In this document: positions 1-64,000 of the stretch, in pieces
Layout: each line of letters opens with the position of its first letter
Position numbering within the stretch: position 1 is the first letter of the stretch
Assembly (NCBI GenBank): GCA_963843555.1
Contig: CAWJKV010000005.1
Coordinates: 224,001 to 288,000, forward strand
Reading direction: 5' to 3'
DNA: 64,000 bases
DNA from: an uncultured Methanosarcinales archaeon
GTDB lineage: Archaea; Halobacteriota; Methanosarcinia; Methanotrichales; Methanotrichaceae
Notes under the pieces: generated by a model
Database searches by the model: none
Seen by the model: only the letters and a program-made list of their open reading frames with translations
Told to the model about the DNA's origin: nothing
Made by a program: the position numbers and the translations under genes

Positions 1-525
1 GGATTGAGGATGCGCATAAGCCTTATGGACACAGTACGGCCCCGCATCTCCCCGCCGGGCCGGACAGGCCAGGCGTCTTGCCGCAACATACCTTCTGAAC
101 ACGCTGGCCTTGCCGCCTCTGGCAGGCTAGTACGCTCCCGGGGTGGAGCTCCCCTCTTATAAGGCATTGTTTGGCGATGGCACCGATGATCTCTATTCTC
201 TTGAACAACACCATCGTAGCACGCAGGAGCCTCCGCCTCTGGCAGGCTCGACCTCCAGGACCAGAGCTCCTCTTCTCGGCCTGCTCCTGGGCCTCAGTCT
301 GGGCTTCGAGCTGCTCAATAGCGAGATCGATCCCGGCCCTCTGTTGCCCGGAATGCTTCCAGCTGCTGTCTGAGGACATCGGAGTTCATGCTGTCTTATG
401 TGTGCTTTCTGGCAGATCAAGATGACTGTGGCACATAGGAAATTGTGTTGTTGATGATCTCGATAATCTTCTTTCTCTTGAAACAGGATCACATTTATAT
501 ACATATTTGATCTAATTTAAAGAGA

Positions 526-1395
526 ATGCCTTTTAGCCAGAACGACATCCGAGCGCTCGTCCTCATCGCCGGAGCAGAGCGAGCCCTGCATCCAGCGGAC
601 CTCTCCCTGGCCCTGAACCTTCGCCCAGAAACCCTCTCTCGAATAGTCACCAGCCTTGTAAATAAGGGCCTGTTGGAGCGAAAAGATAGAGAGATCGCTC
701 TGGCCAGGACTCCTGCCGCAGAGGCCTTCAAAAGGCTCTACTTCGCCCACCGGGCCTCTCCCTTCTCGCTACTGTTTGCAGACAGACGAATTGATCTGCT
801 CTCCCGAATAAAGAGCGAACAGAAGAGCGTCCAGGTGCTTGAGGAAGAGACAGCCATCCCGAAAAAGACGATCTACCGCTATTTAAAAAGCCTCCTACGC
901 CTGGGCGCAGTGAAGCGCACCAAAAAGGACAGGGCCTATCTCTACTCCTTGAACTAAAATCCTCTGGTCGGAGATCGAGGACTTCGTGACTGCCCTCCTG
1001 GAATACCAGGCCCTGCGTCTCGTGCCCAGATGAGGCACTGCTCATCAAGAGCTACAGGGACAGCGTGCTCTTCAAGAGCATACGCCCGCAGGACGCCACA
1101 CTTACCTCCTTTTCCGCCTACGGGGATTACGGAATCGAGCTGGGCCTGCGGGATAATTACTACACCCTGCCCAAGAGGGAGCTGTCCATCCGGGAGGTAT
1201 TCATCCACTCCCTGGACTCGGCAGGGAGTTCTCCCAGAAGCTTTTTTGCATACTGTTCTATCTGAAGAACAAAGATAAATTGGTGGACATCGATCATCCC
1301 ATGATGAAGGATCTGAAAGCAGTGCTGCAGGGCGAGAGGATCAGAGGCTATCCAACCCTGGAGGACATCGAGGACAGGACTGATCTCTATGATAT
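526..1395 (+). CDS. Winged-helix/HTH DNA-binding protein (putative antitoxin/regulator), split by several frameshifts
   Basis: ORF 526-957 has two HTH-like segments (LSRIVTSLVNKGLL; KKTIYRYLKSLLRLGAV). Coding-like sequence continues in shifted frames (1065-1265, then ...EGYPTLEDIEDRTDLYDI) up to the next ATG. End approximate. Confidence 0.6.
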
Positions 1396-2094
1396 CAAGC
1401 TCTAACCAGATCTCCAGGCGAGAGGAGATAAACGAGCTGTTCGAGCAGCTCGGCAAGGTTCTGGAGCAGAGGGTCGAGGCCCTGCTTATAGGCGGAGCCG
1501 CGATGCTGGAGCTGGGTCTCAAGGACTCCACCAAAGATATCGATGTCGTCTGCAGGAGCGAGGAAGACAAAGAGAAGCTGCTTGACTCGGCCAGAGCCCT
1601 GGGCTTCCAGATCGTAGGCCCGCAGAAGAGGCATGAGCGGCTTGGCGTCAACAGGCTGGCCGTGAAGGGCGGGCGCAATCTGGACATCTTTGCCGGGCGG
1701 ATCTCCTACGACTTCGAGCCTCTCCGAGGCCATGTGGCATAGAGCAACCAGAACCAGGTCCTTCGGCAGCCTGACGATCAGGGATGCCTCCCTGGAGGAC
1801 ATCTTCGTCATGAAGCTGATCGCCAACCGGCCGGGAGACGCTCCGGACTGCTCCAATCTTGTCTCTGCAGTACTGGACTTCGATGCGGTCTTTCGAGAGA
1901 TAGAGGCTCAGTACCGCAAGGCTGGTGAATTGGAGCAGAAGATCTGGATCACCTATATCGAAGAGGGCATAGGCCGGCTGGAAGACGAATTCAGCGCGAG
2001 TGTACCTATAGGCGACAGGATATCTGCGCTGGCGAACGAGTATCGAGAGAGTCTGTATCAGAAGCTGAAAACTGGTGAGCCGGTGGACTCATGA
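1389..2094 (+). CDS. Nucleotidyltransferase (DUF6036/AbiEii-like), one frameshift near 1715
   Basis: Pol-beta-like motif LIGGAAM...TKDIDVV, third Asp in NLDIF, and KLIANRPGD motif in the second frame (1690-2094). Confidence 0.75.
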
Positions 2095-2276
2095 CCGAGC
2101 AAAATCGTAAGTACGTAACTAAGGAGATCGGCAAGCTTCTATCCGATATCTGGCGAATAAAGGGGCTGGCAGAACAGGAGTATGGACCGCAGCACCCGAT
2201 CACCAAGAAGCTCGCCAGCATGCATGCCGATGCTCAGGAATTGCTGCAGGAAAAATCTGGAGCGCGTAATCGATAG
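2091..2276 (+). CDS. Small hypothetical protein (61 aa), translationally coupled to the nucleotidyltransferase
   Basis: ATGA overlap with the upstream stop; amphipathic helical composition. Confidence 0.55.
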   Translation: MTEQNRKYVTKEIGKLLSDIWRIKGLAEQEYGPQHPITKKLASMHADAQELLQEKSGARNR

Positions 2277-2530
2277 ATCCATAAAGTTGGCCCTCGTGCT
2301 CTCCATCACATCCGCCTGCGGCACGATCAGACAGAATCTTCTATCGCTTCCAGCACCTTCTTCGCAGCCGAGCACCTCTCCGCCCGGGAGACATCTGCTG
2401 CCATCTGCTCCAGGTACTTGACATTGATATGGCCCATTTTGAACCGGGTAACCAGGATGCCGGTCATGATGGCATCATTTTTCTTTTCAACCGCAAACTA
2501 CAAGTATCTATAACGATTATATACATAGTT

Positions 2531-3014
2531 TGCCGCTTCATGAAAAGGGTGGCGGGTGTGTCGTGGGCACAACCCGATTCCGATAATGCTCTGTTTGGCA
2601 AGGATGATTCGAGCGCAGTCCCTCATAGGGGCGCTTGCGGTCGCTTACAGATCAGATCGCTTTCCTTGTTCCAGGAGATGCATGCCGTCGTGGCAATGCA
2701 TTCGGGCTTGGGAGCCTGTGAGACTGAATCTCGGCAGCAAAAAAAGTTGCGCACTGTAACAGGTGCAGTAATCTGTCGAAAGGATTTCGCGCTAATACAC
2801 GACCGGGGCATGAAGCGGCACAAAGCCAAAGGCGAGAGGCGAGCATGAGGGCCCAGTGAGTTCGGGTTCCGGTAATTCGGACGCTGTGTCAATTCCAGCG
2901 CGATTGAAGCCTCAAGCCCGGCTTAAGTATCGTCGAGTTCCGGGCAGGGTCAGGCTATCACTTCTGTGATCGGCTCCTCCTAGAAGGGCGCTGTGGATCA
3001 GTGCTGGCCCGCCT
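2531..3014 (+). ncRNA. Putative large structured non-coding RNA of unknown family (strand tentative)
   Basis: TGCCGCTTCATG (2531-2542) is exactly complementary to CATGAAGCGGCA (2809-2820) and encloses many nested hairpins. A second multibranch domain spans 2837-3014. G-U-compatible pairs read on the + strand. No convincing ORF. Confidence 0.55.
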
Positions 3015-3171
3015 GAGAATCGATTTATGCTGTATAGCATATCAGGGAAAGTCGATAGACTATTTTCTCCCTCTTTATGATCGAAAATATTATGATCAAG
3101 TCAACAGATCAATTTAATGTACCGCAATATCTCAATATAGATATCCGGCCTAATGGCAAGGGAGAAATATC

Positions 3172-4197
3172 ATGAATTTACGAGCAATCTTGATGTGCCT
3201 GCTCATCCAGGTTATTTTATCGAATCCAGTTTATTCTCAAATTCTCCATGCGGAGATGAATGGAGATGACGGAATTTTTCAGTTGACTGACAACGACTCT
3301 AATCTGTCATCTAATGATACCAAATCTATTACACCGTTAATTGCAAAGATCAATCAATCTGTTCTTGGTGAAATTAGGATAGAACCAAATAAAACTCCGT
3401 ACACACGCATCTCTAATTATTCTGTTAAAATTCCTCCAAATGGCGATCCAGCGGACATATATTATCCTGATCAATCAGATACTGAAAAGAAAATTAATAA
3501 ATTTCCCTTTGCGCTTCTCTTGCAGGGTGCCAATGTTGATAAATCCTTCTATTCAGGTTTTGCACGAGAGGTCGCTGGTTTTGGATTTATTGTTGTTGTT
3601 CCCAATCACAAATCCACAATGATCATAACTACAGGGCTATATGCAGAGGAAGATGAGGTCAATGATGTCTTGACATTTATGGAATCCGAGAATACAAGAG
3701 CTAGTTCGCCGCTAAATCAAAAAATTGATACAAACACCATGGTCCTCCTTGGACACTCGTATGGTGGAGCGGCTTCCCTTTATGCAATTCAGGGCAGCTG
3801 TCAGTTTCCCTTCTGCATTGGATTTGGCTATAACAGACCGGATGCTCTTAAAGGTGGCGCTTTTTATGGGACGAACTTGAAAGGGCCAATAGGTCCAATA
3901 CCTTTACTGGACAATCATGGATTAGCAATATGCCTGATCCAAGGCAGCAGGGATGAATTAGCAACCCCCGCGGAAACTGAAGAGACTTATAATAATATAA
4001 AAGATCATCCTAAGGCTTATGTCACTATACAGGGTGCAAACCACTATGGCATAACAGATGTGAACAATCCAACCGGTGCAAAACCGGATAAAAATATCCC
4101 ATTGATCTCCCAGCAAGAGTCTGTCGAAAGGATAGGTAAAGAGGCGGCATTGTTTTTGCGCCATTTTTGCCTTGGCGATAATAGTAGCCTGGACTGA
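3172..4197 (+). CDS. Secreted alpha/beta hydrolase (chlorophyllase/cutinase/dienelactone hydrolase-like)
   Basis: N-terminal signal peptide; nucleophile elbow GHSYGG; putative Asp (GSRDELA) and His (GANHYG); AT-rich relative to neighbours. Confidence 0.8.
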   Translation: MNLRAILMCLLIQVILSNPVYSQILHAEMNGDDGIFQLTDNDSNLSSNDTKSITPLIAKINQSVLGEIRIEPNKTPYTRISNYSVKIPPNGDPADIYYPDQSDTEKKINKFPFALLLQGANVDKSFYSGFAREVAGFGFIVVVPNHKSTMIITTGLYAEEDEVNDVLTFMESENTRASSPLNQKIDTNTMVLLGHSYGGAASLYAIQGSCQFPFCIGFGYNRPDALKGGAFYGTNLKGPIGPIPLLDNHGLAICLIQGSRDELATPAETEETYNNIKDHPKAYVTIQGANHYGITDVNNPTGAKPDKNIPLISQQESVERIGKEAALFLRHFCLGDNSSLD

Positions 4198-4403
4198 ACT
4201 TACTACTAGCCCCAGCTCTTTTGCCTTGGCAAATGCAGAATCTGCTTAGGGAGTCCTTCCGACCTGGATAGTGATACTCTTAAATAAAAATAAATTTATG
4301 CATGATTATTTATAGCAATATTTGGAGAAAGGACAACCTTTATATGATAATATTGGTAATCTGCCAATAATATGGAGAAAATCCAGGAGAATACGAGATA
4401 AAT

Positions 4404-4862
4404 ATGGGCAATAGCTTGGACCTCGATGAAGTGGATAGGACCATTCTTCGCAGCCTCCGGCAGAACGCACGCATGAGCCTGCAGGAGATGTCGCGAAAAT
4501 CAGGAATCTCCGACGCGACACTTCAATTCCGGCTGAAACGCATGAAGGCCAATGGGGTCATTGAGCAGTTCACCATCACCGCCAATCCGGCAGCGACAGG
4601 TTACACTGTAACTGCCATTATGCTGGTGCAGACGGATGCAGAGAGGCACGACAATGCAATACGGGCTCTCGCGAAGATACCTGAGATAACCGAGGTCTAT
4701 GGTGTGCTGGGCGAGTACGATCTCTTCGTCAAGGTCTGGTCCCGGAGCCTTGAGGAGCTAAATAGCACCATCAACGATCAAATCCGGTCGATAGATGGCA
4801 TTGAAGACCTCCTCGAGATCGTAGTTGTGGAGCGAGTTAAAGAAGAAACTCCTCCGATCTAG
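4404..4862 (+). CDS. Lrp/AsnC family transcriptional regulator
   Basis: LDEVDRTILRSLRQNARMS HTH and C-terminal EVYGVLGEYDLFVKV RAM domain. Confidence 0.93.
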   Translation: MGNSLDLDEVDRTILRSLRQNARMSLQEMSRKSGISDATLQFRLKRMKANGVIEQFTITANPAATGYTVTAIMLVQTDAERHDNAIRALAKIPEITEVYGVLGEYDLFVKVWSRSLEELNSTINDQIRSIDGIEDLLEIVVVERVKEETPPI

Positions 4863-4885
4863 AAGTTAAAGTTTAGAGGTCATGG

Positions 4886-6245
4886 ATGCGTCCATTCAAG
4901 AACATCACTGAGAAGATCAAGGCGCCGGGCCCTTTATGGGTCAAAGGAGCTTCTGCAAACGGCACAAATAGCGTAAGCTTCTTCAGCCAGTTGCAGGGCA
5001 AGAAGATCGTGGATAAAGAAGGTAATGCTGTGGGAAAGCTCACCGACCTGTCTCTGATGCCGGGTGAGATGCTGCTGGAGATCTCTCGCATAGTCTATAC
5101 CTCCAACATCCTGGGCGAAAAGGTCATATTGCCCATTGTCCAGCGTAAGCTCCATCAATGACGATATCCGGCTGGATCTGGCCAGAGACGAGATACCACC
5201 GGGAAAGCTCTCCCTGCAGGAGCTCCTGATAACAGAGACCATTTTAGATCGTCAGATCGTGGATATTGACGGCCTGAAAGTGGTGCGGGTCAATGACGTT
5301 CTTCTGGCCCAGGTAAAGAGGTCTCTCAGCGTGGTGGCAGTGGACGTCGGCTTTAAGGGAATACTGAGAAGGTTAGGGTTTTCCGGGCTATCTCATCACC
5401 TATTGGATCGGCTACCCAATCAGATTATACCCTGGTCTTACATCGATCCACTTGACCCCAGTCTAAGAAGCCTTCATCTCAAGATCTCAAGAAAGACCAT
5501 CAATGATCTGCATCCTGCCGATATCGCCGACATTCTCGAAGACCTGAACAACAAAGATCGGCTTCTCATCCTCGATTCCCTGGGCGACGAGACGGCAGCC
5601 GAGACAATGGAAGAGATGGATCCAGAGGTTCAGGCAACTATGGTGAAGCAGATGGAAAGCGATGATGTGGCAGACATACTGGAGAATATGAATCCTGATG
5701 ATGCCGCGGACCTGCTGGGAATAATGCCGGAGAAGAAAGCCTCTGAGGTTCTTAACCTCATGGATGAAGAAGAGGCAAAGGAAGTCCAGGAGTTGATGAG
5801 GTACAGTGATCGGTCTGCCGGAAGCCTCATGACCACAGAATATATCGCTATTCTCGGGCACTGCAGTGTATCTGACATCTTTTCTAAACTTCGGAGGTTA
5901 GGGCAGGAGATAGATATGATCTACTACATCTATGTCCAAAATGATGAGGGCCAGATCCTGGGTGTCATGTCCCTGCGCGATCTTCTTCTGGCCGATCCCG
6001 TACAACTGGCATCAGATGTCATGAAGAAAGAGGTCTTGAGCGTCCTTCCCACTGCGACCATAGAAGAGGTCACAAACCTTTTGTCCAAATACGACTTCCT
6101 CTGCGTCCCGGTTGTGGATAATGACGGCAATATCCTGGGGATTGTGACCTTTGACGATGCCCTGGACGACATCATTCCGGAGGACATCAGGAAGAACATG
6201 CCCTGGAACTACCATAAACTGCGCCGGGTAAGAGGAATGGCCTGA
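4886..6245 (+). CDS. MgtE intracellular-domain protein (PRC-barrel + MgtE_N + CBS pair), frameshift near 5140
   Basis: PRC-like repeats (KIVDKEGNAVGKLTDL; QIVDIDGLKVVRVND), LHPADIADILE, DDAADLL, SAGSLMTTEY, CBS pair; no TM domain. Confidence 0.85.
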
Positions 6246-7516
6246 TGGATTTCCATCCCCTGCAGGGACTGAATCTAAGAAGCAGAATGACCCAACTGGC
6301 GATCTTCTTCAGTGTTCTTGGGCCGGGAATAATCACCGCCAATGTGGACAACGATGCAGGCGGCATTACAACTTACAGCATCGCTGGGGCTATTTTCGGG
6401 TACTCTCTTTTGTGGACACTCATACCCATCACCGCTGCCCTCTTTGTAGTGCAGGAGATGTGCGCGCGAATGGGTGTGGTCACGGGCAAGGGTCTGGCTG
6501 ATCTCATCAGAGAATACTTTGGAGTCAGGCCGACAGTGATATTGCTCATAGGAATGATCATCGCCAATCTTGGTACCACTACAGCAGAGTTTGCCGGGGT
6601 CGCAGCAAGCATGGAGATCTTCGGCGTGAGCAAATATATCTCAGTTCCTATAGCCGCCGCCCTGGTCTGGTTGATTGTTGTCAGAGGCAACCGTCGCTTC
6701 CTGGAGAAGATATTTCTTATCGCCAGTTCCATTTTTATTACCTATATCATCTCCGGAGTAATGCTAAAACCGGACTGGAAGTTTATTCTCACTCAAACGG
6801 CAACTCCGAGCGTGAGCCTGGAATCCGGATATCTTTATATGGTGATAGCACTTGTGGGAACGACTATCACCCCCTGGATGCAATTCTACCTGCAATCCAC
6901 CATTGTGGAAAAAGGAATTAAATTATCTGAATATAAATATACGAAATGGGATGTCTATGTCGGATGCATAATCACCGGCCTGGTTTCCTATTTTATAATA
7001 TTGACCTGTGCCTCGACCATCTTTGCCCAGGGCATAAGGATCGAGACGGCGAAAGATGCAGCTCTTGCACTCTTTCCCCTGGTGGGCAGCTACTCAGCCG
7101 GGCTCTTCGCCTTCGGCCTTCTCAATGCGTCTCTCTTTGCCGCCTCCATACTGCCCTTATCAACGGCCTATTTCATTTGTGAGGGGATGGGCTGGGATTC
7201 CGGATTGAATAAGAGATTCTGGGATGCACCCCAGTTCTACATATTCTACACTCTGCTCATCGCCGCCGGCGCCATTTTCATACTGATACCGGAGGTGCCA
7301 CTGTTAACGATAATGTTGCTGTCACAGGTGATAAATGGATCTCTTCTGCCATTGGTGCTGTTGTTCATGCTCATTCTGATCAATAACAAGAAGCTGATGG
7401 GAAAATACACCAATAGCAAATTCCTTAATATCATCGCCTGGTCCACCACCATCATCATGAGTATCTTAACTGCGTTGCTGGTGGTGACGACTCTGTTTCC
7501 AGGTCTGGGAAAATGA
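6245..7516 (+). CDS. Nramp-family divalent metal transporter, Mg2+-type (NrmT-like)
   Basis: GPGIITANVDNDAGGITTYS, QEMCARMGVVTGKGL, GTTITPWM; many TM helices. Confidence 0.9.
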   Translation: MDFHPLQGLNLRSRMTQLAIFFSVLGPGIITANVDNDAGGITTYSIAGAIFGYSLLWTLIPITAALFVVQEMCARMGVVTGKGLADLIREYFGVRPTVILLIGMIIANLGTTTAEFAGVAASMEIFGVSKYISVPIAAALVWLIVVRGNRRFLEKIFLIASSIFITYIISGVMLKPDWKFILTQTATPSVSLESGYLYMVIALVGTTITPWMQFYLQSTIVEKGIKLSEYKYTKWDVYVGCIITGLVSYFIILTCASTIFAQGIRIETAKDAALALFPLVGSYSAGLFAFGLLNASLFAASILPLSTAYFICEGMGWDSGLNKRFWDAPQFYIFYTLLIAAGAIFILIPEVPLLTIMLLSQVINGSLLPLVLLFMLILINNKKLMGKYTNSKFLNIIAWSTTIIMSILTALLVVTTLFPGLGK

Positions 7517-7572
7517 GGGCATAGGCCCGAAGAGGCATTTGGAAAAAATGTGAAAAAATCGGAGGAAATAGA

Positions 7573-8679
7573 TTGAAGCGATCCAGCAAAGAGGCACGTA
7601 CATCAGATCGCCCTAGCACTCACCATCATGGCACTGAGCTACTTGACACAATTCTGCCTCCTGGCAGCCAGGTGCCGCCGGATAAGACGAAGATCACAGT
7701 CATAGTCTATGACGAGACTCATTTTCATGAGACCGAGGCGAAATCGGTCGAAGAATGCTTTATATTTAAGGCCGATCCCTCTGTGACCTGGATAAACATA
7801 GACTGCCTGCGGCAGATGGATATTCTGGAAAAGCTCAGTAAATGTTATGGATTTCACCCCCTGGTTCTGGAAGATATACTGACCGATCAGCGTCCCAAGA
7901 TCGAAGACTACGACGACTATATCTTCATCGTGCTCAAGATGCTCTACTACGATGAAGAAGGGGATGACGTGCCCGACGACTCCAAGCTCGACATGGATCA
8001 GGTCAGCATAATCCTCGGCAAGAATTTTATAATCTCTTTCAAGGAGAAGGATGTCGATGTGTTCAATCCGCTCCGGGAGAGGCTCCGGACGGCCAAAGGA
8101 AAAATTCGAAAGCAAGGAGCCGATTATCTCGCTTATTCCATGATGGACTCAATTGTAGACCACTATTTCGTGATCATGGAGAAGCTGGGCGACCGCTTCG
8201 AGAAGCTGGAGGATGCAGTGGTGTCTAATCCAGAGCCCGGCATTCTTCCTACCATATACAATTTGAAAAGAGATATGCTGTACTTGCGAAAATCTGTCTG
8301 GCCACTGCGTGAAGCAATAAGCAAAATGCAGAGGACGGATTCGCCCCTGGTCTCAGAGGCTACAAAGATCTATTTGCGTGATGTTTATGACCATACCATC
8401 CAGGTGATTGAGAATATTGAGACCTTCCGGGATATGTCCTCCTCATTGCTGGAGACCTATCTCTCGAGCCTGAGCAATAGGCTCAACGAGGTGATTAAGC
8501 TATTGACCATCATCTCCACCATATTCATACCCCTCACTTTTCTGGCAGGGGTCTATGGAATGAATTTCAGGTATATGCCGGAGCTGGAGTCTATATGGGG
8601 CTATCCTGCGGTCCTTGTGCTGATGCTACTTGTTGTGGTCACCATGTTGACCTATTTTTGGCGAAAGAAATGGATTTAG
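7573..8679 (+). CDS. corA: CorA magnesium/cobalt transporter
   Basis: HPLVLEDIL, QRPKIEDY, YLRDVYDH and the YGMNF signature with two C-terminal TM helices. Confidence 0.95.
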   Translation: MKRSSKEARTSDRPSTHHHGTELLDTILPPGSQVPPDKTKITVIVYDETHFHETEAKSVEECFIFKADPSVTWINIDCLRQMDILEKLSKCYGFHPLVLEDILTDQRPKIEDYDDYIFIVLKMLYYDEEGDDVPDDSKLDMDQVSIILGKNFIISFKEKDVDVFNPLRERLRTAKGKIRKQGADYLAYSMMDSIVDHYFVIMEKLGDRFEKLEDAVVSNPEPGILPTIYNLKRDMLYLRKSVWPLREAISKMQRTDSPLVSEATKIYLRDVYDHTIQVIENIETFRDMSSSLLETYLSSLSNRLNEVIKLLTIISTIFIPLTFLAGVYGMNFRYMPELESIWGYPAVLVLMLLVVVTMLTYFWRKKWI

Positions 8680-9710
8680 GTGGATTGATTTAGTCCATTA
8701 AGGATATTCTCGTAGCGCTGTACAATTCTCTCCACGATATCCATATCGTAAGGCTGGTGGGCAGGCACCTGGATCTCCGCCTCCAATTGCGCTGAATCCG
8801 GTGCCGCTCTGAGGCCGTCCTCCTGCACCTTCAGCCGAAGGTCGCGGGCGATCTCCTCGATCATGGGGGTCAGCGGCTTGATGGCTCTGGCCGTCTTTGC
8901 CTTTTTCCGGAATCTCTTCAGCAGGGAGTCCACTTCCGCGGCCAGGGGCTCGACATCCCCGCAGCCGGCAGACTGGACTATCGTCTCTGAGCTCTCTTTA
9001 AGTTGAGAAAGCGTGCGGACGCTGGCCTCCAGTATCTCTCCCGAGTAGTTCATCCGAACCCGCTCCGCGTAGCCGGGGGCAAGAACCAGGAGATCGATCT
9101 CTTTTAGCCGGCACTGGTCCTCTGCTTCGGGTTTGTAGGGATTTACCACTATGAAGTCCAGGCCCAGACGCAGAGCCAGGCTCTCATACATGGGGGAGAC
9201 GCCCACCAGCTTCTTTTCCTGGAGGAGGGCTCGCCTGACTGCCTCCGGATTGCAGGAGTTGATGCCGAAGTAATCGGCAAAGCCGCGAGTGGTGGTGAGG
9301 AGCTTGGTACGACTCTGCCGGACGGCATTTATGAGGCCCCTTTTCTCCAGCTCTTTCACGTGGTCGTAGCTCTTGTTGCCCCTGATCTCGACCAGATCGC
9401 TCTGCTTGATGGGCTGTTTATAGGCGATGATGGCCAGAGTCCTGATGAGCGGCGCTTCAATCTCTTTGGGGGCAAAAGACAGAACCCGGCCGGCCAGGCC
9501 GAAGCGAACCTGCATCGAATAACCCTCGCCGATGTTCTTGATCTCTATGCCTGAATCGCGATTGGCATACTCACTCGCCAGGTCATCCGCCGCGGCGCGA
9601 GCTCGCTCCTCGGAGATGCCGGAGAGATCGGCCAGCTCCTTTGGGGTGAGCGTCCTGCCCGCAGCAAAGAGGGCGGCTTCGATAACGGCTTTGGCGTTGG
9701 AATCCATCAT
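8676..9710 (-). CDS. scpB: Segregation and condensation protein B with ~180-aa C-terminal extension
   Basis: IEAALFAAG, TLAIIAYKQPIKQSDLVEIRG, TTRGFADYFG. Confidence 0.9.
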   Translation of the reverse strand: MMDSNAKAVIEAALFAAGRTLTPKELADLSGISEERARAAADDLASEYANRDSGIEIKNIGEGYSMQVRFGLAGRVLSFAPKEIEAPLIRTLAIIAYKQPIKQSDLVEIRGNKSYDHVKELEKRGLINAVRQSRTKLLTTTRGFADYFGINSCNPEAVRRALLQEKKLVGVSPMYESLALRLGLDFIVVNPYKPEAEDQCRLKEIDLLVLAPGYAERVRMNYSGEILEASVRTLSQLKESSETIVQSAGCGDVEPLAAEVDSLLKRFRKKAKTARAIKPLTPMIEEIARDLRLKVQEDGLRAAPDSAQLEAEIQVPAHQPYDMDIVERIVQRYENILNGLNQST

Positions 9711-9792
9711 CAGATAACCTGGAAGCTATCTTCATCCGGAGAGGTTTAAGCTTGCGCTAGGGTCGGCCATTTCAAAAAAATTATGTCCTTGA

Positions 9793-10023
9793 CTATTTTT
9801 GACACCTGGTTGCTAAGAGCGTTACTCCGGTGACACCTGGAACTTTTGCAAATTCGAGGAAGGCACTGTTAAGGTAAACAGTATCGTCCGCAGCAATATG
9901 CAGAACCACACCGAACCCATAAGCGTTTCCGACCACCAATTGTTTAGCGTTCCCCAGGGAAAGGCTCCTTAGAGTTTCCACACTCACGTTTTGTCCTTCA
10001 ATCAAAACCAAACTTAGTATCAT
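9793..10023 (-). CDS. Small hypothetical protein (possible ferredoxin-like/RAM fold)
   Basis: 76-aa ORF MILSLVLIEG...FAKVPGVTGVTLL with GGTGG SD-like sequence upstream. Confidence 0.6.
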   Translation of the reverse strand: MILSLVLIEGQNVSVETLRSLSLGNAKQLVVGNAYGFGVVLHIAADDTVYLNSAFLEFAKVPGVTGVTLLATRCQK

Positions 10024-10312
10024 ATTTCCACCTACCAGTATCTTCAATAGCTTGGAATAACACAAGCTCATCGGCACGCTTCCGCGTGTCTACTGAGCGA
10101 TTTAATAGGTTGTTTCACTGAGGTTCTACAAATCCAATATTCACTTTGAGCTATTTTAGTTTATTCCTAATCTCCAGCCAATGGAAGCGTTATCCCATCT
10201 TGCACCATATTTTCGTTCTATTGGATGTGATAATAGCTTCTGAAGTCCTTTCAAAAGCCTGTGTGATCAAAAGAATCATTTAATTTTTAATTATGTTTTT
10301 TTTTGAAAATCC

Positions 10313-11851
10313 CTACAGTTTATACCGCCTGCCCTCATCCACCAGTACCACATTTTCGAAGCTCTCCCTGAACCAGTCCCTTGCCTCGGTATGGACAGGC
10401 ACTATGCAATCCGGGTCGATCTGCTCGATGGCCCAGGTGATATCCTCCCCGGATGCATGCCCCGAAGCATGGTATCGTTTATCAAAGGACAGAGACCCAT
10501 CTTCCTCCAGCGAAAAGCCGCACGAATTGATATTAAAGCGCTGGAGCCAGTGCCAGAGGCGAATGAAGTCGATCTCCATCTCCTCATTGAAGGCCTCACA
10601 GGCCGAGTAGATGTAGGTTCCGCCATCCGGCTTTATGTCCAGGAGGTGCTTCATATCAAAGAAGGAGAAGCAGAGGATGTAATCCTCCGGGTTCTCCCGA
10701 ATGGAAGCATAATCTACGTATCGATCTCCATAGAGAGATGAAACAACCTCCTGCTCCCACTTTCTCTTCGACTTGTCGGTGATCTCGCTGTAGATCCAGA
10801 GGCCTCCGGTCGTGCACGATCCGTCGATGCACTGCAGGTTGTGCAGCATGTAGACATCCTTGGCCATGGCCACCAGCTTCCTGCCCGTCTTCCGGGCGAT
10901 CTCCTGGAAGGACTCCAGCCTCTCGAAGTTCCGGGGTGAGAAGTCAGCTATCACAAGGCCCTGTGAGCTCTCCACTGACTCCCGGCAAGCTTCGCCTACG
11001 GACTTCTCCGAGGTCTTCTCATCATCTCTGGATCGGCTGGCCCTGGTGCCTTCCGTGATCAGAACCGAAGCCTCCCTGGCATGCCTGATGAACTCCCGGG
11101 TGGATTGCTCCTGTTTGCCGTGCAGTCTGAAGTCCCCCGTATAAGCGACAGTGGTCTCGCCCCTCAGGATGTAGGCCGTGGCCCCAAAGATGGAATGGTC
11201 AACAGGATGGGCAGAGATCTCAAAGGGGAAGGCGGCATTATCAAAGCTGCAGCACTTTCCGGGTTCCAGCTTCTTGGCCCTCTTGCCATCCTGCCCCGGC
11301 CTGCGGGATAAAAAGCAAGCTAGAGCCTCCGAGGGCTCCTCTGTGCAGCAGAAGTCTCTGCCCTGATAGTTCATGCCGGCCACAGATGATAGATAAAGGC
11401 CCAGTTCGTCGGAAGGCTGGCGGGGAGAGAAATAGGTGGTGTCCCCTTCCAGGGATGTGCTGGCTGTATCCTGCATGCCCTTCATTATGACAATGCTCTC
11501 TGGCGAGGTCACGATGGGGATATCTTTTCTCAGCATCCCGATGTTCCCGCAGTGATCCATATGGGCGTGGCTTAGAAGGACGGCGGCGACGTTGAGGGAG
11601 GGGTACTGGCCCATGGACAGATCGGATGGTATGAGATCCGGGCGGTAGATGTTGAGCTTGGGCAGGAGATCGAGGTACATCAGGTCGTGAATGCCGCGGG
11701 TGTCCCGGTTTTTCAGGAACTCTTCGTAAAAGATCCCGTATTTGCCGAAGTTCTTGCCGAAGTCCAGGAAGACGCCTTTTCCACCCTCTTCCAGGTAGAT
11801 TTTGTTGCCGCCAATTCCGTTGGCTCCATCATAAACTGTAAGCGATACCAT
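10313..11851 (-). CDS. Metallo-beta-lactamase/beta-CASP nuclease, RNase J-like
   Basis: IGGNKI, LSHAHMDH, VDHSIFGA, YTGDFRLHG, HASGHAS, VPVHTE motifs. Confidence 0.88.
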   Translation of the reverse strand: MVSLTVYDGANGIGGNKIYLEEGGKGVFLDFGKNFGKYGIFYEEFLKNRDTRGIHDLMYLDLLPKLNIYRPDLIPSDLSMGQYPSLNVAAVLLSHAHMDHCGNIGMLRKDIPIVTSPESIVIMKGMQDTASTSLEGDTTYFSPRQPSDELGLYLSSVAGMNYQGRDFCCTEEPSEALACFLSRRPGQDGKRAKKLEPGKCCSFDNAAFPFEISAHPVDHSIFGATAYILRGETTVAYTGDFRLHGKQEQSTREFIRHAREASVLITEGTRASRSRDDEKTSEKSVGEACRESVESSQGLVIADFSPRNFERLESFQEIARKTGRKLVAMAKDVYMLHNLQCIDGSCTTGGLWIYSEITDKSKRKWEQEVVSSLYGDRYVDYASIRENPEDYILCFSFFDMKHLLDIKPDGGTYIYSACEAFNEEMEIDFIRLWHWLQRFNINSCGFSLEEDGSLSFDKRYHASGHASGEDITWAIEQIDPDCIVPVHTEARDWFRESFENVVLVDEGRRYKL

Positions 11852-12168
11852 CTTATTCCTCCTGGCCGGTCGTTGCTCAATCTAAGAGGCAATCATTGGG
11901 AAACAATATAAGTTTTTTGATAGAATAGAGTAAAGCGAGTTACTATGGTGTCTCTGGATTCTCAGTCCATCTTGAAACCGTATGCCGGATTTTCAGATGA
12001 TGCCCGGTGATAGATCGCTCTTTCTCTGCCACGGGGACCATTTTCCTTTCTCTGTTCTTGAGATCGCTGCGCTGCCCTCAGATCATAGTTCCGAACTTAT
12101 TTTACTTATATGACGTATCTACTGATAAGTATCAATCTGATGCAATTCTAATATGATTAGGTGATAAA

Positions 12169-12547
12169 ATGAAATTCGTTGGAAAACTAGCCCTGGGAAT
12201 TCTCATTGTAGCGGCTACGCTGGTTGCGGTCTGCGTCGCCCAAGACGTGGTTCCAAAAGCGATCCCACAAGCAATAGTTTTTGTGGATACTAATTTTGGC
12301 GGCGATCATAGACATTTCTTTGATACAGATCCAGATTGACCAGTGGCTCGAATGAGTGGATCGATGATATCTCATCGATTGTAGTACTTTATGGGAATTA
12401 GTCTTTCTATGAAAATCCTGTAGGTGCGGGAGACACGGCAGCAATCCACACATTACATTAGGGCCCGGAACTTATCCAGATTTGACCAAATTGGGCGGCA
12501 TAGCGGACAATACCATCTCACAAGTCCGTTTGAATTCAGCATCGTAA
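12169..12547 (+). pseudogene. Secreted beta/gamma-crystallin domain protein, disrupted (frameshifts and an in-frame TAG)
   Basis: Manual translation: signal peptide MKFVGKLALGILIVAATLVAVCVA, then IVFVDTNFGGDHRHF..., DDISSIVVLYGN*SFYE..., LGPGTYPDL..GGIADNTISQVR. These form two Greek-key motifs. Not in the ORF track. Confidence 0.75.
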
Positions 12548-12854
12548 AGAGAAGATGTAGATAAGGTCCATGCTAAGATCCTTTGGATCAAGCCTTATTA
12601 TCACAATTATTTTTTTTAAAAATTACCATAGAACATTATGTGTTTCGCTATCCCGAATTGTTCTATAGATATCGATTTTGACCAATGAAATGAGGCCAGT
12701 CAACAACTTGTTTCAGAATGAAACATATCTGTTGATGAAGTCACTCCCAGTTAGCTCTCTGGAAATGGTCATGGGAATATCATGAAACACGTCTATTGAT
12801 GCTGATTTGCGTGGACCGCAAGTTGGTTCTCTCTACTGGATACTACCATGAAAT

Positions 12855-13004
12855 TTACATCAAAACTGGCACGTTACCTTTGAGGATCAACTCGCAATCC
12901 TTTTTAACTTGCTTATTGTAGAATATTCTGTATCTATACTTGGGCACCAACACGATGTGGTAGGTGATTTGACCATAGCCATGGCTGAAGCTGCGCAATT
13001 CCAA
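12855..13004 (-). mobile_element. tnpA: Truncated IS200/IS605-family transposase (TnpA N-terminus)
   Basis: Manual translation LELRSFSHGYGQITYHIVLVPKYRYRIFYNKQVKKDCELILK; YHIVxxPKYR is the Y1 transposase N-terminal motif; GTGAT SD-like sequence upstream. Confidence 0.85.
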
Positions 13005-13118
13005 CGCTTATCACATCCTAGCTATAGGTGGGTGGCACCACCTGTGGCTAAGGTGCCAAGTACAACCTCATCTTAAGAGAATCAATGTTTTATTGATTTA
13101 AGAGAGTACAGAGAAAGG

Positions 13119-13172
13119 GCGAGGGTTCACTTTATCCCCGACCTGAAGGTCGGGGTATTCGTGACCCTTCGC
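13119..13172. mobile_element. IS200/IS605-type subterminal hairpin
   Basis: CCCCGACC-TGAA-GGTCGGGG (13136-13155) inside an imperfect outer stem GCGAGGGTTCAC/GTGACCCTTCGC; about 115 bp from the tnpA remnant. Confidence 0.65.
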
Positions 13173-13204
13173 GCTACCAATGTAATAAAGATATTCACTA
13201 AAAT

Positions 13205-14068
13205 GTGAATTCCAAGAAACAGGAAACAGGAGAGATGCTTCAAGAATTTTTGAGGTTAATTATGAAAGGTAATAACTGGAAAATAAGTCTATTCAATTGG
13301 TCCGATATTCTAGTATCGAATTTAATTACTTTTATCGAAACTGTTTTCCAAGGATTATGGTTTGGTTTTCTAGAACAAAAAGATTTTAATATTATCACTA
13401 AAATGTATTACTCATCAACAGGAATGTACCAGGAGGAGGTGTATAATCTATCAGGCTTTTGGTATTGGGAGGAACAAATTGTAAACAATTTTTTTAAAGA
13501 TTGTCGAACAGTTTTGGTAGGGGCGGCAGGAGGGGGAAGAGAAATAATAGCCTCATCAAAACGAGGAATAAACGTGGAAGCATTTGAATGCAATAACGAT
13601 CTGGTATTATATTGCTCACACTTATTAAAAAAATATGGTATATTGGCAAAGATAGTCCTTTCAGCTCCTGACCATGTTCCTGATGAAATGGGAATCTATG
13701 ACGGACTTATAATTGGTTGGGGGGGATATATGCATATCATTGGCTACGAAAATCGAGTTCAATTTTTGAAAGAATGTCATGAACACGTCAAGCCGAATAG
13801 TCCGATATTCCTCTCATTTTGGACAAGGAACGAGTCCAATGTGTTTGATTTTCATAGCACAAGGATAGCAAAATTCATTCGTTTTCTTCGAAGGAACGAC
13901 GAGCCTATAGAAATTGGAGATACGATAGATTTACCTGGTTACTATCACAGGTTTACCAAAGACGAGATCGAAAAAGAACTAAAAGAAGCAGGATTCCTTT
14001 TAGTGTTCTATTCTGAATCTGGCGTACCGCATGCTGTAGGAAAAGCATTTGATCAAATATTGAATTAA
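13205..14068 (+). CDS. Class I SAM-dependent methyltransferase (start may be 13235 or 13262)
   Basis: VLVGAAGGGRE motif I, VEAFEC motif II, YDGLIIGWGGYMH; strongly AT-rich. Confidence 0.75.
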   Translation: MNSKKQETGEMLQEFLRLIMKGNNWKISLFNWSDILVSNLITFIETVFQGLWFGFLEQKDFNIITKMYYSSTGMYQEEVYNLSGFWYWEEQIVNNFFKDCRTVLVGAAGGGREIIASSKRGINVEAFECNNDLVLYCSHLLKKYGILAKIVLSAPDHVPDEMGIYDGLIIGWGGYMHIIGYENRVQFLKECHEHVKPNSPIFLSFWTRNESNVFDFHSTRIAKFIRFLRRNDEPIEIGDTIDLPGYYHRFTKDEIEKELKEAGFLLVFYSESGVPHAVGKAFDQILN

Positions 14069-14250
14069 TAATCATGCTAATAACCAGATGTGATCGGTTA
14101 TATCATCCTGCCCGCTTTGCCGGACAGTCGAGTTTATTCATCCCTGTTTCTTTCCATACTATTCATACTGGTATCGATTACGTATCTTGGGGGCAAAGAG
14201 CAGATAATATAAATGCTATAAAAGCGCATTATGCTTATGAAAAATTTCGT

Positions 14251-14410
14251 TTATTGCTGGATACACGTCAGAGCACAGAGTATTCCTGTGGGGCATCTGC
14301 CCTTCAGACGGTTCTAAGCTATTGGGGAAAGGACCTGGATGAAAAAGAGCTGATGGAGCTGATGCATACAACTCCTGAAACAGGCACTTATCCAGAGGAC
14401 ATTGTTAGGA
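14251..14410 (+). pseudogene. Peptidase C39-like N-terminal fragment
   Basis: RQSTEYSCGASALQTVLSYWG (Q...CG catalytic Cys motif); truncated before the His/Asp residues. Confidence 0.7.
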
Positions 14411-14414
14411 CTGC

Positions 14415-14631
14415 CAGTTTATCACCGTCTTCCCTGTGATAATTCCCTTATACGTTTATAGACGATTCTAGATCTGCACTCTTCTGGTCTCATCTCATAG
14501 CGATTCTAATATTCGTGCTAATTGGCATAGCATGGGCAAAGTATCTGAACAAAAATATGCTCAAAGCCGGTTTAGCTCTAGGAATATTGGCAGCAATTAC
14601 TATATCTGTAACGTATTACTTCGGCTGGTGA
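14415..14631 (+). pseudogene. C-terminal fragment of a VIT1/CCC1-like membrane protein
   Basis: Manual translation FITVFPVIIP...FIDDSRSALFWSHLIAILIFVLIGIAWAKYLNKNMLKAGLALGILAAITISVTYYFGW*. Confidence 0.5.
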
Positions 14632-14846
14632 TCGCATTCAGCTATTCATCTTTGAGGTGATATTTTAGTTGAATATAAGGTAGAATAAACAACAAAAGAT
14701 GTAGCTACTGGTTGCAGACGTCTTCGATAGCAAGGCAGCAGCTGATGCCGCTGTGAAAAAGAAAAAAAGGGTTTTGCTCCAAGTTTTAAGATGGTAAATG
14801 CTAACTAGTTTGGAGACAATATCTGTCTATATTTTGGAGGAAAATT

Positions 14847-17219
14847 ATGTCAAACCAACCCGATAAACATCTTCGTTCGGTCCTCCCTATCCCGGATCTG
14901 GTGCAGCACGGCCTGACCACTTATGATGCGAAGGACCCGGACACCCGATTTCTGCCCATCCAGCGGATCGAACCGCCAGAAGGCGCGCCGAATGTTCTGA
15001 TCGTCTTGATCGACGATGCCGGCTTTGGCTCATCCAGTGCGTTTGGTGGCCCGTGCAAGACGCCAAACTTTGAGAAGCTAGCTGCGGGTGGCATCCGCTT
15101 CAACCGCTTCCACACGACCTCGCTGTGCGCGCCGACCCGCGCTGCGCTGCTAACAGGCCGCAATCACCACTCGGTCAACATGGGCTGTGTGACCGAGCTG
15201 GCGACCTCAGCACCCGGACAAACCTCATTGCGCCCGAACACTAAAGCGCCGCTGGCCGAAATCTTGAAACTGAACGGCTACAATACCGCCCAGTTCGGCA
15301 AATGCCACGAGGTTCCGTTGTTCCACAACAGCCCGATGGGACCGTTTGACATGTGGCCCACCGGTTCGGGCTTTGAGCATTTCTACGGCTTTATTGGCGG
15401 TGAGGACAACCAGTGGTATCCCTCGCTCTACGATGGAACCAGGCCCGTCGAGCCGTCCAAGACACCTGAGCAGGGCTATCATATGACCGAGGACCTGGCC
15501 GACCATGCAATCACGTGGATTCGAACCCAGAAATCGATCATGCCGAACAAGCCATTCTTTGTTTACTTTGCGCCCGGTGCGACGCACGCGCCGCATCATG
15601 TGCCAAAGAAATGGATTGATAATTACAAAGGCAAGTTCGCCCACGGCTGGGACAAGCAGCGCGAGATCACGTTTGCCAAACAAAAAGAGATGGGAGTGAT
15701 CGCCAAAGACGCCGAGCTGACTGCCCGCCCCGCTGAGCTTCCCGCCTGGGATGACATGCCTGCCGCGCTCAAGCCTGTGCTGGAGCGGCAGATGGAGACG
15801 TATGCCGGATTCATGACGCACACCGATCACCAGGTCGGACGCATCCTCGACACGATCGAGGAACTTGGCATCATGGACAACACGTTTATCTATGTGATCA
15901 CCGGCGACAACGGCGCTTCGGCAGAGGGTACGATCAAGGGTACCTTCAATGAGTTCATCCCGTTGAACGGTATGGGCGATGTCATTGAGACGCCCGAGTT
16001 TCTGAACGCCAATCTCGAAAAGTGGGGCGGTCCCGAAGCCTATAACCACTACTCAATTGGCTGGGCGTGGGCGATGGATACGCCGTATCAATGGACTAAA
16101 CAGGTCGCCTCGCACTGGGGCGGCACCCGCAACGGCACCATCGTGCACTGGCCCAAAGGCATCCAGGAAAAGGGCGGGAACCGCTTCCAATTCAGTCACG
16201 TCATTGACGTCGCACCTACTGTTCTCGAAGCAGCCGGCATTCCTGAACCGGTCCAGGTACATGGCGTGACCCAATCGCCGATGGAAGGCACGAGCATGCT
16301 GTATGCGTTCAATGCGACGAACGAGCCGGAGCGTCACGACCTGCAATACTTCGAGATGTTCTGCAACCGCGGCATCTACTACAAGGGCTGGAGCGCGTGC
16401 ACCAAGCATCGAACGCCGTGGGTACTGGGGGTAGGGCTGAAGTTGCCTGCCTTCGACGACGATGTCTGGGAACTGTATGATGGCAGCAAGGACTACAGCC
16501 AGGCGCATGACCTGTCCAAAGAGAATCCGGAGATGCTGCACAAGCTGCAGCGCCTCTTCCTGATGGAAGCGACAAAGTACAACGTCCTCCCTCTAGACGA
16601 CCGCAGTGTTGAGCGGTTCCTTCCGGAGCTGGCGGGCCGACCAACTGTCGCCAAAGGCAAGAAGCAGATCTTCTTCCCTGGGATGAAGCGGATCTCGGAG
16701 GCGACCGTCCTTAACACGAAGAACAAATCCTTCCAGGTTACAGCGCAGATCGTCGTGCCCGACGGAGCGAAGGGGACCATCGCCGCCCAGGGCGGCGGGA
16801 GTGGTGGCTGGGCCCTGCTGATGGAAAAGGGTGCGGCGCGCTTTGTCTACAACCTGTTCGGTGTCAACGTTTTCCTGACAGACGCCACTAAGCCCGTGCC
16901 CGCAGGCGAGCACCAGGTGCGCGCCGAGTTCGCTTATGCCGGCGGTGGATTGGCCAAAGGCGGCACAGTAACACTCTACTACGACGGCGAGAAGGTCGGC
17001 GAAGGCAAGGTGGCTGTTACGGTGCCGGTGATCTTCTCCGCCACCGAAGGACTCGACATCGGCCGCGAGCTGGGTACACCTGTGATGCCCAAGGCGAAAG
17101 TCGAGGAGACCGTGTTTACCGGCGAAATCAAATTGGTGGAGCTGAGCATCGGCGACGACGATCACAGCCATATGATTGATCCGGAAGACTACATGCACAT
17201 GATCATGAGCAAGCAGTAA
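14847..17219 (+). CDS. Arylsulfatase (Cys-type, formylglycine-dependent) with C-terminal beta-sandwich domain
   Basis: PNVLIVLIDDAG, LCAPTRAALLTGRN (CxPxR), FGKCH, GDNG, SHVIDVAPT; GGAGG SD. Confidence 0.95.
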   Translation: MSNQPDKHLRSVLPIPDLVQHGLTTYDAKDPDTRFLPIQRIEPPEGAPNVLIVLIDDAGFGSSSAFGGPCKTPNFEKLAAGGIRFNRFHTTSLCAPTRAALLTGRNHHSVNMGCVTELATSAPGQTSLRPNTKAPLAEILKLNGYNTAQFGKCHEVPLFHNSPMGPFDMWPTGSGFEHFYGFIGGEDNQWYPSLYDGTRPVEPSKTPEQGYHMTEDLADHAITWIRTQKSIMPNKPFFVYFAPGATHAPHHVPKKWIDNYKGKFAHGWDKQREITFAKQKEMGVIAKDAELTARPAELPAWDDMPAALKPVLERQMETYAGFMTHTDHQVGRILDTIEELGIMDNTFIYVITGDNGASAEGTIKGTFNEFIPLNGMGDVIETPEFLNANLEKWGGPEAYNHYSIGWAWAMDTPYQWTKQVASHWGGTRNGTIVHWPKGIQEKGGNRFQFSHVIDVAPTVLEAAGIPEPVQVHGVTQSPMEGTSMLYAFNATNEPERHDLQYFEMFCNRGIYYKGWSACTKHRTPWVLGVGLKLPAFDDDVWELYDGSKDYSQAHDLSKENPEMLHKLQRLFLMEATKYNVLPLDDRSVERFLPELAGRPTVAKGKKQIFFPGMKRISEATVLNTKNKSFQVTAQIVVPDGAKGTIAAQGGGSGGWALLMEKGAARFVYNLFGVNVFLTDATKPVPAGEHQVRAEFAYAGGGLAKGGTVTLYYDGEKVGEGKVAVTVPVIFSATEGLDIGRELGTPVMPKAKVEETVFTGEIKLVELSIGDDDHSHMIDPEDYMHMIMSKQ

Positions 17220-17281
17220 GAAAGAGTGGTTCTCAGACCGGGCAGGTCTCCGAGACCTACCCGGCCTGGAGGAGAAATAAC

Positions 17282-17803
17282 ATGAGCAACTTCGGCTTTG
17301 ACCCAACCAAGTTCACAAGCGCGCAGCTCCAAACCGAGGGTTGGATTCGATTTCTGGATACGCCCGAGCAAGTATTTGCGCGGATAGCCGACCACGAGGG
17401 CATGACGGAATGGGTACCGCTGCTCAAAAGAGTCACAGTCACTCATCCGCAAAAACTCGTGCCGGGCGAGAGCGCCATCGGCACAACGCGTGAGCTTGTT
17501 TTTCAAGGAGGCATTACATTGGTCGAGCACATTGTGTTTTGGAATGCGCCTTTGTGTTACGCGTATGACACCCAAGGCAAAGGATTCCCTTTGCAGAATT
17601 ACATCGGATTGATGGGCGTGGAGCCGACAAAAAATGGCGGCGGTACGTTTATCTTTCGAGAATATTTTGACGTAAAAGGGCGCGTCAAACAAGCTGTGAT
17701 CCCTCATGGTGTTGTGCCCCCGATGCGACAGGCTCTGCATAAGTTGAGCCAATTGATTGGCGGAACAGAGTACGACGTCAAGCATGTCAATGTGCAGCAT
17801 TGA
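17282..17803 (+). CDS. SRPBCC (START-like/polyketide cyclase) family protein
   Basis: PEQVFARIADHEGMTEWVP, GTTREL, EHIVFWNAP; GGAG SD. Confidence 0.85.
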   Translation: MSNFGFDPTKFTSAQLQTEGWIRFLDTPEQVFARIADHEGMTEWVPLLKRVTVTHPQKLVPGESAIGTTRELVFQGGITLVEHIVFWNAPLCYAYDTQGKGFPLQNYIGLMGVEPTKNGGGTFIFREYFDVKGRVKQAVIPHGVVPPMRQALHKLSQLIGGTEYDVKHVNVQH

Positions 17804-17833
17804 TTTGTAGAGCGAGAAGAGTGGCGCTCTTCG

Positions 17834-17863
17834 AATTTCTGATTATGTTAGAAATCAGAAATT
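17834..17863. terminator. Inverted repeat downstream of the SRPBCC gene (terminator or operator)
   Basis: AATTTCTGATT-N8-AATCAGAAATT perfect 11-bp stem. Confidence 0.4.
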
Positions 17864-17911
17864 ATTACAGATAGCATCATCGCACTCTATAATATGGTTA
17901 ATTTGGCTTTA

Positions 17912-18047
17912 AAAAATAGTTGCGTCGCAACTATTTTTATTTTAATAGGATACTTTTATATCGTGAAAGAATAACCATATAGTAGCAAAAAAGGATTTTA
18001 GATGTATATCATTTTATAATAGCAACTAAGATAGTTGCGCGCAACTA
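17912..18047. promoter_or_regulatory. Pair of related palindromic operator-like sites flanking an AT-rich promoter-like stretch
   Basis: AAAAATAGTTGCG-T-CGCAACTATTTTT (17912-17938) and TAGTTGCGCGCAACTA (18032-18047), plus half-site GCAACTA at 18022. Confidence 0.6.
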
Positions 18048-18192
18048 ATTTTTGAGTCGTTCTATGAGTAAATCATTCGCTCTGTTAAGACGAAACTTCA
18101 AAAATTGGAGCGAATCCCTGACAGTGGACAATTATGAATGGGCAGTGGCCCTGCCCGATACCTCGATTTCTAAACCGAATTTCTACAGTCAC

Positions 18193-18897
18193 TTATGCAT
18201 GCTTTCTCACAAACAGATCCCCGAAGATCTCCTCTTGTTCCAGCCAGACCTGTTTTCTCTGGGCCATGAATAGCAGTGAGACGTAGTTTGTGACTCCGTC
18301 CTCGCTCTTGCTATTTCTGCTGTTTATATCCTGGAATGTTATCGTCTTGCTGGCCATGAACATGTCGTCTAATATAGGTCCCAGAGCTTTGATCCGATCC
18401 TCAATCCCTTCATCGTGAGACAGATCCAGAGCCTTCTCCTCTGTGGTGGGCCACCGATCCCGCATGGCCTTCCTGCGGCCCACCATCTCCGCCTTCTTGA
18501 GTTCGCTTATGAGCTCTTCCAGGGTCACAGGCCTCTTGGTATGCCTTCTTACCGGAGGCCGGGGAAGGGTGTCCTCTTTTTCTTCCTCTTCTTCCAGCTC
18601 TTCGATCTCCTCCATCTCAGGTTCGGGTTCCTCCTCTTCTTTTTGCCCTTCCATGGAGTCGGATTTCATGCGGAGAAGAATGCTGGCATAAAGCAGGGTT
18701 CGGGCCGGTATTCTCAGGTCCCTCTTCTCCAGAGAGTCGATATACTGCAGGAACTTCTCCGTGGTCCTGGCTATATCGATATCCCAGGGATCAATTTCAC
18801 CCCTCTTAGCAAGCTCTACCAGTACTTCCGCCGGCTCACCGAACTCGAATTCATCAGGCAACTTTGTGGAATCCGGGACGGATGGATCTTCGGTCAC
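18193..18897 (-). CDS. scpA: Segregation and condensation protein A (kleisin)
   Basis: GEIDPWDIDI, LLYASILLRMKS, RPVTLEELISEL, LEQEEIFGDL; directly downstream of smc. Confidence 0.93.
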   Translation of the reverse strand: MTEDPSVPDSTKLPDEFEFGEPAEVLVELAKRGEIDPWDIDIARTTEKFLQYIDSLEKRDLRIPARTLLYASILLRMKSDSMEGQKEEEEPEPEMEEIEELEEEEEKEDTLPRPPVRRHTKRPVTLEELISELKKAEMVGRRKAMRDRWPTTEEKALDLSHDEGIEDRIKALGPILDDMFMASKTITFQDINSRNSKSEDGVTNYVSLLFMAQRKQVWLEQEEIFGDLFVRKHA

Positions 18898-18905
18898 ATC
18901 TCACC

Positions 18906-21900
18906 TCAGCTCGTGCAAATACCGGTCACGCTGGTTATGTTGTTCTCCTGCATGGTCACGCCCAGGGTGTACTTCGACTGCAGTATCATGGGTTTACGCA
19001 AAGATACCACTATGAACTGGGCCTTGCTGGAGATCTTTTTGATCAATTTCGCCACCCTCTCGACATTGGCTCCATCCAGGAACATGTCGATCTCGTCCAT
19101 GGCATAGAAGGGCGCAGGCCGGTACATCTGGATAGAGAAGATAAAAGAAAGAGCAGTAAGACTCTTCTCTCCCCCGGACATGGCCTCCAGGCGGTGGAAG
19201 GGCTTGCCTGCAGGCCGGGCTTTGATGGTCATGCCTGCTGCCAATGGGTCTTCAGGATTTTCCAGAATCAGATCACCATCGCCGTTAGAAAGTTCCTGGA
19301 AGATCTGCTTGAAGTTCTTGTTGATCTCGGAGAAGCTGGCCAGGAATGCCTCCCTCTTCATCTGGTCGTACCTCTCCAGTTTATCGATGATCGATTCGCG
19401 CTCGTCGCTCAGCGTGGTCCTCCTCAGTGCCAGGAAATCGTGGCGTGTTTTCACGTGGTCGTACTCATCGATGGCCAGCATGTTCACGGGCTCCAGGTCT
19501 TTCATGGCCTGGGCCAGGGCCCGGATCGTCTCAGCCACGGTATCGCTCTGAGGCGGCTCCTGGGTAGAATCGACGCCGCTCGCCTCAATCTCCGTGCGCA
19601 GGCTGTCCGCCTTTGACTGGATTGAGTCTCTGGCAGAAGCTGTGGCATTGAGACGGGCATCATTCCGATCCCTCTCCCGCTCCATTTGATCTATCTCCCT
19701 TTGCATGGCCAGGGTCTTTTCCACAAGCTCTACTCGCACGCCTTTCAGGCCGTGCAGTTCGCTCTCGATCTCTGCCTCACGCCCCTGCGACTCTTTGAGC
19801 ATTTCCTGCCGGTCTTTGATCTCGGCTGAGGCGCATTCTTTGCGCTGCAGAGTCTCAGCCTTTGAAACGTCCAGCGCTGCCCTGCGGGCCGCTAGCTCAC
19901 TATGTCTCTCCTGGCCACTATCCACTCGAATCCTGTCCTTGAGAATCTCGGCATCAATCCCCGTCAGCCTTTCTTGCAGACGCCTGATCTCCGACTGCGC
20001 TGCATCAGCCCTGCGATTCAGCTCGGGAATCTCGGAGCCCTTTAATTCGCCCTCAATCAGATCGATCTTCTGTTGCGAGACGGCCAGAGTCTCCTCCGAT
20101 CTTCTGATCTCAGTCTCCAGGAGGTCCAGCTGCCCCTTGAAGCTGAGGGATTCGCTCTCCATCTGCACCAGACGTTCTCGCTTCTCCTGTATGGACTTCT
20201 CCAGACGGGGCTTTGCGGCTGCCATCTCGTCCGTCCGGAAGGTCTTCTTGGATATGACTTTATTCAGCTCCTCGACCTCGCGGGAGATGTGAGAGATCTG
20301 CTCTTCGATTCTATCCAGCTTATCGAGCCTCGTGCCCCGCTCGGCATCGGCATTGGCGATCTTCTCAGAGAGCTCCAATAGTTTTTTGCCCTCTTCGGCT
20401 GCGAATTTCATCTTGGTGCGGTAGTGCCCGCCGGTCATGGCCCCGGACTTCTCCACCAGATCTCCTTCCAGTGTGACCATGCGATACCGGCCCATGAGCG
20501 CCCTGGCATGGGTAAGGCTCTCTACGACCAGAGTATCGCGAAAGACATACCAGAACGCATTTTGGAATTTGGAGTCATAGTCGACCAGGTTGAGAGCATA
20601 ATCGACTACCCCAGCATAATTCGGCTTGGCGGAGAGAATGCCCCGGTCGAGCTTATTCAAAGGCAAGAAGGTAGCCCTGCCGATCTGGGACCTCTTCAGG
20701 TACTCAATGGCGTGAGCCGCATCTTCATCTGTGGCCGCCACGATGCTCTGCAGCCGGGCCCCAGCCGCAACCTCCAGGGCGGCGGAATAGCGTGATCCTA
20801 CGTTGCCTAGCTCTGCAATGGTTCCATAGAGTCCCTGGAGCATCTGCTTCTTAATGGCAGACCTGATTGCATCCACCGCCCGGCTGTAACCGGCCTTATC
20901 CTCGGCGGCTTTCATGCGTCCGTCAGTGCGAGCGAACTCGCCCTGCAGCCGCTGCATCTCTCTCTCTGCCTCAGAGATCTCCCGGCGCAGGCGCAGGCGT
21001 CCACTCTCCAGGTCATCTCTGTCCCGCTCCATTCCCATTGCTTTGCCGTTCAAGGTGGCCAGCTCTGATTTTAGCTGTTCTGCCTCGTGATCGGCTCCGG
21101 CCAGAGCGTCCAGAGCCTCTTTGATGCCCAGAGAGAGTTCTTCCCTCTCCAGACCTCCTCGCCTTGTGGCATCCAGCAGCCGGTCCCTCTCCCTGAGCAG
21201 GTCACCCAGCTTTGATTTGGCTTCCTCCCGGATCTGTCGTGCCCCGGCCAGATCATCCCGCAGAAGAGAATACTGTGCATCCGCCCTGGCGAGGCTCTCT
21301 TCTGCCGCTTGAAGAAGCTCCAGCTGATCCTCAAGTTCGCCACTCAAGCTGGCTTTGCGAAGGCTCGCGTCTCTCATCTTTTCGCTTAACCCCTCCAGTT
21401 CCGAAGAGAGGTTGTTCATCTGAATGAAGCAGGTCTTTTGCTGATCTTCCATCTCTGTTATGGCCTTCTCTGCCATCTCAGCACGCCCCGCCTCGCGGGC
21501 AATCTCTCCTTTCAGCTCTTCTATGCGCCGCTTGACCTGAATCTGCTCATCTTCTCCTTTGTGAGTGATCTCCTGGCTCAAGGATTGCAGCTTCTCGTCT
21601 AGAGCCGCCAGCTCGGTTTTCTTATTTACGGAATTTTGCTGGATCGTCTCATTCTTAACCTCCAGCGAATTGATCTCTTCATTGAGGCGGGATAGTTCAG
21701 AGGATGCTTCTTTGAGCCTGGCCAGGAGCAGAAAAGCATCCTGTCTCTTTAACTCCTCGCGGTGTGCCTGGTAGGAATGAGCCTTATCCCTCTCCGCTTT
21801 AAGCCGGGAGAGCTGCATTGCGACCTCTTCGAGAATCACGTCGACGCGACCGATGCGTTCCCGCACCACATCCAGCTCTTCCATGGCTTTTTTCTTTTTC

Positions 21901-22421
21901 TCGTCAAACTCGGCGACTCCGGCAATCTCATCTATGATCTTGCGGCGCTCCATGGGCGTCATCTCTATGATGCGCGTCACATCGCCCTGCATGACGATAT
22001 TGTAGCTCTCGGGGGTTATGCCTGCCTTGGCGAGCAGGTCGAGAAGCTCGGCCTGGCCGCAGGACTTTCCATTAAAATAGTAAGAAGAGGCATATTTGTC
22101 GCCCTTGACCTTAATCTTTCTGGATACTTCGATAATGTCCTGATCCAGAGGAAAGAAGCGGCTGGCATTGTCCAGCTTGACGGTAACCTGGGCATAGTCC
22201 GGATTCTTGCCGTTATCACCCCGGTATATGAGGTCGGGCAGCCTTTCCGCCCGCATGGCTCGCGAGCTGGAGAGGCAGAGGGCGAAGAGAAGGGCATCGA
22301 CGATATTGGATTTACCGCTACCGTTGGGCCCTGTAACGGTCACAAAATCGTTCTTCAGAGGAACCCTGACGCTTCTGCCGAAGGACTTGAAGTTTTTGAG
22401 CTCAACCTCTTTGATGTACAA
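18906..22421 (-). CDS. smc: Chromosome segregation protein SMC
   Basis: Walker A GPNGSGKSN, coiled coils, hinge GRATFLPL, MSGGEKS, DEIDMFLD. Confidence 0.98.
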   Translation of the reverse strand: MYIKEVELKNFKSFGRSVRVPLKNDFVTVTGPNGSGKSNIVDALLFALCLSSSRAMRAERLPDLIYRGDNGKNPDYAQVTVKLDNASRFFPLDQDIIEVSRKIKVKGDKYASSYYFNGKSCGQAELLDLLAKAGITPESYNIVMQGDVTRIIEMTPMERRKIIDEIAGVAEFDEKKKKAMEELDVVRERIGRVDVILEEVAMQLSRLKAERDKAHSYQAHREELKRQDAFLLLARLKEASSELSRLNEEINSLEVKNETIQQNSVNKKTELAALDEKLQSLSQEITHKGEDEQIQVKRRIEELKGEIAREAGRAEMAEKAITEMEDQQKTCFIQMNNLSSELEGLSEKMRDASLRKASLSGELEDQLELLQAAEESLARADAQYSLLRDDLAGARQIREEAKSKLGDLLRERDRLLDATRRGGLEREELSLGIKEALDALAGADHEAEQLKSELATLNGKAMGMERDRDDLESGRLRLRREISEAEREMQRLQGEFARTDGRMKAAEDKAGYSRAVDAIRSAIKKQMLQGLYGTIAELGNVGSRYSAALEVAAGARLQSIVAATDEDAAHAIEYLKRSQIGRATFLPLNKLDRGILSAKPNYAGVVDYALNLVDYDSKFQNAFWYVFRDTLVVESLTHARALMGRYRMVTLEGDLVEKSGAMTGGHYRTKMKFAAEEGKKLLELSEKIANADAERGTRLDKLDRIEEQISHISREVEELNKVISKKTFRTDEMAAAKPRLEKSIQEKRERLVQMESESLSFKGQLDLLETEIRRSEETLAVSQQKIDLIEGELKGSEIPELNRRADAAQSEIRRLQERLTGIDAEILKDRIRVDSGQERHSELAARRAALDVSKAETLQRKECASAEIKDRQEMLKESQGREAEIESELHGLKGVRVELVEKTLAMQREIDQMERERDRNDARLNATASARDSIQSKADSLRTEIEASGVDSTQEPPQSDTVAETIRALAQAMKDLEPVNMLAIDEYDHVKTRHDFLALRRTTLSDERESIIDKLERYDQMKREAFLASFSEINKNFKQIFQELSNGDGDLILENPEDPLAAGMTIKARPAGKPFHRLEAMSGGEKSLTALSFIFSIQMYRPAPFYAMDEIDMFLDGANVERVAKLIKKISSKAQFIVVSLRKPMILQSKYTLGVTMQENNITSVTGICTS

Positions 22422-22810
22422 AGGTTACCTCCGCATGAATCTTTCCGTGTCGGATTCTTCTCCAATGCCCGTCATTTCTTCCCTTTTCGCCCTATATCCA
22501 TCAGTTCTTTCCCAATCTGTTTTCTTAAGGGTGTTGAGGCTTTCGCTCTGCTGACCCTCAAACACCTCCTGAGAATCTTCACTTAAGTATGTATTCAAGG
22601 ATGTATATATCATTTTCCTACATGCAAACCTTTCTTCCAATTGAGCAATTAAATTTGCAATATTAATATATTTAAAAATTTAAACCTAGCCGGCTCCACG
22701 ATTTTATAAGGGTCCTGCATCATGCCAGAATGCATGATCTCTTGCATCGGCCTATCTTTCTGGTCTTGACCCCAAAACTTATTTACCCTCTGGCCAAGGC
22801 AAATTCCAGT

Positions 22811-24028
22811 ATGGAGATACTTGCCGACGTCGGAGGAAGGCCGGGCCTGGACTGCAGGGGCTTTTGCAGCTACTGCTATTTCAAGGGAGTAAAGAGGGTA
22901 CAGCCCTTCGGCTGCAAGTACTGCATGCCATTCCAGAAGGGCTGTGACTACTGCTCCCGCGCCATTGTGGAGGGCTATCCAGGATTCAAGCCGCTCGACG
23001 CAGTGGCATTCGATGTGGCTCAAAAGTGCATGGGCAGCATACCCGATAAGGTGACGATCAGCGGCGGCGGTGATCTGAGCTGTTACCCCGAACTCCTGCC
23101 TCTGGCCAGGACGGTGGGTCAGGGGATGGTACCCATAAGCCTTGGCTATACCAGTGGAAAAGGCTTTAAAAGCAAAGATGAGGCCGGGCCTCTGGTGGAT
23201 GCGGGCGTGAATGAGGTTTCCTTCACTGTTTTCTCGACAAATGAAGAGCTTCGACATAAGTATATGGGAGACAGGTCTCCAGAGATCGCCCTTGCCAACC
23301 TCAGGACCTTTTGTGAAAGCTGCGACGTCTACTGCGCCGCAGTGCTCATCCCCGGGGTGAACGATGGGGCAGAGCTGGAGAAGACCTGCAGTGACCTGGA
23401 GGAGATGGGGGCGAAAGGGCTGATCCTCATGAGATTTGCCAATGCCCGCGAGCAAGGCTTGATCCTGGGAAATGAGCCTATCATTCCGGGCATAGTGCCC
23501 CACAGCGTCGAAGAGTTCCAGAGGATTGTCACAGAAACAGCAAACGGGCATAGCTTCCGGGTAACTGGGACTCCACTCTGGGATCCTGTCACCGGTGCGC
23601 CCTTTGCCCTGGCCAGACACCCTGAATTGATAGCGCGCCTCCCCGGCTTGCGAAGAAGCGCTACAGTCATCACCAGCTCTGTGGCCGCGCCCCTATTGAA
23701 CGCCATCTTCAAGCAGATGGGCGATAAAGTGAATGTGGTAGCAGTTAACAAAGACGTGGGCTGCTTGATAACCATAGAGGATTTCAAAACCCTGGACCTG
23801 GCCGGGATTTTGGGCACCGTTATCATTCCGGGCCGTACCCTGGCCCATGAGAAAGAGATAAAAAAAGCTCTGAGCCGGGATGGGCAGGATAGGATTGCGG
23901 TGCGCGGCCCGGACAGGCTTACGGTGGACGGGGAGATGAGCATCTCCATGAAGGCAGAAGAAGTCCTGGATCTGGAGGTTGAGGCATTCGGGGAGTTGAT
24001 CGAAGCGATCAATGCTCTGGGCGTCTAA
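22811..24028 (+). CDS. mmp10: Methanogenesis marker protein 10 (MCR arginine methyltransferase, radical SAM)
   Basis: MEILADVGGRPGLDCRGFCSYCYF, CxxC..CDYC, ISGGGD, RGPDRLTVDGEMS. Confidence 0.93.
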   Translation: MEILADVGGRPGLDCRGFCSYCYFKGVKRVQPFGCKYCMPFQKGCDYCSRAIVEGYPGFKPLDAVAFDVAQKCMGSIPDKVTISGGGDLSCYPELLPLARTVGQGMVPISLGYTSGKGFKSKDEAGPLVDAGVNEVSFTVFSTNEELRHKYMGDRSPEIALANLRTFCESCDVYCAAVLIPGVNDGAELEKTCSDLEEMGAKGLILMRFANAREQGLILGNEPIIPGIVPHSVEEFQRIVTETANGHSFRVTGTPLWDPVTGAPFALARHPELIARLPGLRRSATVITSSVAAPLLNAIFKQMGDKVNVVAVNKDVGCLITIEDFKTLDLAGILGTVIIPGRTLAHEKEIKKALSRDGQDRIAVRGPDRLTVDGEMSISMKAEEVLDLEVEAFGELIEAINALGV

Positions 24029-24148
24029 TTCCATATTTCAAAGTATCGATGGATGGAATGAGAAATAAACGTCGAATTCTTTAAGTATTCTTAGTTTATT
24101 ATTAAATTTAATGGAAAACTATTAGTACCTTTAAAGAAGCCCCAAAAA

Positions 24149-25315
24149 ATGATGAAACAAAAAAGGCCATTTCACGTCATGATCATCCCCACTCTTGGCT
24201 GTCCTTCTAAATGCAGCTATTGCTGGAGTTCGGAGGTGGGCTCTCCCATAATGGGCATTGAGACCATTCAAGATGTGGTGGAGTGGCTTCGGCATTTCCG
24301 GGACGACCCCGTGACATTCACATTTCATGGTGGCGAGCCGTTGCTTGCGGGTGCCGATTTTTACAGGAAAGCATTGCCAATGCTCTCCCAGGAGTTAGAG
24401 CATCTGAGCCCGAACTTTGCCCTCCAGACAAATCTCTGGAAGATGACGCCGGAATTGGCAGAGGTCCTGGCGGAGCATAAAATTCCCATCGGCTCAAGCC
24501 TCGATGGCCCGCAGGAGCTCAATGACCTGCAGAGGTCGGAGGGCTATTATGAGAAGACCATGGCCGGCTACAAATTGGCTAAAGAGCATGGTCTGCAGGT
24601 GCAATTCATCTGCACCTTCACCTCTTATTCAGTGCAATTCAAAGAAGAAATATTCAACTACTTCCTGGAGAACAACCTGACCCTCAAGCTCCATCCTGCC
24701 TTGCCATCGCTGCGCAGCGACGACCCCGACAGATGGGCGCTCCAGCCCGAAGCATATGGCGAGCTTCTGGTCTATCTGCTGGATAAGTATCTGGAAAACA
24801 TGGACCAGATTGAGGTCAGAAATATCAACGACTACTGCAGATGCGTCTTCACCGGTCGGGGTACCGTCTGCACTTTTGTGGACTGTATGGAGAACACCTT
24901 TGCGGTGGGCCCTGACGGAAGCATCTATCCGTGCTATCGCTTTGTGGGCATGCCGGAATACGTCATGGGCAACGTCTGCGATCATCCAACCCGGGAGGAT
25001 CTGGCCATATCTGCGCCTGCCATGCGCATGCGCCAGTTTAAGGAATATGTGGACCGGGAATGCAAGGGCTGTAAACACATCCGGTACTGCCGGGGCGGCT
25101 GTCCCTACAATGCCATCGCCCCCACCAATGGCGAGATAAAGGGCGTCGATCCCCATTGCATTGCCTACCAGAGAATATTTGATGAAATCTCAGATCGGTT
25201 CAATAAAGAGATGATGGGATCATTCGGCATGGGAATGATGGGTCAGGGATCGCAGTCAATTGAGAACTCCCGGCGGGGAATTATGTCTCTGATGCAGAGG
25301 ATGATAGCAAAATAA
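24149..25315 (+). CDS. Radical SAM/SPASM protein, methanogen peptide-modifying type (TIGR04083-like, anSME-related)
   Basis: PFHVMIIPTLGCPSKCSYC, FHGGEPL, SPASM motifs GSIYPCYRF and CKGCKHIRYCRGGC. Confidence 0.85.
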   Translation: MMKQKRPFHVMIIPTLGCPSKCSYCWSSEVGSPIMGIETIQDVVEWLRHFRDDPVTFTFHGGEPLLAGADFYRKALPMLSQELEHLSPNFALQTNLWKMTPELAEVLAEHKIPIGSSLDGPQELNDLQRSEGYYEKTMAGYKLAKEHGLQVQFICTFTSYSVQFKEEIFNYFLENNLTLKLHPALPSLRSDDPDRWALQPEAYGELLVYLLDKYLENMDQIEVRNINDYCRCVFTGRGTVCTFVDCMENTFAVGPDGSIYPCYRFVGMPEYVMGNVCDHPTREDLAISAPAMRMRQFKEYVDRECKGCKHIRYCRGGCPYNAIAPTNGEIKGVDPHCIAYQRIFDEISDRFNKEMMGSFGMGMMGQGSQSIENSRRGIMSLMQRMIAK

Positions 25316-25372
25316 ATCCCGATTGGCCCCAAAAGTTAATGCCCTGGGAGGTATATTCTGAATGCGATCGTT

Positions 25373-25825
25373 ATGGAAAAGATTCAGGATATAAAAGGCC
25401 TTGGCGGGATGCTTAATGGTTTTCGTGATTTGGTAAAAGACGATCAGAAGATAATATTCGTGGGGTCTCCTGGTTTTTGTACGCCTTTTGCACTCTTTCT
25501 TGGCTATCCGGTGCGAGAAAAGGAGCTGGCCTTTGTGCCGGGATTGAATAAAGAGAAAGCGCGCAAGATAATCACCACGGAATACGGACTGGAGCTCGGA
25601 GAGAAGATCCTCTTTGAAGCGGATGTGGTAGTGATCCTGGGAGGCATGGCCATGCCAAAGATAGGTGTGAAGCCTGCTGAGATGAAGGACTTTCTGGCCG
25701 GGATGAAATACAAGAAGCTCATAGGAGTCTGCTTCATGTCCATCTTCGAGAAGTCGGGGTGGTGCCAGGCTCTGCAATTCGATCACATCATGAACATGAT
25801 CATCGAGGGAGAAGTATCCAGGTGA
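25373..25825 (+). CDS. DUF2124 family methanogen protein
   Basis: FVGSPGFCTPFA, VILGGMAMP, IGVCFMSIFEKSGW. Confidence 0.8.
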   Translation: MEKIQDIKGLGGMLNGFRDLVKDDQKIIFVGSPGFCTPFALFLGYPVREKELAFVPGLNKEKARKIITTEYGLELGEKILFEADVVVILGGMAMPKIGVKPAEMKDFLAGMKYKKLIGVCFMSIFEKSGWCQALQFDHIMNMIIEGEVSR

Positions 25826-25850
25826 ATGGGGCTAATTAACCATTAATCCG

Positions 25851-26471
25851 GTGAGTATCTGGATGCTCAAAATTACGCCATATCTAGGCCTGATAGTCAT
25901 AATCATATCCCTGGGAGGCATCTTCTACCCCAAGTTAGGCTATTTTCTCCTGATCGTCTTTGCCACCCTGATGATTATTGCCCCCTTCAGAGGCAGATGG
26001 TTCTGCGGCAATCTCTGCCCCAGAGGAAGTTTTGTGGACTTCTGGCTGGGCCCTTTGAGCCGCAAGTTGCCGATCCCTCCAATCTTGCGGAGCATGTGGA
26101 TCAGAGTCCCCATCTTCATCATCCTCATGGGATTCATGGTCTTCAGAATTGTGCAAACCCAAGGTGTTGTGGATAAAGTGGGCATGGTCTTTGTAACTAT
26201 ATGCCTTCTTACCACAGCGATTGCCATTCTCTTTGGAATCATCATTGCCCCCAGAGCCTGGTGTTCATTCTGTCCCATGGGCACGATGCAGAGGGCGGTC
26301 GGAGGGAACAGATACCAGCTCAAAGTGGATAAAGAGAGATGCATCGACTGCGGAAAATGCCAGAAGGTCTGTCCCATGCAGCTTCCTGTAAATGAGATTC
26401 TGAACGAGCCGGATTGCATCAAATGTGCTCGGTGTGTAGAGGTCTGCCCAAAAGCTGCTTTGAGCTTCTGA
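25851..26471 (+). CDS. Membrane-bound 4Fe-4S binding protein (NapH/polyferredoxin-like)
   Basis: TM helices with CxxxCP motifs (WFCGNLCPRG, WCSFCPMG) and two CxxCxxCxxxCP ferredoxin motifs. Confidence 0.9.
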   Translation: MSIWMLKITPYLGLIVIIISLGGIFYPKLGYFLLIVFATLMIIAPFRGRWFCGNLCPRGSFVDFWLGPLSRKLPIPPILRSMWIRVPIFIILMGFMVFRIVQTQGVVDKVGMVFVTICLLTTAIAILFGIIIAPRAWCSFCPMGTMQRAVGGNRYQLKVDKERCIDCGKCQKVCPMQLPVNEILNEPDCIKCARCVEVCPKAALSF

Positions 26472-26569
26472 TTTGGCTCTCGTTTCTTTGGAGTATGATT
26501 TCCTGGATTCGATCTATGAAAAATGGACTGTATGGATTCAAGGCATGGATCCTTCCATATTTTTACTAA

Positions 26570-27022
26570 TCATACTTGAGGCGTTATCCAAACGCCATTC
26601 TGGTAAACTTTCAGGGAGGAGCTTGTCCTTGTATAATTCAGAGTCTTCCCCCAGTTCTTCTGGAAAGGCTCCCACTGCATACCAGCTAATGAGCTAATTC
26701 TGAACTCCGAATCATAGGGCACCTGGTTGTAAGGATATGCTCCAAACGGTCCCGCATAAATACCAGGCCTGAACTGGTACGGCTGGGTGTAATCATAGAA
26801 GAACTCCGCGCCGAAGTAGGGGTAGTAGGTTTGTTCCCAGCTCTGCCGTTGTGCTCCTGTAGGGTCTGAGTAAAAGATAGGGTCTGCGAAATATTGAGCA
26901 ATATCACTGCCATAGGATCTACCAACATATCCGCCATCCAGATAGTCCTGTCCAAAAGCAATGCCGATCAGCAGGAACACTGCGAACGCTGCCATGGGCA
27001 GCAAAACTTTGCCATACTTCAT
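26570..27022 (-). CDS. Secreted Tyr/Pro-rich hypothetical protein
   Basis: Signal peptide MKYGKVLLPMAAFAVFLLIGIAFG followed by aromatic/Pro-rich sequence. Confidence 0.7.
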   Translation of the reverse strand: MKYGKVLLPMAAFAVFLLIGIAFGQDYLDGGYVGRSYGSDIAQYFADPIFYSDPTGAQRQSWEQTYYPYFGAEFFYDYTQPYQFRPGIYAGPFGAYPYNQVPYDSEFRISSLAGMQWEPFQKNWGKTLNYTRTSSSLKVYQNGVWITPQV

Positions 27023-27212
27023 AAGTCTCACCTGATATTGATGATTGTCTTAATAACACTTAACGCTATTTATCATTTGACTCATTTTGACATCTGCGAT
27101 CGCTTAATGGACCAATGATCTAATCAGAGCAACATTTCTATTGATACCGCCCGAGATTAATTCGATAATCTGATATATTTAGCAATTCCATATTACCTAA
27201 TGGTGCTGCAAA

Positions 27213-28358
27213 ATGAAGCCGATTCTTATCGCCTTATTGGTGGGTTTGCTGCTCGTGTCCTCAGGCTGCATTCAACCTGAAAAAGCCCCGGTCGTCGTGG
27301 AGAAGGCGGCCACTGGGGAGTGGAAAGCTGATGGAATTGTAGGCGAGAGCGAATACTCTCGCAGCATGGTGTTGCAGAGCCCGGCCAGGCAGGGATACAG
27401 CGGTGGAGATATGGAGATCTCCTGGAAGAACGATCCAGAATATCTTTACCTGGCCCTGAACGGCAGCACTGACGGCTGGCTGTCTATTGGCTTTGATCCA
27501 CTGGAGTGGATGAAGAACTCCGACATAATCCTGGCATCGATGCAGGGAAGCACAGTGACAATGCTGGATGAGTACTGCACAGGTAACTACGGTCCCCACA
27601 TCGAGGATACCATGCTGGGAGGCACAAACGACATTGTGGAATTTGGCGGCAGCAAAGGAGCCGGTCGTACTGTCATAGAGCTGAAGAGAAAACTGGATAC
27701 AGGAGACAGGTTTGACAAGGCTTTCTCGCCCGGCCAGGCGATCTCCATTATCTGGGCATTGTCTGAGAATCCCGACATCAGCCTAAAGCACAATGTGGCC
27801 TACGGCGAGGGGATCATGACCTTGACCGAGGAGAGCGCGATGACATCCGCGGAAGCAGCACTAACCTCGCGCGAGAAGGAAGGTCTTATCTTCATCTGGG
27901 AGGAGGAAAAAGTAGCCCGCGACCTGTACGCTTCCCTTCATGAAGAGAACAACCTCTCCATCTTCATGGAACTGATGAGATCGGAGCAAAGCCATATGGA
28001 CCAGGCCAAAGCCGTCATAGACCAATACGGCCTCTCCACTCCAGGAGAAAACGAGCCGGGTGTATTCCAGAACCAGACTCTGCAGGAGATTTATGACAGG
28101 CTCCTGAGTGAAGGATTGCCGTCTGATGAAGATGCTCTGCAGGCGGCGGCCGAATATGAAGAAATAAGCGTCATGGACCTGGAGAGAGAGCTGGCTGCCA
28201 CGGAGAACGAGGATGTCAAGGTAGTCTACCAGGGACTTCTCGCAGGTTCCCGAAAGCATCTGCGCTCATACGTCGCCGACCTGCATGATTTGGGAATAGA
28301 ATATGCCCCCCGGCACCTCGATAAAGCCAGTTTTGAGGAGATAGTGAAAGTTGGATAG
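27213..28358 (+). CDS. Lipoprotein with DOMON domain fused to DUF2202 ferritin-like domain
   Basis: Lipobox-like LVSSGC; DOMON GWLSIGF...MKNSDII...IIWA...KH; ferritin-like EEEKVARDLY, SEQSHM, GSRKHLR. Confidence 0.8.
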   Translation: MKPILIALLVGLLLVSSGCIQPEKAPVVVEKAATGEWKADGIVGESEYSRSMVLQSPARQGYSGGDMEISWKNDPEYLYLALNGSTDGWLSIGFDPLEWMKNSDIILASMQGSTVTMLDEYCTGNYGPHIEDTMLGGTNDIVEFGGSKGAGRTVIELKRKLDTGDRFDKAFSPGQAISIIWALSENPDISLKHNVAYGEGIMTLTEESAMTSAEAALTSREKEGLIFIWEEEKVARDLYASLHEENNLSIFMELMRSEQSHMDQAKAVIDQYGLSTPGENEPGVFQNQTLQEIYDRLLSEGLPSDEDALQAAAEYEEISVMDLERELAATENEDVKVVYQGLLAGSRKHLRSYVADLHDLGIEYAPRHLDKASFEEIVKVG

Positions 28359-28381
28359 CAAAAGCAATGGATAGAATCGTG

Positions 28382-28401
28382 GGGAGCCACCCGGGGCTCC
28401 C
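28382..28401. terminator. Hairpin between convergent genes
   Basis: GGGAGCC-N6-GGCTCCC followed by an A-run (T-run on the minus strand). Confidence 0.5.
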
Positions 28402-28429
28402 TATCCCCAAAAAAATACAATATGCAAAA

Positions 28430-29017
28430 CTATGCCATTCGGCTTCCCCCGGCGGTTCCCGACCATATCCGGCCCTGCGCATCGAAGGCGGTAAAGTTGC
28501 CGGATAGGAAATCATTGTCTGTCGTTAGAATGAACCGATAGAGCGCCGGCTCCTCAGCATTGACCAGATCCAAATAGAGCACATCTTTCACTGTCCGTCC
28601 GCTGGCAGAGACAGCATGGGTGGACCCGGGCAAAGACAGTGTACCGCGCCCGAAGACAGCATCCCGGTTCTGGACGAGTTGCAGCTCAACCGTCCCGGGA
28701 GTTCCGCCCAGGAGATCCAGCTTCCAATTGCCCCGCAGGTCTTCCTGAACCGGGACAAAGGTGCCCAGATACTCCCGGCCGCTGTTTTTATTCAGATATT
28801 CCGCCGTATGCTCCGGATCCAGTGGACGCATCAAGGGATCGATACGCAGCGGATCCATAATGGGATCGATATAGATTCTTTGAGCGTCCATGTTGCTCGT
28901 TCTTCTCATATCATCAGGCAAAGTGAAGATATCACTTGCCAATGGATCGTATTGAGCCTGAGCCTGCGTCAGGCACATCAACAAGGCCGCCCAGGCCACC
29001 AGCATCTTTGCAAACAT
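28430..29017 (-). CDS. Secreted hypothetical protein
   Basis: Signal peptide MFAKMLVAWAALLMCLTQAQA; beta-rich C-terminal domain. Confidence 0.75.
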   Translation of the reverse strand: MFAKMLVAWAALLMCLTQAQAQYDPLASDIFTLPDDMRRTSNMDAQRIYIDPIMDPLRIDPLMRPLDPEHTAEYLNKNSGREYLGTFVPVQEDLRGNWKLDLLGGTPGTVELQLVQNRDAVFGRGTLSLPGSTHAVSASGRTVKDVLYLDLVNAEEPALYRFILTTDNDFLSGNFTAFDAQGRIWSGTAGGSRMA

Positions 29018-29139
29018 TTCATCTAACCCCTATTCACTTATACCCTCGAAGCATAAAAACTGGGCCTTCACATGAGACACATGCAAAATCAACATGATTT
29101 CCAGTAGGCTGATTCAAAGGCGCTTTTTTCAGGATATTC

Positions 29140-29450
29140 TATATGCTCGATAGCTTCAGCGACAGGCCCGCCCATTTCGACCATAGCCCTGCCCGATACC
29201 ATTGGCCCCCCAACAGTCGTGTCGAAGGGCAGCCTTCCGGCAACTCCTCAGACAGTTTGCCTCGATCTGCTCTGCAGCCCAGGGATTGAGGTCGTGCTTT
29301 GTTTATGCAAGACGGAAGTATCGATGCAGATGTGATCATCCACATAATAGAATCCTCTCCAGATCGTGCTCGTGCTCGACGGTGATGGTGGGCTCTGTAA
29401 CCACCAGAGCGAGATCGATTCAGTGAGTGAGGCTATTACCAGAAGCCGAT
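29140..29450 (-). pseudogene. Degraded C-terminal fragment of a MinD-type P-loop ATPase (ferredoxin-inserted type)
   Basis: Manual translation across frames: VIASLT..IDLALVVTEPT...HDLERIL...CINK.DLNP..AEQIE. Bounds approximate. Confidence 0.55.
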
Positions 29451-29541
29451 GCAGAGATATGAATAGCAAAAATATTTAATCGATAATAGCAGTTATTACA
29501 TAATCAAATATGTGAAATATACTCATCAGGAGTGCGTTACG

Positions 29542-29817
29542 ATGGACAAATTTTTGGGCATGGTGGAGGGCGGCAGGTTTTCGATTCTAATGCCCCGCCC
29601 TCAATGTTGCACCGTCAAGCTGACCCGTATAGCCAAACCGGCATCAATAGCGGAAGAGCTGGTGGCATCCCATGAGATAAATTTGGGCGAGTATGAGGGC
29701 AAGGCCATTATGGTGAGCGGTGTTCTTCCCGAGCATAAGGGATGGCTCTACGAGGCGAATGTGATCGACCAGGCCGGTCCCATCCTAACGGAAGTAGTTA
29801 AAGAGGCCTTCAGGTAG
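29542..29817 (+). CDS. Hypothetical protein (91 aa)
   Basis: Clean ORF with AGGAG SD; EYEGKAIMVSG...GWLYEANVIDQAGPIL. Confidence 0.7.
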   Translation: MDKFLGMVEGGRFSILMPRPQCCTVKLTRIAKPASIAEELVASHEINLGEYEGKAIMVSGVLPEHKGWLYEANVIDQAGPILTEVVKEAFR

Positions 29818-30014
29818 AGCAGCCTTTGGAAGGCAGCAAGCTTTAAATTTTTGATTACAAGTTTATTTTTCTATCACATTGGGAAAAGATGGCGTTTCGA
29901 TTCCTCGCTTATCTGAGTAGGCAATATGATAATAGAGGCCTCTTTGAGTCCTGAAAAATCCTAATAAAAGTCGCTTTTTGGGAATAAAAAAGAAAAAAGT
30001 TGTAGGCTTTTGGC

Positions 30015-31718
30015 CTACACTGCTGGCATGACCAGGGATCTCTCGCCTGCAGCACGGAACTCGCGGGCTCCACCCTTGCCGAAGCAAGCGCGGACATCTG
30101 CCCAGTCGAATACCATGCCGGGGTTGGCGAAGCATACCTTGATCAATGGGTTGCATGCGAAGGCGTCCATGCGGCCGGCGTGTGCGGCGCTGGAGATGCC
30201 TGCGTACTCGCCCTGGTGACCTACGTTCATAGCGTAGTTGGGGTAGTTAGCGCCCCTCAGCTCAACGGGGTTGCCCTCGTCTGACTGGTAGGAGAATACG
30301 TTGGTTGGACCGCATTGATCCTGCAGGTCGTAGCCGAAGAAGCCCAGGCGTCCCCAGCCTTCCTTATGCAGGAGCATGCTGAGATACCAGCCGGCGAGAC
30401 CGATCTGGCTGTGGCCTGTGGCGATGGCTGCGGTGATACCGGCAGAGGCTGCCAGAACGGAAGCCCTCTGGGATCCACCGAAGTGATCCTCGAGCAGAGT
30501 CGGGAACTCTTCGTACTGCTCCATGCCGTAGGCGTTGACCTCAGTGGCCAGCTCTTTGGCTACATCCATGGTCTTGGGTGCCTTGGCGAATCCTCCAAAC
30601 TTGTCTGCGGCGAAGTCGACGCCGTAGTAGCAGAAGTCGTCCAGGACATCGTTGGTGTAGGCGGCAGTGGCGTACTGTGTGAATCCGACACCGCCGGACA
30701 TGTAGCTTCCCAGCCAGATCTGATCGTAGAGAGCAGCGCCTGCGGCGACTACGTTCAGGGAGACCTTCACTGGGTCGGCTGCAGCTGTTCTGGAGGTCTG
30801 GATCATATCAGCCAGGAATCCGAAGGAGAGACCGCCGGGGTTGTTGGGGCCGCGGGCGCGGCGAGCGGGCAGCATCTCGGACATCTGCAGAACGGCAGCG
30901 TGCTTGGCAGCGTAGGCCAGATCAGCCACAGCGGCCTCACCGGCGCACATGTTGTAGGCGTCGATGAAGGTCATGCACAGCTGCATAGCGCTCCACCTGG
31001 AGGTGGTGCCGCCGTCGCAGGATCTGACTACGATGGTTGGGACGTGAATGGCCTGCCAGGTTGTCTTGCCGATAGCGGCCTTGAGTGACTCGGCCTGCTC
31101 GGCTGGGAATACCTTATTGATGTCGATCAGGTATTGCGCGTCAATCTCATCTGCCAGGGCATCGTCGCCGGTGAAGACACGAACGTTGCAGTCATCTACG
31201 AGGCCAGGGTGAGTCTCGACCATGTGCTCCTGAACCACGGCTGCGCCGGGCATGGCATGGTTGAGGATCTCGAGGTAGTTGTTGATGGTCTCGGGTGTGA
31301 CTTCCTTGCCGAGGCGCTTTTGCAAAACCTCGTGGGCCATATCCAGACCGACCACAATGGTCCTCCTGATATCATCCCACATCTGCTGAATGGCTGGATT
31401 GTTGACGAAGTGCAGATCGTCGCCCTCTACTACATACTCAGTTCCGGAGAGCTTGTAGGGTACGAGCTGCCTCTGTCCCAGGGGAATGCCGCCAGCGTGT
31501 ACATAGGGGTTGTAGCCGGTCATGCCGCGCTTGCCCGCTACCTTGCCAGCGTACTCCATGAACTCCCTCTTGCGGGCGTTCTGCTCAGGGCCAAGTCTCA
31601 AATACGCTGTTGTCTGGCCCTCAAGTTTCGAATCCTTAAGCCCGGTAACCTTGGTCTCGGTCGCGAACTTCTTTTCCAGTGCCTTGATGAATAGTTTCTT
31701 GGTGTGTTTAACTGCCAT
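30015..31718 (-). CDS. mcrA: Methyl-coenzyme M reductase alpha subunit
   Basis: [53 protein letters not shown]. Confidence 0.99.
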
Positions 31719-31735
31719 TTTATATCACCCCACCT

Positions 31736-32503
31736 TTACTCCGGCCTGAATCCCCATTTGCTGCGCAGCTCCCACATGTGGTGCAGAGCCTCGACTGCCT
31801 CGTCGTACTTCCTGGCGCCGACCTTTCCGCACATGGGAATGCCGTCCGCCCTGAAGATGGTGGTTCTCTTCTTGGCCTCAGCCTCGGTCATGGGCTTGCC
31901 GAGGTTGATCTTCCTATCCAATGGGATACCGACCTGGTCCTTGATAGCGTAGACGTTTCCGTCCTTGCCCATCTCTGTTCTGGACAGCATATCGAACTGC
32001 ATGCCGTTCTCTTCCAGCCTCAGGGAGTGGCCGTGCACGGTGCAGCCTCTCATGGAGCAGAGGGCGACATCGGTCATCTCGCTGTCATACTGTTGCTTGG
32101 TGTAAATCTCGATATCTCTCTCCCTGGCCTCAATGATCTGTCTGCCGGACAGGGTGCCTGGGTCGCAGCCCTTACAGTTGATGGCTCCCCAATAGGATCT
32201 CCAGTATGGGATGGATGGTGCGAAGTACATGGAGTCGGTCCACTGAGAGTACCTTACACGGTCTCCAGCTGCCGCGCCTGCTGTGGGAGCTACGATCTGC
32301 CTTATGGGGCAGTCGGGCTCGCCCATCTCTTTAAGGGGCGGGTGGGTGCTGGAATAATCGGCGCCAGGGGCCCTGTGGCCCATGATCGCCACTACATCTG
32401 CCTCGGGGATATCTCTGAGCTTCTCGAGGTTGCCGGACATGTGCTTCCTTCTGTTGATGCCGACAGAGGTGCTTCCGGGATAAAATTGTGCTTTGTATGC
32501 CAT
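31736..32503 (-). CDS. mcrG: Methyl-coenzyme M reductase gamma subunit
   Basis: GHRAPG, HPPLKEMGEPDCP, DPGTLSGRQIIEARE, VHGHSLRL. Confidence 0.99.
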   Translation of the reverse strand: MAYKAQFYPGSTSVGINRRKHMSGNLEKLRDIPEADVVAIMGHRAPGADYSSTHPPLKEMGEPDCPIRQIVAPTAGAAAGDRVRYSQWTDSMYFAPSIPYWRSYWGAINCKGCDPGTLSGRQIIEARERDIEIYTKQQYDSEMTDVALCSMRGCTVHGHSLRLEENGMQFDMLSRTEMGKDGNVYAIKDQVGIPLDRKINLGKPMTEAEAKKRTTIFRADGIPMCGKVGARKYDEAVEALHHMWELRSKWGFRPE

Positions 32504-32505
32504 AT

Positions 32506-33021
32506 TTATCTCTCCTCATCGTCAATAGTCACTCTTTCTTCAGACAGTATGGCCAGTCTATCCGTTTTGGCCTTGGGATCGATCAGCCCTAAGATGCGCG
32601 TGTCCCCCATCTTGCCGTACTTGGCATAATCCGTGATGGTCGGCCTGGTATGGAAGAACTTGCCGCGCTTGATATGGAAGGATATGGGCAACGCTCGCTC
32701 ACACGCCGCCTTTAGCCCGTCGAAGTATTTTTCGCTCTCCAGCTCGAGCCTGATCCTACCAACTTTAACGCGGAGTTCAAAGGCCTGCCCTGCCACCTCG
32801 ATGAGAAGATCTCTATTCTCTTCGATTGGGGCACCCCTTCCGGGGCCATAGGGCACGCTTCTGGGAAGGTTGGGGCCATGTATCATTATCCTGATGATGC
32901 CCCCATTTCCATAGATCTCGTTCAGCAGTTTCTGGGCCGTTTCTGGCATCAAGAATCTGCTCGGGAGTATTTCTACCTGTATCGATTCAGTGTCTGATTC
33001 AGTGACCATTTCTTCCGCCAA
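32506..33021 (-). CDS. mcrD: Methyl-coenzyme M reductase operon protein D
   Basis: QVEILPSRFLMPETAQKLLN, VPYGPGRG, PTITDYAKYG. Confidence 0.95.
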   Translation of the reverse strand: MAEEMVTESDTESIQVEILPSRFLMPETAQKLLNEIYGNGGIIRIMIHGPNLPRSVPYGPGRGAPIEENRDLLIEVAGQAFELRVKVGRIRLELESEKYFDGLKAACERALPISFHIKRGKFFHTRPTITDYAKYGKMGDTRILGLIDPKAKTDRLAILSEERVTIDDEER

Positions 33022-33024
33022 TTC

Positions 33025-34329
33025 TTACACAGCCTCCGCAACCGATACGATCGGCTCACGGAATTCTTTGATCTCACTGTATATGGCACCGACCAGTCCA
33101 GATGTCATCTCGGGTGTGAACATCTGAGTACCGGCATCCAGTGCTACTGCTGCAGCCACGCAGGGTATGGCAAATCCTCTGGAGTGCCTGGTTACCACGT
33201 GGTTACCGTTGAATACACCGGGGCCGCCGCCGCCATAGATGGAGTGGCTGAAGAACGAGAATCCGACTGCCGTTCCCATGACCCTTCCGAAGTCGCATCC
33301 GGGCAGGGCGGTCTCCTTCTCGATAACATCGTTGAAGTACAGCAGAGTCGAGGACACAGCCTGAGCGCCCCTAAGGGAGCCGCAGTTGACCATTGTGGCT
33401 GCCAGTACGCCAGCGGCGCAGTAGGCGTTCCACTTGGAGACATCGTTGGCCTCGTACATGACGTAACCGGAGGGCAGCTTCTTGCCGGCCTTGATGACCT
33501 TATCTTCAAGGGCCTTGCCGACTGTGGTCTGTACCACTGTGCCGATGGTTCCGGTCTTGCCGTTTGCCTTGACGCACTCGTATACCATGTTGTTGGCGTT
33601 CAGACCCTGGTATGCCATGCCCAGGAGCTGGTGGCGCTCGAATATGCCCATGGCATTGCCCATCTCGAACTCGCCGATCTGCTCGTAGATCGAAGCGAGA
33701 GCTGCGGCGTTCATGGCATTCCTCTTGGTGATCATTGCGAGGTGGTTGGCCATGACGTTCCTCAGAGCAAAGCCCAGACCCTCATCGTTCTGGGGGATGT
33801 TGAGAACTGATGCAACGTTTCCGCCAGACATGCCTACGGTCTGCGGGTACTCGCCCCAGACTGAAGCGTGGACCATTGGAGCGTCGACGATGCCGACCTT
33901 GAACTGCTGGATGAGTGCCTCAGTTGCGGCTGCAGCTGCGCCGGTCAATCCGACGACGAACTCAGAGGCTGCGTTAACCCTCATGGTGGGGACCTGGACG
34001 AGCAACTGCTTGCCGCCGCCCAGCACCTGGACATTGGTATCGTCGCCTGGGGTAACCTGCAACAGAGTTTTAATCTTTTCAGCGAGGGCGCCAGCGTTGG
34101 CAACAACATCATAATTAAGCTCGCGTCCCTTGATCTGCCTCCGGCCTCCAGCTACCTTTCCAGTCTTTAAGGCGCCTTCGATGCCGGCCAGATTAACGGC
34201 TACGGTTCGCTTTGTGAGAGAAATGAGTCTCTGCATGGCCGCGTTCTTGAGAGGGCTGACGGCGCTCAGGTCGACGTCGCTCTTCAAAAGAACTCCGCGG
34301 TCGCTATATAGGTCTATCTTGTCAGACAC
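33025..34329 (-). CDS. mcrB: Methyl-coenzyme M reductase beta subunit
   Basis: DKIDLYSDRG, GFSFFSHSIYGGGGPGVFNGNHVVTRHS; GTG start with GGAGG SD. Confidence 0.99.
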   Translation of the reverse strand: MSDKIDLYSDRGVLLKSDVDLSAVSPLKNAAMQRLISLTKRTVAVNLAGIEGALKTGKVAGGRRQIKGRELNYDVVANAGALAEKIKTLLQVTPGDDTNVQVLGGGKQLLVQVPTMRVNAASEFVVGLTGAAAAATEALIQQFKVGIVDAPMVHASVWGEYPQTVGMSGGNVASVLNIPQNDEGLGFALRNVMANHLAMITKRNAMNAAALASIYEQIGEFEMGNAMGIFERHQLLGMAYQGLNANNMVYECVKANGKTGTIGTVVQTTVGKALEDKVIKAGKKLPSGYVMYEANDVSKWNAYCAAGVLAATMVNCGSLRGAQAVSSTLLYFNDVIEKETALPGCDFGRVMGTAVGFSFFSHSIYGGGGPGVFNGNHVVTRHSRGFAIPCVAAAVALDAGTQMFTPEMTSGLVGAIYSEIKEFREPIVSVAEAV

Positions 34330-34478
34330 GTTCTTTATCCTCCTTTACCTTTTTAGCAGCGAAAACTGCAACGACGGGCTGTGCCGAAGCGACGACATGA
34401 TAGCTTAAGCTAGAAGGTATCATATCCGGCACCTCACAATTCGTTACAATCTCCCGCCGCTTCCTCTAATGCACCTTA

Positions 34479-34497
34479 GCTACTTATAGTTTTTGCG
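34479..34497 (-). promoter_or_regulatory. Candidate BRE/TATA promoter of the mcr operon
   Basis: Minus-strand CGCAAAAACTATAAGTAGC about 150 bp upstream of mcrB, at the edge of an ~800-bp AT-rich intergenic region. Confidence 0.4.
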
Positions 34498-35132
34498 TGC
34501 TGTAATTATAACTTTCCATATTATAAGAATCTGTAGCCTTTGTGACGATATAATTAACTAAATTGTTAAAATTAATTATATTCTAATATGTATCTATAAT
34601 TACGCGATTCTATGCTTCTCGACCCTTGACCAGCTCATGGAATCTTGACCATATACGCTTGGTTTTTGTTCATCGCGATGATGGATAACGATCTCCCCCA
34701 GAGGGCCGTTATTATTTCTGCCCATTGATAAATATGTACTCCATTGCAAAAAATTTTCTCGAAGTGTATATTTGAGTAAATGCCCATATTGATCTTCACA
34801 AGGATCTAGAATGGCTTATCAAAAGCGATTTTACCTGAAAAACCTCAAACGAAAACAATCGAAATTTAGCGAATAATCATGTTGGTTGAATAATATGTAT
34901 AAAGCAATGAATATTCTTCTTGTTCAGTCCAATTCCAGTGTAGATAAAAACAATTATATAAACAATATAAAGAACATATAAAGCTATATAAAAGGCATGA
35001 ACTATGTAGAGTCACAAATCGGGCGGTTCCAGTTAGCGCATTGATAAAATCGGCCTGGCTGAAAGGTTCATTGGGTGAAAAGTGATTTTTTACAGAAAAA
35101 TTTAAATCAATGACAAGATTTGGCTATGAGGA

Positions 35133-37443
35133 ATGCATCTCATAATAGCAGAGAAGCACGATGCTGCTAAGAGGATTGCTCAGATCCTGGCGGGAAGCAA
35201 GCCCAGCACTCAGAGGATAGCAGGCGTCGAGGCTTTTCAGTTTGACGATAAGGTCGTCTTAGGCCTGAGCGGCCATATCGTGGGAGTCGACTACCCTTCG
35301 GAATACAACAACTGGCAAAAGGTGGACTGCAAGGATCTGATCCGAGCCGAGATTGTAGTTCGTCCCATAAATGAGAAGATCATCGATGCCCTGCGCTCTT
35401 TAGGTAAACAAGCAAGTCGCATCACTGTGGCCACGGATTATGATCGGGAGGGGGAGCTCATAGGTGTGGAAGCCCTGAAGATCATCCAGGAGGCAAATCC
35501 AGGCCTGCAGGCCGACCGCGTCAGGTACAGCGCTATTGTCAAGGACGAGATCCTCAAGGCCTTTAAGGACTCTGGAAAAGTGGACTTCGACCTGGCGGCC
35601 TCAGGAGAGGCCAGGCAGATAATAGATCTCGTCTGGGGTGCAGCGCTTACCAGGTACATCTCTCTCACCTCGGGAAGGCTGGGAAAGGAATTCCTTTCGG
35701 TCGGGAGGGTTCAATCGCCGACTCTTGCCCTTATCGTCGATAAAGAGCGAGAGATTCAGGCTTTTGTCTCAAAGGCTTACTGGGAGATCTATGCTGATTT
35801 GGAGAAAGAGCTCCGCGTGCAGCATGCCAAGGGCCGCATATGGGAGCAGACTGAAGTCGATAAAATAGTTGCCAACCTTGGCAAAGTAGGCGTCATCCGG
35901 TCCATCGAGACAAAACCACGCATCGAGAAGCCGCCTGCTCCTTTTGACACCACCAGCTTCATCTCTGCGGCCAGTGGAATCGGGTTTTCTGCCGCCAACG
36001 CCATGCGCATAGGAGAATGGCTCTACATCAACGGTTTCATATCCTATCCAAGAACGGACAATACCGTTTATCCTCCTTCCATCGACCTTGTGGCCTTAAC
36101 CAGGCTTTTCACCAAAGGCGCTTTTTCCCGAGAGGCGGAGCGGCTACTTAAAGGAAAGATGGTGCCCACTCGCGGCAAGAGATCGACCACAGACCATCCG
36201 CCTATCTATCCCACAGCACCGGCAGAGAAGAGCGAGCTTAAGGATGATCAATGGCGAATTTATGAACTGGTAGTGCGGCGCTTCTTTGCCACCCTGGCAG
36301 ACCAATGCGTTTGGGATGCCACCAGCCTCAAGGTGGATATTGGTCCGGAGCCCTTCCGGGCCAGCGGAGCGCGCCTCGTGGAGGCGGGCTGGAGATACTA
36401 TTATCCTTACAGCAAGGCCGAGGAACACATTCTCCCCGAGCTGAAAGAAGGCGAACGACTTAAGGTTCTGGGCCATAATGTCGAAGCTAAGGAGACCCAG
36501 CCACCGGCTCGTTATGGTCAGGGCAAGCTCATCAAGCTCATGGATGACCTTGGGTCTGGGCACAAAATCCACCCGCCACGACATCATCAGCAAACTTTAT
36601 GCTCGCGCTTATGTGCAGGGCAATCCCATGCGGCCTACCAACACCGCTTATGCCGTGGTGGACACGCTGCAAAAGTATGCGCCCACCATCACCAAGCCGG
36701 AGATGACTCAGACTCTGGAAAATGATATGACTCAGATCTCGGAGCGGAAGATCGGAGAAGACGAGGTCATCGAGGAGTCGAGAGTTATGCTCACTTCCGT
36801 CTTTGATGAGCTGACCCAGAACCAGGAGGGCATCGGTCAGTCTCTCAAGGACGGCCTTCGCATCGATAAGATCGTGGGAACATGCGAGAAGTGCAAATCC
36901 GAACTCATAATTCGGCGCGGCCATCGCGGCTCGCGTTTCATCGGCTGCTCCGGCTATCCGGAATGCAGATTCACTCTGCCCCTCCCCAGATTCGGATCGG
37001 TAGTGGTGACGGACAAGATGTGCGAAAAGCATGGCATGTTTCATATTCGCATCATCAACAAGGGCAAGAGACCCTGGGATCTGGGATGTCCGCACTGCAA
37101 CTTCCTGGAGTGGCAGGCCAAGAAGGCCATGGAGAAGGCCGATCCTGAGAGCAATGAGGTAAAGTTAGAGAAGAAGGGAGCGGCCCGGGGCGGAAAAACA
37201 AAGAAAGCCTCAACCAGGGGAGCAAGAGCCGGAAACACGGCAAAGAACGTAGTCAAGGCCAAAAGCGATAGCCTGGCGGATGTGCCGGGAATAGGCCCCA
37301 AGACCCTGGAGAAGCTGGCCTCTGCTGGCGTGACGACCTCTCAAGACCTGATCGGTGCCAAAGCCAAAATTCTGGCCACAAAGACCGGCCTATCCGAGAA
37401 GAAAATTCTGGCCTGGAAGAGCGTTGCCAAAGCCTCAAGCTGA
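35133..37443 (+). CDS. topA: DNA topoisomerase I (type IA) with Zn-ribbon and HhH tail; single frameshift near 36550
   Basis: LIIAEKHDAA, ATDYDREGE, SVGRVQSPTL, ISYPRTD, then GLGTKSTRHDII and Zn ribbons in the shifted frame. Confidence 0.95.
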
Positions 37444-37550
37444 GCCGCCCGGATTCTATTTTTTAATCGTAAACTTTAGGCCCGAAATATCCAGCAGATA
37501 GCTCCATCGAACTCTGGCATTCGACCTGGAGAAAAGATCTGATGGCAAAA

Positions 37551-37624
37551 TGGGCCTGGCCGGATTTGAACCGGCGGCCACTCGGTTATGAGCCGAGCGC
37601 TCTACCGGACTAAGCTACAGGCCC
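37551..37624 (-). tRNA. tRNA-Ile2 (CAT anticodon)
   Basis: Cloverleaf GGGCCTG...CTCATAA...GTTCAAATC...CAGGCCCA. The GGGCC acceptor matches archaeal Ile2 rather than Met; isotype is inferred. Confidence 0.88.
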
Positions 37625-37634
37625 AAAAGGAATG

Positions 37635-37726
37635 CGCCGCCAACAGGGCTCGAACCTGTGACATTCTGGTTACTGCTCTGTCCTGCAATTAACAGCCAGA
37701 CACTCTACCAACTGAGTTATGGCGGC
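37635..37726 (-). tRNA. tRNA-Asn (GTT) with a 19-nt intron at position 37/38
   Basis: GCCGCCA...TCTGGCTGTTA[ATTGCAGGACAGAGCAGTA]ACCAGA...GTTCGAGCC...TGGCGGCG; intron at 37671-37689. Confidence 0.92.
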
Positions 37727-37782
37727 TCGATACCCTGCCTGGATGCACAATGATTTAAGCCTTTTGATATGAAGTAGTTCCT

Positions 37783-38820
37783 ATGCGCGTCCTGAAGAAA
37801 AATCTGCGCGGCGATGAAGGGGAAATAGCTCTGCTCCCCGAGTCTTTAGACGATCTATGGCATCTGCAGCATCTGGTTGAGAGGGGCGATCTTGTATTTG
37901 CCCTGACTCACAGGAAGATGCCGGCCATCGCTGATAAGGCGCGGCCGGAGAAGATGGAGAGAAAGACGGTGCGCCTGGGGATTAAGGTAGAGGATATAGA
38001 ATTTCACATGTATTCCAACTGGCTCCGGCTGCACGGCATTATCAAATCGGGCATGGATGTGGGGGCATATCATACCCTGAATATCGAGGTTGGAACGGAT
38101 CTGTCCATTCTCAAGTACCACTGGAGGCCGGACCTGCTGGCGCGCATCGATGATGCGGTGGCAGAATCACAAAGGCCGAAAGTTGTTTTGGCTCTGGTGG
38201 AAGAAGGTGAGGCCACCATCGGCATTCTGCGCCAGTTCGGGGTGCAGATGGCAGCAGAGATACGAATGGGCAGCGGCAAAGGCAGCGGCGAGGACACCCG
38301 CGCCACCTTCATGAGTGATGTGGCCGAGGCCATCGACCAGACAGCCCAGGAGGGAGCGGAGGTGATCCTGGCCGGCCCGGGCTTTGCCAAAGAGGATCTG
38401 AAGAAGGTGATCGACTCCAGCTATCCGGAATTGTCCAAGAGGATAGCCATGGACGATGCTTCCTCCATTGGAAGATCCGGATTTCAGGAGGTGCTGCGTC
38501 GCGGAGCCGTAAAGAGCGTCCTCGAGTCCAGCCGCATAGCAAGGGAAGCGAAGCTCATCGAGGATCTCTTCCGGGAGATCGCCAAGGACGGCAAAGCCGC
38601 TTATGGCATCAAAGAGGTGCAAACCGCAATGAACTATGGCGCCATTGAGAGCCTCCTGGTCCTCGATGAACTGGCCCGCCGGGGAAAGGTGGATGAGATC
38701 ATGCGCGAAGTGGGCAACGCACGCGGAAAGGTGGTGATCTTCAGCTCAGAGTTTGAGCCTGGGGAAAGGCTGCTCTCCTTGGGCGGCGTGGCGGCATTGC
38801 TCCGATTCAAGATAGTTTGA
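37783..38820 (+). CDS. pelA: Pelota (Dom34) ribosome rescue factor
   Basis: PESLDDLWHL, YHTLNIEVG, ILAGPGFAK, LGGVAALLRF. Confidence 0.96.
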   Translation: MRVLKKNLRGDEGEIALLPESLDDLWHLQHLVERGDLVFALTHRKMPAIADKARPEKMERKTVRLGIKVEDIEFHMYSNWLRLHGIIKSGMDVGAYHTLNIEVGTDLSILKYHWRPDLLARIDDAVAESQRPKVVLALVEEGEATIGILRQFGVQMAAEIRMGSGKGSGEDTRATFMSDVAEAIDQTAQEGAEVILAGPGFAKEDLKKVIDSSYPELSKRIAMDDASSIGRSGFQEVLRRGAVKSVLESSRIAREAKLIEDLFREIAKDGKAAYGIKEVQTAMNYGAIESLLVLDELARRGKVDEIMREVGNARGKVVIFSSEFEPGERLLSLGGVAALLRFKIV

Positions 38821-38847
38821 TTCAAGATAGTTCAACGGAGATTTGTT

Positions 38848-39642
38848 ATGACCAAATGCGACAAATGCCAGAGTTCTGCCATTATCTACCAGAAGTACTC
38901 GGGCATGCGTTTATGTCAAGCTCATTTCGACGAGGACGTGCACCGCAAGATCAGAGAGAGCCTGCGCCAGACAGGGCTTTTCGGTCGGGGCGCGCATGTG
39001 GCCCTGGCACTGGACGGCGGTAAGGATAGCGCCTCTATGGCTTTTGTTCTCAAAGGCATCTTCAGGAACCGAAGAGACATTGATTTTGTGGCTATCATCA
39101 TCGATGAGAAAGGGACTCCCGCGAAGCCTGCCAGACTTATTGCCGAGCAGCTGGATATCCCTTATGTCGAAAAGAGACTCCCAACTCCCCCTCTGCCCGG
39201 AGTTATCCCTCAGGATGCCTGCTCAGGGTTTGACACCACCACTCAGAGGATGGAGCATCTTATTGACATCGCGCAGGAGATGAAAGCCAGCGTTCTCGCT
39301 ACGGGCCATAATCTGGATGACGAGGCAACAGACGTATTTATAAGCTATCTATGGGGCGATGTGGATGGACTTCTGGATCATAGCCAGGGCATCAGGGAAG
39401 AGGGAAAAATTCCCTGGATTAAGCCCCTTCGTCGTATTCCGGAAAAGGAGGTAAGGCTCTTTGCCATCAAGCATGGTCTTGCCTATTCCGATGTTGCTCG
39501 CCGGGATCCCTTCCGGACAGAGGCAAAGAGGCATCTTTGCAATTTTGATTCCCGGCATCCTGGGACGAAGTATTCCCTTCTGCGAGGCCAGGAAAAAATG
39601 TCCCGGCATAGACGCGGGGGATCCACAGGGCAAAGCCTTTAA
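38848..39642 (+). CDS. TtcA/Ncs6(TtuA)-like PP-loop protein, divergent
   Basis: N-terminal Zn finger CDKC...LCQAHF, LDGGKDS, ATGHNLDDEA, IKPLRRIPEKE, HPGTKYSLL. Confidence 0.8.
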   Translation: MTKCDKCQSSAIIYQKYSGMRLCQAHFDEDVHRKIRESLRQTGLFGRGAHVALALDGGKDSASMAFVLKGIFRNRRDIDFVAIIIDEKGTPAKPARLIAEQLDIPYVEKRLPTPPLPGVIPQDACSGFDTTTQRMEHLIDIAQEMKASVLATGHNLDDEATDVFISYLWGDVDGLLDHSQGIREEGKIPWIKPLRRIPEKEVRLFAIKHGLAYSDVARRDPFRTEAKRHLCNFDSRHPGTKYSLLRGQEKMSRHRRGGSTGQSL

Positions 39643-39670
39643 GTGTGGATGCAAAATAATCGAATCTTGC

Positions 39671-39745
39671 GCCTCGGTAGCTCAGCTGGTCCAGAGCGAT
39701 TGACTTGTAATCAATAGGTCGCGTGTTCGAATCACGCTCGGGGCT
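39671..39745 (+). tRNA. tRNA-Thr (TGT)
   Basis: GCCTCGGTAGCTCAG...ATTGACTTGTAATCAAT...GTTCGAATC...TCGGGGCT cloverleaf. Confidence 0.95.
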
Positions 39746-39925
39746 TTCTTTAGCTGTTTTATGATAAAGTTCGATGGCCACATCCACCCAAAAACGACTG
39801 AAATCCGGAACTCTATGTTCGTCTCTCTGCCCCATATTTAGGCAGGGAGGCAACACGTCCCGGGTCGAACAGAGGAGTTGACCATCGCAGTGATTGATAT
39901 CGATAATCGAGCCTGAATTGGGGAC

Positions 39926-40042
39926 TCAGGCCTTTTTTATTTTCTTCATATCCAGTCTGGTCTTGCACCTGGGGCAGGCCTTAGGTTTGTTCACCCTCGT
40001 CTCCCATCCGTAGTGGCATTTGGGACATTTCATCTGTTTCAT
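39926..40042 (-). CDS. Zinc-ribbon microprotein (35-38 aa)
   Basis: Manual translation MKQMKCPKCHYGWETRVNKPKACPRCKTRLDMKKIKKA*; BRE/TATA-like CGAAAGTTATTAAT about 24 nt upstream. Confidence 0.75.
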   Translation of the reverse strand: MKQMKCPKCHYGWETRVNKPKACPRCKTRLDMKKIKKA

Positions 40043-40155
40043 ATTAATACAGTTGTAATAAGAGTATTAATAACTTTCGATTGTATATGATTATCCATAC
40101 TACTCCTGCAAGCGCAAAGCCTATAATTGAATAGAGGTGGTAAATACAGAACTTC

Positions 40156-40635
40156 ATGAACGAGATATTGGAGATCCTTTCTGAAAACGCCAAGGCGACA
40201 CCTTCTGAAGTCGCGGCGCTGCTGGGCAGATCTGAAGCGGATGTGGCCCAAGAGATACGGGAATTGGAGGAAGCGGGCATCATAAGAAAATACATCACCC
40301 TGATCAACTGGGAGAAGCTCGACCAGAGCCTTGTCTTCGCCGTCCTGGAGCTGAAGGTGGCCTTGCAGCGCAAGACCGGTTATGACGCTGTGGCGGAAAG
40401 GATCGCCAGGTTCTCTGAGGTGGAGTCGGTGAGGCTCATCTCCGGAGGACACGATCTCTCAGTCACTGTGCGGGGCAAGTCCATGAAGGATATAGCGTAC
40501 TTCGTGGCGGAGAGGATCGCCCCGCTGGAAGGCGTCCAATCGACGTGCACCCACTTCATCCTTAAGAGTTACAAGGAACACGGCGTCATCCTGACCGATA
40601 AACCTAAGCCCAAGAGGTTGGTGATAACTCCATGA
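40156..40635 (+). CDS. Lrp/AsnC family transcriptional regulator
   Basis: ILEILSENAK HTH; EVESVRLISGGHDL; THFILKSYKEHG. Confidence 0.92.
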   Translation: MNEILEILSENAKATPSEVAALLGRSEADVAQEIRELEEAGIIRKYITLINWEKLDQSLVFAVLELKVALQRKTGYDAVAERIARFSEVESVRLISGGHDLSVTVRGKSMKDIAYFVAERIAPLEGVQSTCTHFILKSYKEHGVILTDKPKPKRLVITP

Positions 40636-41827
40636 AGCAGAGCCTCAAAAATGTTCCAGCCTGGAATGCTGATAGGCACCTAAATAAGGCGGTCAGAGAC
40701 ATGCCGCCTTCGGGGATACGCAAGTTCTTCGACTTGGTGAGCGAGATGGAAGGGGCGATCTCTCTGGGCGTGGGCGAGCCGGATTTTGTCACGCCCTGGC
40801 ATGTGCGCGAGGCCTGCATCTATTCACTGGAGTCTGGAAACACTCACTATACCTCTAACAAGGGGATGCCGGAGCTGAGGGAGGTCATCTGTGATCAGGC
40901 TTACACTGATCTGGGATCTGGATTACGATCCCGCCGAGGAGATTCTGATCACCACAGGCGTGAGCGAAGCCGTGGACCTGGCTTTTCGAGCCACGCTCAA
41001 CCCTGGCGACGAGGCTATTGTGCCCGAGCCCTGTTATGTGGCCTATACTCCGGATATCATCCTGGCGGGAGGGGTGCCCAAGACGGTTCCCACGCGCCTG
41101 GAAGACGAGTTCCGGGTGCAGCCTGAGGAGATTGCCAGGGCCGTGACTGAGAAGACCAAGAGCCTTCTGCTCAGCTATCCCAACAACCCCACCGGCGCGA
41201 TAATGACGCGCTCCGACCTGGAGGACCTGGCGGACGTCGTGGTGGAGAACGATCTGATTGTCATATCGGATGAGGTCTATGGCAAGCTCTGCTACTCCGG
41301 CAGCCACGCCAGCTTTGCTCAACTGGAGGGCATGAAGGAGAGGACGGTCATCTTAAACGGCCTTTCCAAGTCGCATGCCATGACCGGCTGGCGCGTCGGC
41401 TACGTGCTGGGCGATCCAGCAGCTGGTCGCGGCCATGACCAAGATACATCAGTACACCATGCTCTCTGCACCCACCATGGCCCAGGTGGCGGGGCTGGAG
41501 GCATTGCAGAAGGGCGAGGAGGAGATGCTGAACATGAAGCATGAGTACGATCTGCGGCGGCGCATGTTCGTCTCCGGCCTGAACCGCATCGGCCTGGACT
41601 GCTTCGAGCCCAGAGGGGCGTTCTATGCCTTCCCGTCCATAAAAGCCTGGGGTCTGTCATCAGAGGAGTTTGCGGAGCGCCTGCTGCATGAGCAGAAGGT
41701 AGCGGTTGTGCCGGGCGATGTCTTCGGACCGAGCGGCGAGGGTTTCCTGCGCTGCAGCTATGCCACCTCCCGTGAGGAGCTGATCGAGGCTCTGGACAGG
41801 ATGGAGACATTCATCAAGGGCCTGTGA
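40632..41827 (+). CDS. Class I/II PLP-dependent aminotransferase, two frameshifts (~40905, ~41420)
   Basis: SLGVGEPDF, YPNNPTG, ISDEVY, GLSKSHAMTGWRVG, PRGAFYAFP across three frames. Confidence 0.92.
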
Positions 41828-42447
41828 GACGATATAAGATGCTCAAAGCCAATCTCAGATCAGAGAAAACGGACCGTCTGGCGGGTGGGCTGGCGGCTCT
41901 GGGCCTCTCGCCCAACACCTGGACACTTCTCTCGCTGGTGCCGGCGCTGTTTGGTCTGGCGGCATTGGTTATGCACCAACTCGCCTACGGCCTGGTGCTC
42001 TTTGCCCTTTCCGCTTTTATCGATCTCGTGGACGGGACGGTAGCCCGCGTGACAAATCAGGCCACGAATAAAGGAGCCTTCATCGACGGGGTTGTGGACA
42101 GGTATGTCGAGATGATGCTGTATCTCGGGCTTTTGCTATATCTTGGCAGAGGAGAATTTCTGAGTATTCCCAATGAGGCCTGGTTTATGGTGCTCATATT
42201 CGGGGCAATGATGACCAGTTTTGTGAGGGCCTATGCCGATCACCGCGGCATTGTAAAGGACCCCGCGGAGCTGAAGAGGATGGGCGGACTCCTGGAGCGG
42301 ATGGAGCGGCTGATGCTTCTTTATGCTGGGATGTTTCTCGGGCTCTTCAATATAGAGTGGATGATGGCGGTGATAGCCATAACCGCGGTTCTGGCGAATG
42401 CGACGGCTCTGCAGAGGATAGCATTCGCAATGAGAAAAGGAAAATGA
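41824..42447 (+). CDS. CDP-alcohol phosphatidyltransferase (archaetidylinositol phosphate synthase-like)
   Basis: SPNTWT, DLVDGTVAR...GAFIDGVVDRYVE. Confidence 0.92.
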   Translation: MRRYKMLKANLRSEKTDRLAGGLAALGLSPNTWTLLSLVPALFGLAALVMHQLAYGLVLFALSAFIDLVDGTVARVTNQATNKGAFIDGVVDRYVEMMLYLGLLLYLGRGEFLSIPNEAWFMVLIFGAMMTSFVRAYADHRGIVKDPAELKRMGGLLERMERLMLLYAGMFLGLFNIEWMMAVIAITAVLANATALQRIAFAMRKGK

Positions 42448-42490
42448 TGCTAAATGATGCTGGGCATTAATTCTTGAAGCGATAGCGCCG

Positions 42491-42903
42491 TTAAAGAAGC
42501 TTCTTGATGGCATCGGTGATGGACAAACCTCAATGATGTCAACTTCTTTTATGCCATCAAAATGGGCATCATTGGATATCAAGACCGCTCCAGTATGCAA
42601 ACAGGTTGCTGCATGGACTACGTCCGCTTCAGATCCTGGAGGGAAGTATGGTTTGCACTTGAGAATATCCTCTTCCGATTGCTCAATGACAATGACCCTT
42701 CTTCGAATGAGTTCAAAAAAGCCATGCGCTTCAAACTTAAGGGCGTATCTTTCATATTCTGAGATAAGGATGTCATCGGCGACCAATTCCCAGGTCCCTT
42801 CAATTAGGTTTACAAGGAGTTCGGTGCTTTTCGTTTTCCCGCTCTTGACTGCTGCTACGAAAAGATTGGTATCAATCAAGAACTTGGTATTTCTTTCGGG
42901 CAA
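42491..42903 (-). CDS. PIN-domain toxin (VapC-like); frameshift near 42522
   Basis: FLIDTNLFV, ADVVHAATC, LISNDAHF; corrected frame ends SITDAIKKLL*. Confidence 0.85.
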
Positions 42904-43153
42904 GCCTGTTTGCCTCTTCCTCGATCTCTTCTTCCAGCCGGTCCAAGTCTGCGTTTTTGGCCTTCTCTATGATATCCTCAATCATGGCGCGTAGATCGAC
43001 TCTTTTCAGAACGAGGGCATCAGGGCCAAGCTCATCCACGATAAATTCGTCACCAGGGCAAATGTCCAACTTCGTGCGAAGCTCACTGGGAAGAACCACC
43101 CTGCCTTTTTCATCTACTTTTGTAAAGGGCATGAACTCACTCTTGCATCCCAT
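42872..43153 (-). CDS. AbrB/MazE-type antitoxin
   Basis: TKVDEKGRVVLPSELRTKLDI; overlaps the PIN gene. Confidence 0.9.
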   Translation of the reverse strand: MGCKSEFMPFTKVDEKGRVVLPSELRTKLDICPGDEFIVDELGPDALVLKRVDLRAMIEDIIEKAKNADLDRLEEEIEEEANRLARKKYQVLD

Positions 43154-43294
43154 ATGTGGGATATGATCTTATTAAGACTTTTGCATTTCCACCCTCAATG
43201 TTTAAAATAACATACGTCAATAAAAATATCAAGATAGCTTCTCCAAATTTCAGCTCGATACTTTTATCATTTCTGCCGTCAGGCCTAGGGGAGA

Positions 43295-43520
43295 ATGTCC
43301 CCGGATTCGCGCCCCTTCAAGAACAGCAATCTGTTCTCCAATCACTACCTTGAGAAGCTGGTCAAAGACAGCCCGGAGTGGCAAGACGAGGCGGGCCTGG
43401 CGGAGGCTTTCGCCAGGATCAAAGAGCTCTATCTACGCAAGGCGCGCGTCCTGGAGAACTACAACGAGTCCCAGCTGGAGGAGAATTTTATCCGCCCGGT
43501 GCTGCGGCTGCTGGGCACTG
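43295..43520 (+). pseudogene. N-terminal remnant of a type IIG (Eco57I-like) restriction-modification protein
   Basis: NSNLFSNHYLEK...PEW...NESQLEENFIRPVLRLLG, then an abrupt change to unrelated AT-rich sequence. Confidence 0.6.
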
Positions 43521-43642
43521 GATTAAATTTAGTGTCTTCCTTAGAAATGTTACTGATCAGAGCATATTATTTATCTTCAGGACAGACAGAATTCATTCTG
43601 CATTCGGTGATTGCCCACGAAGAGGTCCTTGGAGTGCATCTC

Positions 43643-44053
43643 CTAGATTAGCTGCACATTCCTGGTCGATTTGGCCTTCTCATACAGCTTTCTGTCCAGC
43701 GTCAAGAGTGGCACTTGCCTTCTCTCAGCCGCGGCCAGAAAGAGTGAGTCGTAGAAATCGGTCCTGGTCTCAACAGAGACGCTGTATGCCTCTATGGTCA
43801 GATCCTCTGCCCGGACGAGCTCACACGCCTCAGTGATAAAACTCTGGCACTTCCGAAAGGCCGCCAAGGTCAGGTCTTTATCTTCTCCGCAGAGGACGAC
43901 CAGTTTCCAGGCCACATTCCCAACTTCAGCGATTGCAAGGTCCAGGGTGATCAGGTCGGATTTTGCGGCTGCATCCAACGCCCTCATGGAGGCATCTTCT
44001 TTGAAGAACATGGCTGCGATCACACTTGAATCAAGGACTACTTCATATGGCAT
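43643..44053 (-). CDS. vapC: VapC PIN-domain toxin
   Basis: VVLDSSVI, EVGNVAWK, FYDSLFLAAA, LLTLDRKL. Confidence 0.92.
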   Translation of the reverse strand: MPYEVVLDSSVIAAMFFKEDASMRALDAAAKSDLITLDLAIAEVGNVAWKLVVLCGEDKDLTLAAFRKCQSFITEACELVRAEDLTIEAYSVSVETRTDFYDSLFLAAAERRQVPLLTLDRKLYEKAKSTRNVQLI

Positions 44054-44270
44054 CCCGATCCTCCCTGACCATCTCCGCTGCCCCGATTTTATTGGGGCTT
44101 TGGTTCGTCCACAGCTCTTTTGCCTCCGTCAGGAGCCTCTGCTTTTTCTTCTCCCGGACTATCCTCTCCACCGACTGCCTGATCTCAACCTGCCAGTTGA
44201 CGTCACTCATTTCATCCATCATCCGGCGAATACGACCGTCTATACGAATGCTGTAAACATTGGTGGACAT
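44043..44270 (-). CDS. vapB: VapB-type antitoxin (RHH)
   Basis: VYSIRID...VNWQVEIR...AAEMVREDRDA; overlaps vapC. Confidence 0.85.
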   Translation of the reverse strand: MSTNVYSIRIDGRIRRMMDEMSDVNWQVEIRQSVERIVREKKKQRLLTEAKELWTNQSPNKIGAAEMVREDRDAI

Positions 44271-44438
44271 AATGATACATGTTTACGATCTAAGTATATG
44301 GACTTAGCGGCAGAGCCTGCAAATCAATTGCAGCTCTTCCGGTGTTTTTGCTTTATTGTTTTGGCAGGGCAGCTGCTTAATGAGTTTCTGGGGATAGGCA
44401 TATCTATTCTGAAGTAAATAAAAGCATGAGTTGATCTT

Positions 44439-44768
44439 ATGGATGAAGTAGATCAAATGAGAGTAAATCAAGCAAGCGCATCAATGGATTCAGGACAAAA
44501 AGCGTTGCTCTACGAGGTGATGAAGAAGAATGTTGGTTTGATTACGCTTATCAGCATTTTCATTCCCGGTGGAGGTCAGATATATTTAAGCCAATATCTA
44601 AAGGGCATATTGATCTTGCTCCTCTCCTGGCTAATTATACCTTGGCTATATGGCATATATGATGCACATACGACTGCAAACAGATTCAACCTCGAGCTGT
44701 ATGGGTTGATCTACCCAGAGTCGTCAGCTCTCGCATTGAATTCTGTGAAAATTCAGGTGCAGGAGTAG
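44439..44768 (+). CDS. TM2-domain small membrane protein
   Basis: LISIFIPGGGQIYL...KGILILL...WLYGIYDA. Confidence 0.8.
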   Translation: MDEVDQMRVNQASASMDSGQKALLYEVMKKNVGLITLISIFIPGGGQIYLSQYLKGILILLLSWLIIPWLYGIYDAHTTANRFNLELYGLIYPESSALALNSVKIQVQE

Positions 44769-44886
44769 GTTTACAGCCAAGGAACGCCAAAACAGTTCCT
44801 TGAAAGGGGGATATGACATCAATTGAATCAGGTGCGTATCTGGTAGGATCGTTGGCCTATCTCCTTGTGGATTGGGATATAAAGAT

Positions 44887-45699
44887 CTATTCTGCCGAAA
44901 CGATTTCCAGATCCTCCCTGGCATGGAGACCCTTATGCACTACCCCGCAGATGCGGCGTACGATGAGCTCGGGGCTTTCATGCTGGAAGACATTCCTGCC
45001 GATGGCCACCCCCCGCGCTCCCGCTGATATGGCTCCTTCCAACATGCAGAGCAGGTCCAGCTCTGACTCCACTCTCGGCCCTCCTGCAATGACCACTGGA
45101 ACGGGGCAGCTCTCCACCACCCGGGCAAAGCTGTCCGGGTCGCCTGTGTAGTTGGTCTTTACAATATCAGCTCCAAGCTCTGCTCCAACTCGAGCCGCGT
45201 GGGCGATGTACTCAGCACTATATTCGTCTTTGATCTTCTTTCCCCGGGGATACATCATAGCCAGCAGCGGCATACCCCACTCCTGGCAGTCGCGAGAGAT
45301 CTCACCCAGAGTTGAGAGCATGCGACTTTCATCCTCTGCACCCACATTGACGTGAATGCTCACGCCATCCGCTCCGATCTTCAGAGCCTCTTCCACAGTG
45401 GCCACCAGGACTTTATTGTTGGGGTCCGGGCCTAGATTAGTGGAGGCGGAGAGATGAATGATCAGTCCCAGGTCTCGGCCGTAGCCGCGATTGCCGAATA
45501 TGGCCGCCCCCTTGTGCACCACGGCGGCATCCGCCCCTCCTCGGGCTACAGCATCAGCGATAGTCTTGACGCACTTGATGCCTTTTATGGGGCCGGCAGT
45601 GACCCCGTGGTCCATGGGAATTATGACTGCTCTTCCTGTACTGCGGTTGAATATTCTCTCCAGGCGAATCGATGTTCCTCTCAATTTTGGCACCCCCAC
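44887..45699 (-). CDS. aroA': 2-amino-3,7-dideoxy-D-threo-hept-6-ulosonate synthase (class I aldolase, DhnA family)
   Basis: [47 protein letters not shown]. Confidence 0.88.
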
Positions 45700-45853
45700 A
45701 GAGTATGTTTTTAATGTACATATTAGTACAACATAGTCTATCTTATTACTACAATGAGCATCAATGTGTATTTATAGTTTGCCGTTCTATCGGGCCTGAA
45801 ATGGTCCTGGAATCAGTAAGCCTGAAATAGTGGCATGACGCCGTATCCTCGGA

Positions 45854-46885
45854 GTGATTCCGATGGGTGGCGGTGTGTCTTATATTAAGAGGCTGCAAAA
45901 ACTGGCAGGAATGACGTTGATTGCGTCCCTGCTGGCAGCTCTCTATCTCAACCTGGTTTTAGGCATAGCACTGGCGGGCACAGAGACCGGCGAATTCTGT
46001 CCCACCTGCCCGGACTGGACCAACCTGGAAGGCTGGCTGGCCCAGAAGGAGGCCTATGAGAGAGCCCAGGGAGCAGGCCAGCCAAATGGACAGTCAAACG
46101 TACAGGCAACCGGCAATTCTGCAGCCGCAGCGCGGGCCGATCCGCCGAAAAAGGGCTATGCACTGCCCGAGCTCATCACCAGCCCTGCATCAATAAAGAG
46201 CGATCAGGTTATTCTGGACGTGAGGTCCAAACCGGACTACCTTTCCGGACATATCCCCGGCGCTAGAAGCCTGTACTGGAAAGATCTGCAAACAGATGGC
46301 GTTTTGGATCCATCCCGGGCCAAAGAGGCGCTGGGACGAGCCGGGGTGAACGAGAGCGACAGGCTCCTCGTCTACGGCGATTCCGGTGAGGGGGCAGCTT
46401 TCGTCTTCTGGGCGTTGAGCTATCTCGGGCATAAGGATGTTAGCCTGATTGACGGCGGCGCTGATGCGGCCCGGGATGCAGGAGTTGCTTTAACAACAAA
46501 TGCACCGTCTCTTGCGCCTACCAACTACTCCATCCATATCGTGCCATGGCTCCTGGCGACTTCCGAGGATCTGGAGAGCATGCTTGCAGAGGCTGATATT
46601 GGGATTGTGGATGCGCGTGACTTTTCTGAATACGGCAGGAATAGAATTAATAGATCTCTCAGTCTCTCTCTCGATAAAATCTATGAAGACTCCATGATCA
46701 AAGATGCCGCCACGCTGGAAGATCTGTTCGGGCGCCGCCTGGATGAATCAGGAACTGCCATCGTCTACGGCACACCGCAGGCTTACTCGCTCTTCTACAG
46801 CCTCAGGCTCATGGGCTATAATGCAACCCTGCTGGAAGGCGACTGGTGGAAAGAGACGAAATGGGCTGTGAGCAATGTAAGATAA
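45854..46885 (+). CDS. Exported tandem rhodanese-domain protein with N-terminal CPTC motif
   Basis: Signal/TM segment, GEFCPTCPDW, LDVRS..YLSGHIPGA, IVDARD. Confidence 0.8.
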   Translation: MIPMGGGVSYIKRLQKLAGMTLIASLLAALYLNLVLGIALAGTETGEFCPTCPDWTNLEGWLAQKEAYERAQGAGQPNGQSNVQATGNSAAAARADPPKKGYALPELITSPASIKSDQVILDVRSKPDYLSGHIPGARSLYWKDLQTDGVLDPSRAKEALGRAGVNESDRLLVYGDSGEGAAFVFWALSYLGHKDVSLIDGGADAARDAGVALTTNAPSLAPTNYSIHIVPWLLATSEDLESMLAEADIGIVDARDFSEYGRNRINRSLSLSLDKIYEDSMIKDAATLEDLFGRRLDESGTAIVYGTPQAYSLFYSLRLMGYNATLLEGDWWKETKWAVSNVR

Positions 46886-46947
46886 GCCCCATTCCACATT
46901 TTTTTATTTTGTACGTAGGGCGTTTGAACTTGTGAGCCAAGTGCTCC

Positions 46948-47908
46948 TCAAATATCCCTGAGGAGCGCCTTCACTGCCATTTCGATGGCCTCTGCCGATC
47001 CCAGCCGGGGCGTCCAGCCAAGCCTTTTGATCTTCTCTATGGAGAGCAGCATGACTTTCACGTCTCCCTTCCAGCCCCGGCCATCGACGCCGCCCGTATA
47101 ATCGTACTCGACATCCGTTGAGGCCCATCTGCTCCACAACTATGTCAGCGATCTCTGTCACATCCACGGAGTCGGTTGAACCTATGTTGAAGACATTGGT
47201 CTCGTCACCGGAGCCTTCCACAGTGTCTACCATGGCTTGAACACAATCCTTCACTTCCAGGTAGGACTTGCGCTGCTTGCCTGATCCCAGTATCTCCAGT
47301 CGCTCGGGATTTTCCCGCAATTTTCGGATGAAGTCCACCAGGACTCCGTGAGTGCCCCGCTCACCCACGATGTTGGCAAATCGATAGACCCAGGATTGCA
47401 TCTCGAAGGTGTGGCAATAGGAAGAGATCAGCGCCTCGCAGGAGAGCTTCGATGCGCCGTAAAGGGAGATGGGCAGCAGAGGGCCATAGTCCTCAGGTGT
47501 GGGCACCGTTGCCGCCTCGCCGTAAACTGTGGACGTAGAGGTGAATGCGATGCGTCGGACCCCATTCTTCCGCATGGCCTCCAGAAGATTATATGTGGCC
47601 TGCACATTTTGCTCCAGATGTACACTGGTGTTTTCTGCGCCCAGTTTCACATCGGGATTGGCGGCCAGATGAAAGACCAGATCCTTTCCTTCAATAGCTT
47701 TTTCCAGTATGCCGGCATCCTTCAGATCTCCTTCCAGCAGATGGAAATCCGGGTTGTCCTGGTGAGGGACCAGGAACTCTCTTTTTCCCGAGCTGAAGTT
47801 GTCCAGGACGGTTACTTCATTCTGCAAAAGCAACCTTTCCACGAGGTGGCTGCCTATGAAGCCTGCGCCACCTGTGACGAGGATGGATTGACCCTTGAGC
47901 ATCATCAT
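46948..47908 (-). CDS. NAD-dependent epimerase/dehydratase (UDP-glucose 4-epimerase-like); frameshift near 47115
   Basis: ILVTGGAGFIGSHL, FTSTSTVYG, YGASK; C-terminus GWKGDVK in the shifted frame. Confidence 0.92.
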
Positions 47909-48234
47909 AAGTAAATTCTCTTCAGGGTAATCAAGGTTGTGGACTGGCGTGGAGCAGTTCCCACCACATATGACCATATATGCACACTGTCTATAGATTG
48001 GGTTTTGACCATTTCTGGGGAGAAGCCACTTTTGGGCAAATCGATTTTTTTCTCATAATAAAATATTTTTAAAAAGAAATGCAATTAGTAAGAGAGATAC
48101 TGACGATCTGGTATTTGAATATAATTATAATTATTGTCTTTGGATGTCATAATACTTAAATAGAATCCCACCTGCTATACTAAGGCTAGAGATTTAGAGC
48201 TTAAGGTTCAAAGGATTAATGGTGAGGTTGACTT

Positions 48235-49977
48235 ATGAAAGTTGCAATAGTAGGAGCAGAACTGGAAGAAAACCTGGGAATGCGCTACATGGCCTCTTCT
48301 CTGGAAAGCAAAGGGCACGTGGTAGAGATCGTTCCCTTCAACACGGAATGTGATATTCAAAATGTCGTGCAAAAGGTGAACTCGCTCTCTCCCCAGATTG
48401 TAGGTCTCTCCATGGTCTTCACGGGCAGGGGCAGAGAGTTCTGCAATCTGGCCGGGGCTTTGCGGGACGGAGGCTTCCGGGGTCACCTTACTGCGGGTGG
48501 GCCTTTCGCCTCTTTCAACTGTGAGGCTCTGTTGCGCGATTTTCCTGCCTTCGATTCCATCGCCCTTGGCGAAGGCGAGACGCTCTTCTGTACCCTGGCT
48601 GAGCATCTGGATGATCTCTCTCTGGTTCCCGGCCTATGCTACAGAAAATCGGATGGATCTGTGGTCACAAACCCGACCATTAGCGAACAGGACGATCTGG
48701 ATTCGCTGCCTTTTCCCAAGCGCACCACCTTCCACTCTTACTTTGGCAAACCCATCGCCAGCATTCTCACCAGCCGGGGCTGCTGGAGAAACTGCGCCTT
48801 TTGCAGCATCAATGCCTGGTATGACCGCGTGGGTGGAATGAAGTTCAGAGTAAGAAGCGTCGACAATATAGTGGCGGAGATGAAGGAGCTCTACGACAGA
48901 TACAATGTGCGCATATTCAACTTCCAGGATGATAACTTCTTCTTGCCCGAAAAGACGAAGGCCCTGCATAGATTCGAGGCCCTGCGGGACAGGCTCAAAC
49001 AGGAGGGCGTGGAGGATATCGCCATCGCCATCAAGGCCCGCCCGGACAGCATCACCCGTGAGTCTATAAGCGTGCTCGACGAACTGGGCCTCTTCCGGGT
49101 TTTCCTGGGAGTGGAGAATGCTTCCGAGAACGGTCTACGTAACCTCAACCGCAAGCAAACCGTTGATCAATCCCTGAATGCTCTGCAGATCTTGAACGAC
49201 TTCGATGTGCACCTGGCCTTCAATCTGCTCATGTTCGAGCCGGATACGGTCATGGACGACCTGCTGGTCAATCTGAGGTTCATGGAGCGGCATCTGGATA
49301 ATCCCTTCAACTTCTGCCGGGCCGAGGCCCATGCAGGCACCGGCCTGGAAGCAAAGCTGAACGCGGAGGGGCGGCTCCTGGGCGACTACTTCGGGCTGGA
49401 TTACCGGCTCAAAGACCCGCAGTGCGAGGCGTTTCACCAGGTCGTCAACTACGCCTTCTTTGACCGCAACTTCAGCGACTACGGCCTGCACTACTTCAAT
49501 ATGCAGGTGGACTTCACCTACCAGCTTCTGCGGCGATTCTATCCCGAGGTGCTGACCGAGTCCCTGAGGGGTGCCGTGAAGAGCTTCATCAAAGAGACAA
49601 ATCTGGACACCTACAAGTGCCTCTGCCAGACCTACGACTTTATCGAATCGACGGACCCCGGCAACCGTCTGGCGCTGCAGGGCTTTGCCGGTGAGATGAG
49701 GATGATTGTAGACGAGGGAAGCAGGGGTCTCCACACTCAGGGCGAACAAATCCTGGATGCTCTGAACAATGCCTATGACCGCCGTGGATTGGGCGAGTCG
49801 CGGGTTATGTCAGCGCCAATAGCAAGCGTTGTCTCGCCCTACTTCGGCATTGGAGGACCCGAACAAGGTGCCTATTCACCGGGCTCCATGGGCCTTGTCG
49901 ATCTCTTCGGACTGACACCGGTGCCCATACCCTATCAGACATTCAAGTCCCAACTATCCCGGCAAGAGGGAAGGTGA
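48235..49977 (+). CDS. Cobalamin-binding domain radical SAM enzyme
   Basis: B12-binding domain (EENLGMRYMASSL, VGLSM, AGGPFAS, LGEGE), SRGCWRNCAFC, FQDDNF, FLGVEN, helical C-terminal domain. Confidence 0.93.
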   Translation: MKVAIVGAELEENLGMRYMASSLESKGHVVEIVPFNTECDIQNVVQKVNSLSPQIVGLSMVFTGRGREFCNLAGALRDGGFRGHLTAGGPFASFNCEALLRDFPAFDSIALGEGETLFCTLAEHLDDLSLVPGLCYRKSDGSVVTNPTISEQDDLDSLPFPKRTTFHSYFGKPIASILTSRGCWRNCAFCSINAWYDRVGGMKFRVRSVDNIVAEMKELYDRYNVRIFNFQDDNFFLPEKTKALHRFEALRDRLKQEGVEDIAIAIKARPDSITRESISVLDELGLFRVFLGVENASENGLRNLNRKQTVDQSLNALQILNDFDVHLAFNLLMFEPDTVMDDLLVNLRFMERHLDNPFNFCRAEAHAGTGLEAKLNAEGRLLGDYFGLDYRLKDPQCEAFHQVVNYAFFDRNFSDYGLHYFNMQVDFTYQLLRRFYPEVLTESLRGAVKSFIKETNLDTYKCLCQTYDFIESTDPGNRLALQGFAGEMRMIVDEGSRGLHTQGEQILDALNNAYDRRGLGESRVMSAPIASVVSPYFGIGGPEQGAYSPGSMGLVDLFGLTPVPIPYQTFKSQLSRQEGR

Positions 49978-50065
49978 AACCGGATCTGAGCGCCTGGCTT
50001 ATGGGGAAATCCTTGTTGAAAAAGTATCAAATTTATTTATTAATATGAGTACGGAGGTTAGTTTA

Positions 50066-51436
50066 ATGGAGAATAAAACGTTAGAGAATATGCGCTATTG
50101 CGTAGAGCCGGTTCACCCTATGGCGGTCAGGCTCTACAGCGATCTGGTGGCGATATACAGGTTCGTCAAAGATACCTACCAGACAGAGATAGATGCCGCC
50201 TTTGATAGGGCATCGCAGCAGATCGGCTTCGTGGTCACCACCACTGTGCCGGTGATGCTGGAAGTGGGAGAAGGCGGGGCCATAAAGAGCCTGAGCATGG
50301 GCTCGGAAAGCCTGAAGAACACACCCTTCGAGAAGGAGATAACTGCCGTTTTTGATGCCAAGAGAAAGGGAGAGAACAAGCTTGGCGTCTCCCCCGGAGT
50401 TTACAATCTGGCCCTATTCTGGTACGACGCAGTTAAGCTCAGGCTGAGGACGGACTGGATGGAGCCCGCCCAGCCGGTTTATCAGTTGCAGTCAGAGCTT
50501 ATGGGAATGAGACGGTCGCCTCAAAGTGCCCAGGCCATGAGCATGGCAATCCAATCCCATCATTGGATGGAGCCGGTCCATCACAGACCCTGGTGCGAAC
50601 CCGTTCATACGCCATGGATGGAACCGGTCCATCATAGACCCTGGTGTGAACCCGTTCATACGCCATGGACAGAGCCAGTCCACCATATGCCCTGGATGGA
50701 ACCTGTGCACCCGCATACGCCCTGGATGGAGCCGGTCCATTATCCAGGCTGCAGGCCGTGGCTGGAGCCAGCACACCCTGTCTTCCAGACGGCAGCAGAT
50801 CTGAAAAAGGCCGGTGAGGCGAAGACGTTTGAGCATACGGAACCTGTTCAGTACTTGAATAGAGTGAATCAGATAATCCTGGAGAGATCGATCCTGGTGT
50901 CGGCCATCGATGAGGTTTATCCGGAGCTGAAGCTGGGCGAGAGACTGAATCAGGCCCAGTATGCCATGTCTCCCACTCTTCCACTGCCACCACCGCGTGC
51001 AGCAGCCTGGCCCGGCGTCCGAGAGCCGGCGCATATGATGGCATATCAGTGGGCCCGTGAGCCCTTGCCTAATCCCTGGAGACAGGCTATGGCCGAGATC
51101 GCTCAGGTGCTGGAAAGATATGGACCTACACCTGAGCCGTGGAAAGGTCAGCTACTGTCTGAGATTGCGAGTGTTCTGGCCAGGTTCAGCTATGCAATGC
51201 TCAACCCCCAGCCGCTACCTCCACGCATGGCGGCCTGGCCTGGCGTCCGAGAGCCGGCGCATATGATGACGCCTTTCCAGTGGGCTAGTGAGCCACAGCC
51301 CAATCCCTGGAGGCAGATGAATTTCCCAGGAGTAAGAGAACCGGCGCATCAGATGGCAGGTATGCAGCCGGAGATGCCTCAGCAGATGCTATCCGAGATG
51401 GCTGCAGTGATGCGCAGATACGGCTTCCAGATTTGA
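50066..51436 (+). CDS. Repeat-containing protein (WxEP[VA]H x8, PGVREPAH x3); putative radical SAM substrate/precursor
   Basis: Long clean ORF (from 50045; GGAGGT SD before the ATG at 50066); the duplicated 51-bp unit is conserved at protein level. Confidence 0.85.
   Translation: MENKTLENMRYCVEPVHPMAVRLYSDLVAIYRFVKDTYQTEIDAAFDRASQQIGFVVTTTVPVMLEVGEGGAIKSLSMGSESLKNTPFEKEITAVFDAKRKGENKLGVSPGVYNLALFWYDAVKLRLRTDWMEPAQPVYQLQSELMGMRRSPQSAQAMSMAIQSHHWMEPVHHRPWCEPVHTPWMEPVHHRPWCEPVHTPWTEPVHHMPWMEPVHPHTPWMEPVHYPGCRPWLEPAHPVFQTAADLKKAGEAKTFEHTEPVQYLNRVNQIILERSILVSAIDEVYPELKLGERLNQAQYAMSPTLPLPPPRAAAWPGVREPAHMMAYQWAREPLPNPWRQAMAEIAQVLERYGPTPEPWKGQLLSEIASVLARFSYAMLNPQPLPPRMAAWPGVREPAHMMTPFQWASEPQPNPWRQMNFPGVREPAHQMAGMQPEMPQQMLSEMAAVMRRYGFQI
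50564..50776 (+). repeat. Coding tandem repeat array encoding eight W-x-E-P-[VA]-H units
   Basis: Includes a 51-bp duplication (50564-50614 / 50615-50665) that differs only at three synonymous positions. Confidence 0.95.
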
Positions 51437-51448
51437 AGGATGCCTGCG

Positions 51449-51495
51449 TTTGTATGCCCGACCATTGGGCATACAAATACCAATTTTTTCATTTT
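51449..51495 (+). terminator. Hairpin plus T-tract terminator ending the radical SAM/repeat-protein unit
   Basis: TTTGTATGCCC-N7-GGGCATACAAA (51449-51477) followed by TTTTTTCATTTTT. Confidence 0.75.
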
Positions 51496-51593
51496 TGAGC
51501 ATTAACGCCAGGATGATTCCTGTTCGTCATTTGATTAGCTCGCTAACATAACTTATTTATCGTAAGCCTTTGTGTTTAACCTGCGTGATATGT

Positions 51594-52514
51594 ATGGCAG
51601 GAAAAATGCTCAAGCTATCCTTGCTGCTCCTGGTGCTGTCTGTCTTTTGCAGCGGCGCACATGCGGCGGAAGGCGAACGATTGAAGCTGGCAACTACCAC
51701 CAGCCTGCAAGATACCGGACTCCTTGACAAGATCAAAGAGAAGTTCGATGAGAAGTACAACGTATCCCTGGATGTCGTCTCCGGCGGGACCGGCATTGCT
51801 CTCCAGTACGGAGAGCGCGGTGATGTTGACGTCCTCATAGTCCACGACAAGCCGAGGGAGCTGAAGTTTATAGAGGACGGGCAGGGACTGGAGAGAAGAT
51901 GCATTGCCTATAACTACTTCTATGTGGTCGGCCCGAAGGATGATCCAGCGGGCATCAAGGGCATGAATGCTTCACAAGCACTTGCTGCAATCATGACCAG
52001 GGGAGAAGCCGATCCCGCATCGGTGATGTTCGTCTCTCGAGGCGACAACTCGGGAACACATGCCCGCGAGAAGCTGCTCTGGAAGAATGCCGGTCTCAAC
52101 TACAGCCTGGTCAACAGTTCCGGACCCTGGTATGTCGATGCCGGCCAGGGCATGGGCGCCACACTGAACATTGCCAATGAGAAGCAGGCCTACACTCTGA
52201 GCGATATGTCCACCTTCATGGCCTACCAGGGCAATCTGACTCTGGTACCCTTGATTGGAGGCGGAGATGATCTCCTGAATGTTTACGTGGCCATGGCTGT
52301 GAACCCGGAGAAACATCCTGATGTGAACTGCGCTCTGGCTAATGAGTTCATCAACTACCTGGTATCTGATGAAGGCCAGGATCTGATAGCCAGCTATGGT
52401 ATGGAGAAATACGGCAAGCCTCTCTTCTCTCCGGCCAGGGGCAATTGCACCCTCATCGGCTGCTCAGATGGAGAGTGCGCAAAACCCGCGACCGCCACCT
52501 GTGCTGCAGCATAA
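51594..52514 (+). CDS. tupA: Tungstate ABC transporter substrate-binding protein
   Basis: LATTTSLQDTGLL, GTGIAL, FVSRGDNSGTH, GQGMGATL. Confidence 0.92.
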   Translation: MAGKMLKLSLLLLVLSVFCSGAHAAEGERLKLATTTSLQDTGLLDKIKEKFDEKYNVSLDVVSGGTGIALQYGERGDVDVLIVHDKPRELKFIEDGQGLERRCIAYNYFYVVGPKDDPAGIKGMNASQALAAIMTRGEADPASVMFVSRGDNSGTHAREKLLWKNAGLNYSLVNSSGPWYVDAGQGMGATLNIANEKQAYTLSDMSTFMAYQGNLTLVPLIGGGDDLLNVYVAMAVNPEKHPDVNCALANEFINYLVSDEGQDLIASYGMEKYGKPLFSPARGNCTLIGCSDGECAKPATATCAAA

Positions 52515-52542
52515 ACTGAAAGATCGCTAGTGGTGAATTTGG

Positions 52543-53238
52543 TTGGAAGAGATCTGGAACGGCATTATCAGAACTATAGAGCTGATAATGACCCTCGACT
52601 CTCAGGTGGTGGAGATCACCACCAGGTCTCTTTTCATCTCTTTATCGTCCGCCTTTTTGGCCGCCGTCGTATGCATCCCCCTGGGGGGCTTCATCGAGTT
52701 TCGCAGCTTTTGGGGAAAAGGGGCATTAATAAACGCTATTCACACCCTTTACAGCCTACCAACGGTTACTGTAGGCCTCCTGGTCTTCCTGCTCATCTCG
52801 CGCTCCGGTCCGCTGGGCGGTCTGGGCCTGCTCTTCAGCCCGGCGGGGATGATCCTGGGCCAGGCTATTCTTGTCGGCCCAATTATGGTTGGGCTCACCA
52901 TTACAGCTCTGGCGGAGGTCAACCCGCTGATCAAGGAGACTGCTAAATCATTGGGCGCAACAGAGCTGCAGATAATAGTCACCGTAATAAAAGAGGCCCG
53001 CGTCGCGGTCATGGCTGCCGTTCTCCTCGGATTTGGCAGGGCGCTCTCGGAGGTTGGTGTGGCCATGATGATCGGTGGAAACATTCGGGGCTACACGCGC
53101 GTGCTCACCACGTCCATTGCCCTTGAGACCTCCATGGGCAACCTGGAGCTATCCATTGCCCTGGGAATTATCCTCATATCCATCTCGCTGGTGATCAATA
53201 TCGTGCTGAATAGATTTCGAAGGCGACGGATTGACTGA
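52543..53238 (+). CDS. tupB: Tungstate ABC transporter permease
   Basis: LPTVTVGL..SRSGPLG, GFGRALSEVG..MIGGNIRGYTRVLTT. Confidence 0.92.
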   Translation: MEEIWNGIIRTIELIMTLDSQVVEITTRSLFISLSSAFLAAVVCIPLGGFIEFRSFWGKGALINAIHTLYSLPTVTVGLLVFLLISRSGPLGGLGLLFSPAGMILGQAILVGPIMVGLTITALAEVNPLIKETAKSLGATELQIIVTVIKEARVAVMAAVLLGFGRALSEVGVAMMIGGNIRGYTRVLTTSIALETSMGNLELSIALGIILISISLVINIVLNRFRRRRID

Positions 53239-53265
53239 GGAATGGAGGATGGACGGGCTGATGGA

Positions 53266-53998
53266 ATGACCGGTGAACTGCCATTTCTGGAGATTAAGAG
53301 CTCTCGGCAAAAGCTATGGCAAGGTGGAGATCCTCAAGGACATCGACATAACTATGGAGCGTGGCGAAGTCCTGGTCCTCATCGGTCCCACTGGATCAGG
53401 GAAGACAACTCTGCTGCGGCTGGTGAGCCTGCTGGAGGCGCCAAGCTTAGGGTGCATCCGGTTCAAAGGCCAGATTGTCACAGCCGGTCCAGAGAAAGAG
53501 AGACTTCTGGCCCGCCGCAGCATGGCCATGGTCTTTCAAAAGCCGGTCATGTTCAAGTCCAGCGTTCAGGAGAATGTCTCCTTCGGTTTGAGGATGAGGG
53601 GAAGGAATGATCGCGGAAAAGTGCGGGAGGCTCTGGCTGCCGTTGGCCTGTCCGGATACGAGAAGCGGGACGCCAACACGCTCTCGGGAGGGGAGATGCA
53701 GAGGATCGCCCTGGCCAGGGCAATGGTCCTGGAGCCGGAGCTGCTGCTTCTGGACGAGCCGACAGCCAACCTGGATCCGAAGAGCGCTGCGGCGGTCATC
53801 AGCCTCCTGCAGGAATTGACCGGAAGGAAGACGACTGTGATCATGGCCACGCACAATATGCGGGAGGCCCTGTTGCTGGCGAGCAAGGTGGCAGTGCTGC
53901 AGGCGGGCAGGCTGACGGCCGTGGGAAGGCCGGACGAGATATTCAGGTCCCGAAAGGTCACAGACCCTCTTTCGTCCGAAATCTCAGCACCCTGGTGA
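53266..53998 (+). CDS. tupC: Tungstate ABC transporter ATPase (frameshift near the N-terminus)
   Basis: GPTGSGKT, LSGGEMQR, LLDEPTANLD. Confidence 0.9.
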
Positions 53999-54018
53999 TG
54001 ATTGTCAAACTCATTACT

Positions 54019-54912
54019 CTACGCGCCAGATTCTCCTTCATATGCCTTCTTCAACAGCTCAATGTCAAATTTTTTCATTTTGAGAAACGCCTCGGTCACC
54101 CGCGCCAATCTCTCTAGGTCTTTGTCTTTGAGCATCTCATCCATAATCGTGGGAACAATCTGCCATGAGACGCCGTACTTATCCTTCAGCCAGCCGCATT
54201 GCTCCGCCGTTGGGTCTGCAGAAAGCTTTCCCCAGTAATAATCAATCTCCTCCTGCGTCTCGCAGTGCACCATGAAGGAAATGGCCTCGTTGAAAGCAAA
54301 TTTGTGTTCAAACGCGCTGTCCATGGCGGCAAATTCCAGCCCCTCAAGCACGAAAGAGGCGTGCTTTATTGTTCCAGCTTTATCCGGTTCTTCACCTTTG
54401 TTGTAGCGGTCTATATCGCCAACTCTTGCATCGCGGAACACCGTTGCGTAAAAATTAATCGCTTCTTCTGCTTTTCCGTATTGTTTGCCGACAAACAAAA
54501 GCGTCGGGGTGATTTTCCGCTTTATCTTACGACCGCCTATGAACATCACCTGCCATGAAAGGCCGTACCTGTCCTGCACCCACCCATATCTCTCGCTGAA
54601 CGGATATTCACCAAGCTCCATGAGTGCCGTGCCTCCTTCTGAGAGTTTATCCCACAATAGGTCGACCTCATCCTTCGTCTCGCATGCGACAAGAAATGAT
54701 ATCGATGGATTGAATTTGAAGAGCGGGCCTGCGCTGATGAGCGTGAATTCCTGCCCCAAGAGTTCAATGGTAACAATATCAACCGAGCCTGATGGCGTGT
54801 TATGAAGCTCTGTCGTATTACTGATTTTCGAGTCCTTGAAGACAGATGTGTAGAACCCGGCTGCTTCCCTGGCTTCTTTGTCAAACCATAGATGCGGTGT
54901 GATTTTTTCCAT
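54019..54912 (-). CDS. VOC/PhnB-like protein (3-demethylubiquinone-9 3-methyltransferase family), tandem domains
   Basis: KITPHLWFD, YGWVQDRYGLSWQ, CGWLKDKYGVSWQI. Confidence 0.9.
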   Translation of the reverse strand: MEKITPHLWFDKEAREAAGFYTSVFKDSKISNTTELHNTPSGSVDIVTIELLGQEFTLISAGPLFKFNPSISFLVACETKDEVDLLWDKLSEGGTALMELGEYPFSERYGWVQDRYGLSWQVMFIGGRKIKRKITPTLLFVGKQYGKAEEAINFYATVFRDARVGDIDRYNKGEEPDKAGTIKHASFVLEGLEFAAMDSAFEHKFAFNEAISFMVHCETQEEIDYYWGKLSADPTAEQCGWLKDKYGVSWQIVPTIMDEMLKDKDLERLARVTEAFLKMKKFDIELLKKAYEGESGA

Positions 54913-54913
54913 G

Positions 54914-55579
54914 TTATTCTCCCTCTTTAAGCCGTTTGCGACGGGCAAGTTCTGCCTCACTTGGCATATCCTGGGCAACTGACCCTGTCTTGACTTTTCC
55001 TGCGCGCTCATAAGTGGCAACTATAACGCCTGTGGTTGAAGTTCTACTATCGATGAGTTTTAGGCCTGCTGGAATGGTACCGTTCCCAAACAAACGTTTG
55101 CCTGTTCCGAGGGTAATCGGGAATATCTTCAAGCGGAACTCGTCAATTAAGTCGTGCTTTAATAGCGTTTGAATAAGGTTGCTGCTGCCGTAGACCTGCA
55201 GTTCAGGCCCGTCCTGTTGTCTTAGTTTTTCGATTTCTTGAACGACGTCACCTTTGACGAGCGTGGAATTGCTCCAGTCAAGCTTCTGCAACGTCGTTGA
55301 GACGACATATTTTTTGGTGCTGTTGAACTTGCCTGCAATCGGATCATCGCTTTTCGCATAAGGCCAGTATGCCGCGAAAATCTCATAAGTCTTCCTTCCC
55401 AGCAACAGATCAAAAGGTTTTGCCATTTGCTCATCCATTACGCCGCCAAGAAAATCATCCCAATAATTGACAATCCAACCGCCGTACTCGAAGCCACCAG
55501 TCCGGTCCTCGTCAGGTCCGCCCGGGGCTTGTATGACGCCGTCAAGCGTTACGAAAGATAATACAATGAGTCTTCTCAT
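54914..55579 (-). CDS. Dihydrofolate reductase-like (RibD C-terminal) protein
   Basis: FVTLDGVIQAPGGPDED, LLLGRKTYE, VYGSSNLIQTL, LGTGKRLF. Confidence 0.9.
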   Translation of the reverse strand: MRRLIVLSFVTLDGVIQAPGGPDEDRTGGFEYGGWIVNYWDDFLGGVMDEQMAKPFDLLLGRKTYEIFAAYWPYAKSDDPIAGKFNSTKKYVVSTTLQKLDWSNSTLVKGDVVQEIEKLRQQDGPELQVYGSSNLIQTLLKHDLIDEFRLKIFPITLGTGKRLFGNGTIPAGLKLIDSRTSTTGVIVATYERAGKVKTGSVAQDMPSEAELARRKRLKEGE

Positions 55580-55901
55580 TTTATTTTCTCCTCAGCTGTT
55601 CTTGCTTTAAGCAGCATTGGTTGCTCTTTATCTGGCTCAGAAGGCTCCAGAGTTTCCGCGTCGAAGACGCTATCCTGCATCAGCCACTCTGAAACGATTA
55701 TTTCATCTCATACTAATTAGGTTGAGGTTGTTTATTAAATTTCTTAATGATTACTTGCGGTTAAGTTGCCACGCTCGATTTCACCGTTAAAATGGTCCTG
55801 AATGATTGCTGTATTGTTGGACAGATAAATTTTGTTTTTCAGCCAGATCTGAAAGCCGCCTCTGAGGAGACCGAGCTTGTGCGTCTGGGCCTGTTCCCTG
55901 A

Positions 55902-56591
55902 TTAGCTTCTGGGATATTCCAGTTCATTAACTTTGGCGAGGGCCAGATCGGCCTCCGCGTTCCGTCCCAACGACCGGAGGGCAGTCTCCTTGCATCTCCA
56001 GGCCTCCGCCAGCATGGGATCGATTTCAATGGCCTTTTCGGATGCCAGTAGCGCCAGATCGTGCTTGCCCAGATCGTTTAATGCATTGCCTTTGTTGCAC
56101 CAGGCTTCAGAGGATTGTGAATTGATCTTCGTAGCTCTATCATAGGCTGCAACGGCCCCGTCATACCTGGCCAGCTGATAAAGCGCATTGCCTTTGTTTA
56201 TCCAGGCGTCTGCATACTGCGAGTCCAGCTCTATAGCCCTATCAGATGCAGACAATGATTCATCATACTTGCCTTGAATGTAGAGAACAACGCCTTTATT
56301 GTACCAGGCGTTTGCATCCTGCGGCTCGATCTCGATGACTCTATCGTAGGCATGGATTGCCTCATCGTACTTGTGTTGCAGGGTGAGAACCACGCCTTTG
56401 TTGTACCAGGCTTTTGCATCCAGCGGATTGGCCTTGATGTAGCTCTCAAATTCCGCGACGGCCTCATCATATCTCTCCTGCTCTGCAAGAGCAATGCCCT
56501 TGTTGTAGCAGGTGATCCCTGCTGGCTTTCCTGCTGCTGGAGCGAAAAGCAGAGCAAGCAGTATTATGACGGGGATAAGATTTCCTTTGAT
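55902..56591 (-). CDS. Exported tetratricopeptide repeat protein (start uncertain)
   Basis: Signal-like IPVIILLALLFAPAAG then repeated AWYNKG/AWINKG/AWCNKG TPRs; GGAGGGA SD precedes an ATC codon. Confidence 0.85.
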   Translation of the reverse strand: MKGNLIPVIILLALLFAPAAGKPAGITCYNKGIALAEQERYDEAVAEFESYIKANPLDAKAWYNKGVVLTLQHKYDEAIHAYDRVIEIEPQDANAWYNKGVVLYIQGKYDESLSASDRAIELDSQYADAWINKGNALYQLARYDGAVAAYDRATKINSQSSEAWCNKGNALNDLGKHDLALLASEKAIEIDPMLAEAWRCKETALRSLGRNAEADLALAKVNELEYPRS

Positions 56592-56828
56592 TGATCTCCC
56601 TCCATTGTCCTCTGTTTGACAGATCTGGAGAAAAAGATTTTGGAGGCGAATGCTGAGACTTATTGATATCGTATTCAGGCCTGCCAGGCGGTGCCAGGTC
56701 GCATTCACCAGGCAGTTCAATCCCATCCGCACCATTCGATCTCTTTTCGGCATCGCAGAGGCGACAGAATTGCTGCTTCACCAAGGATGCTTTTATCTTC
56801 TTATACATCTTCTGGATCCAATGATAAG

Positions 56829-57284
56829 ATGATGCCCGAAGACACTACGGCCGAGGCAAAGATCGAAGAATCAGCAGATTCCTTTCTAACGGCGAGACAG
56901 CTTATGGTATTGCAGCTGCGCCACCATGGCCTCTCTCAGCAGGATATCGCAGAGCGGCTGGGCACCACGCGCTCCAATATCAGCATCCTGGAGAAGCGAG
57001 CCCATCAGAATATCGCCCGGGCGGAGCGCACGCTTCAGCAGTGGATGATGATTCGCGCCCCCATATCTCTGCAGGCCAAAGCGGGAACGGATGTCTTCGA
57101 TCTGCCCAGGATGATATTTGCAGCTGCGGATGAGAAAGGAGTGAGGTTGCCGGTCACCTCCATGGATATCGTGGTGCAACTTGGGCGGAGAGCGCCCCGG
57201 CTCTTCAAGAAGAGGGCTCTGGAGCAGGATGCCGAGATCTATGTGACAGAAGAGGGGGAGGTGATGGTGGAGGGAGTGGGGTGA
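56829..57284 (+). CDS. Tfx family DNA-binding protein
   Basis: SFLTARQLMVLQLR..GLSQQDIAERLGTTRSNISILEKRA, GTDVFDLP. Confidence 0.9.
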   Translation: MMPEDTTAEAKIEESADSFLTARQLMVLQLRHHGLSQQDIAERLGTTRSNISILEKRAHQNIARAERTLQQWMMIRAPISLQAKAGTDVFDLPRMIFAAADEKGVRLPVTSMDIVVQLGRRAPRLFKKRALEQDAEIYVTEEGEVMVEGVG

Positions 57285-57441
57285 ATGCAATTCGGTTCTC
57301 GTCAGAAACATTTAAAAATAATCTTTACGGATATCAGCACAACTCTCCACTCAGTTATCCTGCATAGCATCTTCCCAGCCTCGTCTTAGCCCTCCAGGCC
57401 AAGGAAAATCTATTTCCCTCTCCGACCCCAATCCCATAATC

Positions 57442-58031
57442 GTGATCAGAATTCCGGTTTCCCGAATCCTAATTCCAGCCTTTCTTCTCTTCATCATAGC
57501 CACGACCCCTGCCGTCTCTGCCTATGGTCGCAGCGTGGAAGACCTGGTGGGCGCCTTCTCCATCGAGAAGACCATAAAGATCGGAAGCAGCAGCCAGGAT
57601 TTTTCCATCGTCGGGCGAGAGCCTCGATCCCCTGAGCCCGCCCCAAAGCCTGGCCTCTGGCCCTCTGGCAGACGACCAGGCCCCCAGCCTGGCGGGCTTC
57701 GCCTTTGAGCCGAACCTGGTTTCGTCCAACTCCTCCCAGCCCATCAACCTCACGCTTCATGCCATAGACGACCAGGCCGTCTGGGCAGCGGAGGCCAGGT
57801 TCTACCGGCCCGACGGGAGAAGAAGCAGTGGCGCTCTTCCCGGCCCAGAACCTCACCTCCGGATCGGCCAAGGATGGAATCTACAGCGCACAGATGCTCC
57901 TGCCCGCGAATGCGACAGGCGACTGGTATCTGCAGAGCTTGATCCTGGTGGACAGGGAAGGCAACCGCAGGACTCTGGCGCAAAGCGACCTTCTGCAACT
58001 GGGGCTGCCTACACAGATATCGGTGATCTAG
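57442..58031 (+). CDS. Secreted Ig-like hypothetical protein, frameshifted
   Basis: Signal peptide; continuous coding across frames (DDQAPSL...INLTLHAIDD; SGSAKDGIYSA...GDWYLQSLILVDREGN). Confidence 0.55.
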
Positions 58032-58229
58032 CGCTCTGCCTTGGAAGAAGTAAGAGGCGCGGGCTCTTCGCGATCTATTGTGGGCAAGGCTGCGATTCGA
58101 TTCTGAAAGCCTACAAAATGAATGGATCTGCACTAATCCGCATCGTCAGACTTCAAGAATTAGATTTAATCAATCGTGCGTGTATTGAATGATCCTTAAG
58201 AAGAGCTGATATAAGGATATTAGTATCGG

Positions 58230-58439
58230 CTACAATCCTAGGCTCTTCTTTTCTTCCTTCCATACCCTCTCCCGCACTTCCTCTAAAGCAAGAAGATCCT
58301 CTTTCGCAAGATCCAGATCCTCCACTGCTCTCTCAAATAGCACCCATTTGGTTTCTTCTTCTTTAATGAGGTCATCGATCTTCTTCTTTAGGGGCTTCAA
58401 GGGCAGGCAATCTGGGATCTCAACCTCAATCACACTCAC
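58230..58439 (-). CDS. Small antitoxin-like protein
   Basis: VIEVEIPD start and acidic helical C-terminus ERVWKE. Confidence 0.55.
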   Translation of the reverse strand: MSVIEVEIPDCLPLKPLKKKIDDLIKEEETKWVLFERAVEDLDLAKEDLLALEEVRERVWKEEKKSLGL

Positions 58440-58494
58440 TTTATCACCACATGGCTATCTATCCTTGTTGTTCATAAACTCTTTCTTGAATTGA

Positions 58495-58626
58495 TCATTT
58501 CAAGGATCGCAGAATTTCAGTGTCTTCCTCCAGCTCGAAGATCTCACATAGAGTAAGTGGCTTGTTTAGTTTTATTATGCCTACATAACTCTCCAGAATC
58601 TTCACCCTATCCTCTTTGGCAGACAT
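58495..58626 (-). CDS. Very small antitoxin-like protein or remnant
   Basis: MSAKEDRVKILESYVGIIKL...EIFELEED with GAGGAG SD. Confidence 0.4.
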   Translation of the reverse strand: MSAKEDRVKILESYVGIIKLNKPLTLCEIFELEEDTEILRSLK

Positions 58627-58774
58627 TTTTTGGTTCTCCTCATCCTTTGTTGATCCTGAGGCAATTAATGATTTTAGCCATAGCAATCTGCTATGATTGT
58701 GATACGATGATATTTCAGACCTTCTAATTCTGAGACGTTCATTCAAGGATGGTTTTTGAAAAGTCTAAACACGA

Positions 58775-59209
58775 CTATTCTCCCATAATCTGCAGGACAA
58801 TCTTCCGCTGCCGGGGTCGGTTATCCAGCTCCAGGAAAACGATCTGCTGCCATGTTCCCAGCATCAGCCGCCCCTCACAGAAGGGCACAGAGAGGCTGGG
58901 CCCCAGGAGCGAGGCGCGAATGTGGGAGTGGCCGTTGCCGTCATGCCACCGCTCGTTGTGGGCATATTCGATCTCCTGCGGGGCGATCCTCTGCAGGGCA
59001 TCGGCAAGGTCGGCCACCAGCCCATCCTCGTACTCGATGGTTGTGACGGCCCCCGTGGCTCCGGGCACAAAGACGGTGACCACTCCTGCCTTTAGGGGCG
59101 TGCTCTCCAGCGCCTCCTGCACTTCATCCGTTAAATCACTCACTTCTCCGCTCAGCGTTTCAAACTCCAGATATCTGGTTACGATCAAGACATCAACTCC
59201 GGGCTCCAA
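58775..59209 (-). CDS. YjbQ/UPF0047 family protein
   Basis: PGATGAVTTIEYE, HDGNGHSHIRASLLG, LGTWQQIVFLE. Confidence 0.92.
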   Translation of the reverse strand: MEPGVDVLIVTRYLEFETLSGEVSDLTDEVQEALESTPLKAGVVTVFVPGATGAVTTIEYEDGLVADLADALQRIAPQEIEYAHNERWHDGNGHSHIRASLLGPSLSVPFCEGRLMLGTWQQIVFLELDNRPRQRKIVLQIMGE

Positions 59210-59462
59210 GATATTTCCTTTCTCTTTCGATAAAATTTTGGCTCATTGAACTTCAAGCTTTCTGGATATCGATCAAAAATTGCTGCGGATCAATGAATGG
59301 GCTTGCAATATGATGACTTCAGAGGCAACCGAGATGATTGAAAGCTTGAAATAGTTTAGGGACGCAAATACTATTAGCTTAATATATCTAAAATATCGGC
59401 GGGCATGCACGAGCCCGGATGGCATGTCCGTCCGCTGATTTCGTAAGTAAGGAGAGCTGTTT

Positions 59463-62132
59463 ATGAGTAGAGAAGTAGATGTTAGAGATTCCAGCGTCAA
59501 TAGAGCAACGAGCGCCAGAAAGAATAAGCTGACGTCCCTGGCAACGGACGCCACGTCAAAAGATCTCAATGTTAGTATCAAAAGGTTCAACCCGTTCACC
59601 GGCAACCCGGAGTTGATAGCGATCTGAACCAGCCGCGTCTGAGAAGGTCAACTTCGTTCAGAGAGCTCTGGATCATGTCCAGAGGTTATCAAGGCCAATG
59701 GGATTGGCTGCAACTCAGTCTGCCGAGTACATGCCTGATCCGAATTATCAAGACAACCAGCAGCGGTGCAGTGGCTGTCCACCTGCGTCAGAAGTACAAG
59801 GGCATCAAGATCTTTCAGGCAGCTCAGACAGTGCGATTTGATCCTGACGGCGGGATCAAGGAGACTGTGGGCAACAGCTTCACCGTCTCAGCGGATCTTC
59901 CGGTATCGCCCAAGCTATCAGTCGAGGAGGCGGTGCTCGTGGCGGCAAAATTTGTAGCGTCGCCTCATGCCGATGAGCAGGGGGCCAAAGATCAGTTCGG
60001 AGAACCAATGTACTTTAGCAGCATAGACCTGACCGGCTTTGTCCCCAGGGTCACAGCGGCCTTCAACAACGGTCCCGATCGTTCCTCAGTGCTGGAAAGT
60101 GGTCCCTTTGGCGATAGCATTAAGGCCAACCTGGAATGGTTCCCGGTGGGCGACGACTTCAAACTGGCCTGGCAGATGATCCTGACCATGCCCAAATCTG
60201 AAGGTCAGTACCGGGTCATAGTGGATGCAGAGACAGGCGAGATACTCTACTCCCATCAGCTCATGAAATCTTTGACATTCAGAGGAAACGTCTTCAAAGT
60301 GGACGGAGGACAGCCGCGCCAGATGACCGATATTCCTCTTCCAATGAACAACTATGGCATGCCTCCCAGGATGCCCATGCCCCCATCTCCACCTGACTTC
60401 CCCTGGAATTGGGTGGAAAGCGACAGCACTGCAGGCAACAACGTGTATGCTCACCTGGGTGACAACGGTCCGATTGTGAAGGGAACGGTTAAGGACGGAG
60501 TCCTGGTCTTCGACGACCCTGATGATAAAAGCGATTTCCAGAAGGTCGTCAACATATTCTATTACTGCAACTATATGCACGACTTCCTTTACGTTCTGGG
60601 CTTCAGAGAGGCCGACGGGAACTTCCAAAAAGACGATTTCGGCAGGGGAGGGCAACCAGGCGATCGCGTCGATGCCCGCTCTTATCCGGGAGCAGTTAGC
60701 GGTACCGCCAACATGTCCACTCCGGCGGACGGCAAGACGCCTATTATGAGAATGGGGCTGGTGACTTCAACACAACGTCATACTGCCATGGACTCCACCG
60801 TCGTCTTCCACGAGTATACCCATGGCCTAACCAACCGCCTGGTCGGCGGGCCCATGAATGACAGCGCTCTGGAAGCAGAACAGAGCGGAGGGATGGGTGA
60901 GGGCTGGAGCGACTACATGGCCTGCACCATCAATAACATCGACGTGGTCGGGGCATGGGTAGTTAACAACCCCGACGGCATCAGGCAGTTCCGCTATGAC
61001 AGCAATTTTCCGGACAACTTCGGAGATATCGGGAGCGGTCGCTACGATGAGGTGCACAACATCGGAGAGCTCTGGTGCGCGACCTTATTGGAGATGAACA
61101 GGAGGATAGGAGATGAGCTGACCCTAAATCTGGTACTGGACTCCCTGAGGCTGGCACCTGCAAATCCAAGTTTCATCGACATGCGCGACTCCATGCTTGC
61201 GGCTCTTGAACATATGCTTACAGCCCCTAATCCCATGAGCCCTGCGGATTACGACAAGGCCAAAACGGGAATGTGGGCGGTCTTTGCCAAGTTCGGCATG
61301 GGTGTGGGAGCAAGATCGAATGGCGCAACTCTGGATGGAGTTGTGGGAAGCTTCGAGATTCCCTCCCCGGTAGAGCCAGGGACGACGATACATGTGGAGG
61401 CAAACCCCAATCTGGCCATTCCGGATAATAATTCGAATGGAGCCACCAGCGTGCTAAATGTAACTGAGACGGTCGCAGTCGCACGATTGGCAGTCACACT
61501 CAAGATCCAGCACAGCTATATCGGAGACCTCAATGTGAGCCTGACCACACCGAACGGCAAGATCGCCATCCTGAGCGACAGGGAGGGAGCAAGCACGCAT
61601 AACATGGACAGGACCTTTACGAGCCAGGATACGCCGGTTCTGGCTGCACTCATAGGCGAACAGGCCAGAGGGAGACTGGATCCTGAAGGTCGCAGACGTG
61701 GCAGAGAATGATACCGGCACATTAGATCACTGGAGCCTGGATTTTAATCCCTCTCAGGTGAAGGAGCCGGTGCGCGGCGAGGCGACACCAGCAACAGCGA
61801 TCCCTGATAAAGATCCCAGCGGCGTTTCCAGCATCATTGCCATCCCCCAATCCGGCAAAATCCAGGGATTGAAGGTCGGAGTCGATATCACTCACACGTA
61901 TATTGGCGACCTGAAGGTAGAGCTGACCTCACCCGCGGGCAACAAGGTTGTGCTCTGGAACCAGGCCGGGTCCGGTCAAGACAACCTGATAACCGTCTTC
62001 GATCCAGTATCGATACCGGCTCTGGCGACTCTGGCCGGCCAGGAGATGAAGGGCAACTGGACTCTGAAAGTGAGCGACCTGGTGGGTCAGGATGTAGGTA
62101 AGCTTAACAAGTGGAACCTGGAGATTACCTGA
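59463..62132 (+). CDS. M36 (fungalysin-like) metallopeptidase with propeptide and two P-proprotein-convertase domains; several frameshifts
   Basis: VFHEYTHGLTNRL (HEXXH), GMGEGWSD, EVHNIGELW; P-domains IQHSYIGDL and ITHTYIGDL...GNWTLKV. Confidence 0.88.
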
Positions 62133-62239
62133 TCCAAACGAGAGATCAATTTCTAAATTAAATTCTATTTTTTATCATCTTCGATCAAGTGATCAACTCC
62201 GCACCAAGAAATTATTTATTGCTTCCCGGCATAACTATC

Positions 62240-63142
62240 ATGGTGACCTACTACGATGCGGTTCGGCGCATTCTTATCGTTGTATTCGTCCTGAACATAT
62301 CCGTAGCCCTGCTTAAAGGAGGTTATGGCCTGATCACCAACTCCCTGAGCATGAGCGCCGACGGCCTGCATTCCCTTTTCGATAGCACCTCCAACATCAT
62401 AGGCCTGGTGGGCATCTCCATAGCCTCCCGCCCGCCCGACAAGGAGCATCCATACGGCCATGCCAAGTTCGAGACATTTGCCTCTATAGGCATCGCCGTC
62501 CTTCTCTTCTCCAGCTGCTTTCAACTGATACTGGCCTCAATCGATCGCTTTGAAAATCCGTCTGTCCCCGAGGTAACCTTGCTCTCCTTCGGCATCATGG
62601 GCCTGACTCTTGCTATCAACATCGGCGTTTCGGCTTATGAGTATATCCTGGGCAAGAGGTTGAAGAGCAGCATCCTGGTGGCCGACTCCATGCACACCCG
62701 AAGCGACGTTTATGCTTCGCTGGGGGTCATTCTGGGACTTGTGGCCATCAAGATGGGCTACCCACTGGCCGATCCGGTCATAGCCCTGATCATCTGCGGC
62801 CTGATCATTTTGACCGGCCTGGAGATCATAAGAGACAGCTCCAGTGTCTTGCTGGATAAGGCTCCGATTGAAGAGAGCGTGATAGTCGATCTGGCAAAGT
62901 CGGTAGATGGGGTTTGCACCTGCCACCGCGTCCGGACGCGCGGCATGGCGGGAGAGATTTATGTGGATCTGCATATCGGAGTGGACTCGTCGCTATCCAT
63001 CGACGCCGCTCATAAAGTGGCCAAAGATGTAGAGCATAACATAAAAAGCAAGATCATTGGCGTCAAGGATGTAGTGGTGCACCTGGAGCCCAAGGACTAC
63101 TGCGAGATGAGGGCTCCAAAAGGCTCAGCCAGCCAGGAGTGA
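62240..63142 (+). CDS. Cation diffusion facilitator (FieF-like)
   Basis: ADGLHSLFD, HPYGHAKFE, ADSMHTRSD, VVVHLEP. Confidence 0.95.
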   Translation: MVTYYDAVRRILIVVFVLNISVALLKGGYGLITNSLSMSADGLHSLFDSTSNIIGLVGISIASRPPDKEHPYGHAKFETFASIGIAVLLFSSCFQLILASIDRFENPSVPEVTLLSFGIMGLTLAINIGVSAYEYILGKRLKSSILVADSMHTRSDVYASLGVILGLVAIKMGYPLADPVIALIICGLIILTGLEIIRDSSSVLLDKAPIEESVIVDLAKSVDGVCTCHRVRTRGMAGEIYVDLHIGVDSSLSIDAAHKVAKDVEHNIKSKIIGVKDVVVHLEPKDYCEMRAPKGSASQE

Positions 63143-63215
63143 GTCTGTCTAAAAGCGATAATAGGAAAAAAATGGAGGATGAGTATGGCGGATGAGCATG
63201 GGGGGAGAAGTACTG

Positions 63216-64000
63216 ATGCAAGATATTATAATTGCTGTTTCTGAGTCAGGAACCGCGCAGACCAGAACCTTTGACTACATAGTTACAGTGGCGGGAGAGG
63301 TCAAAGCCGAGGAGGACGCTCTCACCCGTCCAGACTTCCCAGGTGCGAGAGATGGCAATGCAGTATCTCTCTCTTCTGAATAGCGCAAGCCCGGGCGGGA
63401 AGAGTTATCTGCCCATCCTGGGAGCAGGTCTATTTCATCTCTTTCTTGAGGCCGGATGGCAGGAATTCGGCTCAAAGGTATTGCCGGGAGGTAGACTGGT
63501 TATCAGTTCGTCAATTCCGGAGGTTCTGCAGCTGCCCTGGGAAGAGCTCCGCCTACCCGGCCTGGAAAATACCCTGGGCCAGAGCGACAAATTCAGCATC
63601 TTACGCCATCCAAAGAGTTCGGTTGGACTTTCCACATCCTCGCACGATCTGTCTCCCGGCCCCTTGCGGGTGCTCTTCCTGGCGGCCGAGCCCCTGGAAT
63701 TCGAGCGAGAAGAGAGCGAGATGCTCAAAATTGCCGAGGGACTGGAATTAATACTGGAGATCTCTGACACCGGAACCCTGGAAGAGCTGAAAAGCCTGGC
63801 TGAGGCCTTCCGCCCTCACCTGGTGCACCTGGTGGGCCAGGGAAGAATGACCGGCGTTCAGGCCCTGTTTTCCATGCCGGGCACGGGAGGCCGAATGATC
63901 CCTCGATCTGCAGAGGAGCTGGCCGGGGCCCTGAGGAATAATGGTGTCGAGTGTTTAATCCTGGGCGGCCGGCAGAGCGAGCCCGCATTTGCTCAGGGGC
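63216..64000 (+). CDS. CHAT-domain protein, frameshifted, truncated by the window end
   Basis: PEVLQLPWE, PLRVLFLAAEP, GTLEEL, PHLVHLVGQG, LILGGRQS. Confidence 0.7.

Follow-up and report, generated by a model that had tools for sequence, protein, structure and literature searches.

An apparently undescribed large structured RNA family of Methanotrichaceae, ROOL/GOLLD-like in outline

Introduction

The window (the whole 64,000-nucleotide stretch of archaeal DNA analyzed here) contains an intergenic element that a first-pass annotation, made from the letters alone, singled out at positions 2531-3014 as an unannotated large structured RNA, possibly linked to an adjacent nucleotidyltransferase module. 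The locus raises the question of whether this element is a genuine non-coding RNA gene and, if so, how far it extends, which parts of its structure are conserved, and how it came to lie among the genes that now surround it. In the current study, we characterized the element and its relatives by homology searches, covariation and coding tests, contigs of public RNA libraries, and analysis of the flanking DNA. The features of the locus are listed below.

526-2094, + strand: winged-HTH and DUF6036 nucleotidyltransferase genes, both broken, a putative toxin-antitoxin pair (a neighbor, outside the RNA gene)
2091-2276, + strand: 61-codon ORF without family assignment, belonging to the same mobile gene set (homologs in 8 loci)
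2327-2467, - strand: divergent 46-codon ORF, recurrently beside copies (homologs in 10 loci; no Pfam or NCBIfam match)
2486-2530, + strand: promoter-like leader with predicted BRE and non-canonical TATA element at ~2499-2506 (conservation, profile)
2531-3020, + strand: large non-coding RNA gene of ~490 nt (putative strand and ends)
2531-2820, + strand: variable 5′ domain, with P1 (2531-2542/2809-2820; covariation) as its closing helix
2560-2565/2798-2803 (P2), 2598-2604/2663-2669, 2678-2701 (hairpin) and 2717-2723/2785-2791: helices within the 5′ domain
2747-2771, + strand: hairpin P6, carrying a 6-nt loop and a bulged A at 2767 (covariation, pattern)
2837-2912, + strand: 3′ core module 1, predicted four-way junction (hairpins, Fisher P 0.007-0.008)
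2932-3019, + strand: 3′ core module 2, predicted four-way junction resembling module 1 (profile cross-score)
3034-3074, + strand: remnant of a ~60-nt CCCUCC-rich hairpin small-RNA gene (paralogue comparison)

Results

Distribution and Novelty of the RNA Family

A BLAST search with positions 2480-3060 as the query was positive in all 36 same-genus genomes and in 0 of 24 genomes of other families. With a second, divergent query, matches were found in 82 of 105 Methanotrichaceae genomes, covering 58/58 in the genus and 9/16 genera, and a covariance model of the 3′ part matched 54/74 Methanotrichaceae genomes and 0/76 others of the class. The RNA was not found in 7/7 genomes of one genus, six of them at 99% completeness, or in some others. 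When the search was extended to the phylum, a single weak covariance-model match (24 bits, E = 2e-4) appeared among 146 genomes outside Methanotrichaceae, at L373 (G299:C19:147039-147210). A GTDB-wide pattern scan returned 113 loci; 48 of the 80 titled loci had strong profile matches, and these carried the titles Methanothrix, Methanosaeta, Methanotrichaceae, Methanosarcinales or uncultured archaeon. The bacterial matches of the short pattern (32/80 titled loci) were set aside as chance. The plasmid and phage collections of GenBank held no match. Genomes carry 1-12 matches each, the window's own genome having eight (six full copies and two 3′ fragments), and 58 copies share a mean pairwise identity of 65%. 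The first reading overlooked a multicopy, family-wide gene tied to mobile DNA, and its boundaries need adjustment, since the conserved unit begins at 2486 and the RNA probably runs to ~3020.

Rfam 15 gave no match for the RNA gene at gathering score, the only hits over the window being three tRNAs, and near the element only three chance matches far below cut-off were seen at E ≤ 10. Likewise, no Rfam 15 family (ROOL, GOLLD, OLE, raiA and others) came near its gathering score with the window, a paralogue or 12 divergent loci. The first-pass annotation had noticed no RNase P, SRP or group II intron signature, and indeed no such model matched, nor did the conserved helix-8 or P4 motifs appear; the genome has its SRP RNA and RNase P RNA genes at other places, and the profile of the RNA family matches neither. 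An origin from SRP RNA, hinted at by short shared words, was rejected for want of a profile match, and look-alikes of domain 5 and of the hammerhead, judged by eye, are not conserved across types. No published description of a Methanotrichaceae RNA of this kind was found in the literature covered, which included the accessible text of PMC11225162 and PMC13502194 and left most subscription papers outside its scope. Intergenic DNA of 6,968 archaeal species has been clustered (10.64898/2026.10.21.760802); the word "Methano" does not occur in the accessible main text of that work or in that of PMC5737381. This intergenic atlas and PMC10690425 could contain the family as an unnamed cluster. We conclude that this is an apparently undescribed archaeal family of large RNAs.

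The ORFs that overlap the element had been dismissed as spurious, and the homologs agree: neither the 43 type-A nor the 30 type-B copies preserve a start-stop pair of useful length, and of 1028 indels, 910 disrupt the reading frame (118 are multiples of three). The long ORF at 2429-2848 had no Pfam match.

Conserved Structure of the 5′ Domain

The perfect 12-bp helix that had been proposed to close the first domain, here P1, proved exact; such a repeat arose in 48 of 10,000 mononucleotide shuffles, and compensatory changes occur in homologs. Pairing in P1 is partner-specific, with 39 of 43 distinct 5′ strands pairing better with their own partner than with others. At the level of whole helices, Fisher P values from 136 copies were 5e-7 for P1, 5e-7 for P6, 3e-4 for P2, and 2e-3 and 2e-4 for the hairpin at 2678-2701. 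P6 is the best-conserved element of the 5′ domain: its pattern was found in 118/136 copies, and both sides have changed at pairs 320-322 of alignment A1 in 17, 5, and 6 sequences, respectively. P2 (GTCGTG/CACGAC) is 98% paired (tree-aware E = 0.013), which bears out the pairing first suggested for these strands; they had been offered as a pseudoknot, and this part of the proposal falls, because the hairpin at 2553-2576 is unconserved (59% paired and free of compensatory changes across 44 type-A copies), making P2 a nested helix. As for the other local hairpins that had been drawn, every stem that could be mapped to the sequence does pair in the window, but those at 2716-2737, 2770-2786, and 2904-2915 are poorly conserved.

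The 5′ domain varies in length from 78 to 304 nt (105 copies) and occurs in at least four sequence types, as well as in minis reduced to P1. Both the 5′ domain and the 3′ core are present in 132 of 140 leader-bearing segments, and two further such segments hold the 5′ domain only, followed by a U tract. At L415, L417, L427, and L449, the same leader precedes much diverged sequence that keeps the bulged-A hairpin alone, possibly representing a further subfamily.

The description "densely structured" does not hold in terms of energy. On the + strand, the 484-nt stretch folds no better than dinucleotide shuffles (z = -1.11; 17/100 shuffles equal or better), and z on the - strand is -1.88. Values for the 5′ domain ranged from +0.6 to -5.7 across 40/42 copies and were lower in type B. 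When 42 copies were aligned with MAFFT, both partners were seen to change in 36 of 61 proposed pairs, a count lowered by the entry of the three outer P6 pairs one base off, vs. 19.3 in shuffles (0/500 reach 36) and 17-25 in slid controls. For the 3′ part, the corresponding count is 18/38, vs. 9.4 in shuffles and 10-12 in slid controls. A tree-aware scan of all pairs against all, of low power with its sets of 44 and 29 sequences, returned no pair at E < 0.5, and the tree-aware test of larger sets placed 3 and 5 of 104 proposed pairs at E < 0.05 (five on 136 copies). Among homologs, covariation is upheld for P1, P2, P6, and the hairpin at 2678-2701; the all-pairs scan does not show it, and neither do the stems that close the 3′ core.

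A 3′ Core of Two Similar Modules

Several 3′ hairpins have helix-level support of 0.002-0.012 (136 copies), among them the module-2 hairpin at 2988-3004 (P = 0.002), whereas the closing stems of module 2 gave P = 0.06-0.69, and the tree-aware test on 136 copies found no covariation support for the 3′-core closing stems. The closure first proposed for the second domain, AGGCG-AGCATGA/TCAGTGCT-CGCCT, fares no better, with Fisher P values of 0.85 and 0.55 and pairing of 79 and 75% across 136 copies. In homologs, the third hairpin of module 1 (2882-2900) bears what we take to be a T-loop motif, a motif that is also found in RNase P RNA; the window copy has a 6-nt loop and is one base short. Among 105 seven-base loops from 140 cores, the T-loop bases G53, U54, A58, and C61 are present in 104, 78, 101, and 104, respectively. 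The module-1 profile scores above 5 bits on 88/136 module-2 sequences and on none in three shuffled sets, and the resemblance of the two modules likely reflects internal duplication. The loci L046, L049, L050, L381, and L422 form a subtype with an intact 5′ domain and a strongly diverged 3′ core.

Leader and Downstream Small RNA

The promoter-like tract noted upstream of the element is strongly conserved before other copies too. This leader of ~45 bp is the best-conserved part of alignment A1, conservation jumps at 2487 (103 copies), and in the window's own genome the leader profile matches only before the six RNA copies. It contains an inverted repeat (2505-2512/2520-2527) of 8-bp arms and a 7-bp spacer, with one mismatch in the window copy. 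The spacing of the predicted elements, compared with that of the SRP gene, would agree with that of an archaeal promoter from which transcription begins near 2531. A sigma-70 promoter scan was set aside as not apt for archaea.

Most copies are followed by a pyrimidine-rich tract, and 74/127 by a second promoter and a CCCUCC-rich hairpin small RNA. Relative to a paralogue, the window has lost ~80 bp at ~3033, a deletion that took the U-rich tract and the small-RNA promoter. An intact small-RNA gene with its own promoter and two CCCUCC (anti-Shine-Dalgarno-like) motifs lies at L074:3144-3258; this small RNA has nine matches in the window's own genome and none in Rfam. Directly after the truncated gene, an AT-rich gene for a 341-aa alpha/beta hydrolase (3172-4197; PETase-like Pfam match) is likely a later insertion, because the matching place in L003 lacks it. 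Further downstream, an MgtE-like CBS-domain transporter gene (4886-6245; family assigned by eye) appears split into two ORFs near 5140-5160.

Evidence from RNA Libraries

The stretch is contained in 20 of 24 listed sequencing runs, with 16 recorded as RNA and nine studies represented; sediment and soil are among the sources of the RNA samples. In all four of the RNA runs analyzed in detail, from four studies, contigs covered the bins 2528-3019 and none covered 2487-2527, although this part of the leader is equally conserved in DNA; one run had a trace at 2405-2486. The contigs are largely those of relatives and give neither strand, ends, nor level. Summed contig depth peaked at values from 55 to 2.5 million across the four runs, figures that overcount through summing, derive mostly from relatives, and do not represent expression level; the RNA may rank among the most abundant non-ribosomal RNAs. 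In each of these runs, depth over the 3′ core is far below that over the 5′ domain, which is only a hint and may be a library or divergence effect. No back-joined or circular joints were present among the RNA contigs of these runs. Considered together, the homologs, the covariation, the lack of a conserved ORF, and the RNA-library contigs uphold the central claim of the first-pass annotation, and the element is almost certainly a real non-coding RNA gene, distinct from SRP RNA and RNase P RNA.

Genomic Neighborhood and Mobile DNA

Neighborhoods of the RNA are diverse, with 244 singleton neighbor proteins at 128 loci; the commonest neighbor is DUF1699 (17/128), and ParA, MC1, and ArdC also recur. 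A recurring order, partial in several loci, runs HTH, nucleotidyltransferase, 61-aa ORF, 46-aa ORF, DUF1699, RNA, small RNA, recombinase. The structure of the RNA persists where neighboring genes are broken. The suggested link to the nucleotidyltransferase module appears incidental, since the module lies within 1.6 kb of the RNA at only 6/128 loci, and in the window its HTH and nucleotidyltransferase genes are frameshifted relative to intact 298-aa and 232-aa homologs in L183. PADLOC reported nothing specific for the pair. A scan of 60 loci located transfer RNA genes at eight of them, with no more than two per locus, and these loci show no association with tRNA islands. In the window itself, a tRNA-Asn gene with an intron of ~20 nt lies at 37634-37726 on the - strand. 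No reverse transcriptase, as expected beside a retron or other RT-linked ncRNA, was found in the window's own genome, which is 82% complete, or recognized by eye among recurrent neighbors.

A tyrosine recombinase is present in 28/105 genomes (E ≤ 1e-30). Among the matches listed, 17 of 26 with at least 56% identity lie within 10 kb of an RNA copy, vs. an estimated chance of about 6%, although kin are not independent and some RNA 5′ ends are estimated; these 26 were kept from 35 matches, nine at ≤50% identity being left out. Most RNA copies have no recombinase nearby. The recombinase gene is cut at position 200-208 in 10 loci, next to several different upstream sequences, so an att site may lie inside the gene. 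These enzymes (L136:3874-4458, L140:3454-4047, and loci L153-L182) form a Methanotrichaceae clade of ~195-aa tyrosine recombinases consisting of the catalytic domain only. At L188, where the RNA is lacking, a recombinase of 56% identity has a TROVE-domain gene (12677-14020) and an IS605 TnpB gene (7170-8267) in its vicinity.

The RNA was also found on two contigs of IMG/VR. Both have terminase and portal genes, one has a capsid protein gene, and both encode a 194-197-aa tyrosine recombinase within 0.5 kb of the RNA, which in one contig is placed between ParA and the recombinase. The RNA occurs on two of the three virus contigs that have the recombinase. Four scans yielded only these two viral contigs, and in one the RNA may sit in flanking DNA. 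The contigs (L238 and L239; virus handles G181 and G182) represent two head-tail viruses, likely of Methanotrichaceae, and one of them encodes a 492-aa protein that joins ligase-like, uracil-glycosylase-like, and XkdF protease domains. Carriage of the RNA by mobile elements is, in our judgment, quite likely.

Discussion

Our preferred explanation, to which we assign a probability of roughly 0.55, is that the gene specifies a Methanotrichaceae-specific, multicopy structured RNA with a strong promoter of its own, spread by temperate viruses and integrative elements and serving as a scaffold or decoy. Under this explanation, the promoter would yield an abundant, stable RNA, and the elements marked by the short tyrosine recombinase would distribute its gene; once integrated, they would decay but leave the RNA gene in place, and the outcome would be the varying copy number per genome in unrelated neighborhoods. 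The 3′ core, with its two predicted four-way junctions and T-loop, might pack the RNA or direct its trimming, and the P1-closed 5′ domain with the bulged-A hairpin might be a stable, swappable binding part, through which the RNA could bind proteins as a scaffold or decoy, much as has been proposed for ROOL and GOLLD. The scaffold or decoy function, suggested by analogy, is in itself a tentative proposal. We regard as improbable a bolder version in which the T-loop 3′ core is cut off to leave a stable, swappable 5′ domain, the RNA partners the catalytic-domain-only recombinase, and the family is the first archaeal class of large ornate RNAs, borne by viruses and elements and very abundant, with this partnership spreading the gene around Methanothrix genomes.

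It is conceivable, if unlikely, that the RNA unit is itself a non-autonomous mobile element, with the leader palindrome as a recombinase site and the RNA perhaps as cofactor or guide. Such an element would account for the sharp left edge at YTCRA, the 103 different left flanks in 105 copies, and the fragments of a recurrently truncated, catalytic-domain-only recombinase that adjoin RNA copies; moreover, the arms and spacer of the leader repeat presumably resemble a tyrosine-recombinase site. However, no target duplication or terminal repeat was seen by eye, no second palindrome was found downstream, the palindrome decays in divergent copies, the left flanks form related groups, and orientation and distance relative to the recombinase vary. 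Nor did the RNA show the flank complementarity, terminal repeats or target duplication expected of an IS110 bridge RNA, an IS200-IS605 guide RNA or a MITE: guide-like matches between the RNA and its own flanks were no longer than matches to other flanks in 103 copies, although the element may in fact end elsewhere than assumed. A regulatory or housekeeping RNA of the host, duplicated by rearrangement and merely sharing plastic regions with mobile genes, would explain why every same-genus genome searched is positive, why some loci retain one neighbor across several genomes, and why most copies stand apart from a recombinase. The lack of a match in all seven genomes of one genus, its inconstant neighborhoods, and its presence in virus contigs make such an origin rather improbable.

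Functions built into the RNA itself appear less probable still. A ribozyme capable of self-cleavage or self-splicing, or a retro-mobile RNA, whose 3′ core cuts off the 5′ domain would fit the fall in contig depth, the copies that consist of a 5′ domain only, and the conserved bulged A and junctions. Yet the depth profile has the other possible explanations given above, no ribozyme or intron family matched, the 82%-complete genome yielded no reverse transcriptase, back-joined contigs are absent, and the RNA is intergenic with its own promoter rather than inserted in genes, so that we consider this very unlikely. Slightly harder to credit is a role as RNA antitoxin for the HTH/nucleotidyltransferase pair, or as the mRNA of a type I toxin under the control of the CCCUCC small RNA. 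The pair does recur upstream in some loci and the small-RNA module follows more than half of the copies examined, but the pair is rarely close by and is broken in the window, it is present without the RNA in L183, and no peptide frame is conserved.

Relative to known systems, the preferred reading, a mobile scaffold or decoy RNA, finds its closest parallels in bacteria. ROOL RNA averages 581 nt (520 nt in L. salivarius), is multi-junction and of unknown function (PMC5737381; PMC5643018; 10.1101/2024.12.08.627333), and, in the accessible text of these sources, is described as very abundant and carried by phages, prophages or a megaplasmid. The Methanotrichaceae RNA is alike in size class, multi-junction structure, and mobile carriage. 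ROOL differs in being bacterial, in having three pseudoknots, and in often lying near tRNA islands, and the Methanotrichaceae RNA has no ROOL match in Rfam; a nanocage has been demonstrated for ROOL. GOLLD shares a conserved 3′ region with a variable 5′ region and occurs in prophages, phages, and elsewhere (10.1101/2024.12.08.627333, accessible text), but it is bacterial and often exceeds 800 nt, whereas the RNA described here is archaeal, ~270-500 nt long, and multicopy, has a duplicated-looking 3′ module, and lacks a GOLLD match in Rfam. A large RNA with a covarying multi-junction structure, partially supported in the 3′ core, was found on viruses and mobile DNA as well as on chromosomes, and the Methanotrichaceae RNA is ROOL/GOLLD-like in outline and a member of neither family. 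With archaeal SRP RNA and RNase P RNA it shares size class and, probably, possession of its own promoter. The linked recombinase shares a recurrent truncation at one gene position with the archaeal "suicidal" or short tyrosine integrases (PMC8371274), but its break falls within the catalytic domain, and the accessible account of those integrases includes no RNA partner.

Large RNAs that are conserved yet have no known function form a rare class; ROOL, GOLLD, and OLE, the examples considered in this comparison, are bacterial, and two of them build RNA-only cages. The present family is unrelated to the bacterial ones, and its hosts are acetoclastic methanogens, major natural producers of methane, in which metatranscriptomics based on ORFs may discard such an RNA. 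The connection with a short recombinase gives a lead for work on the mobile DNA of archaea, and the natural minis, domain swaps, and 5′-only forms lay the structure and function of the RNA open to direct testing.

Follow-up and report, generated by a model that had tools for sequence, protein, structure and literature searches.

A class B radical SAM enzyme and an EP[AV]H-repeat protein, its putative substrate, are encoded side by side in Archaea and Bacteria

The window, i.e., the whole 64,000-nucleotide stretch of DNA from an uncultured Methanosarcinales archaeon that was analyzed here, carries a two-gene unit on its plus strand. Gene 1 encodes a radical SAM enzyme and gene 2 a protein with many Glu-Pro-[Ala/Val]-His (EP[AV]H) motifs, referred to as the partner. 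The following features could be identified:

48051–48234, plus strand: AT-rich spacer 5′ of gene 1, presumed promoter region (from G+C and sequence)
48235–49977, plus strand: gene 1, cobalamin-type (class B) radical SAM enzyme (P0002), 580 aa
48265–48597, plus strand: N-terminal B12-binding Rossmann domain, residues 11–121 (PF02310, 51.2 bits, cut-off 32.1)
48781–48804, plus strand: CxxxCxxC motif for the radical SAM [4Fe-4S] cluster, read as C183-W-R-N-C187-A-F-C190
50045–51436, plus strand: gene 2, EP[AV]H-repeat partner (P0001), 463 aa as called
50108–50452, plus strand: N-terminal folded α/β domain, residues 22–136 (pLDDT 80–97 over 21–130)
50564–50776, plus strand: eight tandem W-x-EP[VA]H units, residues 174–244 (from the motif list; disordered by prediction, pLDDT <50)
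50861–50917, plus strand: conserved central helix LVSAIDEVYPEL, residues 273–291 (pLDDT 74–93 over 271–300)
51011–51034, plus strand: PGVREPAH unit 1, residues 323–330 (motif list)
51239–51262, plus strand: PGVREPAH unit 2, residues 399–406 (motif list)
51326–51349, plus strand: PGVREPAH unit 3, residues 428–435 (motif list)
51448–51478, plus strand: terminator-like hairpin of 14 pairs, then T-runs (from folding)

The ribosome-binding site GGTGAGGT is located directly before the ATG of gene 1, within the spacer at 48051–48234. The G+C content of this presumed promoter region is 0.38–0.40 compared to 0.52–0.59 within both genes, in line with the AT-rich upstream region proposed in the first-pass annotation of this DNA. 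A sigma-70 scan gave 3 sites vs. 2.6 expected, an uninformative result from a model that is wrong for the archaeal host. The hairpin (−22.5 kcal/mol, z −3.67) is found where the same annotation had placed a terminator, near 51449, and has a T-rich tail on its 3′ side. Together with the T-runs it forms a terminator-like close to the two-gene unit, and no comparable site was found between gene 1 and gene 2. The region 47500–51700 gave no match to riboswitches or other known RNAs at E ≤ 0.1.

The unit had been described as lying between an epimerase gene and tupABC. The former is present as an SDR epimerase/dehydratase gene (46904–47977, minus strand). The latter holds as far as an ABC transporter is concerned, whose binding protein and permease have TupA and TupB among their best NCBIfam matches, both under the equivalog cut-offs. 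Homologs of the partner begin with MENKTLENM, and GGAGGT is found 4 nt 5′ of the ATG at 50066; the true start of gene 2 is probably at this position, giving a protein of 456 aa. About 5% of the sampled words were found in three metatranscriptome runs, a figure that says nothing on transcription or habitat.

Both open reading frames, their arrangement as a two-gene unit, the two domains of gene 1 and its CxxxCxxC motif had been called from the DNA beforehand, and Pfam and our motif reading agree. The gene 1 product is, as judged from its domains, a class B (cobalamin-type) radical SAM enzyme, with predicted use of cobalamin. Besides the B12-binding domain it has a Radical_SAM domain (PF04055) at residues 178–337 (67.6 bits, cut-off 29.5). 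C183, C187, and C190 are invariant among 51 aligned orthologs of the enzyme. C361 is the only other invariant Cys residue, while C70 and C135 are nearly so, and no second Fe-S cysteine cluster of the SPASM type is conserved in this set.

The AlphaFold model of the enzyme has a mean pLDDT of 87. Its closest solved folds are OxsB, MgmA, CysS, TsrM, and TokK, each with 14–17% sequence identity, and the enzyme forms a deep branch of its own. OxsB (PDB 5ul2–5ul4) is both the best profile match (E 6e-18) and the best fold match (E 2.9e-22, TM 0.63 on the query) and shares with the enzyme the order of B12 Rossmann domain and radical SAM barrel at 16–17% identity. MgmA (PDB 9ccb) ranks fourth among the solved folds (E 9e-20, 17% identity). 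The C-terminal region of the enzyme is modeled as an all-helical bundle, and Pfam detected no PqqD-type domain or RiPP recognition element in either protein; both observations would count against the partner being a substrate.

None of the 25 NCBIfam families shown, of 32 matched, reached its cut-off with the enzyme. HpnR ranks first (97.9 bits, cut-off 650), the ‘RiPP maturation radical SAM C-methyltransferase’ family TIGR03975 second (91.4 bits, cut-off 281.85) and BchE third (89.3 bits, cut-off 481.35), and the MgmA/MCR glutamine C-methyltransferase family TIGR04014 follows with 65.8 bits (cut-off 360). The enzyme falls below the cut-offs of HpnR, BchE, HpnJ, BzaD, and other named class B equivalogs. 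PADLOC gave a weak and generic match of the enzyme to the candidate model PDC-M51A (E 1.2e-8) and no match for the partner.

The partner combines folded parts with stretches of repeated motifs. Its folded N-terminal domain is bordered by EPVH (residues 21–24, part of CVEPVH from residue 19) and WMEPAQ (138–143) and contains QIGFVVTTT, the most conserved block of the partner family. The array of W-x-EP[VA]H units is followed by HTEPVQ (264–269), right after which comes the central helix. The third PGVREPAH unit precedes a conserved C-terminal helix ending in RRYGFQI (helix 443–458, pLDDT 81–88). All of these EPxH and EPxQ motifs had been listed in the first-pass annotation and all are present, adding up to 12 EP[AV]H and 2 EPxQ motifs. 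By comparison, 20,000 shuffles of the protein gave a mean of 0.03 EP[AV]H and a maximum of 2. No signal peptide was obvious by eye.

Neither Pfam nor NCBIfam matched the window partner. Pfam searches with nine family members at E ≤ 1 returned four scattered single matches, none common to several members. Beyond the two generic domains of the enzyme, neither protein reaches a Pfam or NCBIfam cut-off.

A search of 1.84 billion representatives at E ≤ 0.001 collected 179 clusters of partner proteins at 50% identity, a small family with sharp bounds. Cluster counts of at least 853 for the enzyme and 313 for the partner were also obtained, with different length windows and sensitivity, so the two are not comparable. 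The usual partner has ≈260 aa and ≈7 motifs, with a range of 230–550 aa in the family. The elements that define the family are an N-terminal EPxH, the QIGFVVTTT domain with W-x-EPxH behind it, the AIDEVYPEL helix preceded by EPxH/Q, one or more PG[VI]REPAH units and a C-terminal helix that closes with YG. The window protein contains every one of them, all aligning with bacterial members, and is an expanded archaeal form of the family. D289, L295, and L297 are the same in all of 86 family sequences, and I288, E290, V291, and Y292 are kept in at least 90%, as are P323, E327, P328, A329, and H330 of PGVREPAH unit 1. A fusion of enzyme and partner was also looked for and none was found among the best 150 of the 179 family representatives; the 525-aa protein P0312 consists of a membrane-protein N-terminal part and a partner C-terminal part and is no enzyme fusion.

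The E-P-x-H motif had been proposed as the site of recognition or modification. With 1225 copies in 261 proteins, EP[AV]H is the hallmark of the family. Each protein has 2 to 13 copies. The copy number grows by tandem DNA duplication, as is seen in the window, where the DNA of the W-x-EPVH array is itself repeated in tandem (50564–50740, period 27/51, 86% matches at period 51). One-off variants in the 261 proteins number 8 for Glu, 3 for Pro, 16 for position 3 and 101 for His, of which 79 are Gln. This variation, the copy number and the predicted disorder fit a recognition site for an enzyme.

The two genes are closely coupled. When the search was seeded with the partner, an orthologous enzyme (55–71% identity) was adjacent on the same strand in 53 of the 58 genome loci, which come from many phyla. 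Of the remaining five, two run into contig ends and the other three have only broken or truncated partner genes. These three loci, with room for an enzyme but none present, all carry damaged partners: one is split into 162 + 73 aa (L010), one is without its N-terminus (L058) and one is a remnant (L059). With the enzyme as seed, the gene immediately 3′ was the partner in 75 of 80 metagenome loci; the remaining five loci break off 0–190 nt past the enzyme gene. Where the enzyme comes first and both open reading frames were called, the two overlap by up to 56 nt or lie up to 381 nt apart, in most cases less than 200 nt. Independent occurrence of the two genes, named beforehand as the observation that would speak against the idea, was thus looked for from both sides, and the pairing stood.

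The same picture is seen within single taxa. In the order of G080 the enzyme occurs in 9 of 201 genomes, eight of which have the partner and one of which is cut by a contig end, and in the order of G081 both genomes with the enzyme (of 301) have the partner. Only two of the 59 genomes in the genus of the window contain an orthologue-level enzyme, namely G000 (100%) and G022 (81% identity), and these hold the sole two intact partners. The genes are also lost together. In G065 and L059 the partner is reduced to a stop-riddled 3′ remnant, and the window segment 48051–51208, with the spacer, gene 1 and the bulk of gene 2, is absent between otherwise syntenic flanks (relative L059/L079).

These data support the view that the two genes form a functional pair, and a self-contained, horizontally mobile module is the best explanation. 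The pair spans both prokaryotic domains and is shared by many unrelated anaerobes. Bacteria, among them Acidobacteriota and Geobacterales, account for most loci, so the ‘archaeal’ system of the first-pass annotation was too narrow. Shorter pairs are carried by the cultured strains Geobacter hydrogenophilus DSM 13691 (L039) and Geomobilimonas luticola JCM 17780 (L043). The 627 ORFs of the 58 loci include no further conserved gene, the next cluster being present in at most five loci. A 398-aa gene between the two in L043 was considered as a third member and is found in that locus alone.

Adjacency alone cannot separate a substrate from an accessory subunit. The partner might be a His/Glu-rich metal or corrinoid scaffold, or a structural or regulatory subunit, of an enzyme acting on a metabolite, lipid, or cofactor. 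The small-molecule enzymes OxsB, HpnR, and BchE are among the best-scoring characterized relatives, 855 of the 1309 His residues in the family fall inside the motif, which could therefore bind metal, and the well-folded domain and conserved helices are unlike a simple precursor peptide. Nevertheless, we find this explanation unlikely. A His-based metal site predicts the opposite of the observed variants, in which His is replaced more often than Glu or Pro. A multi-site substrate typically shows such a variable copy number (2–13) and tandem duplication, which would be unusual in a stoichiometric subunit, and no conserved third gene suggests a small-molecule pathway.

If the partner is a substrate, it could be a classical multi-core RiPP precursor, with EP[AV]H cores that are modified and then leave the precursor as small peptides through the action of an unlinked protease. 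Short motifs in variable number agree with this, as does TIGR03975 being the second-best NCBIfam match of the enzyme, though far under its cut-off. However, protease, exporter and recognition-element protein are not conserved near the pair at the 58 loci, which bears out the earlier remark that neither a protease nor an exporter is adjacent. The motifs, moreover, flank a folded domain and helices conserved across phyla, which places the whole partner and not only the cores under selection, and a signal peptide is not obvious. The usual features of a classical RiPP cluster (short leader-core precursor, PqqD/RRE, and protease and/or exporter) are absent here, and we regard released peptides as improbable. 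With no conserved protease or exporter, the data agree better with a modified protein that stays inside the cell than with cores that are released.

We therefore favor, with a probability of roughly 60%, the reading that the EP[AV]H motifs are what the enzyme modifies, in a partner that is cytoplasmic and for the most part disordered. In this mechanism the gene 1 enzyme would use cobalamin and its [4Fe-4S] cluster with SAM to act post-translationally on the motifs of the gene 2 protein, which it would reach in the disordered stretches beside the helices. The product would be a multiply modified cytoplasmic protein and not a secreted peptide. The pair would then most likely represent a so far undescribed enzyme with its own protein substrate. 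That it is not a described family had been suggested beforehand, and this agrees with the absence of curated matches beyond generic domains; the literature on B12 radical SAM enzymes and EP[AV]H-type motifs likewise held no description of the pair among the matches listed. A complex prediction (enzyme 1–525, partner 1–300, SAM and 4Fe-4S) scored 0.00, which is evidence neither way.

The substrate role of the partner, the residue touched and the type of reaction are what we infer from this context. The likeliest chemistry within the favored reading would be C-methylation at the invariant Glu-Pro or right beside it, on an unactivated carbon, although we put this at clearly less than an even chance. 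OxsB, the best match, is a non-methylating, small-molecule enzyme, so methylation cannot be read from homology. The enzyme could thus act on the partner by a reaction other than methylation, such as a radical cross-link, epimerization, ring formation or another rearrangement. The top structural neighbor being non-methylating and the deep branch at 14–17% identity to all solved relatives are both compatible with this. On the other hand, methylation is stated to be the commonest reaction of the class (PMC11659888), and the cysteines of a SPASM-type second Fe-S cluster are not conserved; we consider a reaction of this kind possible and rather doubtful. A more far-reaching version, which we put forward only tentatively, is that the class B enzyme installs a so far unrecorded modification on Glu-Pro (or His/Gln), making a functional polymer of the disordered cytoplasmic protein, which might for instance bind metal or be redox-active.

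Protein modification by class B radical SAM enzymes is described for MgmA/QCMT and Mmp10, the C-methyltransferases for a glutamine and an arginine of MCR, respectively (PMC11796369, PMC13469106, PMC8828468). The system described here resembles these in being built on a cobalamin radical SAM enzyme, and, as proposed for the partner, their substrate residue is part of a ribosomally made protein that stays a protein. MgmA and Mmp10, however, each act on one site in a large enzyme, whereas the putative substrate here is a dedicated neighbor with 2–13 short motifs, and the pair occurs mostly in non-methanogens. TIGR03975 is presumably the family of the PoyB/PoyC-type RiPP C-methyltransferases. Like these, the enzyme is of class B and encoded beside a putative ribosomal substrate with many sites; unlike them, the system has no leader-core layout, protease or exporter, and the partner is 230–550 aa long and partly folded. 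OxsB contracts a nucleotide ring in oxetanocin A biosynthesis and does not act on a protein, and it is not known to have a partner with repeated motifs.

Repeated short motifs are also found in the precursors of the three-residue cyclophane enzymes, which are radical SAM enzymes. Cyclopropylglycine synthases of the TvgB/TigE type are described as radical SAM enzymes working through such motifs in the product of a neighboring gene (PMC10878394). Both groups are SPASM-type enzymes without cobalamin and have short leader-bearing substrates, whereas the present enzyme is of class B and has no SPASM cysteines.

Among the reactions of class B radical SAM enzymes are some of the most demanding in biology, and protein substrates are known for few of these enzymes. 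In this case the gene neighborhood points to a probable substrate and, through a four-residue motif, to a probable site. The pair has been kept together across both prokaryotic domains, with an enzyme that is 55–71% identical between archaea and bacteria, and neither protein has a specific family or name in Pfam or NCBIfam. If our reading is correct, the pair would provide a post-translational modification and an enzyme subfamily that are both new, and in the more far-reaching version possibly a new type of class B reaction. In that version the modified polymer could be of importance to wetland and sediment anaerobes such as Geobacterales, Methanoperedens/ANME-2, methanogens of the Methanosarcinales type and anammox bacteria. 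Our reading, if correct, would also raise the question of what role a modified protein has in methanogens, methane oxidizers, metal reducers, and the Acidobacteriota of peat and soil.

The fold of the partner was also compared with known structures. Its profile gave nothing under E 0.46 against the PDB sequences, and Foldseek found nothing at E ≤ 0.001 among solved structures. VIA-align over 48,161 chains reached a best Z of 6.8, mostly for helical look-alikes of the C-terminal part. Residues 22–126 show a weak and recurrent resemblance to TonB/TolA C-terminal domains (Z 6.0–6.2 with VIA-align, E ≈1 with Foldseek, Atlas features 0.86–0.87), which we take as a lead only.

The two genes form a compact unit in the window, with the following features:

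48235–49977, plus strand: enzyme ORF (gene 1), 580 aa
50045–51436, plus strand: partner ORF (gene 2), 463 aa
51448–51478: 14-pair hairpin with T-runs at the 3′ end of the unit

The spacer ahead of gene 1 is AT-rich, with a G+C content of 0.38–0.40 compared with 0.52–0.59 within the genes. Gene 2 probably starts at the ATG at 50066, since a GGAGGT closely precedes it and homologues have MENKTLENM as their N-terminus. An epimerase/dehydratase gene lies on one side of the unit and an ABC transporter on the other. For the binding protein of this transporter TupA is the sole NCBIfam match, and for the permease TupB is the best-scoring NCBIfam equivalog, both under cut-off.

Gene 1 encodes a B12-binding (class B) radical SAM enzyme, as the first-pass annotation had stated, with the Pfam domains B12-binding (residues 11–121) and Radical_SAM (residues 178–337) and a CxxxCxxC motif formed by C183, C187 and C190. 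Beyond these two generic domains neither protein reaches the cut-off of a curated family, and none of the NCBIfam families listed for gene 1 comes near its own (bits/cut-off: HpnR 97.9/650, TIGR03975 91.4/281.85, BchE 89.3/481.35, MgmA 65.8/360). Orthologues from many phyla (50 sequences) are 55–69% identical to the window enzyme and have only generic or automatic names in public sources. The AlphaFold model (mean pLDDT 87) closes with an all-helical bundle (residues 395–515), followed by a linker predicted as disordered and a short tail that is conserved, and the closest solved structures are OxsB, MgmA, CysS, TsrM and TokK with 14–17% identity. The enzyme makes up a subfamily of its own within class B.

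The last part of the enzyme (residues 527–580, window 49813–49977) consists of the linker (527–565, pLDDT below 50) and a short terminal helix. P566 is invariant among 51 orthologues, and G559, Y567 and F570 are nearly so. This tail could serve for docking, either to the partner or to the active site.

Gene 2 has no match in Pfam or NCBIfam. All motifs first read from it are present: CVEPVH, WMEPAQ, eight tandem W-x-EP[VA]H units, HTEPVQ and three PGVREPAH units. It contains 12 EP[AV]H motifs, against a mean of 0.03 and a maximum of 2 in 20,000 shuffles. The DNA of the W-x-EPVH array is itself repeated in tandem (50564–50740, period 27/51), so the array arose by recent duplication; the window carries an expanded form of the partner, archaeal and with a fresh array.

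Searching 5.8 billion proteins gave 313 partner relatives within the length window used. Long forms of about 380–550 aa occur in close relatives of the window genome, and many forms of ∼260 aa in bacteria, e.g., Geobacter, Geoalkalibacter and Syntrophorhabdales. When 1.84 billion representatives were searched exhaustively with a profile, only 179 partner clusters came up at E ≤ 0.001, and no wider superfamily emerged. By these searches the family is sharply bounded and present in both domains of life. The first-pass description of an archaeal system thus holds for the form in the window and fails as a restriction to archaea, since many carriers are bacterial.

The conserved architecture of the partner begins with an EPxH, followed by a domain of ∼110 residues with the block QIGFVVTTT, a W-x-EPxH directly after this domain, an EPxH/Q just ahead of the helix AIDEVYPELKL, at least one PG[VI]REPAH unit and a C-terminal helix. 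E140, P141, E266 and P267 are invariant among 86 aligned members. In the AlphaFold model, built from an 86-sequence alignment, residues 22–136 and the conserved helices are folded confidently, and all motif stretches are disordered (pLDDT below 50). No clear match to a solved fold was found for the partner; its N-domain has a weak, recurrent likeness to TonB/TolA C-terminal domains.

Across 121 members there are 855 EPxH motifs (median 7 per protein, range 2–13), with Ala at position 3 in 656 and Val in 196, and these hold 855 of the 1309 His residues of the family. In 261 members and fragments we counted 1225 full EP[AV]H motifs together with one-off variants at Glu (8), Pro (3), position 3 (16) and His (101, 79 of them Gln). 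Glu-Pro thus forms an immutable core, with Gln the usual replacement for His. The motif might be read as a purely His-based metal site; the lower tolerance for changes at Glu and Pro than at His argues mildly against this and for recognition by the enzyme.

The pairing of the two genes, already proposed in the first-pass annotation, was borne out from both sides. Scanning a single genome from each species for the partner gave 58 loci, spread over Acidobacteriota, Geobacterales, Methanoperedens, ANME-2, Bathyarchaeota, Brocadia, Nitrospinae, Verrucomicrobiia, Chlorobium, Pedobacter and others. An enzyme orthologue adjoins the partner in 53 of them, upstream on the same strand in 52; an ANME-2 contig (L006, 208–3042) has the reversed order on one strand. 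In Geomobilimonas luticola (L043) a single 398-aa gene lies between the two (4637–5833, plus strand); by eye it resembles a lipoprotein-type alpha/beta hydrolase, and it is absent from the other 57 loci. Two of the five loci without an adjoining enzyme are contig ends (L011 and L060; the L060 genome has its enzyme at one end of a different contig). The remaining three hold damaged partner genes, either split into 162 and 73 aa (L010), lacking the first ∼55 residues (L058) or reduced to a 105-aa remnant (L059). When the 627 ORFs of the 58 loci were clustered, only enzyme and partner were conserved, the next cluster reaching at most five loci.

Seen from the enzyme, a metagenome scan seeded with the enzyme alignment gave 283 confirmed loci. 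Of the best 80, some of them near-duplicates of each other, 75 have the partner immediately downstream in the same orientation; the other five end 0–190 nt past the enzyme gene. In the order of genome G080, 9 of 201 genomes have the enzyme, with the partner adjacent in seven, 1.4 kb away in one and a contig end in one. In the order of genome G081 the enzyme occurs in 2 of 301 genomes, both with the partner.

Within the genus of the window, only two of 59 genomes (G000 and G022) have an orthologue-level enzyme, and the same two hold the only intact partners; all other enzyme matches are paralogues with at most 33% identity. A third genome, G065, has a partner remnant with in-frame stops and no enzyme. 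The remnant locus of G065 (L079) and L059, which may be one genome under two handles, match the window as far as 48050 and resume at 51209, so a deletion has taken out the spacer, all of the enzyme gene and the partner gene to about residue 388. The sparse, patchy occurrence and high cross-domain identity of the pair point to a self-sufficient accessory module spread by horizontal transfer.

We propose, with a probability of about 0.6, that the pair represents an enzyme and its dedicated protein substrate, with EP[AV]H as the site recognised and modified, close to the RiPP or protein-modification system first suggested. The class B enzyme would modify the partner at this repeated, disordered and nearly invariant motif. 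Passages in three papers describe class B enzymes acting on proteins, namely MgmA/QCMT and Mmp10 (PMC11796369, PMC13469106, PMC8828468), and a passage in another gives methylation as the commonest class B reaction (PMC11659888). OxsB, the top neighbour of the enzyme, does not methylate, and the reaction type is therefore not fixed as methylation. Neither a protease nor an exporter nor a recognition element is conserved near the pair, in line with the earlier remark that no protease or exporter adjoins it, so a modified intracellular protein is more likely the product than a released peptide. Radical SAM enzymes encoded next to a ribosomal substrate that carries repeated motifs are a known kind of system; the novelty lies in the substrate family, its motif, the class B subfamily and the layout at the protein level, and no description of this pair was found in the literature searched.

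In one predicted protein of the representative library (P0312, 525 aa), an N-part resembling a multi-pass membrane protein is fused to the last two thirds of a partner protein. It was rejected as an enzyme-partner fusion, the N-part being membrane-protein-like with no enzyme part, and may stem from faulty gene calling or represent a remnant.

Outside the window, locus L076 of G000 (G000:C18:29500-38000) contains a B12 radical SAM paralogue of gene 1 (532 aa, 32% identity), also present in G068. Nearby lie another B12 radical SAM gene on the opposite strand (418 aa), a 130-aa ORF, a transporter-like gene and a 157-aa ORF that is PqqD-like by eye. This is possibly a separate RiPP-type locus.

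The epimerase/dehydratase gene of the window (46904–47977, minus strand) is a 357-aa ORF whose family matches end around residue 287–297. A 63-aa ORF in another frame (46948–47139, minus strand), without an NCBIfam match of its own, resembles by eye the missing C-terminus, and the gene looks frameshifted near its 3′ end. It is likewise in two pieces in L059. The 343-aa protein encoded at 45854–46885 (plus strand) has two rhodanese domains and an N-terminal hydrophobic stretch; its gene is syntenic in L059, where it is apparently broken into several ORFs. Two small overlapping ORFs of 136 and 75 aa at 43643–44270 (minus strand) are by eye a putative PIN-type toxin and antitoxin.
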